From the IMG/VR virus record IMGVR_UViG_3300037249_001000, positions 64,001 through 128,000 of that record: a stretch of 64,000 nt of DNA. One strand, given 5' to 3'. The notes below the pieces were generated by a model that saw only the letters and a list, made by a program, of their open reading frames with translations, was not told the origin of the DNA and made no database searches. The DNA comes from a virus. Taxonomy: Duplodnaviria > Caudoviricetes. Shown here in pieces: positions 1 through 64,000 of the stretch (position 1 is its first letter; each line of letters starts with the position of its first letter). The translations under genes and the position numbers were made by a program.

Positions 1-92
1 GTTTTTAATCTCTCCATCAAAAACTCCTACAACCTGAAATGTTTGGTCAGTAAATATAAATCCTGGTAATTTCATTTTTAAGTCCTCCATTT

Positions 93-302
93 TTATTTTT
101 TAATTTTTATATATGGATACAAAAGTATTCCATATACAAGTGATGTAAAAATAATATATAAAACAATTATTAATATGATTTTTATAGAATTAATAATCAT
201 TATTCCATATATACCTAATAAAACTGTTATTAGGTATATAAGTATAATAATAATGAATGTTGGAGTATCAATAGAAATCTCCATTTTATTTTTTCTTTTC
301 AT
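93..302 (-). CDS. small membrane protein
   Basis: 69-aa ORF with two hydrophobic stretches; co-oriented with upstream cluster. Confidence 0.55.
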   Translation of the reverse strand: MKRKNKMEISIDTPTFIIIILIYLITVLLGIYGIMIINSIKIILIIVLYIIFTSLVYGILLYPYIKIKK

Positions 303-309
303 TTTATTT

Positions 310-609
310 TCATCTTTTCTTAAAATGTTTACCTCTATATGCAGTTGATTTTATTTCTTTTCTTGCTTTTTTAGATACATTTCTTTTTGTCTTACTAAAT
401 AAACGTGATACTGATATAACATATACAATGGAAGTATATATCATTAGGATACTTGTAATTATTATTTGTTCCGTGTAATTCCACCCACTATCTTTATTCA
501 TCATACAACATATACCTATACACATATAAACTAGATATATTATACTACCAATAATAAAATCAAACCAGTAAATATCTTTCTTTTTAGAATTCTTTTTTTT
601 CTTATTCAT
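310..609 (-). CDS. membrane protein
   Basis: 99 aa, two TM-like segments, basic termini; ATGA overlap with upstream ORF. Confidence 0.65.
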   Translation of the reverse strand: MNKKKKNSKKKDIYWFDFIIGSIIYLVYMCIGICCMMNKDSGWNYTEQIIITSILMIYTSIVYVISVSRLFSKTKRNVSKKARKEIKSTAYRGKHFKKR

Positions 610-986
610 TTTAATCTTTTCTCCTTTTCATCTTTAATACACTTATAATTAAACCTTATATTCTCCTTTAATTTAATAGTATCAATTAATAAAACAAATC
701 TACTTCCAATCCACATACTTATGTATGAAACACCTAAAGTAAATCCAATATATGCCATAATCGTGATCACAATTTCTGATACTAAGAATGACCCTGATTT
801 AACAATACTGAATATTTTATACACTAGGTGCATTAATGATACTCCCAATATACTTAAACCAAGTATAATGGAGACATATACACAAAACGTACATATCAAA
901 ATAAGTCCTTTCATATATAAAGAATATCGTTTGTATTCATCAAACTCATCAATTTTTCCAATTTCAGTAAATACTTCCTTAATCAT
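606..986 (-). CDS. membrane protein
   Basis: 126 aa, two TM-like segments, AAGGAG RBS. Confidence 0.7.
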   Translation of the reverse strand: MIKEVFTEIGKIDEFDEYKRYSLYMKGLILICTFCVYVSIILGLSILGVSLMHLVYKIFSIVKSGSFLVSEIVITIMAYIGFTLGVSYISMWIGSRFVLLIDTIKLKENIRFNYKCIKDEKEKRLK

Positions 987-997
987 TATTATCTCCT

Positions 998-1723
998 TTA
1001 TATTTTTGGTATTCTTTCATCGGGACGTACAAAAGTTATACGACCTGGAGTAATTTTTTCAATTTCAACAGGTCTTTCTACACTGGGTGGAACTACAACT
1101 TTATCAGTTTTTTCATCATAGTATAATTTAACTATATCTATAATTTCTAATGATAAAATTGTCATATCAATTCGTTCTATCTCCCAGAGTAAATAATTCA
1201 ATTCATCATAAGTTAAATATGCATAATTCTGCATATTATTTATAAAGAATATTGCTCCCTCATATATAAGTTCTTGATTTTCTTCATCCGGAACTACACA
1301 TGGTTGTAAACGAATCATTTTTGAATTAGTTGAAATGTTCATACTTACTTCATTTACTACAGATTGATTAACAACTAATCTGTCATTTTCGTAATAAAAT
1401 AAGTTTTTATAATTTGAAAAATCACTAATGAATTTTTTCAGTGACTGTACAAATTTATATTGTCCCATTCTATTTAATGAAACACTCATATTTGCATTCC
1501 AACCTTCATTCTTACTCATTGATGAAATATCTATTACTATAAATGGATGAGGATTAATTCTTAAATAATCATTTCCATTATAGTTAAATTTGCTAATTAA
1601 TTTATTACTCTGATTGCCCAGATATTTTTTATCTTCGTCAGAACTAATAATAATACCAAATTTAATTTTCATCATTGAGTTTATTTTCGTTATTTCGATT
1701 GTCGCTCTATACATTTTTAACAC
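998..1723 (-). CDS. hypothetical protein
   Basis: 241-aa ORF downstream of TATATTAT motif (1755-1762). Confidence 0.75.
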   Translation of the reverse strand: MLKMYRATIEITKINSMMKIKFGIIISSDEDKKYLGNQSNKLISKFNYNGNDYLRINPHPFIVIDISSMSKNEGWNANMSVSLNRMGQYKFVQSLKKFISDFSNYKNLFYYENDRLVVNQSVVNEVSMNISTNSKMIRLQPCVVPDEENQELIYEGAIFFINNMQNYAYLTYDELNYLLWEIERIDMTILSLEIIDIVKLYYDEKTDKVVVPPSVERPVEIEKITPGRITFVRPDERIPKI

Positions 1724-1772
1724 CGCCTTTATAATTTATTTGACATCGTTAAAAATAATATATAAATAATGA

Positions 1773-1806
1773 AGATACCTGGATGATATAATTCATCCAG
1801 GTATCT
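1773..1806 (-). terminator. hairpin terminator after beta-N gene
   Basis: AGATACCTGGATGA...TCATCCAGGTATCT inverted repeat. Confidence 0.7.
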
Positions 1807-1816
1807 CGTTATGAAA

Positions 1817-2365
1817 TCAGTCATCAAGATCTGAGGAAATATCTTCATTATTTTTATTATCATCAGGAACACTTATATCGTCACAATCAGAAATTAAAAT
1901 TTCATAATGTCCTTCTCTTGATGTTCCAAACATTTTTACATTATCTTTTATATACTTTTGCATATCCAATAACGCATTATAAAAATCTGTTTCTGAATCA
2001 AAATCTAATTTAATGTATACGATATTAGGATTTGATTTTTTAAGTTCTTCTGCAAGATCTTTCTGAAAAAGATAAGTAAAATTATTCTTTTCTTCCGAAT
2101 CATCAAAATAAAATCCTGATATATCTCCAAACGGAGAAATTAATCCTGATGTACCTGGGTCTGAGTTTCCACACACAAGAACGTCTAATCGTCCAAGAAA
2201 TGATGGATGAACATCTCTATATTTAATTCCTATATTATTAGAGTTCTTACCACCCAATGAATGAGGTCCTTTAGATGTATATTTGAAATGACTAAAGAAT
2301 GACATATCATTTACAGACTCATCAAATCTTAAAATACCACTTGTATGCATCTTTTGTAGCAAAAT
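1817..2365 (-). CDS. rpoB: non-virion RNA polymerase beta subunit, N-terminal half, exon 2
   Basis: YRDVHPSFLGRLD...SDPGTSGLISP resembles the beta fork-loop motif RDVHPTHYGRVCP...NIGL; joins exon 1 in frame (FPGD|ILLQK), giving about 605 aa. Confidence 0.85.
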   Translation of the reverse strand: MLLQKMHTSGILRFDESVNDMSFFSHFKYTSKGPHSLGGKNSNNIGIKYRDVHPSFLGRLDVLVCGNSDPGTSGLISPFGDISGFYFDDSEEKNNFTYLFQKDLAEELKKSNPNIVYIKLDFDSETDFYNALLDMQKYIKDNVKMFGTSREGHYEILISDCDDISVPDDNKNNEDISSDLDD

Positions 2366-2766
2366 CAATTATCATTGATAGTTAGACTATATCTTCATCT
2401 AATATATTTTGTTACTAAATATATTAAAGCCTCCCGTTTCACTTTAATGGATTTACGTTAGACTAATCTCATCTAACTACCAGCCAAGTATTGGCGTTAC
2501 TCTACTCACTTCGTGTAGATATTTCAATCTACCTTATTTTCAAACCATATATTTCTATATGATTGTATAGCTTTCGATAGTCGTTGAACTCATACCTTAT
2601 CATTGTAAGATACTTCGTTGCGTCGATTGTCACAACATCAATCTTGTTACTATACCTTTGGAGTTACCCATTGCCACTATAATATCACTTATAGTTTAGT
2701 AATTGATGTTTATGTGTACTTCCCCGCAATTAGAGAGGTTTAAAGGGGACAATTGCTACATTGTTT
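2366..2766 (-). mobile_element. group I intron (IA-like, no ORF) in RNAP beta-N
   Basis: P1 GGGGAU/GUCCCC with U.G at the 5' splice site; P10 UGUAGCAA/UUGCUACA; core UUCAACGACUA...GAAGAUAUAGUC; terminal G; removal restores frame. Confidence 0.9.
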
Positions 2767-4035
2767 ATCCCCTGGGAATTTAAAGAAATCTTTATAGTTA
2801 TCGTGAGTAGCTTTATCTCCTAGTTGAATAATTTTATTAAGTCTTTTAGAGAACTCCAATGTGAGCAAAGAACTAATAACTTCATTACATCTAAGACGTT
2901 TATTCTCTAATGCTAAATTGTCTTTCAGTCTCAATGAAGTAAATTCTTGCATCATCCATCTAATCAGTGTATAAATATCTTGTTTATGATACTGATGTAT
3001 CTTAACTGTTTTCTTCGTCGTTTCATCTAATAAACGTCCAAAGAAATTCAATATATCAACACCTTTATCATAATTATTAATACCCGAAATTTTCTTTATC
3101 CATATTCTTGGGTCATCAAAACTTTGAATAGTCAATCTATTTGTAGATACATGTAAAATACCACCAACTATACTTTGTAAATATGGATATTTAAGAAACA
3201 ACTTTTTATTCACTTTCAAATAACACTTTGTTGATATCTGAAAATAAATATTATATTTATCATTTAAATCAGGTTTAGTTACCAATTCAATAGAATTAGA
3301 AACACCTAAGAAATCCATTGCATTATCAAATCCATCTTTAAGATAGAAAAGTATAATAGGTATTTCTTTTCGGAACACAGTAACATTATATACTGGTAAA
3401 TTATATTCGTTACCGTCAATATCTAAAACATCAGCTGTATCGTTAATTACTTCTTCATCACTAATATTGTTATCCATTAATGCGGTTGCTTTAATAACAT
3501 CACGTTTAACTGCAATCGGCATCAATGATTTTAAAGTAACTGATGCTTTAGAAGTATAAGTTGATTTTTCAACCATCTGATAAATCAGATAGTATTTCTT
3601 TCCATGAATATAATAATATCCATTTTCATCCTGTAATGGAATGAGCATTTCTTTCTTATGCTTATAAACGTGCTTAACAAGTTTTCCTGTTTCTTTAAGC
3701 TTACCTTCTTCATCTTCTACTTTTTCTTTTTCCATTAAAGTTACTTCAAGGAAAACTGTAAGTTTACCGAAACGATTATCTTCGAGAAATTTATAATCAA
3801 ACTTCTCATTTTTCTTTTTCTTCTTTTCCCTTTTAAAAATATACTTGTTAATATCAATTTCTGACTGCTTTTCAGTGTATTCATAGCCAATAAATTTGAT
3901 ATTCTTAACAACTTCGAGACTCTTCCACGAGTCTACTACATAATTTACCAAGCTATCATCAGCTGTTTTATTCATTAGTGAATAATTTAAACTTGGTTCG
4001 AATTCAGATGAATATGATTTCAATAATGATTTCAT
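2767..4035 (-). CDS. rpoB: non-virion RNA polymerase beta subunit, N-terminal half, exon 1
   Basis: IPLQDENGYYYIHGKKYYLIYQ matches the beta region P..T..G.FIING.ERV.VSQ; DNLALENKRLR matches D.L.NRR; early motif upstream (4081-4088). Confidence 0.85.
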
Positions 4036-4113
4036 ATTATTACCCCCTTAGAAATTCTATATTGTATTGTATTCAAAAATATAATATATTACTATTTGTT
4101 AATCTTCCAAAAA

Positions 4114-4152
4114 AATAGATTACGTGTTGAATAATACAGCACGTAATCTATT
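4114..4152 (-). terminator. hairpin terminator
   Basis: AATAGATTACGTG...CACGTAATCTATT followed by a T-run on the minus strand. Confidence 0.7.
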
Positions 4153-4176
4153 AAATATTAGTTTAAATTTTATTAA

Positions 4177-4878
4177 TTAGTCGTCTTCTCTATTTGCCTT
4201 ACTATCGTTTTTCAGCAACAGTTTTGAAGCGATTGATGGGATAAGTGTAAACTCATCTTTTCCATCTTCTTCACCCTCACGACATATTGCCTCAAACCAA
4301 ATAAGGTTTACAGACAATTCAAACTCGTCTTTTTCTCTTCTACGAATCTTGATATAATTAATGATTGATTCATAAAAGATTATAAAGATTGGCATAATAA
4401 TTTCATTATTAGCTAACTGAATATCCACATCTTTCAATGCTTTCACAGCTTCAATCGTCATTGATCTAATAAGAGAAGGATTTTCAATAATATTTTCCGC
4501 GTTCCACTGAACTATGCGTTCAATGTTTGTTACAGTCGGGTCATCTTGATTTTCCGTTTTAATCGATTCGTGTAGATGTTTCATGTATACCATGAAGTTT
4601 CCTGCTTTTTCATTATCTTGATCAAGATTATTTGTGAATCCTATCAATAATCTATTTGCAAGATTAATTTCAAATGAATCATATTGGTCTTCAAGACTTA
4701 CAAGTTTCTTAAGAAATGTCTCGAAGATTTTAATGAAACAAACTGTTGTTAATTCATGACCCTCAATAGGTATGTTAAATCTTTCACGAATAACTGCAGC
4801 AGCAGTTTCAGCAATATCACGAATTTCTTCTTTGTCCTCATGAATTGTTTCCTCATAATAAGCTAACCATTTTTCCAT
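4177..4878 (-). CDS. hypothetical acidic protein
   Basis: long ORF; start moved to the ATG after AAGGAG RBS. Confidence 0.75.
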   Translation of the reverse strand: MEKWLAYYEETIHEDKEEIRDIAETAAAVIRERFNIPIEGHELTTVCFIKIFETFLKKLVSLEDQYDSFEINLANRLLIGFTNNLDQDNEKAGNFMVYMKHLHESIKTENQDDPTVTNIERIVQWNAENIIENPSLIRSMTIEAVKALKDVDIQLANNEIIMPIFIIFYESIINYIKIRRREKDEFELSVNLIWFEAICREGEEDGKDEFTLIPSIASKLLLKNDSKANREDD

Positions 4879-4938
4879 TGTTATTATCTCCTTTTTTATA
4901 TTTAATATAATGGTAACCAATGATATAATATATAATTG

Positions 4939-5346
4939 TTACGCTTTCTCTAAAATTTTAACCATAGATTCGATAATGGTTGGAAGATATTTTTCAATAC
5001 TTGTAACAGGATTAAGTGAAATTAATCTATACAAAATTTTTTGCATATGATCTTCACCATTAATTATGCTTACAGATATATTCCCTGTAGGAATATCTTG
5101 GAACATAATAATATGAATTCTACGACGTGATGATGGATACATATGGTCATCACTAGCATATTTAAGTAAGGTAAGAGTTAATATTGTGTTTGAATGTTCA
5201 CTATTACATTTAATATGTCTTTCAATACCTGGTAAATCATTTGTATACATGTTTATTATATCTGACACTCTATCAACTAAATGATCCATAATTGATATTG
5301 TTGAGTCTGATGAAATGCTATAAAAATTATTATCCATTTTATTCAT
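4939..5346 (-). CDS. hypothetical protein
   Basis: ORF with GGAGG RBS. Confidence 0.7.
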   Translation of the reverse strand: MNKMDNNFYSISSDSTISIMDHLVDRVSDIINMYTNDLPGIERHIKCNSEHSNTILTLTLLKYASDDHMYPSSRRRIHIIMFQDIPTGNISVSIINGEDHMQKILYRLISLNPVTSIEKYLPTIIESMVKILEKA

Positions 5347-5367
5347 AATTATTACCTCCAATTATTA

Positions 5368-6258
5368 TTAATCAGTAGAAGAAACTACACCGAGACTAAG
5401 CATATCAACTAATGCATCATGAACACGATTAACACAGATAATGTCATGAATGTTATAAGATAGATTATCATTTTTATCACCTATATTATAAACAGGCATT
5501 TTTTCAGGAATTATCACGATATTATTTTCATTTAATTCTATCATAGGTCTTTCTTTTAATAAAGTAGCAAAAGAATGCTGAAATCCCCATTGTTCTTTTG
5601 CTATTGTTAGATAAGATTTACCATAATTATGTCTATGGTAATCCAATAATTTAATTTCATGCTCATCAGTTATTTCAACTATAAAAACACCAACACAATA
5701 TGTGTTGTATATGCTTGCTTTCCTTTCATCATGTAATTTAAAAATTTCTACTTGATGCCTGCCAGAAAAACTTGCCTCATCTGTTCCCTGAATAAAATAA
5801 GAACCAGGTTCAACTTCGCTTAAAAATGTTGTACCAGATAACTCCAAATAATACTGATTCAAATCAAGTGTTATCGAATTATTTAAATTATTCAATTTAT
5901 TTGTTGTATTATTTTGATTCATGATAGTTGATGTTATACCATCACATGTTTCCTTAAGTTTAGTATTTTCCTTCGCTATATTAGAGATAGTTTCAGTTAG
6001 TATTTTATCAGTTGTTTCATTAACAACCTTTTCTACATGTAAAATCTCTTCAGACTTTTTGAATCTTTCATCTGAAATAAGAAGTTTCTTTACATAAGGC
6101 TTTCTATTCTTAAAGAACTTCTTATCTTTTGCAAAGATAATTACATCACTCTGATTTGATTTAATGACATATTTATATTCATTAAATTTTCCATTAGTAA
6201 AAACCGTTTCCGGATTCTCATAACGTTCAATCTGATTTTTAAATTTAATATTTGACAT
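5368..6258 (-). CDS. hypothetical protein
   Basis: 296-aa ORF in operon. Confidence 0.7.
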   Translation of the reverse strand: MSNIKFKNQIERYENPETVFTNGKFNEYKYVIKSNQSDVIIFAKDKKFFKNRKPYVKKLLISDERFKKSEEILHVEKVVNETTDKILTETISNIAKENTKLKETCDGITSTIMNQNNTTNKLNNLNNSITLDLNQYYLELSGTTFLSEVEPGSYFIQGTDEASFSGRHQVEIFKLHDERKASIYNTYCVGVFIVEITDEHEIKLLDYHRHNYGKSYLTIAKEQWGFQHSFATLLKERPMIELNENNIVIIPEKMPVYNIGDKNDNLSYNIHDIICVNRVHDALVDMLSLGVVSSTD

Positions 6259-6268
6259 ACAAACACCA

Positions 6269-6643
6269 TTAACCTTTCTTCATTAAGTTCTTAATTTCAG
6301 ATTTTCTACTTGTGGATAATAAACGATAAGCAAGAATAACATCTTGCTCATCGTCTTTAAGATTATAAAACTTCTCATGTTCTTTATAAGAATCAGGAGA
6401 TAATGTTGTGATGTCAGATTCATCATCAACTATAGCATTTATGAATACAGACATATCAATACCTAAAACTTTTGATATTTTGTTAATGGTCTTGATACTG
6501 GGAAGTGTTCTTCCTATTTCATAATATGCATATGTACTTCTTTTAAGGTTTAACGCAGAAGAAATCTGACTCTGCGTTAAACCTGCATTCTTTCGTTTTT
6601 GTTTCAAAAGAATAGCAAAATTGGTTTCTGGTTTTCTTTTCAT
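6269..6643 (-). CDS. XRE-family HTH transcriptional regulator
   Basis: LKQKRKNAGLTQSQISSALNLKRSTYAYYEIGRTLPS is a classic Cro/C1 HTH. Confidence 0.9.
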   Translation of the reverse strand: MKRKPETNFAILLKQKRKNAGLTQSQISSALNLKRSTYAYYEIGRTLPSIKTINKISKVLGIDMSVFINAIVDDESDITTLSPDSYKEHEKFYNLKDDEQDVILAYRLLSTSRKSEIKNLMKKG

Positions 6644-6708
6644 ATTGATTGCTCCTTTATATTATATATTCTATAAGATGGATTGGCTTACCACTAAATA
6701 ATATATAA

Positions 6709-8817
6709 CTATTTAGCAAATTTATTGATTAAGTTTTTTGATATATAATTTAGAGATTCATCAATAGAAATAATCGGTATACCATATTTTTCAGCTTTTG
6801 ATACTTTTGATGATTTAACACCAATCATTGGAACAACCAATAAATCAGTCTTTTTAGTTACACTATCTGTAACCTCACCACCATTATCAACAATATATTT
6901 TTCAATCGTATCATTCCTTACTTTAGTAAAACAAACTGAAAAACGTCCATGTTTATTAACAAATGGAATTAGAACCAGTTCATCTTCAAGTGTATGGATC
7001 AATGATAAATTTTCTTTAATACCATCAACAATTTTAATCGCTGTCTTTTCCTTAATACCATTTACAGCTATTAAAGTATTAAAAGCTTTTATGTCATTTT
7101 TCTCTTCGCAAAGTTTTATTAACTCATCATAAGAAATTTCCCATAATACTTTTTCAAATGTTTTAGTACTAATGCCCTCGATTCCAATAGAACCTAATAA
7201 TTGTTGTTCTGGAACTTCTCTGTTTTGATTAATAGATTCAATCATTAATTTAACAGATTGCTTTCCGAATCCTTCTAACTTTTCAATCTCTTTTCGATGT
7301 TTCTCCAATTTATAAACATCTTCAATTGATTTAAGAAATCCTTCGTTATATAGTACATCAACGGTTGCATATGAAATTCCATCAATATGCATTTTATTAA
7401 AATAATTAAGAATTCTTCCTTTCTTTCTGCAAGGACATTTCTTATTCGTACAATATAAGATTGCTCCATCATCTTTTAATTCCAATTGCTCTCCGCATTC
7501 AGGACAATTATCAGGAGCTTCAAACGGTACATTATCAGAACGCTTACAATTTTCATCGCTTTCATCCATAACACAATAAGGTATTATGTCATATAACACT
7601 TTTACTTTATCACCTTTTGCAAGATTCAACTCATTAAACCTTGCTATGGAACCTAATGAAATATTTTGTATAGTATTTCCTTTTAACTTAATTGGTTTGA
7701 TTTCAAGTACAGGATTTACGCTACCAAATAATCCCATAGTAAACTTAATATTTTTTACTTTGGAATAACCTATTTCTTCAGTAAATTTAAATGCCACTTC
7801 AAACTTTTGCTTATTATTTTCACGTCCTAAAATTTTTTGTATTTCGGGATTTATAATATAAATAACAGCACCATCACATCTCAAACCATCAATATTTTTA
7901 TGGGCAAATGCAAATTGTTTAATCTTTTCTGTATCAGATAATTTACATCTTAGAAATGGTTGATTAAATGCACCTGCTGTTAATGATTGAAGTGATTCTT
8001 CATTGTCTTCTAATACTGATTCACGTAAAGACATTATTTTTAAATATTTGACTCTATTATCTTTCTCGTCCGAGTTCATTATTGATGAGACGATTGAACG
8101 TGAATTTTTATAATTAGTTTTATATAATTCATTATATATTTCCAAATCATCTTCACTCATCATTATTTCTGTCTTAATAGCATATTCGTTATGCTTTCCA
8201 TAAAAATTACTGTCAGGATTTAATTCTTTTTCAGCCCAACCCTCAAATATATGAGTTACTATCTGAGCTTCGTTAGTTTCTGTAAATCCTCTGGTCAATG
8301 CTCTTTCAAGTTTATCATTTTTAAATTCAAAAATACATGATACGCCGTCCCATTTAGGAAATACATAAACTTCTTCATCCCAGAGATTAATATTCTTTCC
8401 TATAGTTGATTTAATTTTTCTTTCAGAAGTTGCAACCCATTCAGGTAAACCTCGTCTTGATTTATTAACTACACTTTCTCCATCTTCTTCAGTAAGATAA
8501 TATATTTTATCTAAAGTTCCTCTTAATGATGGAAATTTATGATAACCTATTTTACCATCTACGACTGGAGTTGTAATTAATGTATTGGATTCATTCTGAT
8601 CTAATTTTTCATAAAGAACGTCATATACTTCATCAGTTATTCCAGTATCATTACCAGAATAATTATAAACTGATTGTGCCATTGAGATAATTTCTTTTAA
8701 TCTATCAATTTCTTCTTCTGATAGATTATAATTGTCTGAATGCATATTTAAAAATTTTGATATCCATTCTTGTGTTTTCTTTGAGTGTAGTTCATTGATC
8801 ATTTCATTAATATCCAT
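6709..8817 (-). CDS. ligA: NAD-dependent DNA ligase
   Basis: KWDG adenylation motif, DGAV, AFKF, OB fold, C4 zinc finger (CPECG...C...C), HhH repeats, C-terminal BRCT. Confidence 0.95.
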   Translation of the reverse strand: MDINEMINELHSKKTQEWISKFLNMHSDNYNLSEEEIDRLKEIISMAQSVYNYSGNDTGITDEVYDVLYEKLDQNESNTLITTPVVDGKIGYHKFPSLRGTLDKIYYLTEEDGESVVNKSRRGLPEWVATSERKIKSTIGKNINLWDEEVYVFPKWDGVSCIFEFKNDKLERALTRGFTETNEAQIVTHIFEGWAEKELNPDSNFYGKHNEYAIKTEIMMSEDDLEIYNELYKTNYKNSRSIVSSIMNSDEKDNRVKYLKIMSLRESVLEDNEESLQSLTAGAFNQPFLRCKLSDTEKIKQFAFAHKNIDGLRCDGAVIYIINPEIQKILGRENNKQKFEVAFKFTEEIGYSKVKNIKFTMGLFGSVNPVLEIKPIKLKGNTIQNISLGSIARFNELNLAKGDKVKVLYDIIPYCVMDESDENCKRSDNVPFEAPDNCPECGEQLELKDDGAILYCTNKKCPCRKKGRILNYFNKMHIDGISYATVDVLYNEGFLKSIEDVYKLEKHRKEIEKLEGFGKQSVKLMIESINQNREVPEQQLLGSIGIEGISTKTFEKVLWEISYDELIKLCEEKNDIKAFNTLIAVNGIKEKTAIKIVDGIKENLSLIHTLEDELVLIPFVNKHGRFSVCFTKVRNDTIEKYIVDNGGEVTDSVTKKTDLLVVPMIGVKSSKVSKAEKYGIPIISIDESLNYISKNLINKFAK

Positions 8818-8891
8818 TTTTTAATTCCTCCTGAATATTTAATATATTATTTTAGCATAAAAATAATATATAACTTATTTATAGTTTAAAA

Positions 8892-8926
8892 GAAGCATCA
8901 AGGTATTTTATTAACCTTGATGCTTC
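8892..8926 (-). terminator. hairpin terminator
   Basis: GAAGCATCAAGG...CCTTGATGCTTC. Confidence 0.65.
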
Positions 8927-9012
8927 GTCCGTAATATAGTAAGTATCACTATTATATTATATTAGTAATTAGAAATAATTACCTTTTTGTTCTTGAAAAA
9001 ATAAAAAATAAT

Positions 9013-9453
9013 TCAAATGATTCCTTCCAGAATCATTATTTCATTTAAGATATCTTTTATTTGATTTACATTATATACGTTTACAATATTATTTTTTAAT
9101 GTAAACTCTGTTATAGATGAACAATGATTGAGTCTCAACAACTCAAACCATAATTCGGTTGTACTATAAATATCATATGATAATCTTTTGGGATTATATT
9201 TATATTTTCTAGTCATTTTATCATCAAATTTTACTTTTACAATAAGATTTGGTATTCCACTGAGTATATGTCTATATTTTGATATAATTGACATATAAGG
9301 AATTGTTATAGTCTTATCATATTTTATACCACCATTATCTCCAGTTATATTTTTATTATATGTAATATCAGCAGTATTATGAAGATTTCTGTAACTAATT
9401 TCTAAACTTTTTAAATCAGAAATTTGTTCACCCATTGATGCAGGTATATCCAT
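9013..9453 (-). CDS. baseplate wedge / LysM-like (T4 gp53-like) protein
   Basis: PKRLSYDIYSTTELWFELLRLN resembles the gp53/tail-X LysM-like signature. Confidence 0.6.
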   Translation of the reverse strand: MDIPASMGEQISDLKSLEISYRNLHNTADITYNKNITGDNGGIKYDKTITIPYMSIISKYRHILSGIPNLIVKVKFDDKMTRKYKYNPKRLSYDIYSTTELWFELLRLNHCSSITEFTLKNNIVNVYNVNQIKDILNEIMILEGII

Positions 9454-9468
9454 AATAAATCACCTCAC

Positions 9469-10347
9469 TTAAATATAAATATTGTTATTATAACACAATT
9501 TATCTAGTCTACCGTTTATTGCATGACATTCTAATTTATCTCCAATATCAATACAATTTTTATTGTATGGTGGAGTCCATATATAAGAGTATAATGAATT
9601 ATTGAATGTATTTACATTACAAGATAATTCTTCTCCACTTTTTTCGAAAGAAGTATCATTTGCAACTCTATATACATAAACATTTCCGTATGTATCAATT
9701 CTTGAAAATATTTCAGTATGAGATTTACTACCAACAATATCTCCAGTCTGACAATCATACCAACTAGTGAATGGTTTATATGTAAAATTGTATATAGTTT
9801 TCATAATACCTGTAGATTCAGACATTGCTTGACAAATAAAATTATATTCACGTCCTGTATATAATTTTAAACATGCTATTATAAATCCACCACAATCTGT
9901 TCTTAAATTCATAGTTTCATCACCAATTACTATTTGGGTTGTCATTGGATTTAAATATTTTACATTGTTAATTTCTGATATAACATTTTTGACATTTTTT
10001 ACAATATTTATCCATTTAGTTTTATTTTTATCAGTATCATCATCAATAACCCAACTTGTGTTATTTTCAAGTCTAGCTGTTATATAATTTTGTGTTTTGA
10101 TAGTAGTTTGTGTTTTGGGTCTACAACTATTATCATTTAAAAATGTTTGATAACTTCCAGGACTTATTATTCCTGATGATACATCATCACTTTTATTTAT
10201 ATTTAGCATTAATAATGGAATATATATTTTTAGTGATTCTCCCATTACAGGAGCATTTTTTCTACGTTCCTGGGAGAATGCTAACAGATTTTTCTCCATA
10301 TCAAATGGTAATTTCAAATTAGTTATCATATTAATTGTCCTCCTCAC
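9469..10347 (-). CDS. putative virion protein with NlpC/P60-like peptidoglycan hydrolase domain
   Basis: RTDCGGFI...GDIV...HTEI Cys/His pattern; late promoter at 10353-10364. Confidence 0.55.
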   Translation of the reverse strand: MRRTINMITNLKLPFDMEKNLLAFSQERRKNAPVMGESLKIYIPLLMLNINKSDDVSSGIISPGSYQTFLNDNSCRPKTQTTIKTQNYITARLENNTSWVIDDDTDKNKTKWINIVKNVKNVISEINNVKYLNPMTTQIVIGDETMNLRTDCGGFIIACLKLYTGREYNFICQAMSESTGIMKTIYNFTYKPFTSWYDCQTGDIVGSKSHTEIFSRIDTYGNVYVYRVANDTSFEKSGEELSCNVNTFNNSLYSYIWTPPYNKNCIDIGDKLECHAINGRLDKLCYNNNIYI

Positions 10348-10407
10348 TTGTTTATTTTTTTGTTTTTTAATATACTTTTTATTAAGACTTAAAAAGGAAG
10401 TGTTCTT

Positions 10408-11604
10408 ATGGGTATTGAATTAAATAAAGAACAAATTTATGCAGTATACCAAGGTGAGTCTTGGTTTAGAAGTCAAACAAATCAAGTATTTGAAATTTCT
10501 GGTCCTGCCGGAAGTGGTAAGACTACTTTAATTTTATATTTAATAGAGCAACTTGGTTTAGATTTAGACCAAGTATTATTTGTAGCATATATGGGTAAAG
10601 CTGCTTGTAGAATGGCTTTAAATGGTCTACCTGCTAAAACAATTCACTCTGCTATATATAAATATGAAAAAGTTATAGCAAGAGATGAAGATGGAAAAAT
10701 AATTTATACAGAAAACGGAAAAGTTAAAAAAGTAGGAAAATTTGTTTTAAAAGATAGAATAGGAAAAGGGATAAAATTAATTGTATTAGACGAGGGTTCT
10801 ATGGTAAATGAAGAAATTGCTACTGATTTATTATCATTTGGCATTCCTACAATTGTATTGGGAGATTTAAATCAGTTACCACCTGTTTTTGGTAAACCTT
10901 ATTTTCTTAGAGAACCTGATGTTATATTAAAACAAGTTATGAGACAAAATGAGGGTAATCCAATAATTTATCTATCTCAACAAGTTTTAAATGATAAAAG
11001 ATTAAATATTGGTGTTTATGGTTCTTCTGAAATAATTCCTAAAAGTGAAATAAAAGATTCTCATTTTTCTAAAGCTAGTATTGTTTTAACTGAAACAAAT
11101 AGACTTAGATGGAATATTAATAATTTCTTTAGGGAAGAACTTCGTGGCTATAAACAATTAGATTATCCTCATATAGGTGAAAAAGTTATATGTAGAAAAA
11201 ATAATTGGTCACGTTGTGTTGATAATGGAATTTATTTAACTAATGGAATGTGTGGTTTTGTTGATGATATCTTTAAAGATACATATAATAAAAAAACAAT
11301 GACAATGGATTTTAGACCTGATTTTACTAAATCGGTATTTAGAAATGTTACTTTCAATTATCCTTATATGTATGCTATACCATCGTCGGTATTAGAAGAA
11401 GAATTACAAGAAATACAAAATTATGATATATTTAATGATAGGTTTGAATATGGATATGCTATAACTACACATTTATCTCAAGGAAGCCAATATCAAAAAG
11501 TTTTATATCTAAATGAAAATATGATGAGAACAAAAGAAGATAGAAGACGTTTATCGTATACAGCTATAACTAGGGCAATTAATTCAATTACTATAGTTGT
11601 GTGA
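10408..11604 (+). CDS. Dda/RecD-like SF1B DNA helicase
   Basis: GPAGSGKT, TIHS, DEGSM, GDLNQLPPV, YAITTHLSQGSQY, YTAITRA. Confidence 0.93.
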   Translation: MGIELNKEQIYAVYQGESWFRSQTNQVFEISGPAGSGKTTLILYLIEQLGLDLDQVLFVAYMGKAACRMALNGLPAKTIHSAIYKYEKVIARDEDGKIIYTENGKVKKVGKFVLKDRIGKGIKLIVLDEGSMVNEEIATDLLSFGIPTIVLGDLNQLPPVFGKPYFLREPDVILKQVMRQNEGNPIIYLSQQVLNDKRLNIGVYGSSEIIPKSEIKDSHFSKASIVLTETNRLRWNINNFFREELRGYKQLDYPHIGEKVICRKNNWSRCVDNGIYLTNGMCGFVDDIFKDTYNKKTMTMDFRPDFTKSVFRNVTFNYPYMYAIPSSVLEEELQEIQNYDIFNDRFEYGYAITTHLSQGSQYQKVLYLNENMMRTKEDRRRLSYTAITRAINSITIVV

Positions 11605-11665
11605 ATATTTATATACTATTATTTTGTAGTAAAATATAATTTTATACTAAAAGGAGAGAATAAAA

Positions 11666-12265
11666 ATGTTATTGTATTCAATCAATCAAACAACCTTGCA
11701 CATTTCAACAAAAGATGGTGATGTTGAAAGAATACCAAAAGATTTTTTCTATGATAATTTTAGAAATAGTCGTTTGAAAAAATCAATTAATGAAATATGT
11801 ATTAGTGGAAAAATAAGTGGAATTGGAGAATCTGCATTTAGGAATCTTCCAAATTTAAAAATTGTTAGACTTATACCAGACATTATTTGTAACATAGCTA
11901 GCAATGCGTTTTCTGATAATATGCAGCTACTTAATGTTGAAATGAATAATAATATTTTATCACTTGGACCATCATCGTTTGAGCATTGTCCTAGTTTGAT
12001 AAATGTTAAATTTTCAGAAAGTTTAGTTATTATAGGTCATAGAGCATTTGCTGATGATGTATCATTACATTATAAGAATATTAATATTCCTTATACACTT
12101 AACTTTTGTGATGAAAGTGCATTTGACGGATCATCTATCGATATGAGCGTTTATTTAGAAGATATACACCGTAGTGTACGTTGCAGAAATGAATCTATTA
12201 ATACAACAACACCTGCAGGTTTACACTATAAAGAAGTAAGTAAATATAAGAGAGAGGTTAATTAA
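11666..12265 (+). CDS. BspA-type leucine-rich repeat protein
   Basis: repeated IGESAF/IASNAF/IGHRAF units. Confidence 0.75.
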   Translation: MLLYSINQTTLHISTKDGDVERIPKDFFYDNFRNSRLKKSINEICISGKISGIGESAFRNLPNLKIVRLIPDIICNIASNAFSDNMQLLNVEMNNNILSLGPSSFEHCPSLINVKFSESLVIIGHRAFADDVSLHYKNINIPYTLNFCDESAFDGSSIDMSVYLEDIHRSVRCRNESINTTTPAGLHYKEVSKYKREVN

Positions 12266-12266
12266 T

Positions 12267-12599
12267 ATGGCTAATAATAGAAACACGTATCAGCAAACAT
12301 ATAATGTTTCAGTTCCTAAAGCTGAATTGTTAGATTTTGTAGTATATAATCAAGAACTAAATAAAAAAGACTATAAAATCTTTTTAATGCTTTTAACTGA
12401 ACTGGATGGATATTCTAAATCATCAAACAGTAAAGAAGACCCGAGGAATTTTACAAAAATTGATACAGAGCAAATATCAACAAAGCTTTGTATCGATGAA
12501 TCCGATGTAAAGAAGTCAATTAAAAAATTGACTAAAGAAGGTATTATTGAAAAAGGTAATACAACGAATATGAAAAATGGGTATAGATTTAGATTTTAA
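12267..12599 (+). CDS. winged-helix DNA-binding protein
   Basis: ISTKLCIDESDVKKSIKKLTKEGII wHTH pattern. Confidence 0.65.
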   Translation: MANNRNTYQQTYNVSVPKAELLDFVVYNQELNKKDYKIFLMLLTELDGYSKSSNSKEDPRNFTKIDTEQISTKLCIDESDVKKSIKKLTKEGIIEKGNTTNMKNGYRFRF

Positions 12600-12619
12600 T
12601 GTGAAAGGATAAATAAATA

Positions 12620-13039
12620 ATGAAACAATATCATTCATTTAGTAACTTTAGTAAGGGATATTACCTCATGAATATACTTAGTAATATATCAAAACTCTCT
12701 AAACAAAAAACTTTATATGACATAGATGATCAACTCAAGACTAAAATTGAAAAGTTCTTAGTTATAATGAATTTAGATTATTATAATGATTATTACAACA
12801 CTAAAGCCATGATTTCCATAATCATGCGAATACTAAATAAACGATTGTCTGAAGAGCTACCTAATGATATAAAAGACAAATATTTATCTTTAAGAAAACT
12901 AATAGCCCTTCACCAACGTGTTATGTGTAGTCTAGAGTTAGAAAGAATAAATAAATATACTGAACTATATGGTCAAAATTCAATTAGAGAATTATCAAAT
13001 GATATTGAAAACTATCTTGAGTTATTACAAAATATTTAA
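12620..13039 (+). CDS. hypothetical protein (likely paralog of 13061)
   Basis: ORF with RBS; weak similarity to the next ORF. Confidence 0.7.
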   Translation: MKQYHSFSNFSKGYYLMNILSNISKLSKQKTLYDIDDQLKTKIEKFLVIMNLDYYNDYYNTKAMISIIMRILNKRLSEELPNDIKDKYLSLRKLIALHQRVMCSLELERINKYTELYGQNSIRELSNDIENYLELLQNI

Positions 13040-13060
13040 AAATAAAAGGAGATAATAATT

Positions 13061-13669
13061 ATGGAAAACAAAGATTTAGAAAAAGTAGTGGTTGAAAATA
13101 ATGATCATAAAGATATGTATATTAAAAGAGTAATTGACGAAGATCCCAATCGTATTGATATGGTTGCAGCAGACATATTGTTGTCGATTGAAAACTTAAA
13201 AAGTAGACATATTTCATTCCAAGCATTATCTATTTCCTATCTTCAAGTTGCAAATGAAATTAAAGAATTTTTAGATTGTATTGGTTTAAGATATAACCGC
13301 CTTTTATTAGGATATGCATATAACCAATATGAAGTTAATGATCCTGGGGTAGATATTTCTGAAATAATAGCATTTCTCAGTAAATGCTATAATGATGATA
13401 AGTTTACTACTGATGAACAATACAAGTTTAATGCTAGTGTAAAATATCTTATATACTATCATCAATTAATTCATAACCAATGTAGATCTGATCTTTATAA
13501 ATATTTTAAATCTGAATCTAATGTAATAGATAGATTAATGAAATTAAGAGATAATCTAAATTCATTAATTGAGAACCATGGTGAAGAACTTAAGAACTAT
13601 AGTGAAGAACTTACTCAAATGGTTCTAAGTTCAAAACAGATATTGAAAAATAATACTGAAAACATGTGA
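13061..13669 (+). CDS. hypothetical protein
   Basis: AAGGAG RBS; C-terminus LSSKQILKN shared with the next ORF. Confidence 0.75.
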   Translation: MENKDLEKVVVENNDHKDMYIKRVIDEDPNRIDMVAADILLSIENLKSRHISFQALSISYLQVANEIKEFLDCIGLRYNRLLLGYAYNQYEVNDPGVDISEIIAFLSKCYNDDKFTTDEQYKFNASVKYLIYYHQLIHNQCRSDLYKYFKSESNVIDRLMKLRDNLNSLIENHGEELKNYSEELTQMVLSSKQILKNNTENM

Positions 13670-13762
13670 ACCTAATATAGAGTTATATGTTTAGTTATAT
13701 ATTATTAAGTTGATATGAATATATTATTCATAAATATTTTTAATTTAAAGGAGATAATAATT

Positions 13763-14101
13763 ATGGCAATTTTCTTTCAACCCTCAGAAGACGATGTAAA
13801 GGTACTTAAGGAGAAGAGTGGAATTTCATTCCCACCATCACTCGAAGACTTTGAGATACTTACGGAAAGGTATAACATGGTTAAGGAGAACATTGATAAC
13901 CTTGATACAATGGACTTTTCAAGTGAGATTAAAGGTAGTTTTCGAATGATTTTCGATTTAATCTCTAAAGATTATAAGGAGATCGAAAGATGTGTTTCCG
14001 AGAATGAAGACTGTATAGTCCTTAAATACAGAGACGTTTATAAACGACTTGGCGAACTGATTCAATTAATGCTTAGTTCAAAACAGTTGTTGAAAAATTA
14101 A
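13763..14101 (+). CDS. hypothetical early protein
   Basis: TATATTAT at 13698, AAGGAG RBS, C-terminus LSSKQLLKN. Confidence 0.75.
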   Translation: MAIFFQPSEDDVKVLKEKSGISFPPSLEDFEILTERYNMVKENIDNLDTMDFSSEIKGSFRMIFDLISKDYKEIERCVSENEDCIVLKYRDVYKRLGELIQLMLSSKQLLKN

Positions 14102-14204
14102 TTATTAATAACAATCAATAAAGTTCATTTTAAAGTTGTCCATAAAAATAAAGTGAAATTAAATTATAACCATTAGTTATATAAATTTCACTTTATTTTT
14201 TTAC

Positions 14205-14250
14205 CCGTATTTTTAATATATATATTGATATATTATTTTTGTGTCATAAT
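14205..14250 (+). promoter_or_regulatory. early (virion RNAP) promoter block containing TATATTAT
   Basis: CCGTATTTTTAATATA...GATATATTATTTTTGTGTCATAAT; the core TATATTAT recurs before at least 17 genes and resembles the phiKZ early consensus TATATTAC. Confidence 0.75.
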
Positions 14251-14280
14251 ATAAAAATATATAAAAAGGAGGATAAGATT

Positions 14281-14487
14281 ATGACAGGATTTGAATATGG
14301 AAGGAGATTTGAAGGTTTTGATCCTTCAAATAACCAGGAGAAAATTAAAATTGTGACAGTTGTCATTGATGGTAGGAGGGTTGCTATTCCGGAGGAGCAA
14401 ATCCTTAGAGCATTTGCTCCTAAAAAGAAAAAAGAAGAATCGTGGATTCCAGAGAAAGCTTCTACTGAGGAGTTCTGGAAAAAGTAA
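14281..14487 (+). CDS. small standalone early protein
   Basis: AAGGAGG RBS, own promoter and terminator; 68 aa. Confidence 0.75.
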   Translation: MTGFEYGRRFEGFDPSNNQEKIKIVTVVIDGRRVAIPEEQILRAFAPKKKKEESWIPEKASTEEFWKK

Positions 14488-14495
14488 TAATAAAA

Positions 14496-14538
14496 GAGAG
14501 TTAAGAAAGGAGGTGAAAACCAACTCTCTTTTTTTTTA
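14496..14538 (+). terminator. terminator hairpin containing AGAAAGGAGGTGA
   Basis: GAGAGTT...AACTCTC plus T-run; near-identical copy at 17117. Confidence 0.75.
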
Positions 14539-14587
14539 TTTGTCTTAAAACTTTTTAATAAATTCATAATTAGGAGGAAATAATATT

Positions 14588-15394
14588 ATGGGTAAAAATT
14601 TTTTAATTGATGCATTAAGAACAGCTAATCCTAAATCATCTATGTTTACAGGTGATGCTTCTGTTTTATCTTATAAAACAGGATTTCCTATTTTAGATTA
14701 TTATTTAGGTTACTTAGTTAATGTACATGATGAGAACAATCAGATTGTAGAACAATATCCAAGTATTGGTATTGCCGCAGGTTGTTATCTTACATTTATA
14801 GGTAAGCCATCTACAGGTAAAACAACATTTGCTGTTCAAGTTGCGTCTAATATTGTAAGACCATTTGATAATGGTTCTGTGATTCATTATGACCTTGAAA
14901 AAGCAATGAACTATTCAAGAATTCAAATTCTTTCTAAGTTTAATATGAAAGAAATGAATGAGGGAAAATATATACTTAAACAAGAGAAAACATCTATTCA
15001 GGATATTAAATCTGCTATTATGCAAATTTATAAAGAGAAAACAAGAAATCCTGAATTGTATAAGTATAGTACAGGAAAGAAAAATGAATTTGGTGATGAA
15101 ATTTTTTTATATGAACCAACGGTTGTTATCATTGATTCTATTCCTATGCTTAGTTCTGCTATAAATGAGAATGATAAAAAAGAAGCAGCTAAACTTGAAG
15201 AAATTTCATCACAAACCGATAGAATGAGACTAACTGCTGAAATAGGAAGATTTTATTCAGAACTTCAGCAGTATATTAAAGAAGCAAATATAATAGTTAT
15301 TTCCATTAATCAGATTAAAACTAACCCTGACATGGGTATTGTTAAATCACCATCTGAAATCCTTTATTTGAGTACTAACGAATCTCTGCCTGGT
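14588..15394 (+). CDS. recA: RecA/UvsX recombinase, exon 1
   Basis: Walker A GKPSTGKT, Walker B VVIIDSI, INQ; spliced SLPG|GKAPQF matches RecA TPGGKALKF; about 410 aa in total. Confidence 0.9.
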
Positions 15395-15787
15395 AAACAA
15401 ATCTGCCACAAAATAGCGTAAGCTATTGGACAAACTCTCCTAATTACTGGGAACTTCTATTAATAGGACAATCAGTAACGAAGTATCTTACTACGATAAG
15501 ATATGTGTTCAACGACTATCGGAAGCTATACAATCATATAGAAATGTATGATTTGAGAATAGTGTGAGTTGAAATACTTGCATGAAGTGAGTAGAGTAAC
15601 GCCCAAGTTATTGGGGTTGGTAGTTAGATGAGATTAGTCTAACATAAACCCATTAAAGTGAAACGGAGAGCTCCAGTATATTTGGTAACAGAATATATTG
15701 GATGAAGATATAGTCTGAACGTTTATAGAAATATAAAGAAAGTATTTATACTTGTATGAGTCTAACGAACTCGTATTAACATTTTTG
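15395..15787 (+). mobile_element. group I intron (IA-like, no ORF) in recA
   Basis: P1 UGGU/GCCA, core UUCAACGACUA...GAAGAUAUAGUC, terminal G, frame restored; extensive identity with the beta-N and dnaB introns. Confidence 0.9.
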
Positions 15788-16213
15788 GGAAAGGCTCCGC
15801 AATTCCTTGCAAACTATTTATTTAAATTTGTTGCAGTTGGTGGTGAAAAATTTACAGATGAAGATGATGGTTTTGATGGTTTTGGTTTAAAGATGCTTAT
15901 TGTTAAATCAAGAACAAATCAAGCTGGTCAGACAATTCATTTGCTATATGATAAAGTAAGAGGAGTAGATTCTCTACGTTCCTCTGTTGAATACTCAAAA
16001 GAACAAGGATATTTGAATGGAAATAAAAATGGATATTATTTTGTAGACGATAAAGAAAATAAGTTTACAAAAAAGAATATGCATGAAGATTTTAAGAATA
16101 ATAAAGAACTTTATAAAAAATTATATTCTTTAATTATTCCTGAATTAACAGAGAGATTATCAGCTATTAGTGTAGAAGAAATGGAAATAGTCGATGATGA
16201 AATGGATTATTAA
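15788..16213 (+). CDS. recA: RecA/UvsX recombinase, exon 2
   Basis: GKAPQFLA...IVKSRTN...LYDKVRGVD, RecA C-terminal core. Confidence 0.88.
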   Translation, partial: GKAPQFLANYLFKFVAVGGEKFTDEDDGFDGFGLKMLIVKSRTNQAGQTIHLLYDKVRGVDSLRSSVEYSKEQGYLNGNKNGYYFVDDKENKFTKKNMHEDFKNNKELYKKLYSLIIPELTERLSAISVEEMEIVDDEMDY

Positions 16214-16226
16214 GGAGAGAATAAAA

Positions 16227-16676
16227 GTGCCAGTTATAGATTTAAGAGAAAATAAAGGTAATATGACTATACCTGGAATAGTTCCAAAACCACATGTAGA
16301 AGATGATTCTATAAAATATAAAAATATTAGACAGCTACCATCTAGTAATAACGATCAAGCAAAAATTATAATAAATATAGTTTACAAAAACTTTTCTGAA
16401 TTATTTGAATTATCTCAATATAATAATACAGAAATTCCACAAAAAATATATAAAGAATATCATGAAATTGTTTATTTATTAATAACACATAGAAGAAATG
16501 GTTGGGATTATTATTTTAATACAATTAATGGATATGGAAGAGATAGATTAGATGACTTTAATGAAGAATTACTTAAAGGTATAGATGCATTTAAAAATGA
16601 TGATTTGTTTAATAATATGGTAAATCTTGATAATTTAATTAAGGATAAAATTGTATATAATGGTGTAAAAGACTAA
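16227..16676 (+). CDS. hypothetical protein
   Basis: GTG start after AAGGAG; followed by a hairpin at 16680-16714. Confidence 0.65.
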   Translation: MPVIDLRENKGNMTIPGIVPKPHVEDDSIKYKNIRQLPSSNNDQAKIIINIVYKNFSELFELSQYNNTEIPQKIYKEYHEIVYLLITHRRNGWDYYFNTINGYGRDRLDDFNEELLKGIDAFKNDDLFNNMVNLDNLIKDKIVYNGVKD

Positions 16677-16793
16677 ATGAAATACGGATAATAAATATTA
16701 TTTATTATCCGTATTTTTAATATATATATATTGATATATTATTTTTGTGTATATGAAATTTCATAGAAAAATAAAAACAAGGAGGTAAAAACT

Positions 16794-17108
16794 ATGAAAT
16801 ATACAACAATTGCATTCCTCATGAAAGTGAGGAATACATATAAAAGAAATAAAACAAGTAGAGAGAATTTTCTGCCTATTTGGGCAGATAAATTGTTACA
16901 AGATATCGGAAACATGGAGGACGTGTCCGATGAGTTCATTAACTTCATGAGCATAGTGGTTCAAAAGGGGAGTCCTTTATGGAATCCCCTTAAGGATTCA
17001 ATAATTGATTCAGATAATCCCAATCCTTACATGGAGTGGGAGTATGATGATATTATTATACCAGGGGGGATACCAGGTTTCCTGTATCCATTCTGTTTGT
17101 TGATGTAG
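16794..17108 (+). CDS. small standalone early protein
   Basis: TATATTAT at 16735, AAGGAGGT RBS, own terminator. Confidence 0.75.
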   Translation: MKYTTIAFLMKVRNTYKRNKTSRENFLPIWADKLLQDIGNMEDVSDEFINFMSIVVQKGSPLWNPLKDSIIDSDNPNPYMEWEYDDIIIPGGIPGFLYPFCLLM

Positions 17109-17116
17109 GAGAAGAG

Positions 17117-17157
17117 GAGAGTTGTGAAAGGAGGTGAAAACCAACTCTCTTTTTTTA
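17117..17157 (+). terminator. terminator hairpin containing GAAAGGAGGTGA
   Basis: GAGAGTTG...CAACTCTC plus T-run; copy of 14496. Confidence 0.75.
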
Positions 17158-17201
17158 TTTTTTTATAGTTATATATAATTTAGGTATACATATTAAATAT
17201 T

Positions 17202-17265
17202 CGGAGAGCAACACTCCTACGACTAATTAAAGTTGCAGTCACCCAAGACGTTAAAATGGGAGAAA
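17202..17265 (+). ncRNA. conserved structured 5' leader (putative tandem pseudoknots), copy 1
   Basis: 60/64 identical to 62219-62282(-); pairings GGAG/CTCC, GCAAC/GTTGC, GTC/GAC, CCCA/TGGG. Confidence 0.6.
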
Positions 17266-17276
17266 CGGAGATTATT

Positions 17277-18350
17277 ATGATTAGACATTATGAAGGAAAA
17301 TTAGGAGTATTTGATTATGATGATACTGAATGGGAAATTACAGAAACTGGTAGTAATCCTTATACACATGGTCGCTGTAAAGAAAGTCTTCGCTATATTG
17401 GAGATAAAGTTGAAGGTGAAGATATTATAATTCCCTTTGGAGTTAGTGATTGCTCTTATATGTTTGCAGGGTGCACATCTCTCACAACAGCACCTACGAT
17501 TCCTGAAGGAGTTAGTGATTGTGACTGCATGTTTATGGGGTGTACATCTCTTACAACAGCACCGATTATTCCAGATGGAGTAAGAGCTTGTTCAAGTATG
17601 TTTCATGGGTGTACATCTCTTACAACAGCACCTACGATTCCTGAAGGAGTTAGAGACTGTTGGGCAATGTTTAAGGGGTGCACATCTCTCACAACAGCAC
17701 CTACGATTCCTGAAGGAGTTACTGTTTGTGAATGCATGTTTATGCGGTGTACATCTCTTACAACAGCACCTACGATTCCTGAAGGAGTTAGAGAGTGTTG
17801 GGCAATGTTTGCAGGGTGCACATCTCTCACAACAGCACCTATAATTTCCAAAGGAGTTACTGTTTGTGAATGCATGTTTATGCGGTGTACATCTCTTACA
17901 ACAGTACCTATGATTCCTGAAGAAGTTGTAGACTGTTGGGCAATGTTTAAGGGGTGCACATCTCTCACAACAGCACCTACGATTCCTGAAGGAGTTATTA
18001 ATTGCTCTTATATGTTTGATGGGTGCACATCTCTCACAACAGCACCTACGATTCCTGAAGGAGTTATTGATTGTGACTGCATGTTTTGTGACTGTTCATC
18101 TCTTACAACAGCACCTCAAATTCCCGAAGGAGTTACAGATTGTTCATGGATGTTTAAGGGGTGCACATCTCTCACAACAGCACCTCAAATTCCCACAGGA
18201 GTTAGTGATTGCTCTTATATGTTTGCAGGGTGCACATCTCTCACAACAGCACCTACGATTCCTGAAGGAGTTATTAATTGCTCTTATATGTTTGCAGGGT
18301 GCACATCTCTCACAACAGCACCTGAAATTCCTGAAGCATACACATACTAA
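17277..18350 (+). CDS. BspA/DUF285-like 23-aa tandem repeat (LRR) protein
   Basis: 13 units IPEGVxxCxxMFxGCTSLTTAPx; start placed after GGAG RBS. Confidence 0.85.
   Translation: MIRHYEGKLGVFDYDDTEWEITETGSNPYTHGRCKESLRYIGDKVEGEDIIIPFGVSDCSYMFAGCTSLTTAPTIPEGVSDCDCMFMGCTSLTTAPIIPDGVRACSSMFHGCTSLTTAPTIPEGVRDCWAMFKGCTSLTTAPTIPEGVTVCECMFMRCTSLTTAPTIPEGVRECWAMFAGCTSLTTAPIISKGVTVCECMFMRCTSLTTVPMIPEEVVDCWAMFKGCTSLTTAPTIPEGVINCSYMFDGCTSLTTAPTIPEGVIDCDCMFCDCSSLTTAPQIPEGVTDCSWMFKGCTSLTTAPQIPTGVSDCSYMFAGCTSLTTAPTIPEGVINCSYMFAGCTSLTTAPEIPEAYTY
17430..18335 (+). repeat. 69-bp coding tandem repeat, about 13 copies
   Basis: ACATCTCT(C/T)ACAACAGCACC recurs every 69 bp. Confidence 0.95.
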
Positions 18351-18355
18351 TAATA

Positions 18356-18400
18356 AAGTTGTACAGATAATAGATTTATTTCTATTATCTGTACAACTTT
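18356..18400 (+). terminator. hairpin terminator
   Basis: AAGTTGTACAGATAATAGA...TCTATTATCTGTACAACTT. Confidence 0.75.
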
Positions 18401-18474
18401 TGTTTAAAACTTACTTTGATTATATATTATTTTTTTGTTTTGAAAATGTATTTTAATAAAAAGGAGATAATAAT

Positions 18475-20760
18475 ATGGCAGAAGTACAAAAGTATTCATT
18501 AAAAGAAAAATTAACAGAAGCTGACAAAAGTTTATATAGGTCACCTTCTCTTTATGGTATGAGTGCTTTAACTATACCACGTTACATCAATTCAATGAGG
18601 TCGGTTATGTTTACTAACCACCTCAAACAATTTTTAACTCCACTTGACCCTGATTATCCATTTGTATTTACAAATGCAGAAAATCTTGTTGGTGAACATA
18701 GTAGTGGTTATAGGAGAATAAAACATGAATCCGAAGTATACCGAAAAGTTGTTAAATATGAAGATATACTTGGTAGTGATGCAAACGTATACAAACTTTT
18801 TATTCTTGATAAAAAGAAAAAGAAGTTTGATGTAATTGAAAGAAAAGAAGTTGAAGACCTTACAGAAAATTTCGGTTTTAATTATAATAATGAAGAAATT
18901 GATAAATATTCTGAAGGTGATACTATAAAGAAAGATACCGTTCTTTATAAATCGACTTCTTATGACGATGATATGTTTTATGGTTATGGAAAGAATACAA
19001 CTGTAATGTATACATTAGACCCATATACATCTGAGGATGCAGCAGTTGCTCGCAGAGGTTATGCTGATAACTATAAAACTATTGAAACAGAAGTTATTCA
19101 AATTAAATTAAATGATAATGATTTTCTGTTGAATCTTTATGGTGAGGAAGATGGGGAATATAAACCTCTTCCAGATATTGGTGAAACATGCACTGGCATT
19201 CTTGGTGCAATAAGAACCCAATTCAATGATCAACTACTTTATGATTTTAAATCATCTTCATTAAATAAAATTCATGACGGTGATAGAATTATTTATGTAA
19301 ATGATACAAATGAAATTGTAGATATTACGATATTTTCTAATAACGAAGAAATTGTTGATACAATTTTCAATACTCAAATTAATAAATATCTTGAGTCTCA
19401 AAATAAATATTATCAAGAGATTTATGATACATGTAAAGAAATAGTTGAATTTTGTGATTTTAATGCAGGATATTCATATTCACAAGAAATAGATTATTTG
19501 TATAAACGTTCTGGTGAAATGTTGGATACTAAAAAGAGATGGAAAGAGGGTGACACATCTTTTGCTAATATGGTAATTGAAATAGTCATTCGCAAGGAAG
19601 TTCCTTTACGTAAAGGCTGTAAATTGAGTGGACGCTATGGGAACAAATCCGTTATCTCAGAAATTAGAGACGATGATAAAATGCCATTTACTGAAGATGG
19701 AAAGCCTGTTGATTTACTTCTCAATCTTCTTGCTATTATTAACAGAACAACTTCATTTGCTATCTATGAATTAATTATAACATCTATTTGTTATAAAGTT
19801 CGTCAGAAAATGAAAACATTAAATTCTTATGAAGATAAAGAAAAATTAATGTTCGATATAATTAATGAATTTAACGAAATTCAGTATGAAGACATGATAA
19901 AGAGTTATAACAAATTATCTGATTCTGAAAAGAAATTAGTTATAGATGAAGCAATAACCGAAGGCATCTATATTAATCAGTCACCTGTAAAAGAAACCAA
20001 ACCTATCTTTTATCGAATTAAAGATATTCTTGATAAATATGATTGGCTTCAACCAGATTTTGTATATATTAAAGATAGCAATGGTAGAAAGATTAAAACT
20101 CTTTCTCGTCATTGGATTGGAGATATGTACATTATTAAATTAAAGCAGTCTGATAGAAGAGGATTTAGTGCACGCTCTACTGGTACTGTTGATATTAAGG
20201 GAGTACCAACTCGGTCATTTAAATCGAAAAATCATATGGAAAAACACTCAGATTCTGCGATCCGTTTTGGTGAATCAGAGACATTGAACTTTTCTATAGG
20301 TGTTCCAAGTGAAGATATTGCATTATTTAATTCTGTTTATCGCACATCAATAAAAGGAAGAGAGCAACTTGTAAAAAGTATGTTTAATTTTGATGGAAAG
20401 AATAATGAAAATAAAACTAAAATTGATTCTGCATATACATCTCGTGTTGCAGAAATATTTGCAGTATTCTTTAAATCATTGGGACTTGAAATTGATTTTG
20501 TTGATGAAGATAGCGTTGTACGAGGTTATGATAATAATGAAATTAAACTTCATACTACTGATGATGGGGAAACTCTTCTTTGTACAGATTATGAGTTTTT
20601 CTTGAAACAGAGATATGATGAAATTAAAGAAGAGATTCTTAAAGAAAATATTATTATGACTGATGAACAACTTAAATCAGAAATTGAAGCAAGACTTAAA
20701 GAAAGGAAATTCATTAATGGACCGTTGTATGATGAAGATGGTTCATTATTGTTTGAATAA
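18475..20760 (+). CDS. rpoB: non-virion RNA polymerase beta subunit, C-terminal half
   Basis: NSMRSVMFTNHLKQ, SEDA, GCKLSGRYGNKSVIS, DMPFTEDGKPVDLLLN-like, YIIKLKQ, IRFGESE; early promoter at 18423. Confidence 0.93.
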   Translation: MAEVQKYSLKEKLTEADKSLYRSPSLYGMSALTIPRYINSMRSVMFTNHLKQFLTPLDPDYPFVFTNAENLVGEHSSGYRRIKHESEVYRKVVKYEDILGSDANVYKLFILDKKKKKFDVIERKEVEDLTENFGFNYNNEEIDKYSEGDTIKKDTVLYKSTSYDDDMFYGYGKNTTVMYTLDPYTSEDAAVARRGYADNYKTIETEVIQIKLNDNDFLLNLYGEEDGEYKPLPDIGETCTGILGAIRTQFNDQLLYDFKSSSLNKIHDGDRIIYVNDTNEIVDITIFSNNEEIVDTIFNTQINKYLESQNKYYQEIYDTCKEIVEFCDFNAGYSYSQEIDYLYKRSGEMLDTKKRWKEGDTSFANMVIEIVIRKEVPLRKGCKLSGRYGNKSVISEIRDDDKMPFTEDGKPVDLLLNLLAIINRTTSFAIYELIITSICYKVRQKMKTLNSYEDKEKLMFDIINEFNEIQYEDMIKSYNKLSDSEKKLVIDEAITEGIYINQSPVKETKPIFYRIKDILDKYDWLQPDFVYIKDSNGRKIKTLSRHWIGDMYIIKLKQSDRRGFSARSTGTVDIKGVPTRSFKSKNHMEKHSDSAIRFGESETLNFSIGVPSEDIALFNSVYRTSIKGREQLVKSMFNFDGKNNENKTKIDSAYTSRVAEIFAVFFKSLGLEIDFVDEDSVVRGYDNNEIKLHTTDDGETLLCTDYEFFLKQRYDEIKEEILKENIIMTDEQLKSEIEARLKERKFINGPLYDEDGSLLFE

Positions 20761-20866
20761 TAATTAATTGGTTGGGGCAATAAAAAAATATTGCCCCAAT
20801 TGGTTATATATTATTTTTTGGACTGCGTAGAAATATGTAGAATTTATAAATAAGGAGATAATAATT

Positions 20867-22099
20867 ATGGGTAAGAAACAATCAGTGCATATTAGACGTC
20901 TTAATTGGGACATTTCCTTTTATGCCGATATGCTAGACGGTAACGGATTTCAAATAATTGAACCATCTGGTATTTCGATTAATGGTATGAAGAAAAAATC
21001 ATTATATGGTGCTTCATCACCATTATATGGTACAAGTTATGAAGATGAACAATCGTTTATTGAACGATATAGATGTTCATGTGGTGAATTTAAAGGTAGA
21101 TTATTTGAAGGGGAAGAATGCCCACTTTGTCATACTAAAGTAGAATATAAATCTAGTAATATTAATGTTACTGGATGGATTTCTTTAGGTATTAAAAGAT
21201 GCATTAATCCATACTATTTCAATATTCTTCTTTCAGCAATAGGTAAAAATGTATTTACTGAAATTATATTTAGTAAATATCGTGTTACTACAGACGGTCA
21301 GAGAAAGAAATTAACAGCAGATGACCATATGGATGTAGTACCGGAATCAATTTATTCGTTTATTGGTATGAATGAGTTTTATAATAATTATGAAGAAATT
21401 CTCACATATTTTAAAAATAAGAAGAAAAATAAAGCTCACACTTTTGATGTTTTATTAAAAGAAAAAAGAGCTGTATTTACTTCTCACATACCAGTATATT
21501 CGACAATGTTAAGACCACAATCAATTACATCCGATACATTTTATTTTGGTAGTATTGATAAAATTATTAATACATTATATTCACTTAGTGAACACTTAAA
21601 AGATGCAACAGATGTAGAAGAAGATTATATTCTGGAAAGAATCCAGAAAAAAGTTAATAAAATGTGGGACATTAACCTTGAATTAATCAATGGTAAAGAA
21701 GGATGGGTAAGACATCAATTGCTCGGTGGTTCAATGAACTATACTGCAAGAAATGTAATTATTCCCGATCCGACTCTTCATGATAATGAAGTTGATTTAT
21801 CATATAATACATTTTTGGAGATGTATAAGTATAAGATTATTTATTATATCATGCAACTTGATAATACATCATTGTCCAGAGCATATGAGACATGGAAAGA
21901 TGCATTTAGATTTGATGAAAAAGTGTATCAAATTATGTTACATGTATTGGATAAAGAACAACCAAGATTATTGATAAATCGAAATCCTACATTGAATTAT
22001 TACTCAATGATATTAATGAAAATAAGAACTATTAAAAAAGATATCACCGATTATACCCTGTCAGTTCCGCTTAGCATACTGCCAGGTCTTAATGCGGAT
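20867..22099 (+). CDS. rpoC: non-virion RNA polymerase beta' subunit, exon 1
   Basis: zinc finger CSCG...CPLC, LRP, GKEGWVR, YTARNVI, LINRNPTL, LNAD; continues after the intron as FDGD. Confidence 0.93.
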
Positions 22100-22455
22100 C
22101 AACTTTCAAGGTCCGAGAGCACAGTAATGTGTTTCTATGTACGTTGTGAACTCCTAACAAGAGGTGTGACGAAAGTTGCTAACGGTATCAGTTAAATAAG
22201 TCACTTAAGTTTAACTTAAGTAGAGCGAATACACTGACTAAGAAAGCCTGAGGTCCTGAAAAGGATAGCTTGGTAATACCGTGCTGTTATTTTTAAAAGT
22301 GATTTAAAAATAGTAGTGTAGAGACTAACAAAAGCAATTTTAAATTGTAAGTAGGGTAGGTTTTAGTTTGAGGGCTAGAATCGAAGTGCAACGCCCCTAT
22401 ATTAATATAGGGTGAAGATATAGTCCACGCTGTATCGAAAGATATGGGTTTCGTG
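22100..22455 (+). mobile_element. group I intron (no ORF) splitting the catalytic NAD|FDGD motif
   Basis: P1 CGGAU/GUCCG, P10 UCAAG/UUUGA, P7 AGAGACUA...GAAGAUAUAGUCC, terminal G; excision gives NADFDGD. Confidence 0.92.
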
Positions 22456-24786
22456 TTTGACGGTGATATCTTAAATATAATAGGTCTTATGAATAAAGCA
22501 TTTGTATTCATGTTTAGAAAATATGACCCAGTAATGAGAATGATTATTAGTAGAGATTCACGTCTCATCAATGAATACTTTTCTATCAATAAAGGTCAGT
22601 TAATTGATTTGTATACATTTGCAACTTATGATGGTGAAGATGGTTGTAATACTGAAGAATATTATCCTGAAGAAGAAACTATTCAGAAAGATAAGTTTAG
22701 TCTTTTAGTAGATTCACCTATTATAAATAATACAAGAGAATTAAAAGCATGGTTAAAAGATATATATATCTTAGAGGATTATTTAGAGTCATATGAACAA
22801 TATAGAATATTCCAGACTAAGATTTATAATATTCTTAAAGGCTGTTTTGTAATTCCTCAGTGTAGAGATTATCCTATAAGATTTAAATTTACGGCTAATT
22901 CAAAAGAATATGTATTACCATTAAGATTGTTTATAATAAATACTATTCTTTGGTATCCATTTGTAGAACTTAATGGAATAAATGTTTTAGATGAATCGTT
23001 TATCATATTTAATCCAGAAGTATTACCTAATATTGAAAATTATCTTAATGATAATTTAATTAGTATCCTTACTGAGTATCATGTTAAGCCTTCAAGTATG
23101 AACTATGCTATTTCAGAAGTTTTGTACAATCTTAGAGGTATTTCTAATGATTATTCTATTATTCTTGGTTTGGATTTTAATATTCCTATGTTTACAAAAC
23201 TTTATTCTGAAAATGATAGAATACGAGAAATAATGGAGTGTCATTTTGAAAATGATGCTCAACCACATGAAATTGAACAAGAATTATCTGTATTGGAAAA
23301 GGAATTTATCGGTATTGTTACTGGATTGAAAGATAACCATTTAGGTATTGCATTAAGAGCTCAAACAGGTATTAAACATAAACAGCTTACAGAGTTTGCA
23401 ATATCTGAAGGACTTAAACCAGATATATCTGGTAGAACTATTCCAATTCCAATTCAAACATCAACATTGATTGGTGGTACTAATACACCTAGTGCACAAT
23501 ATATTGATGCAGCTGCAGCTCGTAAGTCATTGATTATGAATAAAAAGGTTATGGGTATTGCAGGTCATTTTGGTAAAACAGTTCTTATGAGTGCTCGTAC
23601 TCTTAGTATGAGTACAGAAGTCTCAGATTGTGGAACAAAACATCTGGTTGCTTATGATGTTTTGAATAAAACTATTCTTAAGAAACTTACTGGTAAATTT
23701 TATAGACTTACAGATGACCCTGAAGAAGAATTAAAACTTCTTAATGCAAAGAAAGATAAAAATCTTATAGGTAAGACAATTTATGTACGTTCCGCTGCAA
23801 CATGTGCTTGTAGAAATCAACATCATGTATGTGCTAAATGTGTTGGATTAACTGCTGTAATTAATGCAGATATTTCAGATGGTATTTCAGCATTTGAATC
23901 AGAAGAAATTACAAAAGTTGTTAATCAGAATATTCTTTCTGCAAAACATTTGTTGTCAACAAATTCTGAAGAGATTAAATTCAATAAAGAATTTTATGAT
24001 TTCTTTACAATTGTAGGTGGTGAAATAAATCCGATTGTTAATGAAAATTCTAATGTTAATATAAAGGATTATGCTATTTATGTTGACCCAAGTGATATTG
24101 TAAAGATGGAAGAAATGGATGATGATTCATTGTACAATACAGTTATTGAAACTGGTAGATTCTTCATTCGTAATATCAATGATCCATCTGAACCTGATAT
24201 TGTTATTCAAGTAGAGGGTGAGAAAGAAATCTTTATAGAGGAAAGTATATTGGCTTTATTAAGATCTGGTAATAACATGATTAAGTTTACAGACCTTGAA
24301 GATGATGATAAACTCTTTGAAGTTATTATTATGAATAATGAGTTGACAAAACCATTGTATGAGTTGATGCATTTGTTGGATAAACAGAGTAAGGATACTA
24401 TTAATATTGATATTGATTATATTAGTAATAAATTCCTTAGTTTGGTAATTGATGCAAAGATAGATGTATCTGCTATCGCATGTGAGCTTATTATTAATAG
24501 ACTTATTCGTTCAGCTGAAGATATTTATCGCCGTCCTGATTTCTCAAAGGATACGTTAGAACCATATGTAATTTTTACAGTGAGAAAATCATTGGAAAAG
24601 AATCCATCACCTTTGATGGGGATAGGTTTCCAGAATATTAAACGTCAGTTGTTATCGAATGATTTGTTTGAAAAGAGAACTGAAACATCATATATTGATA
24701 ACTTCTTTAAACCAACAATATCAACGGAGAATTTGTCTAAATATGCTGTTTATTATGATGAAAACTCATTAAACAGTCCTAAATAA
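22456..24786 (+). CDS. rpoC: non-virion RNA polymerase beta' subunit, exon 2 (end of beta'-N plus beta'-C)
   Basis: FDGD, GLKPD, bridge helix AARKSL...AGHFGK, DCGT, VRSAATC...VCAKCVG, QNILSAKH trigger loop. Confidence 0.9.
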   Translation, partial: FDGDILNIIGLMNKAFVFMFRKYDPVMRMIISRDSRLINEYFSINKGQLIDLYTFATYDGEDGCNTEEYYPEEETIQKDKFSLLVDSPIINNTRELKAWLKDIYILEDYLESYEQYRIFQTKIYNILKGCFVIPQCRDYPIRFKFTANSKEYVLPLRLFIINTILWYPFVELNGINVLDESFIIFNPEVLPNIENYLNDNLISILTEYHVKPSSMNYAISEVLYNLRGISNDYSIILGLDFNIPMFTKLYSENDRIREIMECHFENDAQPHEIEQELSVLEKEFIGIVTGLKDNHLGIALRAQTGIKHKQLTEFAISEGLKPDISGRTIPIPIQTSTLIGGTNTPSAQYIDAAAARKSLIMNKKVMGIAGHFGKTVLMSARTLSMSTEVSDCGTKHLVAYDVLNKTILKKLTGKFYRLTDDPEEELKLLNAKKDKNLIGKTIYVRSAATCACRNQHHVCAKCVGLTAVINADISDGISAFESEEITKVVNQNILSAKHLLSTNSEEIKFNKEFYDFFTIVGGEINPIVNENSNVNIKDYAIYVDPSDIVKMEEMDDDSLYNTVIETGRFFIRNINDPSEPDIVIQVEGEKEIFIEESILALLRSGNNMIKFTDLEDDDKLFEVIIMNNELTKPLYELMHLLDKQSKDTINIDIDYISNKFLSLVIDAKIDVSAIACELIINRLIRSAEDIYRRPDFSKDTLEPYVIFTVRKSLEKNPSPLMGIGFQNIKRQLLSNDLFEKRTETSYIDNFFKPTISTENLSKYAVYYDENSLNSPK

Positions 24787-24919
24787 TTTTTCATTTAATA
24801 GTAACAGTATAATAAAAAAATCTTTTTGTTTTTCAAATGACATTACCTTCCTAAATAATTATAAAAAAAGAAAGATATGATACTGACCATCATATCTTTC
24901 TTTTTTCTTTTACCCATAA

Positions 24920-24931
24920 AACATTAGAATA
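24920..24931 (+). promoter_or_regulatory. late (nvRNAP) promoter AACA-N6-TA
   Basis: AACATTAGAATA; the same motif occurs at 10353(-), 30601(-), 39630(-), 42534(-), 43713, 46687(-), 46832, 55459(-), 59161 and 61005; matches the AR9 late consensus. Confidence 0.75.
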
Positions 24932-24965
24932 AACCAGATTATATCAAAATAAAGAAGGTGACTTA

Positions 24966-25844
24966 ATGTATAATTTTGATAATGATCTAATAGACAAATA
25001 TGAACAGATTAAACATAAAATTTATGTTGAATATTGTAATAATAATATCACCCTTAATCAAAGAGAGATATTACTTAAACGTGCTCAAAATGATATTTTT
25101 AATAATGAATTTAATTTTATAATCGAATCTGATGAAAATGGAACTTCATCAGATATCATAGAACAAAAGCAATTAAAATCTATGGCAATAGGTAGAATGT
25201 TAGGAAAATTAGCATCAGAAAAAAAAGATTTGATCGAAGAATCAATAAAAAATATAGATGAAGAAAAACGAAACGATATTCATTTTATTTTTTTAAATCG
25301 TGACGATGAAGTTAATTCAATTATAAAAATATTAGATTATTTTTATAAATTTATTACAGATCCATCTAGTGATTCCGAAAATTATAATCATAGAAAAGAT
25401 GATTTAATTGCTGAATTAAATCATTCTTGTAAAAATGTTAAAATTGAATCATATTCGATAAATTCATATATTAATAAATTTAAGGTAGAATTTAATGATT
25501 CTGAAATTAATCAGTATGAAAAAAAGTATAATATGGCTTTTAGTAGTTCACATATAAAAGATATTTTAGAAAAATATCCAGATAATGTCGCAATTATTAA
25601 AAATTCATATACTGATTTTTTTCGTTGGTTTGATGTATTACTTGGATATAAGAATATGTATTTTAACCAAATGTGTAGATCAGTAAAAATTTCAGAAATA
25701 TATCAGAATCAATTATATGAAGATTATAATAATAACAAGAGTTCTTATAGTGATTTAAGAAGTGGTAACACATTATTACAAAAATTATTTCAATCAGTTT
25801 ATAAAGAATATTATGATGTTATTAATTCAAAATTTGAATATTAG
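24966..25844 (+). CDS. putative internal head protein
   Basis: late promoter; N-terminal IYVEYCNNNITLNQRE module then IIES. Confidence 0.55.
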   Translation: MYNFDNDLIDKYEQIKHKIYVEYCNNNITLNQREILLKRAQNDIFNNEFNFIIESDENGTSSDIIEQKQLKSMAIGRMLGKLASEKKDLIEESIKNIDEEKRNDIHFIFLNRDDEVNSIIKILDYFYKFITDPSSDSENYNHRKDDLIAELNHSCKNVKIESYSINSYINKFKVEFNDSEINQYEKKYNMAFSSSHIKDILEKYPDNVAIIKNSYTDFFRWFDVLLGYKNMYFNQMCRSVKISEIYQNQLYEDYNNNKSSYSDLRSGNTLLQKLFQSVYKEYYDVINSKFEY

Positions 25845-25856
25845 AGGTGATAGTTT

Positions 25857-26324
25857 ATGACTCAAAAAGATCTTGTTATATTAGAAATATATAATAGATA
25901 TTCTCGTGGAGAAATAACGACCGAACAACGTGATTTATTATTTGATAAATGTGAAGAAGTATTTGATGAAAAAGGTTTGTTTAGTAAGAAAACAAATCCA
26001 TATGCTCAAGCATTTATGGATGATAATAATAAATTTATGCAAGACCAATTAAAACAACGTCAAGCTGCTGTATCACAATTACAAAGTTTAAATAGTACTT
26101 TAAAAAATCAAGAAAATAGTTCTAATAATAGATATTCTATGAGTAAATATGAATATGAATTAAAAAATCTTGATATGCAAATAAAAATGTGCAAAGAAAA
26201 AATGAAGAATCCATCTTCTAAAGAAGAAAAAAAGAAATTAGTTGATACTTTAAAAAATCTTACAACAGAATATAGACAAAAACAAAATGAATATAAAAAA
26301 ATACAAAAACAAGCAAAGAGGTGA
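25857..26324 (+). CDS. putative internal head protein, coiled coil
   Basis: N-terminal EIYNRYSRGEITTEQR module. Confidence 0.55.
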   Translation: MTQKDLVILEIYNRYSRGEITTEQRDLLFDKCEEVFDEKGLFSKKTNPYAQAFMDDNNKFMQDQLKQRQAAVSQLQSLNSTLKNQENSSNNRYSMSKYEYELKNLDMQIKMCKEKMKNPSSKEEKKKLVDTLKNLTTEYRQKQNEYKKIQKQAKR

Positions 26325-26330
26325 TTTTTA

Positions 26331-27530
26331 ATGGAGAACCTATACGATATCAGTAAAGAAATTAGAATACTTGATAGTGAAATAAATCGATATTCTTTTT
26401 TATTAGAATCGGATGAAAGTACTATTGATAATTATTATTTAACTGGTGATTCTTTATTTATAGAAGCTGATGATTCTAATAAGAGACCATCTATTTTAGC
26501 TTCAATAATCAATGCAATTAAAAGATTTATTACAAAATGTAAAGCTAAATTTTTTAAATTAATTGGATCTGATAAATATAAAGAATATGAAAAAGAGTTA
26601 TCTGAAAATAAAAAACTTGCTAATAAAGAGGTTAAGTATAATCCTAGAACTAAAGAATTTGATGTTATTAATAAAGATACAAAAGATATTAATGAAATAA
26701 TCAATAAAATTAAAAATGGAACAGCAACTGATGAAGAAATTTCAAGATTAGAAGAGCAAGTTCATAAGCATAAAGGATTAAATATAGGAGGGATTGCAGC
26801 AGGTGCAGGATTAACCGCATTTACTTTATATCAATTATTTAGTGAAGTCAAAAAAAGACAAAATGAAAAAGAAAAAATAACTGACGCTGATTTTCAGTTT
26901 ATATATCAGCCGAGTTTATTAGATCCGAATAAAACAGCGTTTTCTGATGAGCAGATTAGACAACTCCAAAAAGCATTTGCAATTGCTAAAGAAAATATTG
27001 AAGAACGAAATACCTTACTTTTGAAAACACAACAAGATATGGATGCTATATTAGATAGTGAAATGAAAGAACTTTTATCAGCACATGCTGAATCATCGTA
27101 TGACGCACGAAAACTTGCTGAAAAACAAGTTGGTATTGGTAAGAAATTTAAAGAAAATAAAAATAATGATATTAATAAATTTAGAAATCAACACATATCT
27201 AGTGATAATCAATTAAATAATTATGATAATGATATTAAAAATAAGTCTAATACAGAAAAACAAAATATAGCAAGAAAATTAAGAAATGAAATTGATGAAA
27301 ATGATGATTATATGCATTCTAAAAGTTTAAAACAAAATTTAAAAGATAAAGCTAATGTTGCAGCAGATCATATCATTTATCATGCGGATTATAAACAAGA
27401 AAAAGAAAAAGAGAGAGAAGACGCTAAAGAACGAAAAAAGAAAGAAAAAGAAAGAAAACGTGCAGCTAAAGAAGAAAATAATAAAATGAAAAGAATGTTT
27501 AGAGAGGGTGTTAATTATTATGATGACTAA
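26331..27530 (+). CDS. putative internal head protein
   Basis: acidic N-terminus with LLES/FIEA sites followed by the amphipathic helix ILASIINAIKRFI, a layout seen in jumbo-phage processed head proteins. Confidence 0.5.
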   Translation: MENLYDISKEIRILDSEINRYSFLLESDESTIDNYYLTGDSLFIEADDSNKRPSILASIINAIKRFITKCKAKFFKLIGSDKYKEYEKELSENKKLANKEVKYNPRTKEFDVINKDTKDINEIINKIKNGTATDEEISRLEEQVHKHKGLNIGGIAAGAGLTAFTLYQLFSEVKKRQNEKEKITDADFQFIYQPSLLDPNKTAFSDEQIRQLQKAFAIAKENIEERNTLLLKTQQDMDAILDSEMKELLSAHAESSYDARKLAEKQVGIGKKFKENKNNDINKFRNQHISSDNQLNNYDNDIKNKSNTEKQNIARKLRNEIDENDDYMHSKSLKQNLKDKANVAADHIIYHADYKQEKEKEREDAKERKKKEKERKRAAKEENNKMKRMFREGVNYYDD

Positions 27531-29205
27531 AGAAGAAAAAAATTCCATTGCTTCTATTATTTATGAAAGATATTCTGTTGGAGAAATTTCATTAGATGAA
27601 CGAGAGGATTTACTTAAAGAATTAAATAATAAATATATAAAAGAGAATACTCTTGTAGAAGATTTTGAAATAGACGAAGATGTTTTGGATAAATTGAATA
27701 TGTTTAAGGAATCAGTATACGATAAGTATGCTAGAGGTGAAATTACATTAGAAACAAGAGAAAAATTAATTACTAGAGCTAACGAAGAATTTGCTGATAT
27801 GTATATGGAGTCGGACCAAGTAAATATCTTTAAGAAAAAAATGGATGAACTCCGAAGAAAAAATTCACATAAACGTGATGATTTTAAAAAGAAAAAAATG
27901 AATAAATTTAATAATAATGCTATTGCTGCTATAAAACAAATTATAGAAAAGAATGAACGTAATTTAAAAGGTTTAATTTTTTGCTATCCTCATTATACTC
28001 ATTTAATGAGAAAAGATGCGGCAGACGCTGTTAAACAACTTCGTGACATTATTGAAGAAATCGATCCTGTACAAAAAAGTGTAGAAGAAAATAAAGATGT
28101 TGTTAATAAATATAAAAAAACATCTGATGAAATTGGAAAAACATTTAAAAAATACGAAGAAGGAATTAAGGGTTATATGATACAAGTTCATGTTGGTGAA
28201 TTTTATAAAAATTTATGTGAATTTGCTAAACATATGACAGACGATATTAACTGGTTAGAATCAATAGATAAAAATATGTACGACATTGTGACAGCCAGAT
28301 CTAAAAAAATTAAAGATAAAGCGATATATAATGCATTAAATTCTATGTATTCTGATTATTGTCAATTCTCTTTATTTATATTAGATTTATATACGACAGA
28401 AATTTATTCTTATCTTAGAGGTATAAGCATTTTAAATAAATATAATAAACAGCATAAAGAACATGAATTGACCCCTGAAGCTCAACGTATAAAAAATGTT
28501 GATAACGATCCAATGTTGAATAGTTTGATGAAAAAAGGTTCTAAGAATAAAAATGGATATTATTTAGATTTTACTGATGATAGTAATCCGAAAGATAGTT
28601 ATACTACAAGAAAGTATAATTTATACACAAATGACAGTGATGACCATATAAAAGAGTCCGCTTATGAAAGATATTACAATGGTGAAATTTCTTTGGATGA
28701 ATTTATTACAGAGGGATTTATTAAAACAAAAATAGATGAAATAAAAGCAAAGAAAGATAAGAAAAATGAACTAGAAATTGAGTATTCTATTAAAAACGCG
28801 GCATCATCTGATTTAGATAAATTTTATAAAAATTGTGATTTTGCTATATTTACAAATAAAAAATTTAATGATAAAGATGCTAAAAATTTATCAAAAAAGT
28901 TATATAGTATAGATGGTTTTAATAAATCTATAAAAACAATTAATTTCTTTATAGTTGATGGAAAAACCATGAATAAAAAGTATGATTTAAATGCTTCGAA
29001 ATATAAAGATAATGATATATTAATTATTTTTCCATTAAATTTATTTAAAACAACTAATAGTATAGTTATAGCTAAGCAAATGACAAATTCAAGATATTTT
29101 AATGATATCGTTGATAATAATGAATACAGAGAAGTTCAAGCTGGTCATCATAAAATGAGTGAACAGGTTGAACATATTGATAAATATTTTAAATCATTAA
29201 AATAA
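27520..29205 (+). CDS. putative internal head protein with three YxxYxxGEI modules
   Basis: IYERYSVGEISL, VYDKYARGEITL, AYERYYNGEISL. Confidence 0.55.
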   Translation: MMTKEEKNSIASIIYERYSVGEISLDEREDLLKELNNKYIKENTLVEDFEIDEDVLDKLNMFKESVYDKYARGEITLETREKLITRANEEFADMYMESDQVNIFKKKMDELRRKNSHKRDDFKKKKMNKFNNNAIAAIKQIIEKNERNLKGLIFCYPHYTHLMRKDAADAVKQLRDIIEEIDPVQKSVEENKDVVNKYKKTSDEIGKTFKKYEEGIKGYMIQVHVGEFYKNLCEFAKHMTDDINWLESIDKNMYDIVTARSKKIKDKAIYNALNSMYSDYCQFSLFILDLYTTEIYSYLRGISILNKYNKQHKEHELTPEAQRIKNVDNDPMLNSLMKKGSKNKNGYYLDFTDDSNPKDSYTTRKYNLYTNDSDDHIKESAYERYYNGEISLDEFITEGFIKTKIDEIKAKKDKKNELEIEYSIKNAASSDLDKFYKNCDFAIFTNKKFNDKDAKNLSKKLYSIDGFNKSIKTINFFIVDGKTMNKKYDLNASKYKDNDILIIFPLNLFKTTNSIVIAKQMTNSRYFNDIVDNNEYREVQAGHHKMSEQVEHIDKYFKSLK

Positions 29206-29226
29206 TGAAGAAAGGGATGAGATAAT

Positions 29227-29949
29227 ATGAACCTTTCTGAAGTTATAACTCGTATTAAATTAAAATTAGGTATTATGAATATTGCTGCTCCAATACAAAA
29301 TCTCGATGGTACTATTTCAACTATTATTAAAGAAATAACTATTCCAGATTTTTCTTTGTATAATCCCGATAAACAAAATATTCGTTTAGAATTAAAGGAT
29401 TTAGAAAGATTAGAACATACAAATAGTTACGATACATATCTTTTACCTGATTTTAAAACGAAGAAATTGTTATATGTATTTAATGTATACTATGATGATT
29501 CTACATTAGCAGGATTTGGTCATTATGGTGGAGCATTACCTATGGTAGGTGGTCATATGATGGCTCAAGCTTTATCATCTAATGCTGCTGCTAATTTATA
29601 TAATTTAATGATGCCTAAGATGACATTTGAATATATTCATCCACGGCGTATTAAAATATTTAATCAATATTCAGAATCTAAATTAGTTTTTGAATTAGGA
29701 TTCCAACATGATGTATCATTAGCATCTATTCCTGAAACATGCAGAACTTCTTTTATGGAATTAGCTTTACTTGATGTTAAAGAAAATTTATATCCTATTT
29801 TTAAAAATTATACAAATTTGTCAACCGCTATTGGTAATATTGATTTAAAGATAGAATCATGGGAATCAGCAGAAAGTGACCGTAAAGAATTAATTAATAC
29901 ATGGAACAATAGTTATCATTTAGATTTTACACCAATGTATTATGCTTAA
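29227..29949 (+). CDS. probable neck/head-completion virion protein
   Basis: 240 aa, in late operon; overall pattern reminiscent of T4 gp13-like neck proteins. Confidence 0.45.
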   Translation: MNLSEVITRIKLKLGIMNIAAPIQNLDGTISTIIKEITIPDFSLYNPDKQNIRLELKDLERLEHTNSYDTYLLPDFKTKKLLYVFNVYYDDSTLAGFGHYGGALPMVGGHMMAQALSSNAAANLYNLMMPKMTFEYIHPRRIKIFNQYSESKLVFELGFQHDVSLASIPETCRTSFMELALLDVKENLYPIFKNYTNLSTAIGNIDLKIESWESAESDRKELINTWNNSYHLDFTPMYYA

Positions 29950-29959
29950 ATATAAAAAT

Positions 29960-29996
29960 ATGAAGACAAGTATGGATTATCCATACTTGTCTTCAT
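29960..29996. terminator. bidirectional terminator
   Basis: ATGAAGACAAGTATGGA...TCCATACTTGTCTTCAT between convergent units. Confidence 0.75.
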
Positions 29997-30055
29997 AAAT
30001 AGGAAAATTAAAAGCGGTTTACTATAGGAAATAATAATATAGAAATTCTGTAACG

Positions 30056-30144
30056 TGGTGCCGGTGACGAGATTTGAACTCGTACGGGTTATACAATCCG
30101 AGGGATTTTAAGTCCCTTGTGTCTGCCTATTCCACCACACCGGC
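30056..30144 (-). tRNA. tRNA-Leu(TAA)
   Basis: GCCGGTG acceptor stem, anticodon arm AGGGA-CTTAAAA-TCCCT, long variable arm, GTTCAAATC, encoded CCA. Confidence 0.95.
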
Positions 30145-30176
30145 AAATATTTATTTCCTATGTATATATAATTAAG

Positions 30177-30248
30177 CTGGGCTGGCGAGATTCGAACTCA
30201 CGGATGACGGAGTCAAAGTCCGTTGCCTTACCACTTGGCGACAGCCCA
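30177..30248 (-). tRNA. tRNA-Gln(TTG)
   Basis: TGGGCTG stem, ACGGA-CTTTGAC-TCCGT, GTTCGAATC; no encoded CCA. Confidence 0.93.
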
Positions 30249-30367
30249 TTATATTAGATGTTTTACTAATGACTCAGTTGGATCTACGTATAGGATATAG
30301 GAGTTGTCAAATAATATATCTAACCAACTGAGTCAAATTTTTCATTACGACTCTCTATTGAGTTGTA

Positions 30368-30443
30368 TGGTGAACCATCGGAGATTCGAACTCCGGACAC
30401 CTTGATTAAAAGTCAAGTGCTCTGCCTACTGAGCTAATGATTC
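30368..30443 (-). tRNA. tRNA-Lys(TTT)
   Basis: CTTGA-CTTTTAA-TCAAG, GTTCGAATC, CCA. Confidence 0.95.
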
Positions 30444-30452
30444 ATATAATAG

Positions 30453-30527
30453 TGCAGCCTCAGGGACTCGAACCCTGGACCAACCGGTTATGAGCCGGTA
30501 GCTCTAACCAAACTGAGCTAAGGCTAC
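30453..30527 (-). tRNA. tRNA CAT anticodon, probably Ile2 (lysidine-modified), possibly Met
   Basis: ACCGG-CTCATAA-CCGGT arm resembles Firmicute tRNA-Ile2; ends CTA rather than CCA. Confidence 0.85.
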
Positions 30528-30726
30528 ATTTTTTTTGTCATTACTTTTATGTTATGTTATAAATAATTTTTTATTTAATTAAATTATTTATTTTCGAGAT
30601 TAATTATGTGTTAGTACTATAATAAAAAATTATTCGTTTTTATTATAAGAGAAATATTTTAAATATTGAAAAATAAAAAATGAAGCTACACTTATTTAAC
30701 CAAAAATGAACGAGGTGATAATATAA

Positions 30727-31962
30727 ATGACAAATATAAATCACAAAGATCTTATTATATTAGAAATATATAATAGATATTCTCGTGGAGAAATAACAAC
30801 CGAAGAACGTAATATGTTATTTAATAAATGTGATGAAGTATTTAATGAAGCTGGTAATATATTACTTAATGAAGATAGAGTAGAATATAATTGTGATACA
30901 TTGAGACCCAATTCAAATAATAATATTTTATTTATTACCGGATTTTCTGGTTCGGGTAAATCAACGTTGATGGACGAACTTTATCAAAAATATCAAGATA
31001 AAATTATTATGGTTTCAGGTGATTTCTTTTTTATGACATGTAGATATAAGTATAGAAAAGATATGTCAGCAAAATATGGAAATAAAAATTTTAATTTTAA
31101 CAGAAATGAAAAATTTGGTTTCGATAGTGAAAAAAGTAGACAGTTTCTTGGACCTATAATAACTAGATATTTTGATATCTACTATGATTCAATCACACTA
31201 TCATATGACAAATTTAGTAATCCAGAATTAATAAAATATTGGGAACATTTTGTTCTTTGGTTATATGATGATATCAATAAAAATAAATATTTATACAGAG
31301 ATAAAATTATTGTTGCAGAAGGAACGCAAATCTGCAATTCAAACCCAGAATTATATAAAGATCATGCAGTAATAATTACAGGAACATCTGCATTGGTTTC
31401 ATATGCTCGTAAAGCTAATAGAGATATCATTATCCCTAAAAAATATGATTGGAAACATATGAAAACATTATTAACAATGATTCCTGTATATATAAAAGAT
31501 ATGGGAAATATAAATAGATTACAAAAAACTATGGAAATGTTTGATGAATCTACTAAATATGATAAATATTTAAATGATGTGAATGAAATAATATCTAAAC
31601 TATCTAAAGAAGAATCAAATTATATTGGCAGAGGACAATGGGTTGATTCTGAATATGTTATATATAGAAAAGTTGAATATAACGATAATATACCAATAGC
31701 TTTTATTGATGTATATTTGATGCCTAAATATGAAAATACCGGATTAATAGTTATTGCTGTTTCTAAAGATGCTCGTGGTAAAGGTATTGGAAAGAAACTT
31801 GTGAAAGGAGCTATTAATTCTCTTAAAAGTAATAAAGATATTGATAGATTACGATGGAAAGTTGATTCTAATAATAAAATATCTATAAATATGGCAGAAT
31901 CGTTAGGTTTCGAATTATCTGAAACTACTAAAAAGGAAAAAATTTATTATTATAATTTATAA
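30727..31962 (+). CDS. P-loop kinase / GNAT acetyltransferase fusion with N-terminal YSRGEIT module
   Basis: GFSGSGKST Walker A, IVAEG; C-terminal AVSKDARGKGIGKKL...N..S...AESLGF acetyl-CoA motifs. Confidence 0.8.
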   Translation: MTNINHKDLIILEIYNRYSRGEITTEERNMLFNKCDEVFNEAGNILLNEDRVEYNCDTLRPNSNNNILFITGFSGSGKSTLMDELYQKYQDKIIMVSGDFFFMTCRYKYRKDMSAKYGNKNFNFNRNEKFGFDSEKSRQFLGPIITRYFDIYYDSITLSYDKFSNPELIKYWEHFVLWLYDDINKNKYLYRDKIIVAEGTQICNSNPELYKDHAVIITGTSALVSYARKANRDIIIPKKYDWKHMKTLLTMIPVYIKDMGNINRLQKTMEMFDESTKYDKYLNDVNEIISKLSKEESNYIGRGQWVDSEYVIYRKVEYNDNIPIAFIDVYLMPKYENTGLIVIAVSKDARGKGIGKKLVKGAINSLKSNKDIDRLRWKVDSNNKISINMAESLGFELSETTKKEKIYYYNL

Positions 31963-31980
31963 AGTAAAGGAGATATAATT

Positions 31981-32268
31981 ATGAATGATTTTTATTGTGA
32001 AACTTGTGGTATTGACACAGAGAATATTAAGGATACAACAATTGTAAAAGAATATGATAGTGATTTTGTACTATATTCAACAGGTTGTCCAAAATGTAAT
32101 GTATTGGAAAAAAAATTAAAAAGTAAAAATGTGGATTTTGTTATTGAAACAGATATTGATGCTATTGTTAAAATGGGATATACATCAGCTCCAATACTTT
32201 GGTATAGAAATGCGGATAAGTATTATACTTTTGCTGAAGCGGTTAACTTCGTAAATAATATTATTTAA
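31981..32268 (+). CDS. glutaredoxin/NrdH-like redoxin
   Basis: LYSTGCPKC, SAPIL; precedes nrdD. Confidence 0.85.
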   Translation: MNDFYCETCGIDTENIKDTTIVKEYDSDFVLYSTGCPKCNVLEKKLKSKNVDFVIETDIDAIVKMGYTSAPILWYRNADKYYTFAEAVNFVNNII

Positions 32269-32291
32269 ATATAGAAGGGAAAATAAGTATC

Positions 32292-34277
32292 ATGGTTAAT
32301 ATTTTAAAAAATATAAAATCTTCATTTAAAAAATTTTTATATAAAGATAAATCGAAAAATAATTTTTCGATTGAATTAGATTTATATGAGCCGTTCGTTA
32401 AATCCCTTAAACGACTTGAAAAAAAATACGGAAACGAATTTACTAAATTAAATTCGTTATCAAATGAACAATTAAATTTTACAACTTTTATTGATGCTTT
32501 TATTGATAGTAAAAACGTAGCAAATGCATCTATTGATGCTAATGCAAATGTAAAAGCAAAAGACATTTGTGCTTTAGAAAATGAAATGTGTAAGCCACAC
32601 GAAAAGTTACTTGCTTATAATAAAATCTTTTATGAATTAGATAAAGTTCATGGAAGAGAGTTTGCAAATAAATGGTTGGAAGAAGAATGGTCTGGTGCAT
32701 CATATTTACATGATGCTTATTCAGCTACCTTTAAACCATATTGTTTTGCTTATGACCTTGAAGATTTTGTAAATAAAGGTCTTTTCTTTGTAGATGGGTT
32801 TGGTGGAAATGCACCAAAACATCTATCAACTTATGTTACGCTTGTTAAGGAATATGTATCATGGGCATCTAATAGAACTAGTGGTGCTTGCGGTCTTCCA
32901 TCATTCCTTATTCATGCATTTTATTTTTGGAAAAAAGACGTTGAAAACGGTTATTATATAAAAGACCCTATGTATTATAGAGATCAATGTTTTCAGGAAT
33001 TTATATATGGTTTGAATCAGCCATATCTAAGAATTGCACAATGTGCATTTACAAATATTTCTATCATGGATAGACCATATTTAGAAGAAATTTTTGGTGG
33101 AAGAGAGTTCCCCGATGGGACATTTGTAATCGATTATATTGAAGAAATTATTCAATTTGAAGAAGACTTTATGCGAATAGTTTCTGATATTAGAGAAGAA
33201 CAAATGTTTACATTCCCTGTTTTCTCATATTCACTTCTTTTCCAGAATGGTAAATTTGTTGATGAAGAATTTGCTAGATGGTGTAGTGACCATAATGTTA
33301 AATGGTTTGATTCTAATTTCTTCGTTGGTAATGATGTTACATCATTGAGTTCTTGTTGTAGACTTGTTAATGATTTTAGCAATTTAAAAGGATTCATTAA
33401 TTCCATAGGTGGAACATCTATAAAGATTGGTTCAATAAAAGTAAATACAATTAACCTCATGAGAATTGCATATGAATCTGAAGGTTATATAGAAAAATAC
33501 TTTGAGATTCTTAGAGATAGAGTTAATACTTGTATTCTTGTATTGGATACAGTGCGTCACATTATTCAACGGAACGTAGAAAAAGGGCTACTTCCAAATT
33601 ATACACATGGACTTATCGATATGAAGAATCAATATAATACAATTGGTATTAATGCTTTATATGAAGCAGTTAGATATTTTGGATTTATAGAAGAAGACGA
33701 GTTTGGTAATAAAAGTTATACTGAAGAAGGTTTAGAGTTTGCATCAGATATTCTTGATACTATTAATGAGGTTAAAGATTCGTTTGATTTTGATTATAGT
33801 ATTAATGTTGAAGCTGTGCCGGGTGAGAGATGTGCAGTAGTTCTTTGTCAGAAAGATTCAAAGTTGTATGAAAATACATACGATGATTTCATTTATGCAA
33901 ATCAATGGATTCCTCTTACAGAGAAATGTAGTCTTGATGAAAAAATTAAACTTGGTGCTATTTTGGATAAAAAATGCGGTGGTGGACAGATTTGCCATAT
34001 TAACGTAGATGGTAAGATTGATAAAGAGACCGCATGGAAATTATTGAATAAAATCGCTAATCGTGGTGTAATTTATTTTGCATTCAACGGCATGATTTCT
34101 GTATGTGAAAATACACATGGATTTTTTGGTGACGTGTGCCCTAAATGTGGAAAACATAAAGTTGATACTTTCCAGCGTATAGTTGGTTATCTTGTACCAT
34201 CATCAAACTATTCTAAAGAAAGATACAAAGAATTTAAAGGTAGGTATTGGTATGATCTCAACGACTCAGTGGTATAA
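32292..34277 (+). CDS. nrdD: anaerobic (class III) ribonucleotide reductase
   Basis: YLHD, PYCFA, SSCCRL, zinc site C...CPKC, glycyl-radical loop RIVGYL. Confidence 0.95.
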   Translation: MVNILKNIKSSFKKFLYKDKSKNNFSIELDLYEPFVKSLKRLEKKYGNEFTKLNSLSNEQLNFTTFIDAFIDSKNVANASIDANANVKAKDICALENEMCKPHEKLLAYNKIFYELDKVHGREFANKWLEEEWSGASYLHDAYSATFKPYCFAYDLEDFVNKGLFFVDGFGGNAPKHLSTYVTLVKEYVSWASNRTSGACGLPSFLIHAFYFWKKDVENGYYIKDPMYYRDQCFQEFIYGLNQPYLRIAQCAFTNISIMDRPYLEEIFGGREFPDGTFVIDYIEEIIQFEEDFMRIVSDIREEQMFTFPVFSYSLLFQNGKFVDEEFARWCSDHNVKWFDSNFFVGNDVTSLSSCCRLVNDFSNLKGFINSIGGTSIKIGSIKVNTINLMRIAYESEGYIEKYFEILRDRVNTCILVLDTVRHIIQRNVEKGLLPNYTHGLIDMKNQYNTIGINALYEAVRYFGFIEEDEFGNKSYTEEGLEFASDILDTINEVKDSFDFDYSINVEAVPGERCAVVLCQKDSKLYENTYDDFIYANQWIPLTEKCSLDEKIKLGAILDKKCGGGQICHINVDGKIDKETAWKLLNKIANRGVIYFAFNGMISVCENTHGFFGDVCPKCGKHKVDTFQRIVGYLVPSSNYSKERYKEFKGRYWYDLNDSVV

Positions 34278-34770
34278 TCATTCCACTTTTAAAATAAAAG
34301 ATATTAAAGATGAAGTATTTCAAGATTATTATAAATCGTCCATGTTAATTTCTACATCACAATGTGATTGGAAATGTTGTACTGAACAAAATATGGACAA
34401 TTCAATTTGTCAAAATTCTGCTATATCATCTAATCCAACGGTTGAGTATTCTATATCTGATATTTATAATAGATATAAAAATAATGAACTTACTGAAGCT
34501 ATAATAGTTGGTGGATTAGAACCATTTAAGCAATTTGAAGAATTGGTTTGTTTAATTGATTATTTCAGAGCTCAAGGTTGCTATGATGATTTTGTTATAT
34601 ATACAGGATATTATGAAGATGAAATTAAAGATGAAATAACTAGATTAAAAAAATATCCAAATATTATAATTAAATTTGGTAGATTTATAATAAATTCAGA
34701 ATCAGTATATGATTCTGTTTTAAAGATTAATCTTGCATCGAAAAATCAATATGCAAAAAAAATATCCTAA
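34252..34770 (+). CDS. nrdG: NrdD activating enzyme (radical SAM)
   Basis: CDWKC...CQN, GGLEP, IYTGY, KFGRF, LASKNQ; start uncertain. Confidence 0.88.
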   Translation: MISTTQWYNHSTFKIKDIKDEVFQDYYKSSMLISTSQCDWKCCTEQNMDNSICQNSAISSNPTVEYSISDIYNRYKNNELTEAIIVGGLEPFKQFEELVCLIDYFRAQGCYDDFVIYTGYYEDEIKDEITRLKKYPNIIIKFGRFIINSESVYDSVLKINLASKNQYAKKIS

Positions 34771-34823
34771 AAAATAAAGATAGTAAACGAATATTCTGTT
34801 TACTATCTTTATGTTGACGGTTA

Positions 34824-35009
34824 TTAAATATAATAACCGTCAACATCTTTTTCATTTAAACCATTCTGCTCCATATAATGATGAAGAAGAGCGGTTTCCA
34901 TGCCGCTCTTCTTCATCATAAGATACTGCATGATATGTCCGAGTCTTTTTAAAGACTCGAAATCATCTTCATGCAGAGCTTCCTGCATTTTTTCTTTTAT
35001 TGATGTCAT
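34824..35009 (-). CDS. small standalone early protein
   Basis: early promoter block at 35042-35086, GAGG RBS, 61 aa. Confidence 0.7.
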   Translation of the reverse strand: MTSIKEKMQEALHEDDFESLKRLGHIMQYLMMKKSGMETALLHHYMEQNGLNEKDVDGYYI

Positions 35010-35118
35010 AATTAATTCCTCCTTTTTATTAATATATATATTATGACACAAAAATAATATATATATATTAATAAATTAAAAATACGGAAAATAAATAGGT
35101 TAATTATTATTAACCTAT

Positions 35119-35298
35119 TTATTTTGTTTTCTTTAAAATAGCAAGCATCATTAATGAAATTAATGATAAAATACCTGTACTAAATGATATACTGAAACAT
35201 GATTTTAAAAATATGACCACCGATAATACTATCAAATAAACCATCATAAATATTACTTTCTCTTTGTTAGAAACTTTTTCCTGATTATTTTTTCTCAT
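35119..35298 (-). CDS. small membrane protein (59 aa, not in ORF track)
   Basis: MRKNNQEKVSNKEKVIFMMVYLIVLSVVIFLKSCFSISFSTGILSLISLMMLAILKKTK, AAGGAAG RBS. Confidence 0.55.
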   Translation of the reverse strand: MRKNNQEKVSNKEKVIFMMVYLIVLSVVIFLKSCFSISFSTGILSLISLMMLAILKKTK

Positions 35299-35385
35299 TA
35301 ATTACTTCCTTTCTCAGAGCAAATCGGTATTCTAGGTATTAAACCTAGAATACCTTTTAATATGTTTGTTTATTTTTAGAGATGA

Positions 35386-35970
35386 TTAATTCGTGCTACC
35401 GAATCCACCATCCCTTTTTTTTAGTTCAGAATTATCTAAATCATTTGATGCGTAGAACACTTCATGGAAAATACCCTGAACAAATGATTTGCCTTCATTA
35501 AAATGAATAGAGCCTTCTGCAAGTGGTAGAAAACCTTGATAATCGAGCTTAACCATGATGTGTCCTTCATTTGAACTATTATAGTAATCAGAATCAATGA
35601 TACCAATAGTATTCGCTATTTTTAAATTATTCTTGAATCCTAAACCTGATTTAGGATAAATATCAAGAGAATAACCAGGCATCATATTACATCTAATTCC
35701 GGTAGGAATTACAATAGATTTAGTTATCCCTAAATCAAAAGCAAATGGTGTGTAAAAATCATATCCAGCACTTTCATATGTTGCACGTGATGGTATTTTG
35801 ATTTTTTTATACAACTCGTCACAAAACTCATCAAATGATACATCATTAATAGGATAATTAGTTATAATATTATAATTATCCATATTACTTTTTATCATAC
35901 TATTCATATCTTTTTTAAATTGTTCCTGGCTCACCTTTTCAAAGTGAGCCACATAAAATCCTTCTATCAT
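35386..35970 (-). CDS. dut: trimeric dUTPase (clostridial type)
   Basis: motifs AGYDF, PKSG, GIIDSDY, FVQG, RDGGFGST. Confidence 0.93.
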   Translation of the reverse strand: MIEGFYVAHFEKVSQEQFKKDMNSMIKSNMDNYNIITNYPINDVSFDEFCDELYKKIKIPSRATYESAGYDFYTPFAFDLGITKSIVIPTGIRCNMMPGYSLDIYPKSGLGFKNNLKIANTIGIIDSDYYNSSNEGHIMVKLDYQGFLPLAEGSIHFNEGKSFVQGIFHEVFYASNDLDNSELKKRDGGFGSTN

Positions 35971-36040
35971 ATTACTATTCTCCTTTACTTTATTATAAAT
36001 ATTTATAATAAAGTAATAGTTAGAATTAAAAAGTATTACT

Positions 36041-37045
36041 TTACTTACGATCTATCGATTCCATCATTTGATCTATATATTTATCTATCATTGGATTGTT
36101 ACAAAAGAATTTGCAATATGCTAAAGCATACATTCCTATTATTAATTCTTCATTATCGCCAAAATTTCTTTTTGTATAAACTAATGGTAATGATTTACAA
36201 TAACATCTAAATAATGTAGAATTCTTATTCTTTTTTGTAGACAAATCTATTGCACACCCAAGCGATTCGATTAAAACTCCTAAATCATATTGAGTAGTTG
36301 CGTTTTTAATATATTTAAATTTTGGTAAAACATCTAAATTAGTTTTACCAGTTGTTATCATATATGATAACTTTAATATACTATCTATTGCAATATCTTC
36401 AGGCATTACGATAGATGAATTAGAAGTTGGTATTCCTACTTCTAATTCATCTGTTATATTTCTAATATGATTGTTTATATCAATCGGATCCGTTTTCCTA
36501 CTGGTAATAAATGAACAATGATGGTTTATTTGTAATATTATATTTTTATAAGCTTGACCATTTGATTCAAATATATCAATAAATTTAATAAAATCATTGA
36601 TAATTTTAGATAATTCAAAATATATCTGTTCATATTTAGCCGGTTCATTGTTTAAAATGTAATAACGATTGTTATACAGTTTTTCTATACGGTTGATAGT
36701 TAATCTTATGAAAAATGTTAAAAATCGTAATTTAAAAGTATAGGTATCTTGAGGATACATATATTCAAAATAATCTAGTCTTGATGAATTTAGAAATTCA
36801 TCAGTTTCAATGAATTTAATCTTCTTTTCAAGGCTTAACTCATTATTTATTTTTATCCTATTGATGTAATAAATCACATCGATGAGATAATTCTGAAATT
36901 GCTCCGTCATGAAATCGATAATCTGAGCAGGTTCGTTTAAATCGTTGGGAACATTAAGATTAATGGAAAATGCCTTGTCAAATTCATTAACATGTCTGCG
37001 TACATTGTTTGCCTTTTCAAATACTGAGGTTGTTTTGTTATTCAT
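36041..37045 (-). CDS. hypothetical early protein
   Basis: 334 aa; TATATTAT at 37095-37102. Confidence 0.75.
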   Translation of the reverse strand: MNNKTTSVFEKANNVRRHVNEFDKAFSINLNVPNDLNEPAQIIDFMTEQFQNYLIDVIYYINRIKINNELSLEKKIKFIETDEFLNSSRLDYFEYMYPQDTYTFKLRFLTFFIRLTINRIEKLYNNRYYILNNEPAKYEQIYFELSKIINDFIKFIDIFESNGQAYKNIILQINHHCSFITSRKTDPIDINNHIRNITDELEVGIPTSNSSIVMPEDIAIDSILKLSYMITTGKTNLDVLPKFKYIKNATTQYDLGVLIESLGCAIDLSTKKNKNSTLFRCYCKSLPLVYTKRNFGDNEELIIGMYALAYCKFFCNNPMIDKYIDQMMESIDRK

Positions 37046-37141
37046 AAAAAATCGTCCTTTCTATTTGTAAAATAATGTATATTTTTCCATTAAGATAATA
37101 TATAAATACAGAGTTTGGTATAAAACCAAACTCTGTATTTA

Positions 37142-39598
37142 TTACAGACCATCTAAACCGAGGTCATCTCCGTCGTCACCATTTTCATCTTTAGGTTTAA
37201 GTTCATTATCTTTTGCAGCAATTTTAGCTTTCTTTTGTAAGTCGATCATAGATTGTAAATTAATCATTGGTAATTGCTCATCAGCTAATAATTTTTTAAA
37301 TTCACGAATTTCTTCTTTAACAGATTCATTATCAGAATTTTCGCCATATAATAATGTAACCATAAATTCAGCAAATGATGTAAATGAATTAATTGCTTCA
37401 GATTTTGTATTATTTGATGTTTGTTTAGGTGGTTGAAGTGTAAATGTAAAATTTTCAATCAATGTTTCAGGAATTTGTGTAGAAGATCTCATTATCTTCT
37501 TATACCACTCTGTAATAGAAGAGTTAAAATCTAATTGATAATTTACTACACGTCCATTAAACTTTGTATTATTTTGTTCTACAACTTTAGCAAAATCTGC
37601 TTCATTCATATAGTTAATTATAGCAGCAGGAACACCTGTACCAAGAATATAACTATTTTTAAGATTTTCCATTAAGTCATTATTTAATTGAACATCTTGA
37701 CCGCTTAAAATTTCTGTTTCAATAGGTCTATCACCACCATTACCAACAGGAACATACATTTCACTACCAGATCCAACCTTATTAATCAATGTAGTATAGT
37801 TAAATAAATCATATATATTAATTTGACGAGATTGTTTAATACGTGCAATCTCTTGAACTTTATTTGCTAAATTTTTATCTATACCACTTGTTTTGATATA
37901 GTTTACTTTCATATCATTACTATTTAAAATAATAGACATAATTTTGAATAATAAAAGCATCAAGTATAATTTAGCATAGAATAAAGATTTCTTAATCATT
38001 GACTGCCCATATCCATCTTCATCTTCATCTATTTTAAATTCTTGAATATATTCAACTGGGATATATTGAAACTTTAGTCTTTTCTCATTAAGATTATAAT
38101 GTTGAATAGCTTCAACGATTGTTTTCTTAAACTTTTCATTTTCTTTTAGAAACTGTTTATCAAAAGAACTTACTATAACTTTTGCAAGAGAGTCAATTAC
38201 ACTTTGTTCTCTTGAATTATCATTAAATTTAGTATAATATAAATTTGAAGTTACTGCACCTGATAATGGTGTGATATCTTCAGTTTCAATGTAATAATAT
38301 CCGATAATTTGAGACATAATCTTTATAGGTATTATATGTGTAGGATCTATCAACTTAATATAACAATCTGAAATATCATCAAAATTTTCTGTCTTACCTT
38401 TTTTCTTATCATCAGAAAATGTTACACCTTCTGCTGAAGAGTCTAATATTTGATTAAATTTATTTTTTGATTTTGACGATTTGGATTTCTTAGTCTTTCT
38501 TTCAGATTCAGTTAATATTTTACTACCGCTTTCGTTTACATATTCATGAGAAAGAAAACTTAATGAATCAATTCCTTCCTCAAATATAGGTAATGGAACT
38601 GAATCATTACAAACTGAAATATTACTTAAGATATTTTCAATATCATTAATAAATGCTTCTTTATCAGGAAATTGTTCTTGGTTTGGATTAGCACTTTCCA
38701 TACCCATTTTTTCCATAGATTTACTATACGAAGTTCTATCTTTATTATTATTTCTTTTAGTTATTTCATTACAATATTCATTGTAAATGAGTTCGCTATA
38801 TTTTATTCTTTTTTTATTTTTGATTTTTGTAGTTGAAACTGATTCATGAATAATAAACTCATCATTATTATCACGTGAATTTACGTATTCCAACAATGTT
38901 TTTTCATGATACATTTTATTTTTACCATTTTGCTGATTCACAAAATCATTAAATATTTTAGAATATGGAATTGTATATGCAAAATATTCACCATACTCAA
39001 GTGTACGAGGAATAACAAAATTTTTTAATTTTTCTCTTAGTTGAAAATCTTTCTCCATCTGTTCAACCAAAGGTATGTAATCTTCCATATCTTTGTCATC
39101 GCAATTTTCAAAAGCTAACGTACGTGACATACGACCTTCTACAACATCTGCTTGAATAACTGCATCTCTTGTAATATTAACTGCCTCGCTAAGTTCAATT
39201 AACTGGGATGCAATCTCATGTAAATCTGCTTGTTCAATCATTCTATTTTTATATGTTTCTTGAATAAATTCTTGTAACATATTTTCATTATTCATAGAAT
39301 TTTGAAATTGGTCAGATATAATAGTTTCCATCGCAGTTTGTTTTCTATCATTAGAAGTTAATTTAGACAAAAAAGATGATGCTGTATTATCACCTGATAT
39401 ATTATTTATTTCATTTTTCATCAACGATTGAAATGTTCTATCAAGAGTATCAACATCTGATTCTCTATCTGTACCATATAGTACTAATTCAGCACTACCA
39501 ATAGTATTAGAAAGTTGACGAAATATATTACGAAACTTTTTATCATTAGTTATTTTAGGAGTTTTTTCTTCCATTTGTTTTCTATTTGCTCTGGGCAT
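37142..39598 (-). CDS. probable portal protein
   Basis: 818 aa, late promoter; YGEYF, IDP..IIPI...IGYY, GYGQS, TGVP patterns typical of large-phage portals. Confidence 0.65.
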   Translation of the reverse strand: MPRANRKQMEEKTPKITNDKKFRNIFRQLSNTIGSAELVLYGTDRESDVDTLDRTFQSLMKNEINNISGDNTASSFLSKLTSNDRKQTAMETIISDQFQNSMNNENMLQEFIQETYKNRMIEQADLHEIASQLIELSEAVNITRDAVIQADVVEGRMSRTLAFENCDDKDMEDYIPLVEQMEKDFQLREKLKNFVIPRTLEYGEYFAYTIPYSKIFNDFVNQQNGKNKMYHEKTLLEYVNSRDNNDEFIIHESVSTTKIKNKKRIKYSELIYNEYCNEITKRNNNKDRTSYSKSMEKMGMESANPNQEQFPDKEAFINDIENILSNISVCNDSVPLPIFEEGIDSLSFLSHEYVNESGSKILTESERKTKKSKSSKSKNKFNQILDSSAEGVTFSDDKKKGKTENFDDISDCYIKLIDPTHIIPIKIMSQIIGYYYIETEDITPLSGAVTSNLYYTKFNDNSREQSVIDSLAKVIVSSFDKQFLKENEKFKKTIVEAIQHYNLNEKRLKFQYIPVEYIQEFKIDEDEDGYGQSMIKKSLFYAKLYLMLLLFKIMSIILNSNDMKVNYIKTSGIDKNLANKVQEIARIKQSRQINIYDLFNYTTLINKVGSGSEMYVPVGNGGDRPIETEILSGQDVQLNNDLMENLKNSYILGTGVPAAIINYMNEADFAKVVEQNNTKFNGRVVNYQLDFNSSITEWYKKIMRSSTQIPETLIENFTFTLQPPKQTSNNTKSEAINSFTSFAEFMVTLLYGENSDNESVKEEIREFKKLLADEQLPMINLQSMIDLQKKAKIAAKDNELKPKDENGDDGDDLGLDGL

Positions 39599-39713
39599 TT
39601 ACATTCTCCTTTCATATTAATCTCACATTTAAAAAAATGTTTTCAGTAAGGGTTTTAAATAAAAAAAAATAAGACTATGAAGAATCACCAGAATTCTTCA
39701 TAGTCTTTATTTC

Positions 39714-39965
39714 TTATTTATTATTTTGAAGATATGAACTCCATAAGCACATATCTGGATTGTCCATCTCCCTATACAACGAACTCATACGTTGCCATAC
39801 GATGTATAAGTTATCTGATGTATAAATGGAGCCTGTAAGTAATTCCTTACAAAAATCAACAGCTTTTTCGGCTGTCTGAACAATCGCTATAGTCTCCATA
39901 TAATAATTTCTACCAGTAGTTGACACGATATCTATTTTTCTCTGAATAGCAAAACATTCTGTCAT
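39714..39965 (-). CDS. small standalone early protein
   Basis: early promoter block at 39995-40039, AAGGAGG RBS, flanking terminators. Confidence 0.75.
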   Translation of the reverse strand: MTECFAIQRKIDIVSTTGRNYYMETIAIVQTAEKAVDFCKELLTGSIYTSDNLYIVWQRMSSLYREMDNPDMCLWSSYLQNNK

Positions 39966-40071
39966 AATTAATTCCTCCTTTATAATATTTTTTATTATGA
40001 CACAAAAATAATATATCAATATATATATTAAAAATACGGATAAAGAATATAATATCCTTTATCCGTATTAA

Positions 40072-40692
40072 TTATTCTAATGGTATGAATAAATATCTCA
40101 TATTTAATTGGAAATACTCATAATGAAATTCAAATAATAATTGATGTAGTTCATTATTCCCATTATAGTTATCTATATATGAATAGAATAAACTATTAAA
40201 TGTTTTTTCAGTTAATAGTGGAAATAATGTTTTACTTATAACAACTGATGTCTGTCCACATACATCTTGATTTTCATCATACGTATTAACTGTAAATATT
40301 ATTGATTCTGAATTAAATAATGCTTTCTTTTCATCTTCATTAAAATGTAAATAATCCCAATGTAATTCAGATGTATCAGTTTCAAATTTATTTTTATATT
40401 CAGTTAATTTATTAATTATTTTCTTTTTTTCATTTTGATCAGATATAAAGCTAATTAAATCCATATTATCTTTAGCATTACGTACAGAATTAACATGGAT
40501 TATATCAGTACCATTTGGATTTAATTTACGACATAACTCCATTATATCAGGTTCTAATATACAATAATAATATCCCCTAGTAGTTTCATCTGATTTATCT
40601 CCAGGTAATACATAATAATTGTATATAATATAAAAATCCGTAAAGAAGTTTGATAACTTAACAAATAAATCTCTTATAGTTTTCTTAGCCAT
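40072..40692 (-). CDS. hypothetical protein
   Basis: 206 aa, coupled to the DNA polymerase gene. Confidence 0.75.
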   Translation of the reverse strand: MAKKTIRDLFVKLSNFFTDFYIIYNYYVLPGDKSDETTRGYYYCILEPDIMELCRKLNPNGTDIIHVNSVRNAKDNMDLISFISDQNEKKKIINKLTEYKNKFETDTSELHWDYLHFNEDEKKALFNSESIIFTVNTYDENQDVCGQTSVVISKTLFPLLTEKTFNSLFYSYIDNYNGNNELHQLLFEFHYEYFQLNMRYLFIPLE

Positions 40693-40696
40693 AATA

Positions 40697-42508
40697 TCAC
40701 CCTAATTTCTTTTTTAATTCTGTATATATTTCTGATGCTGATGGAAGATTTAACCATTTATTACCAGTAGTAATATAATCACCAGTTTGGAAGTTATCAA
40801 TAACTTCTTTAGCAACATCATCGGAAAAACTATCATTATTTTCTTCTACAAGTTGGAAATCTGTAATACCGTTAAATTTAATATCTCCACCACGAACATC
40901 ATATTGGTCACATGGAAGTATCATTTTAAATATTAATGTAGATGGGTCAATATTCATTTCGAATATTGTTGACGGATAGAATGCTGTCATATCCATATCA
41001 ATAGAATATCTAAAAATATTATTTGATTTATGATTGAATAATTTCATACCGAAATTATCTATTAGTAATGGATTACCAACAAGAGCACCCTCAAACTTTG
41101 AATCCTCATCGTCTTCATTATCTTTTTCTTTATTATCTTTACCATTATATAGAATAGCATTTACGTTTTGACCTGGAATCATACCATTATCAAGATAAAA
41201 TAAATACTGAACATTTCTTAATTTTACAGTTTGTTTAAACTCATTTTCATATGGAGTTATATTTTGATATGATGTAAAATAATAAGTATATACATCGGTA
41301 GTTCGTTCTTCAATACCTTTTTGAAGAAGTACGTCCTTTATGTTATACAATACATACATTAACCAATTTCTATAACCGAGAGTTTTCAAACTACCCTCTT
41401 CTGAATAATCTAACTTTTCGTCGCCAATTTCTCTCTTAGCAATATAAGTTAATTTATTGGAACGTAATTCTTGTTGACCTTTTCGTATTGCTGCATATAC
41501 AATCATTTGGTCAAAGAATACGGTATATGATGAAATTTTAAAAAAATCAGATTTATTTTTAACTGCAAAATTTATTGTATCTTTTTTAAAATAACATTCT
41601 TTAACAGGAAAATCAGGATGGCACATTATTTCTTTTGTGTCATATCCAAGAGTTTCTATACGATTAATAATATATGGAATATCAAACGATATATTCCATA
41701 CACCAACAAAATCTAATTTCAATTGATTAATCAATTGAAATAAATGAGATAACATTTTTATTTCATCTTTATAGAAATAAAAATTATATATCATATCAGG
41801 ATATGATTCATCAAATTTTTCATGTGCTTCTCTTTTAAGTTCTTCAATATTATTTAAATAATATTCTTCAGTTTCATGTCGTGTTTTATATAAATTTCTT
41901 TTAAAATCATCATTACTATTACATTTTCTATCAACTAAAATAAATGTATACGATTTATTATGAGTTATATCTATAAATGTAACTAAATCTATTGGGTCAA
42001 ATACTGGATTAGGAAAACCTGTAGATTCCAATGTATCAACCTCAATATCTAAAAATCCAATTGATAAATTTTTTGGTCTATCATTATTAAAATATTTCAT
42101 CCACTGATATCTATACCACGTTCTAATATCATAATCAGCACCATATACATATGGGTACATCATAAATTCTTTTAATCCTTTATAATTATGAGTTGTAAAA
42201 CAATCTTGTAATTTTTGTTTTCCTCTATCACCCATATCGTTTGCTATTTCATAAATTATATCTTTATAAACAACAGTTTTCTTTTCAACCATATCAATAG
42301 TTGCATAATTCTTATTATTTAAATGATTTCTAAATTCAGGCTTTTCAAAATAAATATCCATTTTAGGTTCTTCTATAGTCTGCATATATTTTTCATCAGT
42401 ATCAATATCTTTCCAAATAAGATATAAATAATCTTTTGTTCCATTCTTTTTATTTGCTTTAATATATTGAACATCTAATAACATAGATGATTCTTTATTG
42501 ATTTTCAT
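40697..42508 (-). CDS. family B DNA polymerase, exonuclease/motif-A subunit (split PolB)
   Basis: ExoI LDIEVD, ExoII WNISFDIPY, ExoIII YNIKD, FEGALV, motif A DMTAFYPS; motifs B and C absent. Confidence 0.9.
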   Translation of the reverse strand: MKINKESSMLLDVQYIKANKKNGTKDYLYLIWKDIDTDEKYMQTIEEPKMDIYFEKPEFRNHLNNKNYATIDMVEKKTVVYKDIIYEIANDMGDRGKQKLQDCFTTHNYKGLKEFMMYPYVYGADYDIRTWYRYQWMKYFNNDRPKNLSIGFLDIEVDTLESTGFPNPVFDPIDLVTFIDITHNKSYTFILVDRKCNSNDDFKRNLYKTRHETEEYYLNNIEELKREAHEKFDESYPDMIYNFYFYKDEIKMLSHLFQLINQLKLDFVGVWNISFDIPYIINRIETLGYDTKEIMCHPDFPVKECYFKKDTINFAVKNKSDFFKISSYTVFFDQMIVYAAIRKGQQELRSNKLTYIAKREIGDEKLDYSEEGSLKTLGYRNWLMYVLYNIKDVLLQKGIEERTTDVYTYYFTSYQNITPYENEFKQTVKLRNVQYLFYLDNGMIPGQNVNAILYNGKDNKEKDNEDDEDSKFEGALVGNPLLIDNFGMKLFNHKSNNIFRYSIDMDMTAFYPSTIFEMNIDPSTLIFKMILPCDQYDVRGGDIKFNGITDFQLVEENNDSFSDDVAKEVIDNFQTGDYITTGNKWLNLPSASEIYTELKKKLG

Positions 42509-42744
42509 ATTTAACGTCCTTTCTTTTTAATGTTAATTTGGTGTTTTTAAAAAAATAACATATTATTAATTGGCGGTATCATGAGTACAGAATAAGATGA
42601 GATAAACTTTTTTAATGTTTATCTCATCTTATATTTATTTAATGTTTATTCAGGATGTTTTTCATTCCATTCTTTAACTAACTCAAGAATTTTTCTATTA
42701 CATTCACAGATATCTGAATAAGAATTCATAATCACCGACCTTAT

Positions 42745-43203
42745 CTATAAATTCAATTCTTTGAAAATCTTTTTTAAGTTCTCATTTTTAATTATATTTA
42801 ATTTTAATAAATTAGAAACAAAATCAATTAAAAGAACGTTAGATAACTCAATAAATTCAATATCAATATCAGCATTTTTTAATAATTTAAAATTAAATAT
42901 ATATTCATATTTTTCAATTTCGTCTAATAAATCAGTACTTTCTAATTCTATTGGTTCACAACAATAATTTACTATCATATCATAGAATTCTTCAAATAAA
43001 TCAAACTCTCCTAATGAACTTGTATCCACATTTTCAGTTTCCAATAATTTTAATAAATTTTTGTAATTATTAATATACTGAATTAAACCAAACGCAATTT
43101 TTTTACGTTTTTTCTTAATTGATAGAGATATAAATTTGTAAATAATCAAAAATATTAACCATGCTGATATAACAGTGATAATGAAAATTATGTCGATATT
43201 CAT
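42745..43203 (-). CDS. membrane-anchored hypothetical protein
   Basis: N-terminal TM helix plus basic stop-transfer; AAGGAG RBS. Confidence 0.7.
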   Translation of the reverse strand: MNIDIIFIITVISAWLIFLIIYKFISLSIKKKRKKIAFGLIQYINNYKNLLKLLETENVDTSSLGEFDLFEEFYDMIVNYCCEPIELESTDLLDEIEKYEYIFNFKLLKNADIDIEFIELSNVLLIDFVSNLLKLNIIKNENLKKIFKELNL

Positions 43204-43415
43204 TTGTATACCTCTCCTTTATTCTAAACATTAATATAACTCAATACTATGTATTGAATATTTAACTTGATTAGCTCATAGTTTTTCACCTCTTTTTGTA
43301 ATTTTGATTGCTACTATAATAGTATATTGTCTATACTGAAATAATAATATATAATCAAGTTAAATATAAAAAAAAGAAAGTCACTCTGATGTTTTATATC
43401 AGAGTGACCTCATAC

Positions 43416-43616
43416 TCAAGCAGCATTACTAATATACTGCTTGAGTATTTTCATAATATCGAGCAGCTCATCGAATGTGAGCTGCTCGATATCTGTTCGT
43501 CCATCGATGAGCTTATTCAACTCATCACCCAGCTCATCATCAACGGAAGATGCGTTGTTGTTCATTATTATAATGAACGACAACATAGATATTAAATTTT
43601 TAATATCTTGTAGCAT
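43416..43616 (-). CDS. small standalone early protein
   Basis: TATATTAT at 43660, AGAAAGGAGGTG RBS, terminator at 43378-43412. Confidence 0.7.
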   Translation of the reverse strand: MLQDIKNLISMLSFIIIMNNNASSVDDELGDELNKLIDGRTDIEQLTFDELLDIMKILKQYISNAA

Positions 43617-43748
43617 AATAACACCTCCTTTCTTTATATTTTATTATTATGCTACAAAAATAATATATAAATATATATATTAAAAATACAATAAATAAAA
43701 ATAGATACTAAAAACAGAAAAATAATTTATATTGAACGAGGTGAAAAT

Positions 43749-44759
43749 ATGAGTGATAAAAATGATTTTGATTCATTGGTTCCTGGTAATAAAAAAAGTA
43801 AAAGAGAAAAAATACTGGAGCAACTTGATGAACTAGATAATGAAGAAATAATACCTCAAAAAACTACAGAAAATAATTCTTCAAATTTTTTACCATCTTC
43901 ACTTTCTCCTAAGAAAAAAAAGAAAAACACTCAACCTCAAAAAACAGAGGATGAGTGGTTTAATGATTTGATAGAAACATCAGAATTAAGAGTAACAACT
44001 GGAAAAAGAAAATCAATGTTTGATGATGTTTTTAATCCTGATGGGAAGAAGAAAAAGAAGAAAAAGAAAAATAAAAATGAACCAACAGATTATGAAAAAA
44101 AGTTTGAACCTGAAGCCGCTTTATTAAGAAGCTTATTGATTGACCAAAACAAGTTTGTTGATTCATTGCAAAAAGAATATGATTTTCTTAAAAGTAATAA
44201 ATCTACTTCAAGAGGAATTAATAAAAATATTACGGATCTTATTAGTAATATAACTAATGCTAGAAATTTATCAATGCAATTAATTGATAAAAATACATCA
44301 CTTAAAAAGACTATTGCAGATTTAACAATGAAGGAACGTAAAGAATTGTTTGGTAATTCATTAGATGATGTTGAAAATCTTAATGATTTTGCATCTACAT
44401 ATTTAAAACAAATGATTTCTGAAAGGCATCAATTGATGGCAGGAACAAATTCGGATATATCTGATTATTCAATTGATGAGATGGCTAGTATTGTTAGTGA
44501 TACATTACTTAATTCTGAGGATGCTGAAGAGCGTAGTGATGAAACTAGAAAATATTTAGAATATGAAAATAGAAACGTAACAGTATATGTTTATATGAAT
44601 CCCTCTGATGAAACAGATTATGATTACGTTGCAATTGATGAAAACGGTGATGAACTAGATGATTATCCTTTACCGTTTAAAGGAAAACTAACCGTTAATA
44701 GATCTACTAATATGGCAACTGATATTTATGGTCAGAAGTATATAATCAGATGGAGATAG
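43749..44759 (+). CDS. hypothetical late protein, coiled coil
   Basis: late promoter at 43713; 336 aa. Confidence 0.75.
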   Translation: MSDKNDFDSLVPGNKKSKREKILEQLDELDNEEIIPQKTTENNSSNFLPSSLSPKKKKKNTQPQKTEDEWFNDLIETSELRVTTGKRKSMFDDVFNPDGKKKKKKKKNKNEPTDYEKKFEPEAALLRSLLIDQNKFVDSLQKEYDFLKSNKSTSRGINKNITDLISNITNARNLSMQLIDKNTSLKKTIADLTMKERKELFGNSLDDVENLNDFASTYLKQMISERHQLMAGTNSDISDYSIDEMASIVSDTLLNSEDAEERSDETRKYLEYENRNVTVYVYMNPSDETDYDYVAIDENGDELDDYPLPFKGKLTVNRSTNMATDIYGQKYIIRWR

Positions 44760-44797
44760 AGAATAAGAAGATACAGAAAACTGTATCTTCTTATTCT
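44760..44797. terminator. bidirectional terminator
   Basis: AGAATAAGAAGATACAG-AAAA-CTGTATCTTCTTATTCT. Confidence 0.8.
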
Positions 44798-45669
44798 TAA
44801 TTTTCGATCATTGGCATGTAACCTGATATATTGATGTATATTCCACATTTTTTCATAATATATGCAAATGAATCAGAATCTGCAATTTTATTTATTCCGT
44901 TTAACTCGACTGTAACATTATTGATTGTATCGAAAGAATATTGATTTTCATTGTATGTTATATTTGTTGTGTTTTTAATTGGTGTTGACCCAACAAATGT
45001 GTTTGTAAATTCTTTTAAATTAGATTTTTTACTAATCTGAATATTAAATGAATCTGATAAAATAGGAACTGGTAATTTAAAATTATTTAGTGTTAGTGTA
45101 TCCATATATGTAACAGTTCTATCATAATCGAAGTTTGAATAACAAATATATGTATCAATATTATTTCTTTTCCGTACAACATAATTACATATAGGAATAA
45201 ATGTTTGTGCTGTAATAAAACCATCAGAACTAACTCTACAATTCCATGTATATTCATGTGATGATAGTCTATCCGTTACAATATTAATATGAGGTACATT
45301 TGATTCTGTTGATTCACCATAAATAAATAAACAGCTATCATTATGACCATCATCATTCATATCTATTGTATGATATTTGAATGTTGATGTTGAATATTTG
45401 GTATATGTATTACCAATATTATTTTTAAAGTAAATATAATTTTGATCATCTATTAGTATTTTTCTTTTATTTACTAAATTAATTTTATAAATCATTGAAT
45501 TTACGTTAATAATTTCACATTCATCATCATTCATAATAGTTTTGATATATGGTTGTAATGTTGTATTGCTATCCCATACTATATCTTCTCCACGAACTTT
45601 AACAAAAAATGGAATGTAAGACCCGTCCGAAGTAGGGACTGTTATAAACCCACTAGGTATATCTATCAT
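44797..45669 (-). CDS. hypothetical beta-rich (virion?) protein
   Basis: 290 aa, GGAGG RBS. Confidence 0.7.
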   Translation of the reverse strand: MIDIPSGFITVPTSDGSYIPFFVKVRGEDIVWDSNTTLQPYIKTIMNDDECEIINVNSMIYKINLVNKRKILIDDQNYIYFKNNIGNTYTKYSTSTFKYHTIDMNDDGHNDSCLFIYGESTESNVPHINIVTDRLSSHEYTWNCRVSSDGFITAQTFIPICNYVVRKRNNIDTYICYSNFDYDRTVTYMDTLTLNNFKLPVPILSDSFNIQISKKSNLKEFTNTFVGSTPIKNTTNITYNENQYSFDTINNVTVELNGINKIADSDSFAYIMKKCGIYINISGYMPMIEN

Positions 45670-45687
45670 AATTTATACCTCCCATTC

Positions 45688-46653
45688 TTAAACAATTTTA
45701 CTTAATTCATTATAAAAAATATTAGAACCACTAATATTTTTTATAATATCATTAATAATCGGTTGATTTACCAAGAAGCTACCATTATATGCACAAATAA
45801 GTACAAATAAAAAATATGGAAACGTATCCATACTCAATGTGGCAGGAATCTTAAAATTATTAATATAACATTCAACGAAATAACGTGTAGTAAGTTTAGC
45901 CATTCTAGGAGAGAATTTAGATATGAATGTGATTAATTCAGATATATCATCAATACCAGCAGATGTATATTGATCATCAACTAATCTTAAATTCATTTTG
46001 TTTGGTGATATAATATTTTGACAAGCATAATTGAAAATTAAATCTTTATTAGCACATTCCCAAACTTTTTCTAAATAAAATCTTGAAATAATAAATGAAA
46101 CACTGTTATACAATTCTTGATCCATAGAAAGAGCGAATTCTTTATTAAGAATTCTAAGCATCATAGAAGTGTATATATTAGATGTTAATCTCATTAAACC
46201 TGTTGACCTATTGATTGTTGTGCCATTATCATAATATTTTAATGCAAGATAAGCTCCTTCCATTAAAACATATAAATCTTTCATCGGTATATTTAAAATT
46301 TTACCACCATATGCTTCTCCATTATCACTAATTGTACCAAATTTATTTACAAAAATAAGTGCTTTATTATTACTACCTGTTTTAATAACAACAAATGGAA
46401 TAGCTTGAGAAACTATAACAGTGTCTGAATAAAGTAAAATAATATCCCCATGTTCAAATGCTAATAAAACCTTTTCAACTAATGGTGAAAATCTCGTTCT
46501 TTTTATTTGAAGAATCTGCTCTTCAATATATGAAGAATCTAATCGTTTTCCAGTTTTATATGCTTCACTAATACGAAGTGTAACACTTTTATTAGTATTA
46601 AACATTGAATATATATAAGAGTCACTTAAAGCTGATTCGGAAACATAATTCAT
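45688..46653 (-). CDS. hypothetical late protein
   Basis: late promoter at 46687, AAGGAG RBS. Confidence 0.75.
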   Translation of the reverse strand: MNYVSESALSDSYIYSMFNTNKSVTLRISEAYKTGKRLDSSYIEEQILQIKRTRFSPLVEKVLLAFEHGDIILLYSDTVIVSQAIPFVVIKTGSNNKALIFVNKFGTISDNGEAYGGKILNIPMKDLYVLMEGAYLALKYYDNGTTINRSTGLMRLTSNIYTSMMLRILNKEFALSMDQELYNSVSFIISRFYLEKVWECANKDLIFNYACQNIISPNKMNLRLVDDQYTSAGIDDISELITFISKFSPRMAKLTTRYFVECYINNFKIPATLSMDTFPYFLFVLICAYNGSFLVNQPIINDIIKNISGSNIFYNELSKIV

Positions 46654-46883
46654 GTTATATTCTCCTTTCATTAGTTTATAAACTATTAAGGGAATGTTTT
46701 AAGGTAGACTATTTAATCAAAAAAAAGAAAGATATTTATAATAAATATCTTTCTTTGTAGTTATGTTAGTACTAATTAATGGAATTCCTCATAATTAATC
46801 CTATCTATAAACAGTTTATACTTATCTTAAAAACAATGATATAAAATGACTGTCATACAAATTTATAGAGAGGAGGAATTATA

Positions 46884-49800
46884 ATGTCAGAGAATCTTCA
46901 AAATTTATTAAGAGAATCTTTACTTAATAACTCATATGATTATAGTTCAATGCATGGTGCTCTTCGTATGACATGGGAAAATAGTTATTCATATTTATAT
47001 AATTTACAAAAAAATTATGTTGAATTTGAAGACCTAGAATATATATCTAATGATACTGATAAAAGTTTTAAACGTATTGGTAGATTATATAATGATAAAT
47101 TATTTCGAGCATGTTTTGATGTAAATTATGATTTTATTCATATATGTGATCGAGAAGAATTTCATGAAAGTGAATTTTACTTTAATGAATTTACTTTTTA
47201 TGATATGGTATATAACCCAAGTATTTTTAAAAAAATACCAATTATTATTGTTGATGGACAATGTTTATGGGATTATAAGTTACGTATAAATAAAAAAATT
47301 ATATCAGTTATACTTCCATTTAAACGTGATTTTGTAATTGATTTAAAACGTAATCCAGAAACTGATGAATTAATTTATTTAGATCATAATATAAGAATTT
47401 TAGTTATTGATAATATCTATTATTATGAATTTGAGTCAGTTAGTGCAATTGGAAATGATTATAATAATGGTGCTCAATCATTATGGTATAATTTTTATGG
47501 TACAAATAATGCAATTACTAAAAATGGAGTAACTGTACGCACAAAAACAAAATGGAAGTTGGGTTTAGATGTTACGGATATATTAAAAAATAATAATATA
47601 AATTCTACAGATGGTTTATTTATTGCTACTATAAACAAAAATGTCGAAAATAAAAAAAATCTTAAAGAATTCTTTAGTTCTGGGATATTAATATCAAGTG
47701 ATGTTTCAATGGATCCAATGTCAAGAAAATATACTTGCGATTTTCTATTAGGTGACGACCTCCATGAAAAAATATCTGATCAGGATAATAAATACACAAT
47801 TCATGTTTTATATGTAAACAACTTACATGGTTATGCATTACCTATAAGTCGCCACGATATAAACTCAGAATGGTATACTATAATAGATGGTGCACAGGCA
47901 TCAGAAATTCTTTATGGAGAACATGATTCATCAGCAGATAATAGAATGACCAAAGATATTATTTGTGATGAAAATGGAGAATGCAATGTATTTATGATTC
48001 AAAATAACAATAATAATATTTTAACACCATATGCCATGCCCATACCGGTTGAAAATTTAATTGTTATTAAATTAGATCAAGAAGACAATGCTACATTAAT
48101 GATAAATACAGAAACTGTTAGATTATATTATCCTAATATATATAGAATAGCTGATCCAGATCGTCAACCTGGTGATAGATATCATGTATACTATTTTTAT
48201 CATAATGCTACATTTTTACAATATACACCTATGTATGATTATTTTTATAGGTTTTTACAAATAAGATATAATGAACGACCTATAGAAGAAATTATTGATT
48301 TTATTTATCGTGGTGTTGCTGATCTTTCATCTTTTACAGAAGAACAGGCAAATGAATTAATGAGTACATTTATAAAAATAATGGAATATCAATATTTTAA
48401 TCACAAATATGGTGAGGTTGATTTCCTTAAACGATATAAATTATTGCCTCAAAACATTGATAAAGAAGTCGTTGAATGTAAAGATGAAACATTAAAAGAA
48501 TGGATAAATGTTAATCCATTTGTTTTACGTGATTATGTAATTGAACAAGATAAACTTTATTCTTCAGTTTATCATTTATGGACAAATACATTAGATTTAT
48601 CAACACATCTACGAACAAATACATTTGAAGAATCAAAACATGAAATAAATGCTTTTCTTGATAATGATGATACATATTTTACAGAATATGGTAAACGTTA
48701 TGATCAGACTGGTCAATATATTGGCATGTTTAGTGTAGAAGAATTAAATCAAAAATTAAGTGCTGATTTACAAAAGAAACGTCATAAAATACAAATAAGT
48801 GACGACTGGTATGAATTAAACGGAGAATATTATGTTTTTTCATTTAGAAATGATGATACTATAAAAAATAATTTACTAGATGCACGTGTTTTTGTTGATG
48901 GTCTTCATGTAGATGACTTAATTCAAGAAAAATACTATTTTACTGATTATTTTTATATACCAGTAGAATTGGTTACTGATGATAGCTATATTGAAATTGA
49001 AATATTCCCGACGTATAAATATGGTGAACGGGTAAAATTTGAATCAATGGATGATACAAAAACTATAACTTTATTAGAACCCGCCGATCAAATTTTCCCA
49101 ACAGCACAAGATTTATTTTATATGGAACCATCTGGTCATTTAATTGGTGATGAACATCATAGTCAGTTAGTATCTACAGATGCAAAAGGAATTAAAGAAA
49201 CAGTAAAAATATCATCAAAACAGTCTATTACAATTGGAACAGATAGACCATATTATGATACAACAATATATTCAAATGAATTGTTTGAGATTACTGCTAA
49301 ATATAAAGATGGTGATTTTGTTGTAAAAACAACTGATCCTGAAAAACCAGTTAAATTTACAAGATTATCTACTTTTGAAATTAAACCTCTTCGTAATTAT
49401 GTTGTAAATAAAGATTTATATGTAGGAATATCTAAAATTCCTAATTATATAAATTATACAATTGATAGAGAAGGTTATCCATATATTGCATTAGTACAAA
49501 ATGAAAATAACTTTAAATTTAATATAGATTATTTGAGAATATTTAGAAATGGCAGATTACTTCCTAGACAAAAATATTGTTTCTTTTCTTCATTCTTTTT
49601 CCCAAGAATACAGTTTACAGATTATATGTATCCAGGTGATGTTATTCATATTGATATAACACCGTATAGATATAAAGAAATATATTATCAAGAAAGATTG
49701 GTGCGTGGTCAAACACTAATTAATCTTAAAGATGTTATAACAAAACCATTTGATATTAGATATTATGATGTTTATATGAATGGTAGAAAACTTGGTTTAA

Positions 49801-50435
49801 ATAGTGTATGGACAATTTCTCCATGGGAAATTACTCTAACAAATTTATTATCTTTAAGTAATTTACAAATATTCGAAAAAGAACGTGATTGGGAATATTT
49901 TGGTACTAATTATAAAGAAGCTCAATATTACTATACGATTGATGATTTATTCGGTTCTTCTTTTATTACGGAACCTGAAAAAAATCAAATCATTAAAGAA
50001 ATGATTGAAGAAGCTAAAGAACCAGAATGCAATATTAAACCTCCTGTTGATATTGAACCACCAATAGATTTTACAGATGACCGCCAATATCCTCATGTTA
50101 GTGAATTTTATTTTAATGAATTAATTCCAAAGACATTCGTTGATCCAGATACGAAACAGTTTGATGATGATATAATGAAAGAAGAATATACAACAGTCGA
50201 TGATGTTTATAGAGTACATACTGTTGATTCATATAGAACTGAAAATGAGAAAGAACGCCGTAAAAATTATGTGGATGCTCTTGCATTAAATCCTGACGAA
50301 TATATTGAAGGTGCAAATGACGAACATCTAACATATGTGTATTGTGTTGGTCATCCTGACAAAGTAGATAACGAATTACTTTCTCAAACACCTAATAATT
50401 ATTATGAAGAGGAGGAAATAGATAATGCCTATTAG
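46884..50435 (+). CDS. large virion structural protein (baseplate/tail)
   Basis: 1183 aa; repeated VFVDGL/IFRNGR/VYMNGR beta motifs; late promoter at 46832. Confidence 0.65.
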   Translation: MSENLQNLLRESLLNNSYDYSSMHGALRMTWENSYSYLYNLQKNYVEFEDLEYISNDTDKSFKRIGRLYNDKLFRACFDVNYDFIHICDREEFHESEFYFNEFTFYDMVYNPSIFKKIPIIIVDGQCLWDYKLRINKKIISVILPFKRDFVIDLKRNPETDELIYLDHNIRILVIDNIYYYEFESVSAIGNDYNNGAQSLWYNFYGTNNAITKNGVTVRTKTKWKLGLDVTDILKNNNINSTDGLFIATINKNVENKKNLKEFFSSGILISSDVSMDPMSRKYTCDFLLGDDLHEKISDQDNKYTIHVLYVNNLHGYALPISRHDINSEWYTIIDGAQASEILYGEHDSSADNRMTKDIICDENGECNVFMIQNNNNNILTPYAMPIPVENLIVIKLDQEDNATLMINTETVRLYYPNIYRIADPDRQPGDRYHVYYFYHNATFLQYTPMYDYFYRFLQIRYNERPIEEIIDFIYRGVADLSSFTEEQANELMSTFIKIMEYQYFNHKYGEVDFLKRYKLLPQNIDKEVVECKDETLKEWINVNPFVLRDYVIEQDKLYSSVYHLWTNTLDLSTHLRTNTFEESKHEINAFLDNDDTYFTEYGKRYDQTGQYIGMFSVEELNQKLSADLQKKRHKIQISDDWYELNGEYYVFSFRNDDTIKNNLLDARVFVDGLHVDDLIQEKYYFTDYFYIPVELVTDDSYIEIEIFPTYKYGERVKFESMDDTKTITLLEPADQIFPTAQDLFYMEPSGHLIGDEHHSQLVSTDAKGIKETVKISSKQSITIGTDRPYYDTTIYSNELFEITAKYKDGDFVVKTTDPEKPVKFTRLSTFEIKPLRNYVVNKDLYVGISKIPNYINYTIDREGYPYIALVQNENNFKFNIDYLRIFRNGRLLPRQKYCFFSSFFFPRIQFTDYMYPGDVIHIDITPYRYKEIYYQERLVRGQTLINLKDVITKPFDIRYYDVYMNGRKLGLNSVWTISPWEITLTNLLSLSNLQIFEKERDWEYFGTNYKEAQYYYTIDDLFGSSFITEPEKNQIIKEMIEEAKEPECNIKPPVDIEPPIDFTDDRQYPHVSEFYFNELIPKTFVDPDTKQFDDDIMKEEYTTVDDVYRVHTVDSYRTENEKERRKNYVDALALNPDEYIEGANDEHLTYVYCVGHPDKVDNELLSQTPNNYYEEEEIDNAY

Positions 50436-51699
50436 ATTAGATACTGGTCATGAATATTTGCCAACGTTGGTTGTAAAACCAGATATGCGTTTTGCCAATA
50501 CGTTTTTAGATACAAAATATCGTGATTATGCTGTTCCTGGAGAAGCATTGATGGATAAAGTATCTGGTGAATTATTTATGAAACGACCTATAGATGGACG
50601 TGTAATAAGTTTTTTCCAAAATAAAAAAATGCTTCATGATTTAACTCTTGAATTAAGAATCATGATGGTTAATAATGAAAATTTCGTGTATCCTGAAAAA
50701 GATGATAATGCTTTTTTTGTATCAGCAAATTATGATCTATTAACAATTAATAATGAACAACCTATAGATTTATTAAATGATTATATTGAAATTCCAGAGG
50801 CTGGAAATAATGTTGATAATATAAATACATTAAGTTTTAATATATCATCGTATGCTAATGGATTTTTTATAAGAGTATCTACAAGAGATTGTGATAAACC
50901 TATTATTGAATTTCTTGTTAATAAATATAATACATTATTTAAGAATTATGATGGCGATAATTCAGAATATTATGAAGAACACACACTTTTTGAAACTAAT
51001 GAATTGTGGGAAGATTCTAGTTGTGTTATACACTATACTGCTACTAAATATAAAAATAATAATCCAATCGCAGTAATGTATTCAAGTTGTCCAATTAGAT
51101 TAAATGAGAGTTCATGTGTTTTATTACCTGATGGGTTTCCAAGTAATATAGATCCTGAATTAAGAGATTGTGATTATATTAATATTGCTATTACAGACAT
51201 TAATTTTAGGAAAATCCAATTTATATATAATCATAGAGATTATTTTGAAGATAGAGACCTAATAAATAATTATTATAAGTTAATTTTTGCTGACGGTGTT
51301 ATTAAACCTGCTGAAATAAATGTAATGTATTTTGTTGATAATGTTAATCATATTCGTTTATTAGGTAATGAATTTTTATTAGCTCTATTAGATATACCAT
51401 ATATTAATAGATATATGGCTAAAATGTCAAAATTAAAAGAAGCTTCACAATTTTTAACTACTATTAAAGAACCTAGTGTTATTGATTGGGATGCCAATAC
51501 TTGTTGGGCAGAACGTATAAGAGATGTATATAAAGGTGGAGAAACACGAAGAACAACTTCTCCCAATTCTTTTGAAGATATTGCGAAATACTTCACTCGT
51601 AATTCTGCTGCAATTTCTGGTAATATTATAACTGAAGCTGAATTAAACGAAGATCCAGATAATCATGATAGTGATTTCTTACTTATTGATGAGGGGTGA
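50425..51699 (+). CDS. probable virion structural protein
   Basis: overlaps the previous gene, GGAGG RBS. Confidence 0.6.
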   Translation: MPIRLDTGHEYLPTLVVKPDMRFANTFLDTKYRDYAVPGEALMDKVSGELFMKRPIDGRVISFFQNKKMLHDLTLELRIMMVNNENFVYPEKDDNAFFVSANYDLLTINNEQPIDLLNDYIEIPEAGNNVDNINTLSFNISSYANGFFIRVSTRDCDKPIIEFLVNKYNTLFKNYDGDNSEYYEEHTLFETNELWEDSSCVIHYTATKYKNNNPIAVMYSSCPIRLNESSCVLLPDGFPSNIDPELRDCDYINIAITDINFRKIQFIYNHRDYFEDRDLINNYYKLIFADGVIKPAEINVMYFVDNVNHIRLLGNEFLLALLDIPYINRYMAKMSKLKEASQFLTTIKEPSVIDWDANTCWAERIRDVYKGGETRRTTSPNSFEDIAKYFTRNSAAISGNIITEAELNEDPDNHDSDFLLIDEG

Positions 51700-51705
51700 T
51701 TATGA

Positions 51706-51885
51706 ATGTCAAAATCATTAGTTTTAACAGATTATAATATATTAAATGCCGATGCAAGTGAAACTGATACCGATGCAGACAGATATTTAATTAAAATTGA
51801 ATCAACCGAAAGTAATTTTAATATGCCTGAAAAAATAGAACTTAAAAGTAATGATATATTTTTAAAAGATAAAACAACGAGGTGA
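51706..51885 (+). CDS. small protein (59 aa, not in ORF track)
   Basis: MSKSLVLTDYNILNAD...KDKTTR fills the gap between 51699 and 51891. Confidence 0.55.
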   Translation: MSKSLVLTDYNILNADASETDTDADRYLIKIESTESNFNMPEKIELKSNDIFLKDKTTR

Positions 51886-51890
51886 TTATT

Positions 51891-52127
51891 ATGGTAAATG
51901 CTAGTGATGTACTACTTCATTCAAAAGATAGTGATAAAACTGAACGAATAATTTTTCCAGTAACACGACATCAAAATATTATCGGTGCTCCTAATGTTTT
52001 ATCTTTAGATCAGAAAATACATGAAAGTTACGGTTCAGTATTTTTACTGTTACAAACTGATACAGTTTCAATTGATGAAGATAAATTAAATGAAATAACT
52101 AATTATAGATTAACAGGTAAACGATAA
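51891..52127 (+). CDS. small tail-associated protein
   Basis: IIFPVTRHQNIIG resembles the fiber-associated 'P.T....V' motif; GAGGTG RBS. Confidence 0.55.
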   Translation: MVNASDVLLHSKDSDKTERIIFPVTRHQNIIGAPNVLSLDQKIHESYGSVFLLLQTDTVSIDEDKLNEITNYRLTGKR

Positions 52128-52146
52128 GAAAGGAGAGAAAATTCTT

Positions 52147-52377
52147 ATGGCTGATAAAATTAAAGGTAGATTACAAACACCTATTGATGAAACAACTGGT
52201 GAACGTAAAGATATTCATCTTATAACAACATCAGATGAAGTTCTTGTACCCGATGGGAATAATGAACCTAAAATATTAACTAATGTTTTAAATAATATGC
52301 ATGTTAATATTGTTATTAGTTCGGTAGATAGAAAACCTACATATCCTACTGTATGGTTTAGAACAGATGATCAATAA
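52147..52377 (+). CDS. small tail-associated protein
   Basis: IHLITTSDEV...LTNVL...PTVWF fiber-like motifs. Confidence 0.55.
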   Translation: MADKIKGRLQTPIDETTGERKDIHLITTSDEVLVPDGNNEPKILTNVLNNMHVNIVISSVDRKPTYPTVWFRTDDQ

Positions 52378-52426
52378 AATTATGGTAGAGAATGAAATAT
52401 AAATTCATTCTCTACCATATTATATT

Positions 52427-52787
52427 TTAAAAATTTGTCGCTTTATCAAAATCAAAAGGTTCAAATTCATCATTATTATTTTTTTTATTTTTCTTTGGTT
52501 TTTCTTCTCTTTCAATGGCATTGGTTTTTCCACGTTTGGATTCAACAGATTCAAATTTAGATGCTATTGATGTGGTTGATATAGGTTCTGCAAAATCGAT
52601 ATCATCTATTAATCTAATTTCATTTCCTGGTTCAAATGGATGATTAAAATATTCCAATCTACGAAGTTTTTCATCTTCTTCAGCAGATCTATAACGACGT
52701 TTTAATAATTTAAATGTTAGAAATAATTCACCAGTATCAGATTTAACTTCTGGATTAATAATACATATTACGTCGCTGTTCTCTATG
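52427..52787 (-). CDS. dnaB: DnaB-like replicative helicase, exon 2
   Basis: spliced AWEI|IENSDVICII, KRR arginine-finger region; about 565 aa in total. Confidence 0.85.
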
Positions 52788-54095
52788 CTTTTATGTTCAT
52801 ATAAGTTCGTTAGACTCATATAAGTATAAATACTTCTTTATATCTCTATAAATGGTCAGACTATATCTTCATCCAATAACTCTATTACCAAGTTATTGGA
52901 GCTATTCATTTCACTTTAATGGATTTATGTTAAACTAATCTCATCTAACTACCAACCACTTGGCGTTACTCTACTCACTTCGTGTAGATATTTCAATCTA
53001 CCTTATTTTCAAATTATAAATTTCTTTATAATTATATAGCTTTCGATAGTCGTTGAACTATAAATAATCTTTATATATCTCCTTTCTACGAATTTTCCGT
53101 ATTGTTGCCATCCTACTTTCTTTTTTACTTCCATCTGTATAAATTTCATTGAATATTTCAATATTAGAATATCCTTTATTAATTAACTCATTAATTAATG
53201 GAATTTTAGCAACAGTTTCTTCTTGTTGAGGTGTCAATTTAGTTTTAGATGAAAAATCATATTTTTGTGATATTTCATTCCATGCTAATCTGTTTTTAAT
53301 ACGTACTAATAATTGACGATATTTCTTTTCATTAGGTAAGTTTAATAATTGTAGAATTTCATCATAAGATTTTTCTTCGGAAAGATATTGACAAATTTTT
53401 TCAGCTTGAGTATTTGTTATTAAAGCATATACACTATTTTCACATGTTGTGTTTATTTCTTTACGTTCAAATGCTGCTTTAGTATTTTCACCATGAGTCT
53501 TTATTTCTAAATTTAAGTAAAAATTATTTAATCCGTTATTATCCAGATGATCAGGTACTAAATTTTCTTTTGGAACATTTTTATACCTTTTTGGAATTTT
53601 TAAGAAACAGTGTGCAACTAATTGATGGACAAGAACCCATTCTTTTTTGCCATTTTTCATTTCTAAATATACAGCATAGTAAGGATGTTTCTTTTTATTA
53701 GCAACTTTAAAAGTTACTCGTTCTTTTGTTTCCTTAATTCTTACATCACCATAATTACTAACTTCATAGATATTATTTTTAACTTTTTTAAAATTTTTCA
53801 ATACCTTCCATTCTTCAAAATATCCAACATAAGTCATTAATTATTCAACTCCTTTATAATAATTTATGTTATGATATATAATTGATTATTTATAGCTGCG
53901 GATTATCTCTATCTCCAATCTTATTACTATACCTTAGGCATTACCCTTCGCCACTATAATATCACTATTATAGTTTAGTAATTGAAGCTTAGCAAGCATA
54001 TTATAAATAATATGTCTGGTTTGCAAGACCAGAAATTTCCCGCATTTAGAATAGTTGTTTTATATACATTACTGTATATGGAGACCATAGAATTA
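52788..54095 (-). mobile_element. group I intron with HNH homing endonuclease in dnaB
   Basis: P1 GGAGAU/GUCUCC, P10 UUCUAUG/CAUAGAG, core UUCAACGACUA...GAAGAUAUAGUC, terminal G; excision restores frame. Confidence 0.92.
53058..53837 (-). CDS. NUMOD4-HNH homing endonuclease (I-HmuI-like)
   Basis: EEWK...YEVSNYGDVR, LVHQLVA, DHLDNNGLNN..NLE..THGEN. Confidence 0.92.
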   Translation of the reverse strand: MTYVGYFEEWKVLKNFKKVKNNIYEVSNYGDVRIKETKERVTFKVANKKKHPYYAVYLEMKNGKKEWVLVHQLVAHCFLKIPKRYKNVPKENLVPDHLDNNGLNNFYLNLEIKTHGENTKAAFERKEINTTCENSVYALITNTQAEKICQYLSEEKSYDEILQLLNLPNEKKYRQLLVRIKNRLAWNEISQKYDFSSKTKLTPQQEETVAKIPLINELINKGYSNIEIFNEIYTDGSKKESRMATIRKIRRKEIYKDYL

Positions 54096-55432
54096 ATCTC
54101 CCATGCTCCAGCAATAGCATCCCTTCCAACAAGTTTAGTAACATCTTCTTTTTTAGCTTGTATTGCGGCATCAACTACACTAGCACCACTTCTATTTAAC
54201 TGTTGGGCTGTTATTACAGGTATATCAAAGAACTTTGCAAGCTCCTTCAATTCATTTGTAATATTTTTTAATTCAGTTTTTTCTGTATCAGCTTTTTCAG
54301 CCGGTCTTATTCTTTTTAAATAGTCTATTATAAGAGTTATTACTTCAACTCCATCGTCTGCTAAATCTTGAATAAGAGTGTATAAATCGTTAGTATCCAA
54401 TTCTCTATTCTTATATTCTTTAATTATAATATCTATATTATTTTCACCAGTTAATTTAAATCCACCTTGTCTAATTTTTTTCTTTATTTGTTTAGGTGTA
54501 TAATTTCTGATATCATCTGAATCAATTGCCATATTATATAATCTTTCAATTGTTTCCGGTATATCATTTTCTAATGTTAAAAATAATACAGCAGGTCTTT
54601 TATCAGGATCTTTAGTTTGAATATTTGGATTATACTTACGAATATCAATCGCTGATTTTAAAAGTATAGTTGATTTACCTTTACCTGGAAAAGCTAAATA
54701 TGTATATAAGCGTTTACTTAAATACCCAGGAGCTAAAATTGTGTTCCATCGTTGAATACCTGTTACAAATATTCTATTTCTATCTTTAAGTTTTGTAACA
54801 GCATCTTCAATAACTTGGTCAAATATATCGTCTTCTAATGAAAACATTTGATCACTATTTAAGCTACGAGTTGCTCTATTTATGCTTATAATACTATTAG
54901 CAATTTCATATAAATCTTTACTAACTGATTGATATGTTTTAAATTCTCCGTTATTAATTTTATCAAATATTTCTTGAATTGCATCTTTTACAGATATTGA
55001 ATATCCGTATGCTAAAGCATCTTCTAATCGTTTTATAAGATGTTTACTTTCTTCATGTGTAATTTTATCAGTTCCTATATTTTCTATAATAGAAGCTTTA
55101 TAATCATCACATTCTAAATCATCTAAACAATATTGTTTTAAATATTCATCAGATTCAAATCCTTGAGTAAGTTTTCCATCAAGGGTTTTTTTAATTATCC
55201 AAATTCTATTTAAAGCTTCTTGATTATCTCTATATTCATATAAATCTAAGTTATTAAATAATTTATTTATATTAGTTAGTGTTTTTCTCGTACGTAATAC
55301 ACTATCTTTATAAATGAATGATAAAGTCATATTAAGAGTTATCAAATTAAATTTTAGTTTAATAGGTTTCATTTTTAAATCTTTAATATTTAACATTTTT
55401 TTCGTTGATATTGGTTTAACAACATCTTCCAT
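54096..55432 (-). CDS. dnaB: DnaB-like replicative helicase, exon 1
   Basis: AFPGKGKST, TLEN, IIDYL, ITAQQLNR. Confidence 0.9.
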
Positions 55433-55547
55433 TTTATTACCTCATTTCTTCGGTTGATTAGATTTTTGTTGTTAAAACAATAAAAAAAAATATATTAGGT
55501 TATTTTAAATAACCTAATATATTTATACATTTAGTTATGCTTATATT

Positions 55548-56108
55548 TTAGATATTTACTATAAACGGGTTATCGCTATCAACTGTTGCACTGATAGTAA
55601 TTTTTGTTTCAGCATTAGATTGGATATCTATGTGTGGTGCTACAATATCAGCATTATACAGTCTTACAAATTTTATTTCGCCATGATCTGTATTAATGTA
55701 ATTTCTATCACCTGCGGTTTCAACCATATTTAAAACCAAGGTTGATTTTTTACCCATTCCTATATAAGCACCATTAATAATTTTACTATTAACGATGGAT
55801 GCATTGTATACCTCAGCATCTCCGTCAACTATCGAACTCATAATAACCGAATTTTTTCGAATTTGAGCATCGCCTGAAACAATAGAATTGCCAATAATCA
55901 TTGATGTTTCATCAATAAATGCTCCACCATCTTGAGAAAGATTCTCTTCTCTCTCAATCCAACCACCAATCTCTCCTTCAGATAAAATCCGTGATGGCTT
56001 ACCAAAATCACCAATAGTATAAATATCTGTTAAATATCTAATTTGATGAAGTTCGTGTCCATTAACATCTATTGTTTCGCCTGTAAATTCATACTTCTTA
56101 TCTGACAT
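55548..56108 (-). CDS. left-handed beta-helix (hexapeptide) protein, paralog 1
   Basis: KYEFTGE...LHQIR...GGWIEREENLSQ plus hexapeptides. Confidence 0.8.
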   Translation of the reverse strand: MSDKKYEFTGETIDVNGHELHQIRYLTDIYTIGDFGKPSRILSEGEIGGWIEREENLSQDGGAFIDETSMIIGNSIVSGDAQIRKNSVIMSSIVDGDAEVYNASIVNSKIINGAYIGMGKKSTLVLNMVETAGDRNYINTDHGEIKFVRLYNADIVAPHIDIQSNAETKITISATVDSDNPFIVNI

Positions 56109-56207
56109 ATTTTAACATCCTTTCATTTAAAAAAATTAAAAAGTGGAGTATTAATTTATAATACTCCACTTTTTATTATAATGCACGACTTATCTAAATA
56201 ATAAAAA

Positions 56208-56858
56208 TTAGATAAGTCGTGCATTATTAGCATAATTCAAATTACCATCAATAACAACTTCGCCTACAATCGCTGCGCAACCAGAAATACTTGCATTATC
56301 TTTGACAACTGCATCCTCTGCAACAATTGCATGCTCATAAACGCATGCATTACCAGACACAGTTGCATTTCCAGTTACTGTTGCACAACCAGAAATACTT
56401 GCATTATCTTTGACAACTGCATCCTCTGCAACAATTGCATGCTCATAAACGCATGCATTACCAGACACAGTTGCATTTCCAGTTACTGTTGCACAACCAG
56501 AAATACTTGCATTATCTTTGACACCACAGCTCGATCCCTTAATAACTGCATGATCAGAAACCGTAACATTATCATCAACAACAGCTTTACCAGCAACAAT
56601 TGCATAGTCAGTAACTTTAGTATGCCCTTTAATCATAGCATTATCCATGACAATACCATTATCCATGACAATAGCATTATCTCCAACCCATGCGGAGCCG
56701 TGTTCGAGATTCTCTTCTCTCTCAATCCATCCGCCAATATCACCACGTTTAACATCATGGTAACCCAAATCAGTTGTAGCTCTGATTCGATTGAGAGTAT
56801 GACCCATGTACTTTCTTGTCTCACCTGTAAACTCATATGTTCTTTTTACATCACTCAT
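56208..56858 (-). CDS. left-handed beta-helix protein, paralog 2
   Basis: same N-terminal domain; V.DNA.I hexapeptide repeats. Confidence 0.85.
   Translation of the reverse strand: MSDVKRTYEFTGETRKYMGHTLNRIRATTDLGYHDVKRGDIGGWIEREENLEHGSAWVGDNAIVMDNGIVMDNAMIKGHTKVTDYAIVAGKAVVDDNVTVSDHAVIKGSSCGVKDNASISGCATVTGNATVSGNACVYEHAIVAEDAVVKDNASISGCATVTGNATVSGNACVYEHAIVAEDAVVKDNASISGCAAIVGEVVIDGNLNYANNARLI
56278..56523. repeat. perfect 108-bp tandem duplication (about 2.3 copies)
   Basis: CCAGAAATACTTGCATTATCTTTGACA at 56281, 56389 and 56497. Confidence 0.9.
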
Positions 56859-57017
56859 ATTATTATCTCCTTTATATAAAATATATTAAGAATAGTTCTG
56901 CTTTTTACTGGATCAAGCATAACCTAATGACATAAAAATAATATATAAATTAATAAATTAAAAATACATGTAAAGATACCTTTGTTAATCACAAAGGTAT
57001 CTTTACTAATTTTATTA

Positions 57018-57371
57018 TCACTTCAAATTCTCTTTATCTAAATCTAAACATTCTTTTATTTCTGTAATATACCAATCTATGGTTGTATATATATTAGGAT
57101 CTTCATCTACATGACCGATAGTTGAACGAGCACCAATAACTCCATTTTCTTGTTCAATATAAAAGTCATCTTCATCATATATATCATGATTATTATAAAA
57201 ATCTATTGGATTTCCATAATAATCGAAATATGACGGTGGAACTTCACCGTCATTAATCATGCTTACTTTTAATTCATTATAAGCGTCGTTAATATTAGTA
57301 AACACTTTAACTTTTATAATTTTTTTGTTATTCCTGAATGGTAAATCATAAATTTGAACGTATACATACAT
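57018..57371 (-). CDS. hypothetical protein
   Basis: 117 aa, in operon. Confidence 0.7.
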   Translation of the reverse strand: MYVYVQIYDLPFRNNKKIIKVKVFTNINDAYNELKVSMINDGEVPPSYFDYYGNPIDFYNNHDIYDEDDFYIEQENGVIGARSTIGHVDEDPNIYTTIDWYITEIKECLDLDKENLK

Positions 57372-57372
57372 A

Positions 57373-57804
57373 TTACCTTCTCCTCTTCAAATATTTTAAA
57401 TGTGTTATTTTAATTGATGATCCTGTAAATCCTACGATTTCATATTCAGGATATTGATCATTCCATGTCTTACGTAATTCATCAGTTTTCATTATATAAT
57501 TATATAATGATATTTCACTAACTGAGAATTTGTTAATGAGATTTTTCAATTCAATCAATAGTTCATGGAACATATAAACTTGAGTATCTGACATATTAAA
57601 TGATTCTTTAAAATACTTATTAAACCACTCTTTGTCATAAAACTCATCGACCTTTTTATAGATATTGCCAAAATCAGTATCATTAAATTGACAATCTTTT
57701 AGTTTCAAATTATTAAATTCTTTTTCCTCCATATCTAATTCAAAATTTATGATAATAGATTCACTATGATGATTATCAAAATTACTTATTGATATATAAT
57801 GCAT
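57373..57804 (-). CDS. hypothetical protein
   Basis: 143 aa, in operon. Confidence 0.7.
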   Translation of the reverse strand: MHYISISNFDNHHSESIIINFELDMEEKEFNNLKLKDCQFNDTDFGNIYKKVDEFYDKEWFNKYFKESFNMSDTQVYMFHELLIELKNLINKFSVSEISLYNYIMKTDELRKTWNDQYPEYEIVGFTGSSIKITHLKYLKRRR

Positions 57805-57805
57805 T

Positions 57806-58318
57806 TTATTTTTTCCTCTCTTTACTTTTAATATAATCTTCTCTCATAACTTCAAAAATTATGGTATCATATATTTTGCCATCCATTAATTTAATAGTCT
57901 GATGTAATTGTCCAACTTCTCTACCTCCAAATCGTTTACATAAATTGCGATAACCTCTAACAGCAGGATTATCTACACAACAATTCCATTCCATTCTATT
58001 AAAATTATAAACCATAAAGATATTGTCAATAGCTTGAAGTAAATCGTGAGCGTATGTAACACTACCGCCTTCTATAAAACTAATAGCAGCAAACGAAGGA
58101 ACAGACATTGTCTCATAATTAACACCATACATAATATAACCAAGTATTTCACCTTTATCATTTACTGATACAAACTGGTGAACCTAATTATTACTATCAT
58201 CAATTGTTGGTATACTTGCAGATGTACCAAAATGATAATATTTATATTTCATATCATACATAGTTTCTACAAATTTAACATGAAGCTCAGCAGTATACAA
58301 ATTAGCAGGTTTTAACAT
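57806..58318 (-). pseudogene. GNAT/RimJ-like acetyltransferase interrupted by in-frame TAG (codon 45)
   Basis: AAGGAG RBS + MLKPANLY...DDSNN*VHQFVSVNDKGEILGYI continues in frame into the NPAVRGY...GGREVG...DGKIYD GNAT tail. Confidence 0.75.
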
Positions 58319-58411
58319 TTTTAACGTCTCCTTTAAAAAAATAAATATAAATAAAAGTTATGCAGATGATAAGATTCTACTCCTATCATCTGCATTGTTA
58401 AATATTGAAAT

Positions 58412-59014
58412 TTATTCAAATTTTATTTTCAAATAAATTTCAGGTGTAGAATTAATTCTTGCATCACCAGCAATGAACTTATCAACTACTCTACTGTTAC
58501 CTGAAATAACAGCATTTCCTGAAATATCTGAACAACCAAATACCGCAGCACCATCCATAATACACGCATGACCATGAATCGAAGCATCGCCGAACACCAT
58601 TGCATTATCGATGATTCCTGTTTCATCTGAAACATTTGCGTTTCCAAATACAGTTGCATCATTCATTACATATGCGAGACCATAGACATGTGCATTATCG
58701 AATACTCTACTATTATATGATATAACAGCTGTGCCTGAAATGACAGCGTTACCGTAAACCATGCTATTATCACGAAGCTTTGCATGGTCGCCAACTTGAG
58801 CATTTTCCAGAACCATGCTGTTATCATAAACCCAGCTAAAACCCGTCTGGGAAAGATTACCCTCGTGTTCGATATACCCTCCGAGTTCGCCCTTTCTCAC
58901 ATCACCAAATTGTTTCAATGCTCTAATACGATAAAGAGTATGAACTTCCTCATCATTACCACGGTTGATAATTACGTCGATTTTATCATTCATCATCAAT
59001 GCATACTTTTTCAT
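58412..59014 (-). CDS. left-handed beta-helix protein, paralog 3
   Basis: TLYRIRALKQFGDVRKGELGGYIEHEGNLSQ plus hexapeptides. Confidence 0.85.
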   Translation of the reverse strand: MKKYALMMNDKIDVIINRGNDEEVHTLYRIRALKQFGDVRKGELGGYIEHEGNLSQTGFSWVYDNSMVLENAQVGDHAKLRDNSMVYGNAVISGTAVISYNSRVFDNAHVYGLAYVMNDATVFGNANVSDETGIIDNAMVFGDASIHGHACIMDGAAVFGCSDISGNAVISGNSRVVDKFIAGDARINSTPEIYLKIKFE

Positions 59015-59200
59015 AATTTATACGACCTTTCTTCATAACTTCGTCTATCCCTAAATAGACTTACATATTAAATATCCATATGTATTTAAATAAAGTATTT
59101 AAATACGTTGAAATAATATATAAATATTTTTCATACCATAATGTAGATTTTTTAATAAAAAACAATATACTAAGCGGGTCATTAAATAAAGAGGAAGAAT

Positions 59201-59422
59201 ATGACTAATAACTATTTTGTTGCAACTAAATATAATAAATATGCCGGAAATATCAAGGATAAATTTTTAGATTTACAACACTCCTTCAATATATTACAAT
59301 ATGCAAAATAGAGTGCTGTAATAGCTAAAAATAATTATGAAAAGACATTTCATGTTTTTGATATTTTTGGTAATATTATTTATACAGCGGAACATAATAA
59401 AACGCATAAATTACTTAATTAA
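59201..59422 (+). pseudogene. small late gene with in-frame TAG (codon 37)
   Basis: late promoter at 59161 and GAGG RBS; frame otherwise open until a TAA abutting the next RBS. Confidence 0.5.
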
Positions 59423-59434
59423 GAGGTGTTAAAA

Positions 59435-59707
59435 ATGTTAGGAACACTTAATGCTATGAGACGTGAACGAGCTGAAAGAATTCGTGATGTTTTATATATT
59501 CGTGAATTATCTGAAAACGATGTAGATGATCGTATTTCTCGTGCTGATCGTATACTTAATGGTAAAGCTGACCCTATTGGTTATAAAGGTATTCCTGAAT
59601 TAGCTAATAGAATCTCCATTGACGATGGTTTTAAAGATGATGAAATTAATAGAATTCTTACAGCAAATAGAGATATAACATTCGATGAAATGTTAGGTAT
59701 TAAATAA
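59435..59707 (+). CDS. hypothetical late protein
   Basis: GAGGTG RBS. Confidence 0.7.
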   Translation: MLGTLNAMRRERAERIRDVLYIRELSENDVDDRISRADRILNGKADPIGYKGIPELANRISIDDGFKDDEINRILTANRDITFDEMLGIK

Positions 59708-59712
59708 GGAGA

Positions 59713-60141
59713 ATGGCTATGAATAAATTAGTTACAATTGAATCAGCTGGTCCGATTAAAATGATGGGTGATATTAACGGACCAATTAAAACGCCCTGTT
59801 CAGTTTCTACAAATGTAATTATTGACTTATTAAATTCGGGCAAAGTTGTATACGAGGTTAATCCCAAAAATCATGCAGAAAAAATTAGATTAACTCGTTT
59901 GAATTTACATTCAAATAATTTCCCAGCAAACAATACTAGTAAAGTTGATAGTAGAAAGCAAGCTATTAAAGCTCGTATTAGAAAACATGAAGAAAGAGTT
60001 CAAAAGGCTGTAGCTCAAAAAGAAGCTGCTAAAAAAGAAACTTTAAAGCAGATTCAGACTACGCCAGACGTTAAAACTACAAACTCATCTTCGGGTTCTT
60101 TTATTTCAAATAAAAGTTCAAGAAAGAAAAAAAGAAGATAA
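59713..60141 (+). CDS. hypothetical protein with basic tail
   Basis: AAGGAG RBS, followed by terminator. Confidence 0.7.
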   Translation: MAMNKLVTIESAGPIKMMGDINGPIKTPCSVSTNVIIDLLNSGKVVYEVNPKNHAEKIRLTRLNLHSNNFPANNTSKVDSRKQAIKARIRKHEERVQKAVAQKEAAKKETLKQIQTTPDVKTTNSSSGSFISNKSSRKKKRR

Positions 60142-60220
60142 TTTTTTATAAAGAGAATACTTTATTTAGTATTCTCTTTATTTATTACTGAAACTATTAA
60201 ATAAAGGTAGGTGTTTATAC

Positions 60221-60994
60221 ATGGATGAAATAATTAATGAATTAACTCAAATATCCGACGCATCAATGCTTTATATTAATAATAGATTTGATACAGTTTT
60301 ATTTGAATATAATGATGCTTTATATACTAATCATTATGTAACAGAAAGTGAAAAAGAATCTTTAATAACAACGGTTAAAAAATTCTTTGTTAATTTAATT
60401 GAATCAATTAAAAATTACGGACGAGAATTATCTATTAAAATTGATTACGCTATGAGAGAAAAAAAAGTAAAAGAAAACCTAGAAAAACTTAAAAAAGAAA
60501 TAATAGAGAATAAAGAAAAAGGTAACCAATATGTTGAAATGATTGATTATTGGAATTATAAGAATAAATATCTTGAATTAAATAAAAAACTTACCGTGTA
60601 TGCAAAAAAGATGTCTAAAATGCATTATAATAAAACATGGGAAATTGAAGATGATTTAGAACGATTTAATATAATAATTAATGATTATTCTACTATAATG
60701 GAAGAAGCATCACAAAAGAAAATTACAGTTAAAATAGATAAAGCATTGGAATTTGTTGAAGATGAATTAAGAGGTAAAGGTGAAGTATTATCAACATTAA
60801 ATGAATCTATGAGACTATTTCAAGATATGAATAGAGAAGCTCAAATGTTAGAATCTAAATTAGATAGTTTAGGTGCAGATGTTATTCCTAAACAAACCAA
60901 TCTTCTTATTCGTATAGCGAATGCTATAAGTGCATTCGTAAAAAAATTTGTAACTAAATTTGTTATGGGTGTTACATTTTTATTCGGAATTTAA
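60221..60994 (+). CDS. putative internal head protein
   Basis: AACT-N6-TA at 60192; YVTE|S then amphipathic helix; next to the protease. Confidence 0.5.
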   Translation: MDEIINELTQISDASMLYINNRFDTVLFEYNDALYTNHYVTESEKESLITTVKKFFVNLIESIKNYGRELSIKIDYAMREKKVKENLEKLKKEIIENKEKGNQYVEMIDYWNYKNKYLELNKKLTVYAKKMSKMHYNKTWEIEDDLERFNIIINDYSTIMEEASQKKITVKIDKALEFVEDELRGKGEVLSTLNESMRLFQDMNREAQMLESKLDSLGADVIPKQTNLLIRIANAISAFVKKFVTKFVMGVTFLFGI

Positions 60995-61045
60995 ATTAAT
61001 AAAAAACAATGATATAATTATATATACCGAAAGGAGAAATATATT

Positions 61046-61927
61046 ATGCTAATTCGTCATAATAAAGATTGCTCCGATATGGGTTGCGTATTTATTTCAG
61101 AAAAAAGTAATATGGATTGTAGAGATATTACTGGAGTAGATGTACATGATAAGCATGGTGTATTTTTTGTATCGTTTGATGCAAACTTACATTCATTTGA
61201 TGTAATTAATAGAAACAAACGTCGTTATCTATTATCAAATGTAAAAAGTGCTATTGAAGAATCGGAAAAGATTCAATCTTGGTTGGCAGATAATGCATGG
61301 TTTGGTGAGATGAATCACCCAACTCAATATTATAAAAGCCAAGAATTAACTCCTGAAAGATTACAAGACCCTGCATTGGAGAATAGGTCACATAAAATTT
61401 TAAGACCAACATTTAATGGTAATTTATTACAAGCACATATTGAAACAGCATCAGGTACAGATGTCGGTGTTGGTTTCGCTAAAGAAATTATTCAAGGATT
61501 AAAACCTGCATTTAGTTGTCGTGCTGTTGCTACAATGCAAATGATTGATGGAAAACCGACTGTACTTATTCGTAGATTAATTACATACGATTGGGTTCTT
61601 TATCCGTCGCATAAAGAAGCACATATTATTAGTGAACCAAAACTTGTTGAAAAGTGTGTTAATGTATATAAAGAAAGTACAAATGATAATACAGATGAAT
61701 ATGTACCTGACTTTATGATTTCATTAAAAGATGTGCTTAAAAATGTTGGTGAAATAGATGCCAATGTATCTACTATTATGGAATCGTTTGATTTAACATA
61801 TGATGATATAATTGGTGTTAATAAAAAGCATGATAAAGTTATTATTAAAGATGTGGATAATAGAATTTATGCTAATATAAGTCCTGAAACAAAACATAGA
61901 ATAGATGATTTCTTTTCATCATTTTAA
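61046..61927 (+). CDS. prohead core protease (T4 gp21-like)
   Basis: NRNKRRY, GEMNHP, SHKI, FSCRA, TYDWVLYPSH. Confidence 0.88.
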   Translation: MLIRHNKDCSDMGCVFISEKSNMDCRDITGVDVHDKHGVFFVSFDANLHSFDVINRNKRRYLLSNVKSAIEESEKIQSWLADNAWFGEMNHPTQYYKSQELTPERLQDPALENRSHKILRPTFNGNLLQAHIETASGTDVGVGFAKEIIQGLKPAFSCRAVATMQMIDGKPTVLIRRLITYDWVLYPSHKEAHIISEPKLVEKCVNVYKESTNDNTDEYVPDFMISLKDVLKNVGEIDANVSTIMESFDLTYDDIIGVNKKHDKVIIKDVDNRIYANISPETKHRIDDFFSSF

Positions 61928-61986
61928 AAAAAAATAAAGAGAGAGTGAAACAAAATTCATTCTCTCTTTATTTTTTTAATCTTTTC

Positions 61987-62208
61987 TTATTTTTTATTTT
62001 TTAATCTATTAATCTCTTTTTTCCATTGGTTTGCAAACTCTCTTTCCGCTTCGTTTTTTGCTTTGGAAAATACTGAGTCAATCGTATTTTCCATTTCGAT
62101 TATACTTTCGGTCACAATATCTTCATGTGATCTTGTTGTATTTGCTTCCTTTTCGAGAATTTTATTTTTGAGGATTTCCTCGGGTCCTATAAATATCATT
62201 CTACCCAT
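61987..62208 (-). CDS. small standalone early protein
   Basis: TATATTAT at 62298, structured leader, AAAGGTGA RBS. Confidence 0.7.
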   Translation of the reverse strand: MGRMIFIGPEEILKNKILEKEANTTRSHEDIVTESIIEMENTIDSVFSKAKNEAEREFANQWKKEINRLKNKK

Positions 62209-62218
62209 AAGACTCACC

Positions 62219-62282
62219 TTTCTCCCATTTTAACGTCTTGGGTGACTGCAACTTTTATTAGACACAGGAGTGTTGCTCTCCG
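62219..62282 (-). ncRNA. conserved structured 5' leader (putative tandem pseudoknots), copy 2
   Basis: 60/64 identical to 17202-17265. Confidence 0.6.
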
Positions 62283-62371
62283 TTTATTACTATAAAAATA
62301 ATATATATATATATGAATTTAATTAAAATACGAAGAACTGTAAGATTTTATGTCTTACAGTTCTTCATTAA

Positions 62372-62638
62372 TTATCTATTGTTTTCTAAAAACATTTCTA
62401 AAGCCAACGCGAGTTGATCAGGACACGATGTATCTTTATTTCCACACTTGATATTTTTACATCTATCAATAACATCTTGTACGTTCATTCCTTTTACAAG
62501 ACTTCCAATACCAAGTTGATTACCAACACATCCGCCTACAAATTTTACGGAATTTATAATAAAATCTTCATCAACTTTATCAATATCAAAGTCCATTAAT
62601 CTACAACAAACTCCACCAGGTTCATATATAAATTTCAT
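62372..62638 (-). CDS. TSCPD-domain protein (TIGR03905-like)
   Basis: GVC...FVGGCVGN.LGIGSLVKGM...CGNKDTSCPDQLA. Confidence 0.88.
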   Translation of the reverse strand: MKFIYEPGGVCCRLMDFDIDKVDEDFIINSVKFVGGCVGNQLGIGSLVKGMNVQDVIDRCKNIKCGNKDTSCPDQLALALEMFLENNR

Positions 62639-62674
62639 GTTTATCACCTTTCCACTAATTAAGGATGAAACGGT

Positions 62675-62995
62675 TTAATCCGTTTCATCCTTAAGAATTT
62701 TTATATTAATCTCATTTTTTGTTGATTCAATTGTAATGTTATCAGAATCATCTAAATTAGAGTTTAGCTTTTTACATATTTTATCGACATCAATATTAGA
62801 AAACACAACTACAATTTTAAGAACATTTAACTCTGTTTTTTCTTTATATTTTAATTTAATAATGTTGTCTGAAAAATCTTTTAAAAGCCAATACAAACGG
62901 ATGAACTTTCTATACTTCATTGCAATGATTTCATATAAGACATCCATATCATCTTCTGATAAAGCATACAAATAGTTAGTCATGCTCTTCTTCAT
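62675..62995 (-). CDS. hypothetical protein
   Basis: 106 aa, AAAGGA RBS. Confidence 0.7.
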   Translation of the reverse strand: MKKSMTNYLYALSEDDMDVLYEIIAMKYRKFIRLYWLLKDFSDNIIKLKYKEKTELNVLKIVVVFSNIDVDKICKKLNSNLDDSDNITIESTKNEINIKILKDETD

Positions 62996-63051
62996 GAAAA
63001 ATATCCTTTCTTAGCTTTTATTAAAGTAAGAAGTCCTACAGATATTATCAT

Positions 63052-63303
63052 TTATTTTTGCATAATGCGTTGACTAATATTGCGTCGTTCAGCCTCAGCG
63101 GTTTCTTTTTCCATTTTCTTAGTTTCTTCAATCAGACGATTCTCGCGGGCTTCTTTGATCGCATATAGTTTTTTGAATTCCATACCAACGATGTCATCTA
63201 TACTCAACTCACCTTTAAACAAGGCTAAAGTAGTTTCTATAAACCTTGAATATTCGTCAAGTCGATTTCTGTACTGATCAACCGTTGATATGTCTGAAAA
63301 ACC
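63052..63303 (-). other. start-less -1 frame extension of the upstream chaperone (candidate programmed frameshift product)
   Basis: 83 open codons beginning at G_GTT_TTT, immediately after TGA TGA in that frame. Confidence 0.5.
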
Positions 63304-64000
63304 AGATCATCAATTGTAAGATCAAGATCCTTTGTGACATTACCACAATGCGGACATTTAACATCGCCGAATGAGTAATTCACTTGATATTGTGTCTGAA
63401 TCTTATTACTCATTGTAGCAATAATCTTAATTTCCTCAGGACTGATAGAATAAATAGCATCAACAATATCCTTATAACCCTCACACAAAATATATGAGTT
63501 AGGATTATCATTCTTAGGAATACGAACTGACAATACAGTTGTAAGAAGAAGCATATTATTCTTATATACATCGTTGATATCGTTACCGAATGCCTGCTTA
63601 AATGTCTCGTCATCAATTACAGGAATAAAGTTATAGAGGAACTCATATGCAGATGCAATACCAAGTTCTACAATGTAACCTGAATATGGGAGTTTAATAA
63701 ACTTAGAATTTCTTACAGCAGCTTTCTTATAGATATCTTCATATTCATTAGGATCGGCAGATGCAAGCTGAGCCATCTTATTAAGAAGAACTTCATCAGA
63801 CTTATCAAGTCTAAGAATACTTCTTGTTGCATAATCCCAATCAAAAGTTTTATTACATGAGTTACGTCCACATCTCAAACTAATTGTCTGTACTTCAGGG
63901 AACGTAGCAACAAATAAACCATATACAGCAAGTGAAATATCTGTATATGCAAAATTCTTAAGAAAATCTTCAAATGAATCAAACGGACCATTTGAAATAT
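63237..64000 (-). CDS. baseplate hub / tail assembly chaperone (T4 gp26/gp51-like), 5'-truncated by window edge
   Basis: frame open to 64000; LRCGRNSC and KCPHCG zinc knuckles, C-terminal IDDLVF. Confidence 0.55.
   Translation of the reverse strand, partial: ISNGPFDSFEDFLKNFAYTDISLAVYGLFVATFPEVQTISLRCGRNSCNKTFDWDYATRSILRLDKSDEVLLNKMAQLASADPNEYEDIYKKAAVRNSKFIKLPYSGYIVELGIASAYEFLYNFIPVIDDETFKQAFGNDINDVYKNNMLLLTTVLSVRIPKNDNPNSYILCEGYKDIVDAIYSISPEEIKIIATMSNKIQTQYQVNYSFGDVKCPHCGNVTKDLDLTIDDLVFQTYQRLISTEIDLTNIQGL

Follow-up and report, generated by a model that had tools for sequence, protein, structure and literature searches.

Among the described leader pseudoknots, the preQ1-I riboswitch has a compact layout, in which the 5' strand of a first stem (S1) is followed by a short L1, the 5' strand of a second stem (S2), L2, the 3' strand of S1, an A-rich L3 and, finally, the 3' strand of S2, which is located at the Shine-Dalgarno (SD) sequence. 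In phage T4, an H-type pseudoknot in the gene 32 leader nucleates the binding of the protein that represses translation. This is a single autoregulated gene, and its knot is placed far ahead of the SD, from which it is separated by an AU-rich tract that is unstructured. RegA, also from T4, is one factor that shuts off many unrelated early messages, using sites that are unstructured and overlap the AUG. A different type of leader function is found in the STAB-SD and other 5' stabilisers of Bacillus mRNAs and of phage SP82, which depend either on an SD-like sequence to which ribosomes bind or on a terminal hairpin.

Two further systems concern the organization of early transcription units. For the jumbo phage AR9, the early promoter used by the virion RNA polymerase was mapped by dRNA-seq together with primer extension and reads AAATATATATTAT-(6N)-G+1 (Lavysh et al. 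2017, PMC5312081); the same work reported an unexplained motif in early 5' UTRs (PMC5312081). In T4-type phages, the PeSL cassettes combine a sigma70-like promoter with a terminator stem-loop (Arbiol et al. 2010, PMC2839356).

The DNA analysed here (hereafter the window, meaning the whole stretch of 64,000 nucleotides, with 27% GC) corresponds to bases 64001-128000 of a 139,539-bp IMG/VR virus record (G000), whose completeness is estimated by CheckV at 58%. G000 encodes a split multisubunit RNA polymerase (Pfam RNA_pol_Rpb2_6 and Rpb1_2) and a phiKZ-type prohead protease. The best cultured match of its beta-subunit gene is AR9 g089 (the C-terminal half of the nvRNAP beta subunit, 33.5% identity), followed, among cultured polymerase relatives, by Staphylococcus and Listeria jumbo phages; Fusobacterium phages also matched the polymerase. 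These split polymerase genes, homologous to the AR9 nvRNAP, place the record among the AR9-like (Takahashivirus-related) jumbo phages. Uncultured relatives with sizes of 220-290 kb number in the hundreds. In this work we describe a short leader element of G000 which, as its covariation supports, represents a new family of structured leader RNAs in AR9-like jumbo phages, and we compare it with the systems above in order to weigh what it may do.

Two copies in the window

An earlier sequence-only reading of this DNA had drawn attention to a 64-nt sequence found at 17202-17265 on the plus strand and at 62219-62282 on the minus strand, and had proposed that it folds into two consecutive H-type pseudoknots between an early promoter and the ribosome-binding site (RBS). 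The coordinates and strands of this pair are borne out, and so is the identity of 60/64, with all four differences within one linker (the mismatches are at element positions 18, 19, 21 and 27 only; P=0.0075 for four random differences spanning 10 nt or less). Within the window, the invariant 37-mer has exactly two occurrences, none being expected from 100 shuffles, and the sequence shared by the two copies has sharp borders, starting at CGGAG and ending at GAGAAA, with unrelated flanks. The element was also correctly described as GC-rich (44% G+C, against 27% for the window) and as preceding unrelated genes, namely a leucine-rich-repeat (LRR) protein in copy 1 and a 73-aa orphan in copy 2. The count of two copies was incomplete: both are indeed in the window, but two more are present in the same phage record, outside the window. 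The features of the two loci are the following:

17117-17156, plus strand: terminator-like hairpin and T-run (GAGAGTTG...CAACTCTC then T7) that ends the transcription unit upstream of copy 1
17169-17186, plus strand: predicted AR9-type early (virion RNA polymerase) promoter of copy 1, TTATATATAAT-N6-A
17202-17265, plus strand: leader element copy 1, 64 nt, with a 5' and a 3' module
17203-17236, plus strand: 5' module (PK1) of copy 1, with GGAG (17203-17206) opposite CUCC (17214-17217)
17208-17212 and 17232-17236, plus strand: loop helix of PK1 in copy 1, GCAAC with GUUGC, linker of 14 nt
17238-17260, plus strand: 3' module (PK2) of copy 1, with putative S1 formed by GUC (17238-17240) and GAC (17247-17249)
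17242-17245 and 17257-17260, plus strand: S2 of PK2 in copy 1, CCCA with UGGG, and A-rich linker GUUAAAA at 17250-17256
17261-17279, plus strand: purine tract AGAAAC, Shine-Dalgarno GGAG (17267-17270) and start codon (17277-17279) of copy 1
17277-18350, plus strand: gene for a BspA-type leucine-rich-repeat protein of 357 aa (Pfam LRR_5, E 5e-23)
62332-62366, minus strand: terminator-like hairpin of the TSCPD-domain gene upstream of copy 2
62291-62308, minus strand: predicted AR9-type early promoter of copy 2, ATATATATTAT-N6-A/G
62219-62282, minus strand: leader element copy 2, 64 nt
62248-62281, minus strand: 5' module (PK1) of copy 2, with GGAG (62281-62278) opposite CUCC (62270-62267) and GCAAC (62276-62272) opposite GUUGC (62252-62248)
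62224-62246, minus strand: 3' module (PK2) of copy 2, with GUC (62246-62244) and GAC (62237-62235), and CCCA (62242-62239) opposite UGGG (62227-62224)
61987-62218, minus strand: SD AGGUGA, start codon (62208-62206) and 73-aa ORF of copy 2, without a Pfam or PHROG match

The copy-1 promoter (TTATATATAAT) has one mismatch relative to the phage's own consensus, TTATATATTAT, which, in the form TTATATATTAT-N6-G/A, precedes about 25 convincing gene starts in G000, including both nvRNAP genes. A looser promoter expression (T4-N2-3-GTWWTA) gave 42 matches versus 37 in shuffles, and was replaced by the AR9 consensus. From these promoters, transcription would start near 17186 for copy 1 and near 62291-62290 for copy 2.

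Members of the family and their place in the transcript

Two models, R1 (a covariance model of the 3' half) and a second one, R2, were scanned over 69 related IMG/VR records, and matched four times in G000, eight times in G035 (a complete 231-kb genome, whose polymerase is 32% identical to that of G000) and once each in G060, G064 and G065. In 62 of the 69 records there was no R1 or R2 match at E<=0.02, and the R2 matches in G045 and G027, which were weak and resembled coding sequence, were rejected. A ninth G035 copy, degenerate and located at 3400-3460, came from the antisense-match search. The two additional G000 copies are both on the minus strand and outside the window. Copy 3 (genome 36266-36200) is full and diverged from copies 1 and 2, with GGAG/CUCC replaced by GGGA/UCCC and GCAAC/GUUGC by UGCUUU/AAAGCG, and it retains the core GUCA-UCCCAAGAC...UGGGG. 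Copy 4 (genome 37929-37892), found with R1, consists of the 3' module alone, with the second helix changed to CUG/CAG. In metagenomes, a degenerate 3'-module pattern gave 40 matches, four of which are convincing (L019, L036, L024 and L026) and show an AT-rich linker, then AGAAAG(A/G)..., then ATG; three others (L033, L053 and L027) are doubtful, and the remainder resemble chance or coding sequence. L019 and L036 also have proteins in common with G001, a 250-kb relative. Altogether, the 3'-module family has 19 good members: four in G000, eight in G035, three in other IMG/VR relatives and four in metagenome contigs.

The degenerate pattern had no match in IMG/VR, nor did two exact G000 patterns, and among one genome each of 185,579 prokaryote species it gave 13 chance-like matches, mostly in coding sequence and none convincing. 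BLAST against a collection of 50,697 phage records returned nothing, and neither did R2 on five cultured jumbo phages (AR9, BpSp, Staphylococcus UFV_DC4 and SA1, and Listeria LPJP1). Because R2 finds nothing in AR9, the leader motif is either not the 5'-UTR motif of AR9 or has diverged from it past recognition. The distribution is patchy among close relatives. No copy was found in the closest ones, G001 (62% identity) and the contigs L079-L082 (80-92% identity), all of which terminate near the LRR locus. Rfam 15, run over the whole window at the gathering threshold, reported four tRNAs only, and both copies with their flanks, searched at E<=10, gave just noise matches (snoRNA, miRNA and lncRNA models), so that the element is uncatalogued, as had been suggested.

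Regarding the transcript, an AR9-type early unit, with (A/T)TATATATTAT-(6N)-G/A upstream and a predicted start 6 nt past the motif, is present at G000 copies 1-4, at G035 copies a, f, g and h, at the G064 copy and at L019; most members thus share their upstream promoter consensus with the AR9/PBS1 early units. The distance from the predicted start to the element is 16, 9 and 10 nt in G000 copies 1-3, and 13 nt to the GUC in copy 4. Over the family, the predicted start of an AR9-type promoter is found 9-25 nt upstream in most copies, while some copies are 20-45 nt away or intercistronic. L026 has a sigma70-type promoter instead of an AR9-type one, and no promoter is located close to G035 copies b and c or to the degenerate one at G035 3400-3460. 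Since the upstream promoters match the AR9 early consensus with its G+1, the element would lie inside early transcripts, and would thus form part of the leader RNA of messages that are, for the most part, early. The proposed position between early promoter and RBS is also supported, with the AR9-type motif placing the predicted start 9-16 nt upstream. The element-bearing units are about four of the approximately 25 early-promoter units in the G000 record.

At the other end of the element the arrangement is constant. An SD and an AUG follow the module in 19/19 members, with the tract AGAAA(A)GG directly 3' of the S2 strand and the SD 6-10 nt before the AUG. It is to the ribosome-binding site, rather than to the 5' end, that the element is constantly joined. 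The genes that follow are unrelated, and encode an LRR protein, small orphans, an AAA ATPase and a sigma-region-4/alpha-CTD fusion.

Several within-genome copies are near-identical (G000 copies 1/2, with 60/64; G035 a/b/c and d/e/f/h), and part of the family is therefore the product of recent duplication or gene conversion. This raises the question of whether the repeat is mainly a cassette for recombination or mobility that spreads through homologous recombination or gene conversion, with any RNA fold being incidental; the repeated leader may then promote shuffling of early ORFans, as PeSL does in T4-type phages. The near-identity of copies with unrelated flanks, the orphan genes downstream, the breaks of the close-relative contigs near the LRR locus and the PeSL precedent (PMC2839356) would all suit such a role. 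The likeness to PeSL lies in having short repeated regulatory cassettes before small early orphan genes, with possible modular shuffling; here, however, the repeat is the transcribed leader alone, a pseudoknot that covaries across distant phages. The stretch that the copies share begins past the promoter and leaves out the upstream terminators, which means that the two PeSL parts are not included in it. Moreover, the S2 and PK1 helices (see below) stay paired across diverged versions, and this pairing is shared, together with the SD fusion, by phages whose polymerases are only 27-32% identical. Recombination may account for the spread of the element, but not for its conservation, and we regard the cassette explanation as very unlikely.

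Structure of the two modules

The 3' module is composed, in order, of GUC, a loop, GAC, an A-rich linker (typically GUUAAAA), the S2 3' strand, AGAAA(A)GG (the Shine-Dalgarno) and AUG, with S2 resulting from the pairing of the loop with the last 3-5 nt ahead of the purine tract. At least seven versions of this helix are found: CCCA/UGGG, UCCCA/UGGGG or UGGGA, CCCAA/UUGGG, CCCGA/UCGGG, CUGUU/AACAG, CUGU/ACAG, CCCCG/UGGGG (CCCC/GGGG) and ACA/UGU, the G035_g copy being decayed. Pairs 2-5 of S2 each occur as at least two Watson-Crick types, with two-sided changes; these pairs were counted on an anchored register, since in alignments produced by the models the variable helix is misaligned. The cognate S2 duplexes have a mean energy of -4.57 kcal/mol versus -2.35 +/- 0.48 for permuted partners (the members being related to one another), and an energy as good was reached in 0/5000 permutations and 0/2000 loop shuffles (values uncorrected for relatedness). 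Sliding the register gives a shorter helix. Both main helix types are present in G000 and in G035, which indicates that the S2 helix classes would be old.

The S1 strands behave differently from S2: GUC and GAC are invariant in 19/19 members, while the spacing between them ranges from 4 to 11 nt. Due to this invariance, S1 is uninformative for covariation, and its pairing is putative, hinted at by a fourth pair next to it that 13/19 members could form (U-A, A-U, C-G or U.G). The variable length of the GUC-GAC loop favours an RNA stem over a fixed-spacing DNA site. If S1 forms, the 3' module would be a classical H-type pseudoknot, with L1 of 1-2 nt, L2 of 0-3 nt (except in G000_4 and in the decayed G035_g, where it has 5-6 nt) and an A-rich L3 of 5-10 nt; otherwise, it would be a simple S2 hairpin with conserved flanks. 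Conservation is higher in S1 and at the unpaired positions than in S2, and this points to recognition of a specific sequence.

The 5' module was searched with a PK1 descriptor covering 62 nt upstream of the GUC, in which a hairpin loop pairs to bases ending within about 10 nt of the GUC. This architecture scores above most shuffles only in four members, G000 copies 1-3 and G064, with 3-8/200 shuffles reaching the observed score for the G000 copies and 24/200 for G064. In these members the loop pairing terminates 1-2 nt ahead of the GUC, using 5-6 nt there, and the linkers have 11-14 nt. The helices come in three versions (GGAG/CUCC with GCAAC/GUUGC; GGGA/UCCC with UGCUUU/AAAGCG; GGAG/CUCC with UACCU/AGGUG), and the polymerases of the two phages bearing them, G000 and G064, are 27% identical. 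These three independent sequence versions support the first of the two pseudoknots proposed earlier. PK1 is an optional add-on to the 3' module, and what had been described as a single 64-nt unit, of which the window does contain two full copies, is really made of two modules, the 3' pseudoknot with its SD being the widespread one.

A rival stem, pairing element positions 18-23 with 45-50, is preserved by three of the four differences between copies 1 and 2. It was rejected as a family feature, since it is reduced to 4 bp in copy 3, unsupported in G064 and impossible in members having the 3' module alone.

All four stems that had been drawn on paper exist, although not with equal backing: GGAG/CUCC, GCAAC/GUUGC and CCCA/UGGG covary, whereas GUC/GAC is invariant and its pairing putative. 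Compensatory changes, as expected for a structured RNA, are thus found in S2 and in both PK1 helices (H1 and H2). Nested minimum free energy folding of the copies was no better than that of shuffles (z of -0.3 to -1.3); because nested folding is uninformative for pseudoknots, the case for structure comes from the comparative data, which largely support the tandem-pseudoknot interpretation. The suggested contact of the second knot with the RBS is also confirmed, with the purine tract AGAAA(A)GG directly after the 3' strand of S2.

Comparison with preQ1-I (RF00522) is instructive at this point. The element resembles it in being a putative minimal H-type leader pseudoknot of approximately 25-35 nt, with an A-rich third loop, the same element order and the 3' strand of the second stem at the ribosome-binding site. 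RF00522 itself gave no match at E<=10 with both copies and their flanks. S1 has 5 bp in preQ1-I versus an invariant 3 bp here, the conserved loop bases differ, the SD is inside S2 there and just after S2 here, and here several copies are present per phage genome. A topology and an A-rich linker of this kind are present and S2 covaries, but the pairing of S1 is putative and the SD lies past S2; the downstream genes (LRR, orphans, AAA ATPase, sigma-r4/alpha-CTD) do not include the queuosine/preQ1 genes that would be expected from such a riboswitch.

A new small riboswitch, through which a metabolite or ion reporting the host or infection state would tune the translation of a subset of early genes, could still be built on this layout (S1, short L1, S2, L2, S1, A-rich L3, S2 by the SD). 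The high conservation of loop and junction bases, while the helix covaries, would be in line with it, and a marginally stable knot could require a ligand. We nevertheless consider a riboswitch improbable: the downstream genes are without a common function, no alternative fold that sequesters the SD can be recognised, Rfam gives no match at all, and the element is absent, at the level of exact patterns, from the 185,579 cellular species genomes, besides being patchy in close relatives.

The invariance of the core could also reflect a function at the level of DNA or of the polymerase. GGGAGA-like sequences are the initiating sequences of T7-type promoters, and the put antitermination RNAs of HK022, which modify the transcribing polymerase, are found a short way past early promoters. 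The element might, by analogy, be a promoter or operator for a phage RNA polymerase or repressor, with a GTC...GAC inverted repeat, or a put-like nascent RNA element, considering its position just downstream of early promoters, its invariant sequence blocks and the GGGAGA that follows the linker in CCCA-type copies, recalling a T7-type promoter start. Such a role appears highly improbable in view of the GTC-GAC spacing, which varies over 4-11 nt, of the covariation between loop and downstream strand, which is a single-strand property, and of the covarying PK1 upstream, which implies that transcription begins before the element. Furthermore, there are 4-9 copies only per genome of more than 200 kb, and the constant SD fusion would be left unexplained.

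Possible functions of the leader

Three mechanisms had been put forward for the element: a 5' block against RNase J, a protein-bound translational operator and a ligand sensor. The first, if strictly 5'-terminal, fits poorly, considering that in some copies 20-45 nt precede the element or its position is intercistronic, and the third fits poorly with the unrelated downstream genes. The protein-bound translational operator appears to be the best fit. We hold, tentatively and at somewhat less than even confidence, that this structured early-mRNA leader pseudoknot is the likely operator of a post-transcriptional regulon controlled by a trans-factor. In this mechanism, the leader module would act in cis on translation initiation, with its 3' module serving as the operator for selected early transcripts. 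A trans-acting factor, phage-encoded or from the host, would recognise the GUCA...AAGAC-GUUAAAA core on the pseudoknot. As this structure is directly adjacent to the SD, the factor, once bound, would block 30S binding or set its timing for a group of early genes that are unrelated to one another. Unrelated downstream genes are the pattern expected of a trans-regulated regulon. Both the effect of the leader on translation and the existence of the trans-factor are what we infer from these features.

The T4 systems offer partial precedents for a translational operator. The likeness to gene 32 and RegA is that of a phage 5' leader knot used as a protein recognition site and, in the case of RegA, of multi-gene repression; the difference is that here the knot abuts the SD and is present in multiple copies. 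Gene 32-type autoregulation is not suggested by the proteins encoded downstream, among which we found neither an SSB nor a common domain. As a counter-point to the operator, the SD itself is unsequestered, which means that no purely structural on/off switch is evident. Searches for the partner gave no candidate: in a phyletic profile, no protein was present in G000, G035, G064 and G065 yet absent from G001, G013 and G055 (G000 being 58% complete), and no antisense or sRNA partner of at least 14 nt was found outside the copies in G000, G035 and G064.

The main rival to the translational operator is a passive stabiliser or translation-insulating structure, a cis module that works without any trans-factor. 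The knots would guard the mRNA against 5'-to-3' or endonucleolytic decay, as a roadblock to RNase J1/Y, and may keep the adjacent SD single-stranded, resulting in longer-lived and better-translated early mRNAs. In most copies, 9-25 nt separate the element from the predicted start, a strong purine-rich SD comes directly after the knot, and the tandem knots in copies 1-3 bring to mind the tandem structures that resist exonucleases. The STAB-SD elements are alike in that a purine-rich SD-like tract, which may stall RNase J1, is close to the 5' end of the mRNA in Gram-positive bacteria or their phages; a conserved pseudoknot is not part of them, and their action requires a proximity to the 5' end that is not constant here. 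Protection of the 5' end is disfavoured by the single-stranded 5' tails of 9-25 nt and by the intercistronic copies (G035_b, G035_c and the degenerate one at G035 3400-3460). In addition, a 3-bp S1 leaves the knot marginally stable alone, and the invariance of GUCA, AAGAC and GUUAAAA exceeds the needs of a generic stable structure. A purely passive role thus seems unlikely to us.

The same invariant core allows a further comparison. The sequence GUCA/A(A)AGAC-GU(U/A)AA(A/C)A bears a short-motif likeness to the decoding site of 16S rRNA, where GUCA 1405-1408 is opposite AAGUCGUAACAA 1492-1503 (E. coli rrsH numbering), and the 16S-like AUGGGAG part is missing from CUG-type members. We take this resemblance as a lead of little weight. 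A new small sensor or decoy RNA class, comprising either a riboswitch for an unknown ligand or a mimic of the 16S decoding site, is quite improbable in our estimate; if the mimic were true, selected early messages would bind a molecule whose normal docking place is the ribosomal A site, and this could be an initiation factor, a toxin or defence nuclease directed at rRNA, or a compound resembling aminoglycosides.

AR9-like and other jumbo phages have their own RNA polymerases, and knowledge of their post-transcriptional control is close to nil. What we describe here is a covarying motif of about 30-64 nt, fused to the RBS of a defined subset of early genes, in phages with polymerases that are approximately 30% identical, and such a leader motif gives access to the way in which early messages are timed or protected by these phages. 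Should a ligand or a protein partner come to light, the element would represent a new class of phage riboregulator and would provide a portable part for translational control in low-GC hosts.

Early promoters and neighbouring genes

Across the whole record of the AR9-like jumbo phage (G000), about 25 genes, including both of its non-virion RNA polymerase genes, are preceded by an AR9-type early promoter (TTATATATTAT-N6-G), and the leader that follows such promoters is usually 25-45 nt long and unstructured. Two examples of this promoter, together with other genes of the window, are:

18421-18437, + strand, AR9-type early promoter
20805-20821, + strand, AR9-type early promoter
20867-24786, + strand, beta'-like polymerase gene, in two ORFs (442 aa and 780 aa)
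30059-30527, - strand, four clustered tRNA genes (matches to the Rfam tRNA model at 58-69 bits)
61046-61927, + strand, phiKZ-type (Peptidase_S80) prohead protease gene, convergent with the 73-aa ORF behind the second tandem-pseudoknot leader
62372-62647, - strand, TSCPD-domain protein gene, directly upstream of that leader

The two beta'-like polymerase ORFs are separated by a gap of ~250 nt. When the corresponding regions of close relatives were compared (L079:2515-7124 and L080:3247-6810), a GIY-YIG endonuclease ORF was found to occupy the gap in a 92%-identical relative, and the polymerase to be a single 1187-aa ORF in an 87%-identical one. The gene is probably split by an intron or a mobile insertion; no Rfam match to a group I intron was obtained anywhere in the window.

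Resemblances to the 3' module

All members of the leader RNA family share an invariant core, GUCA / A(A)AGAC-GU(U/A)AA(A/C)A (17238-17256 in the first copy of the window), which is similar to the decoding site of 16S rRNA, where GUCA (1405-1408 in E. coli rrsH, L241) lies opposite AAGUCGUAACAA (1492-1503). The motifs being short, this likeness may be a coincidence.

The 3'-module search pattern also retrieved a conserved stretch common to all five of a set of high-GC soil metagenome contigs (L030, L035, L039, L047 and L057), consisting of a GC hairpin (GCGCGCAG...CTGCGCGC) followed immediately by GTCATCCCAAGAC-CAAACCA-TGGGAGAA, with neither an SD nor an ATG after it in these contigs. It may be a distant relative of the 3'-module motif or a chance match. 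In the related phage record G035 (IMGVR_UViG_3300045988_139370), a ninth, degenerate 3'-module copy (3400-3460, + strand), in which GUC is replaced by GGC and which overlaps the last part of the preceding ORF, looks like a decaying family member.

The gene behind the G064 leader

The sole tandem-pseudoknot leader outside G000, in the related phage record G064, precedes the following gene:

L171:1541-2569, + strand, sigma-70 region 4 / RNA polymerase alpha C-terminal domain fusion

The two domains match Pfam at E 3e-9 and 1e-17, respectively. As a candidate modulator of the host RNA polymerase, the encoded protein is unusual.
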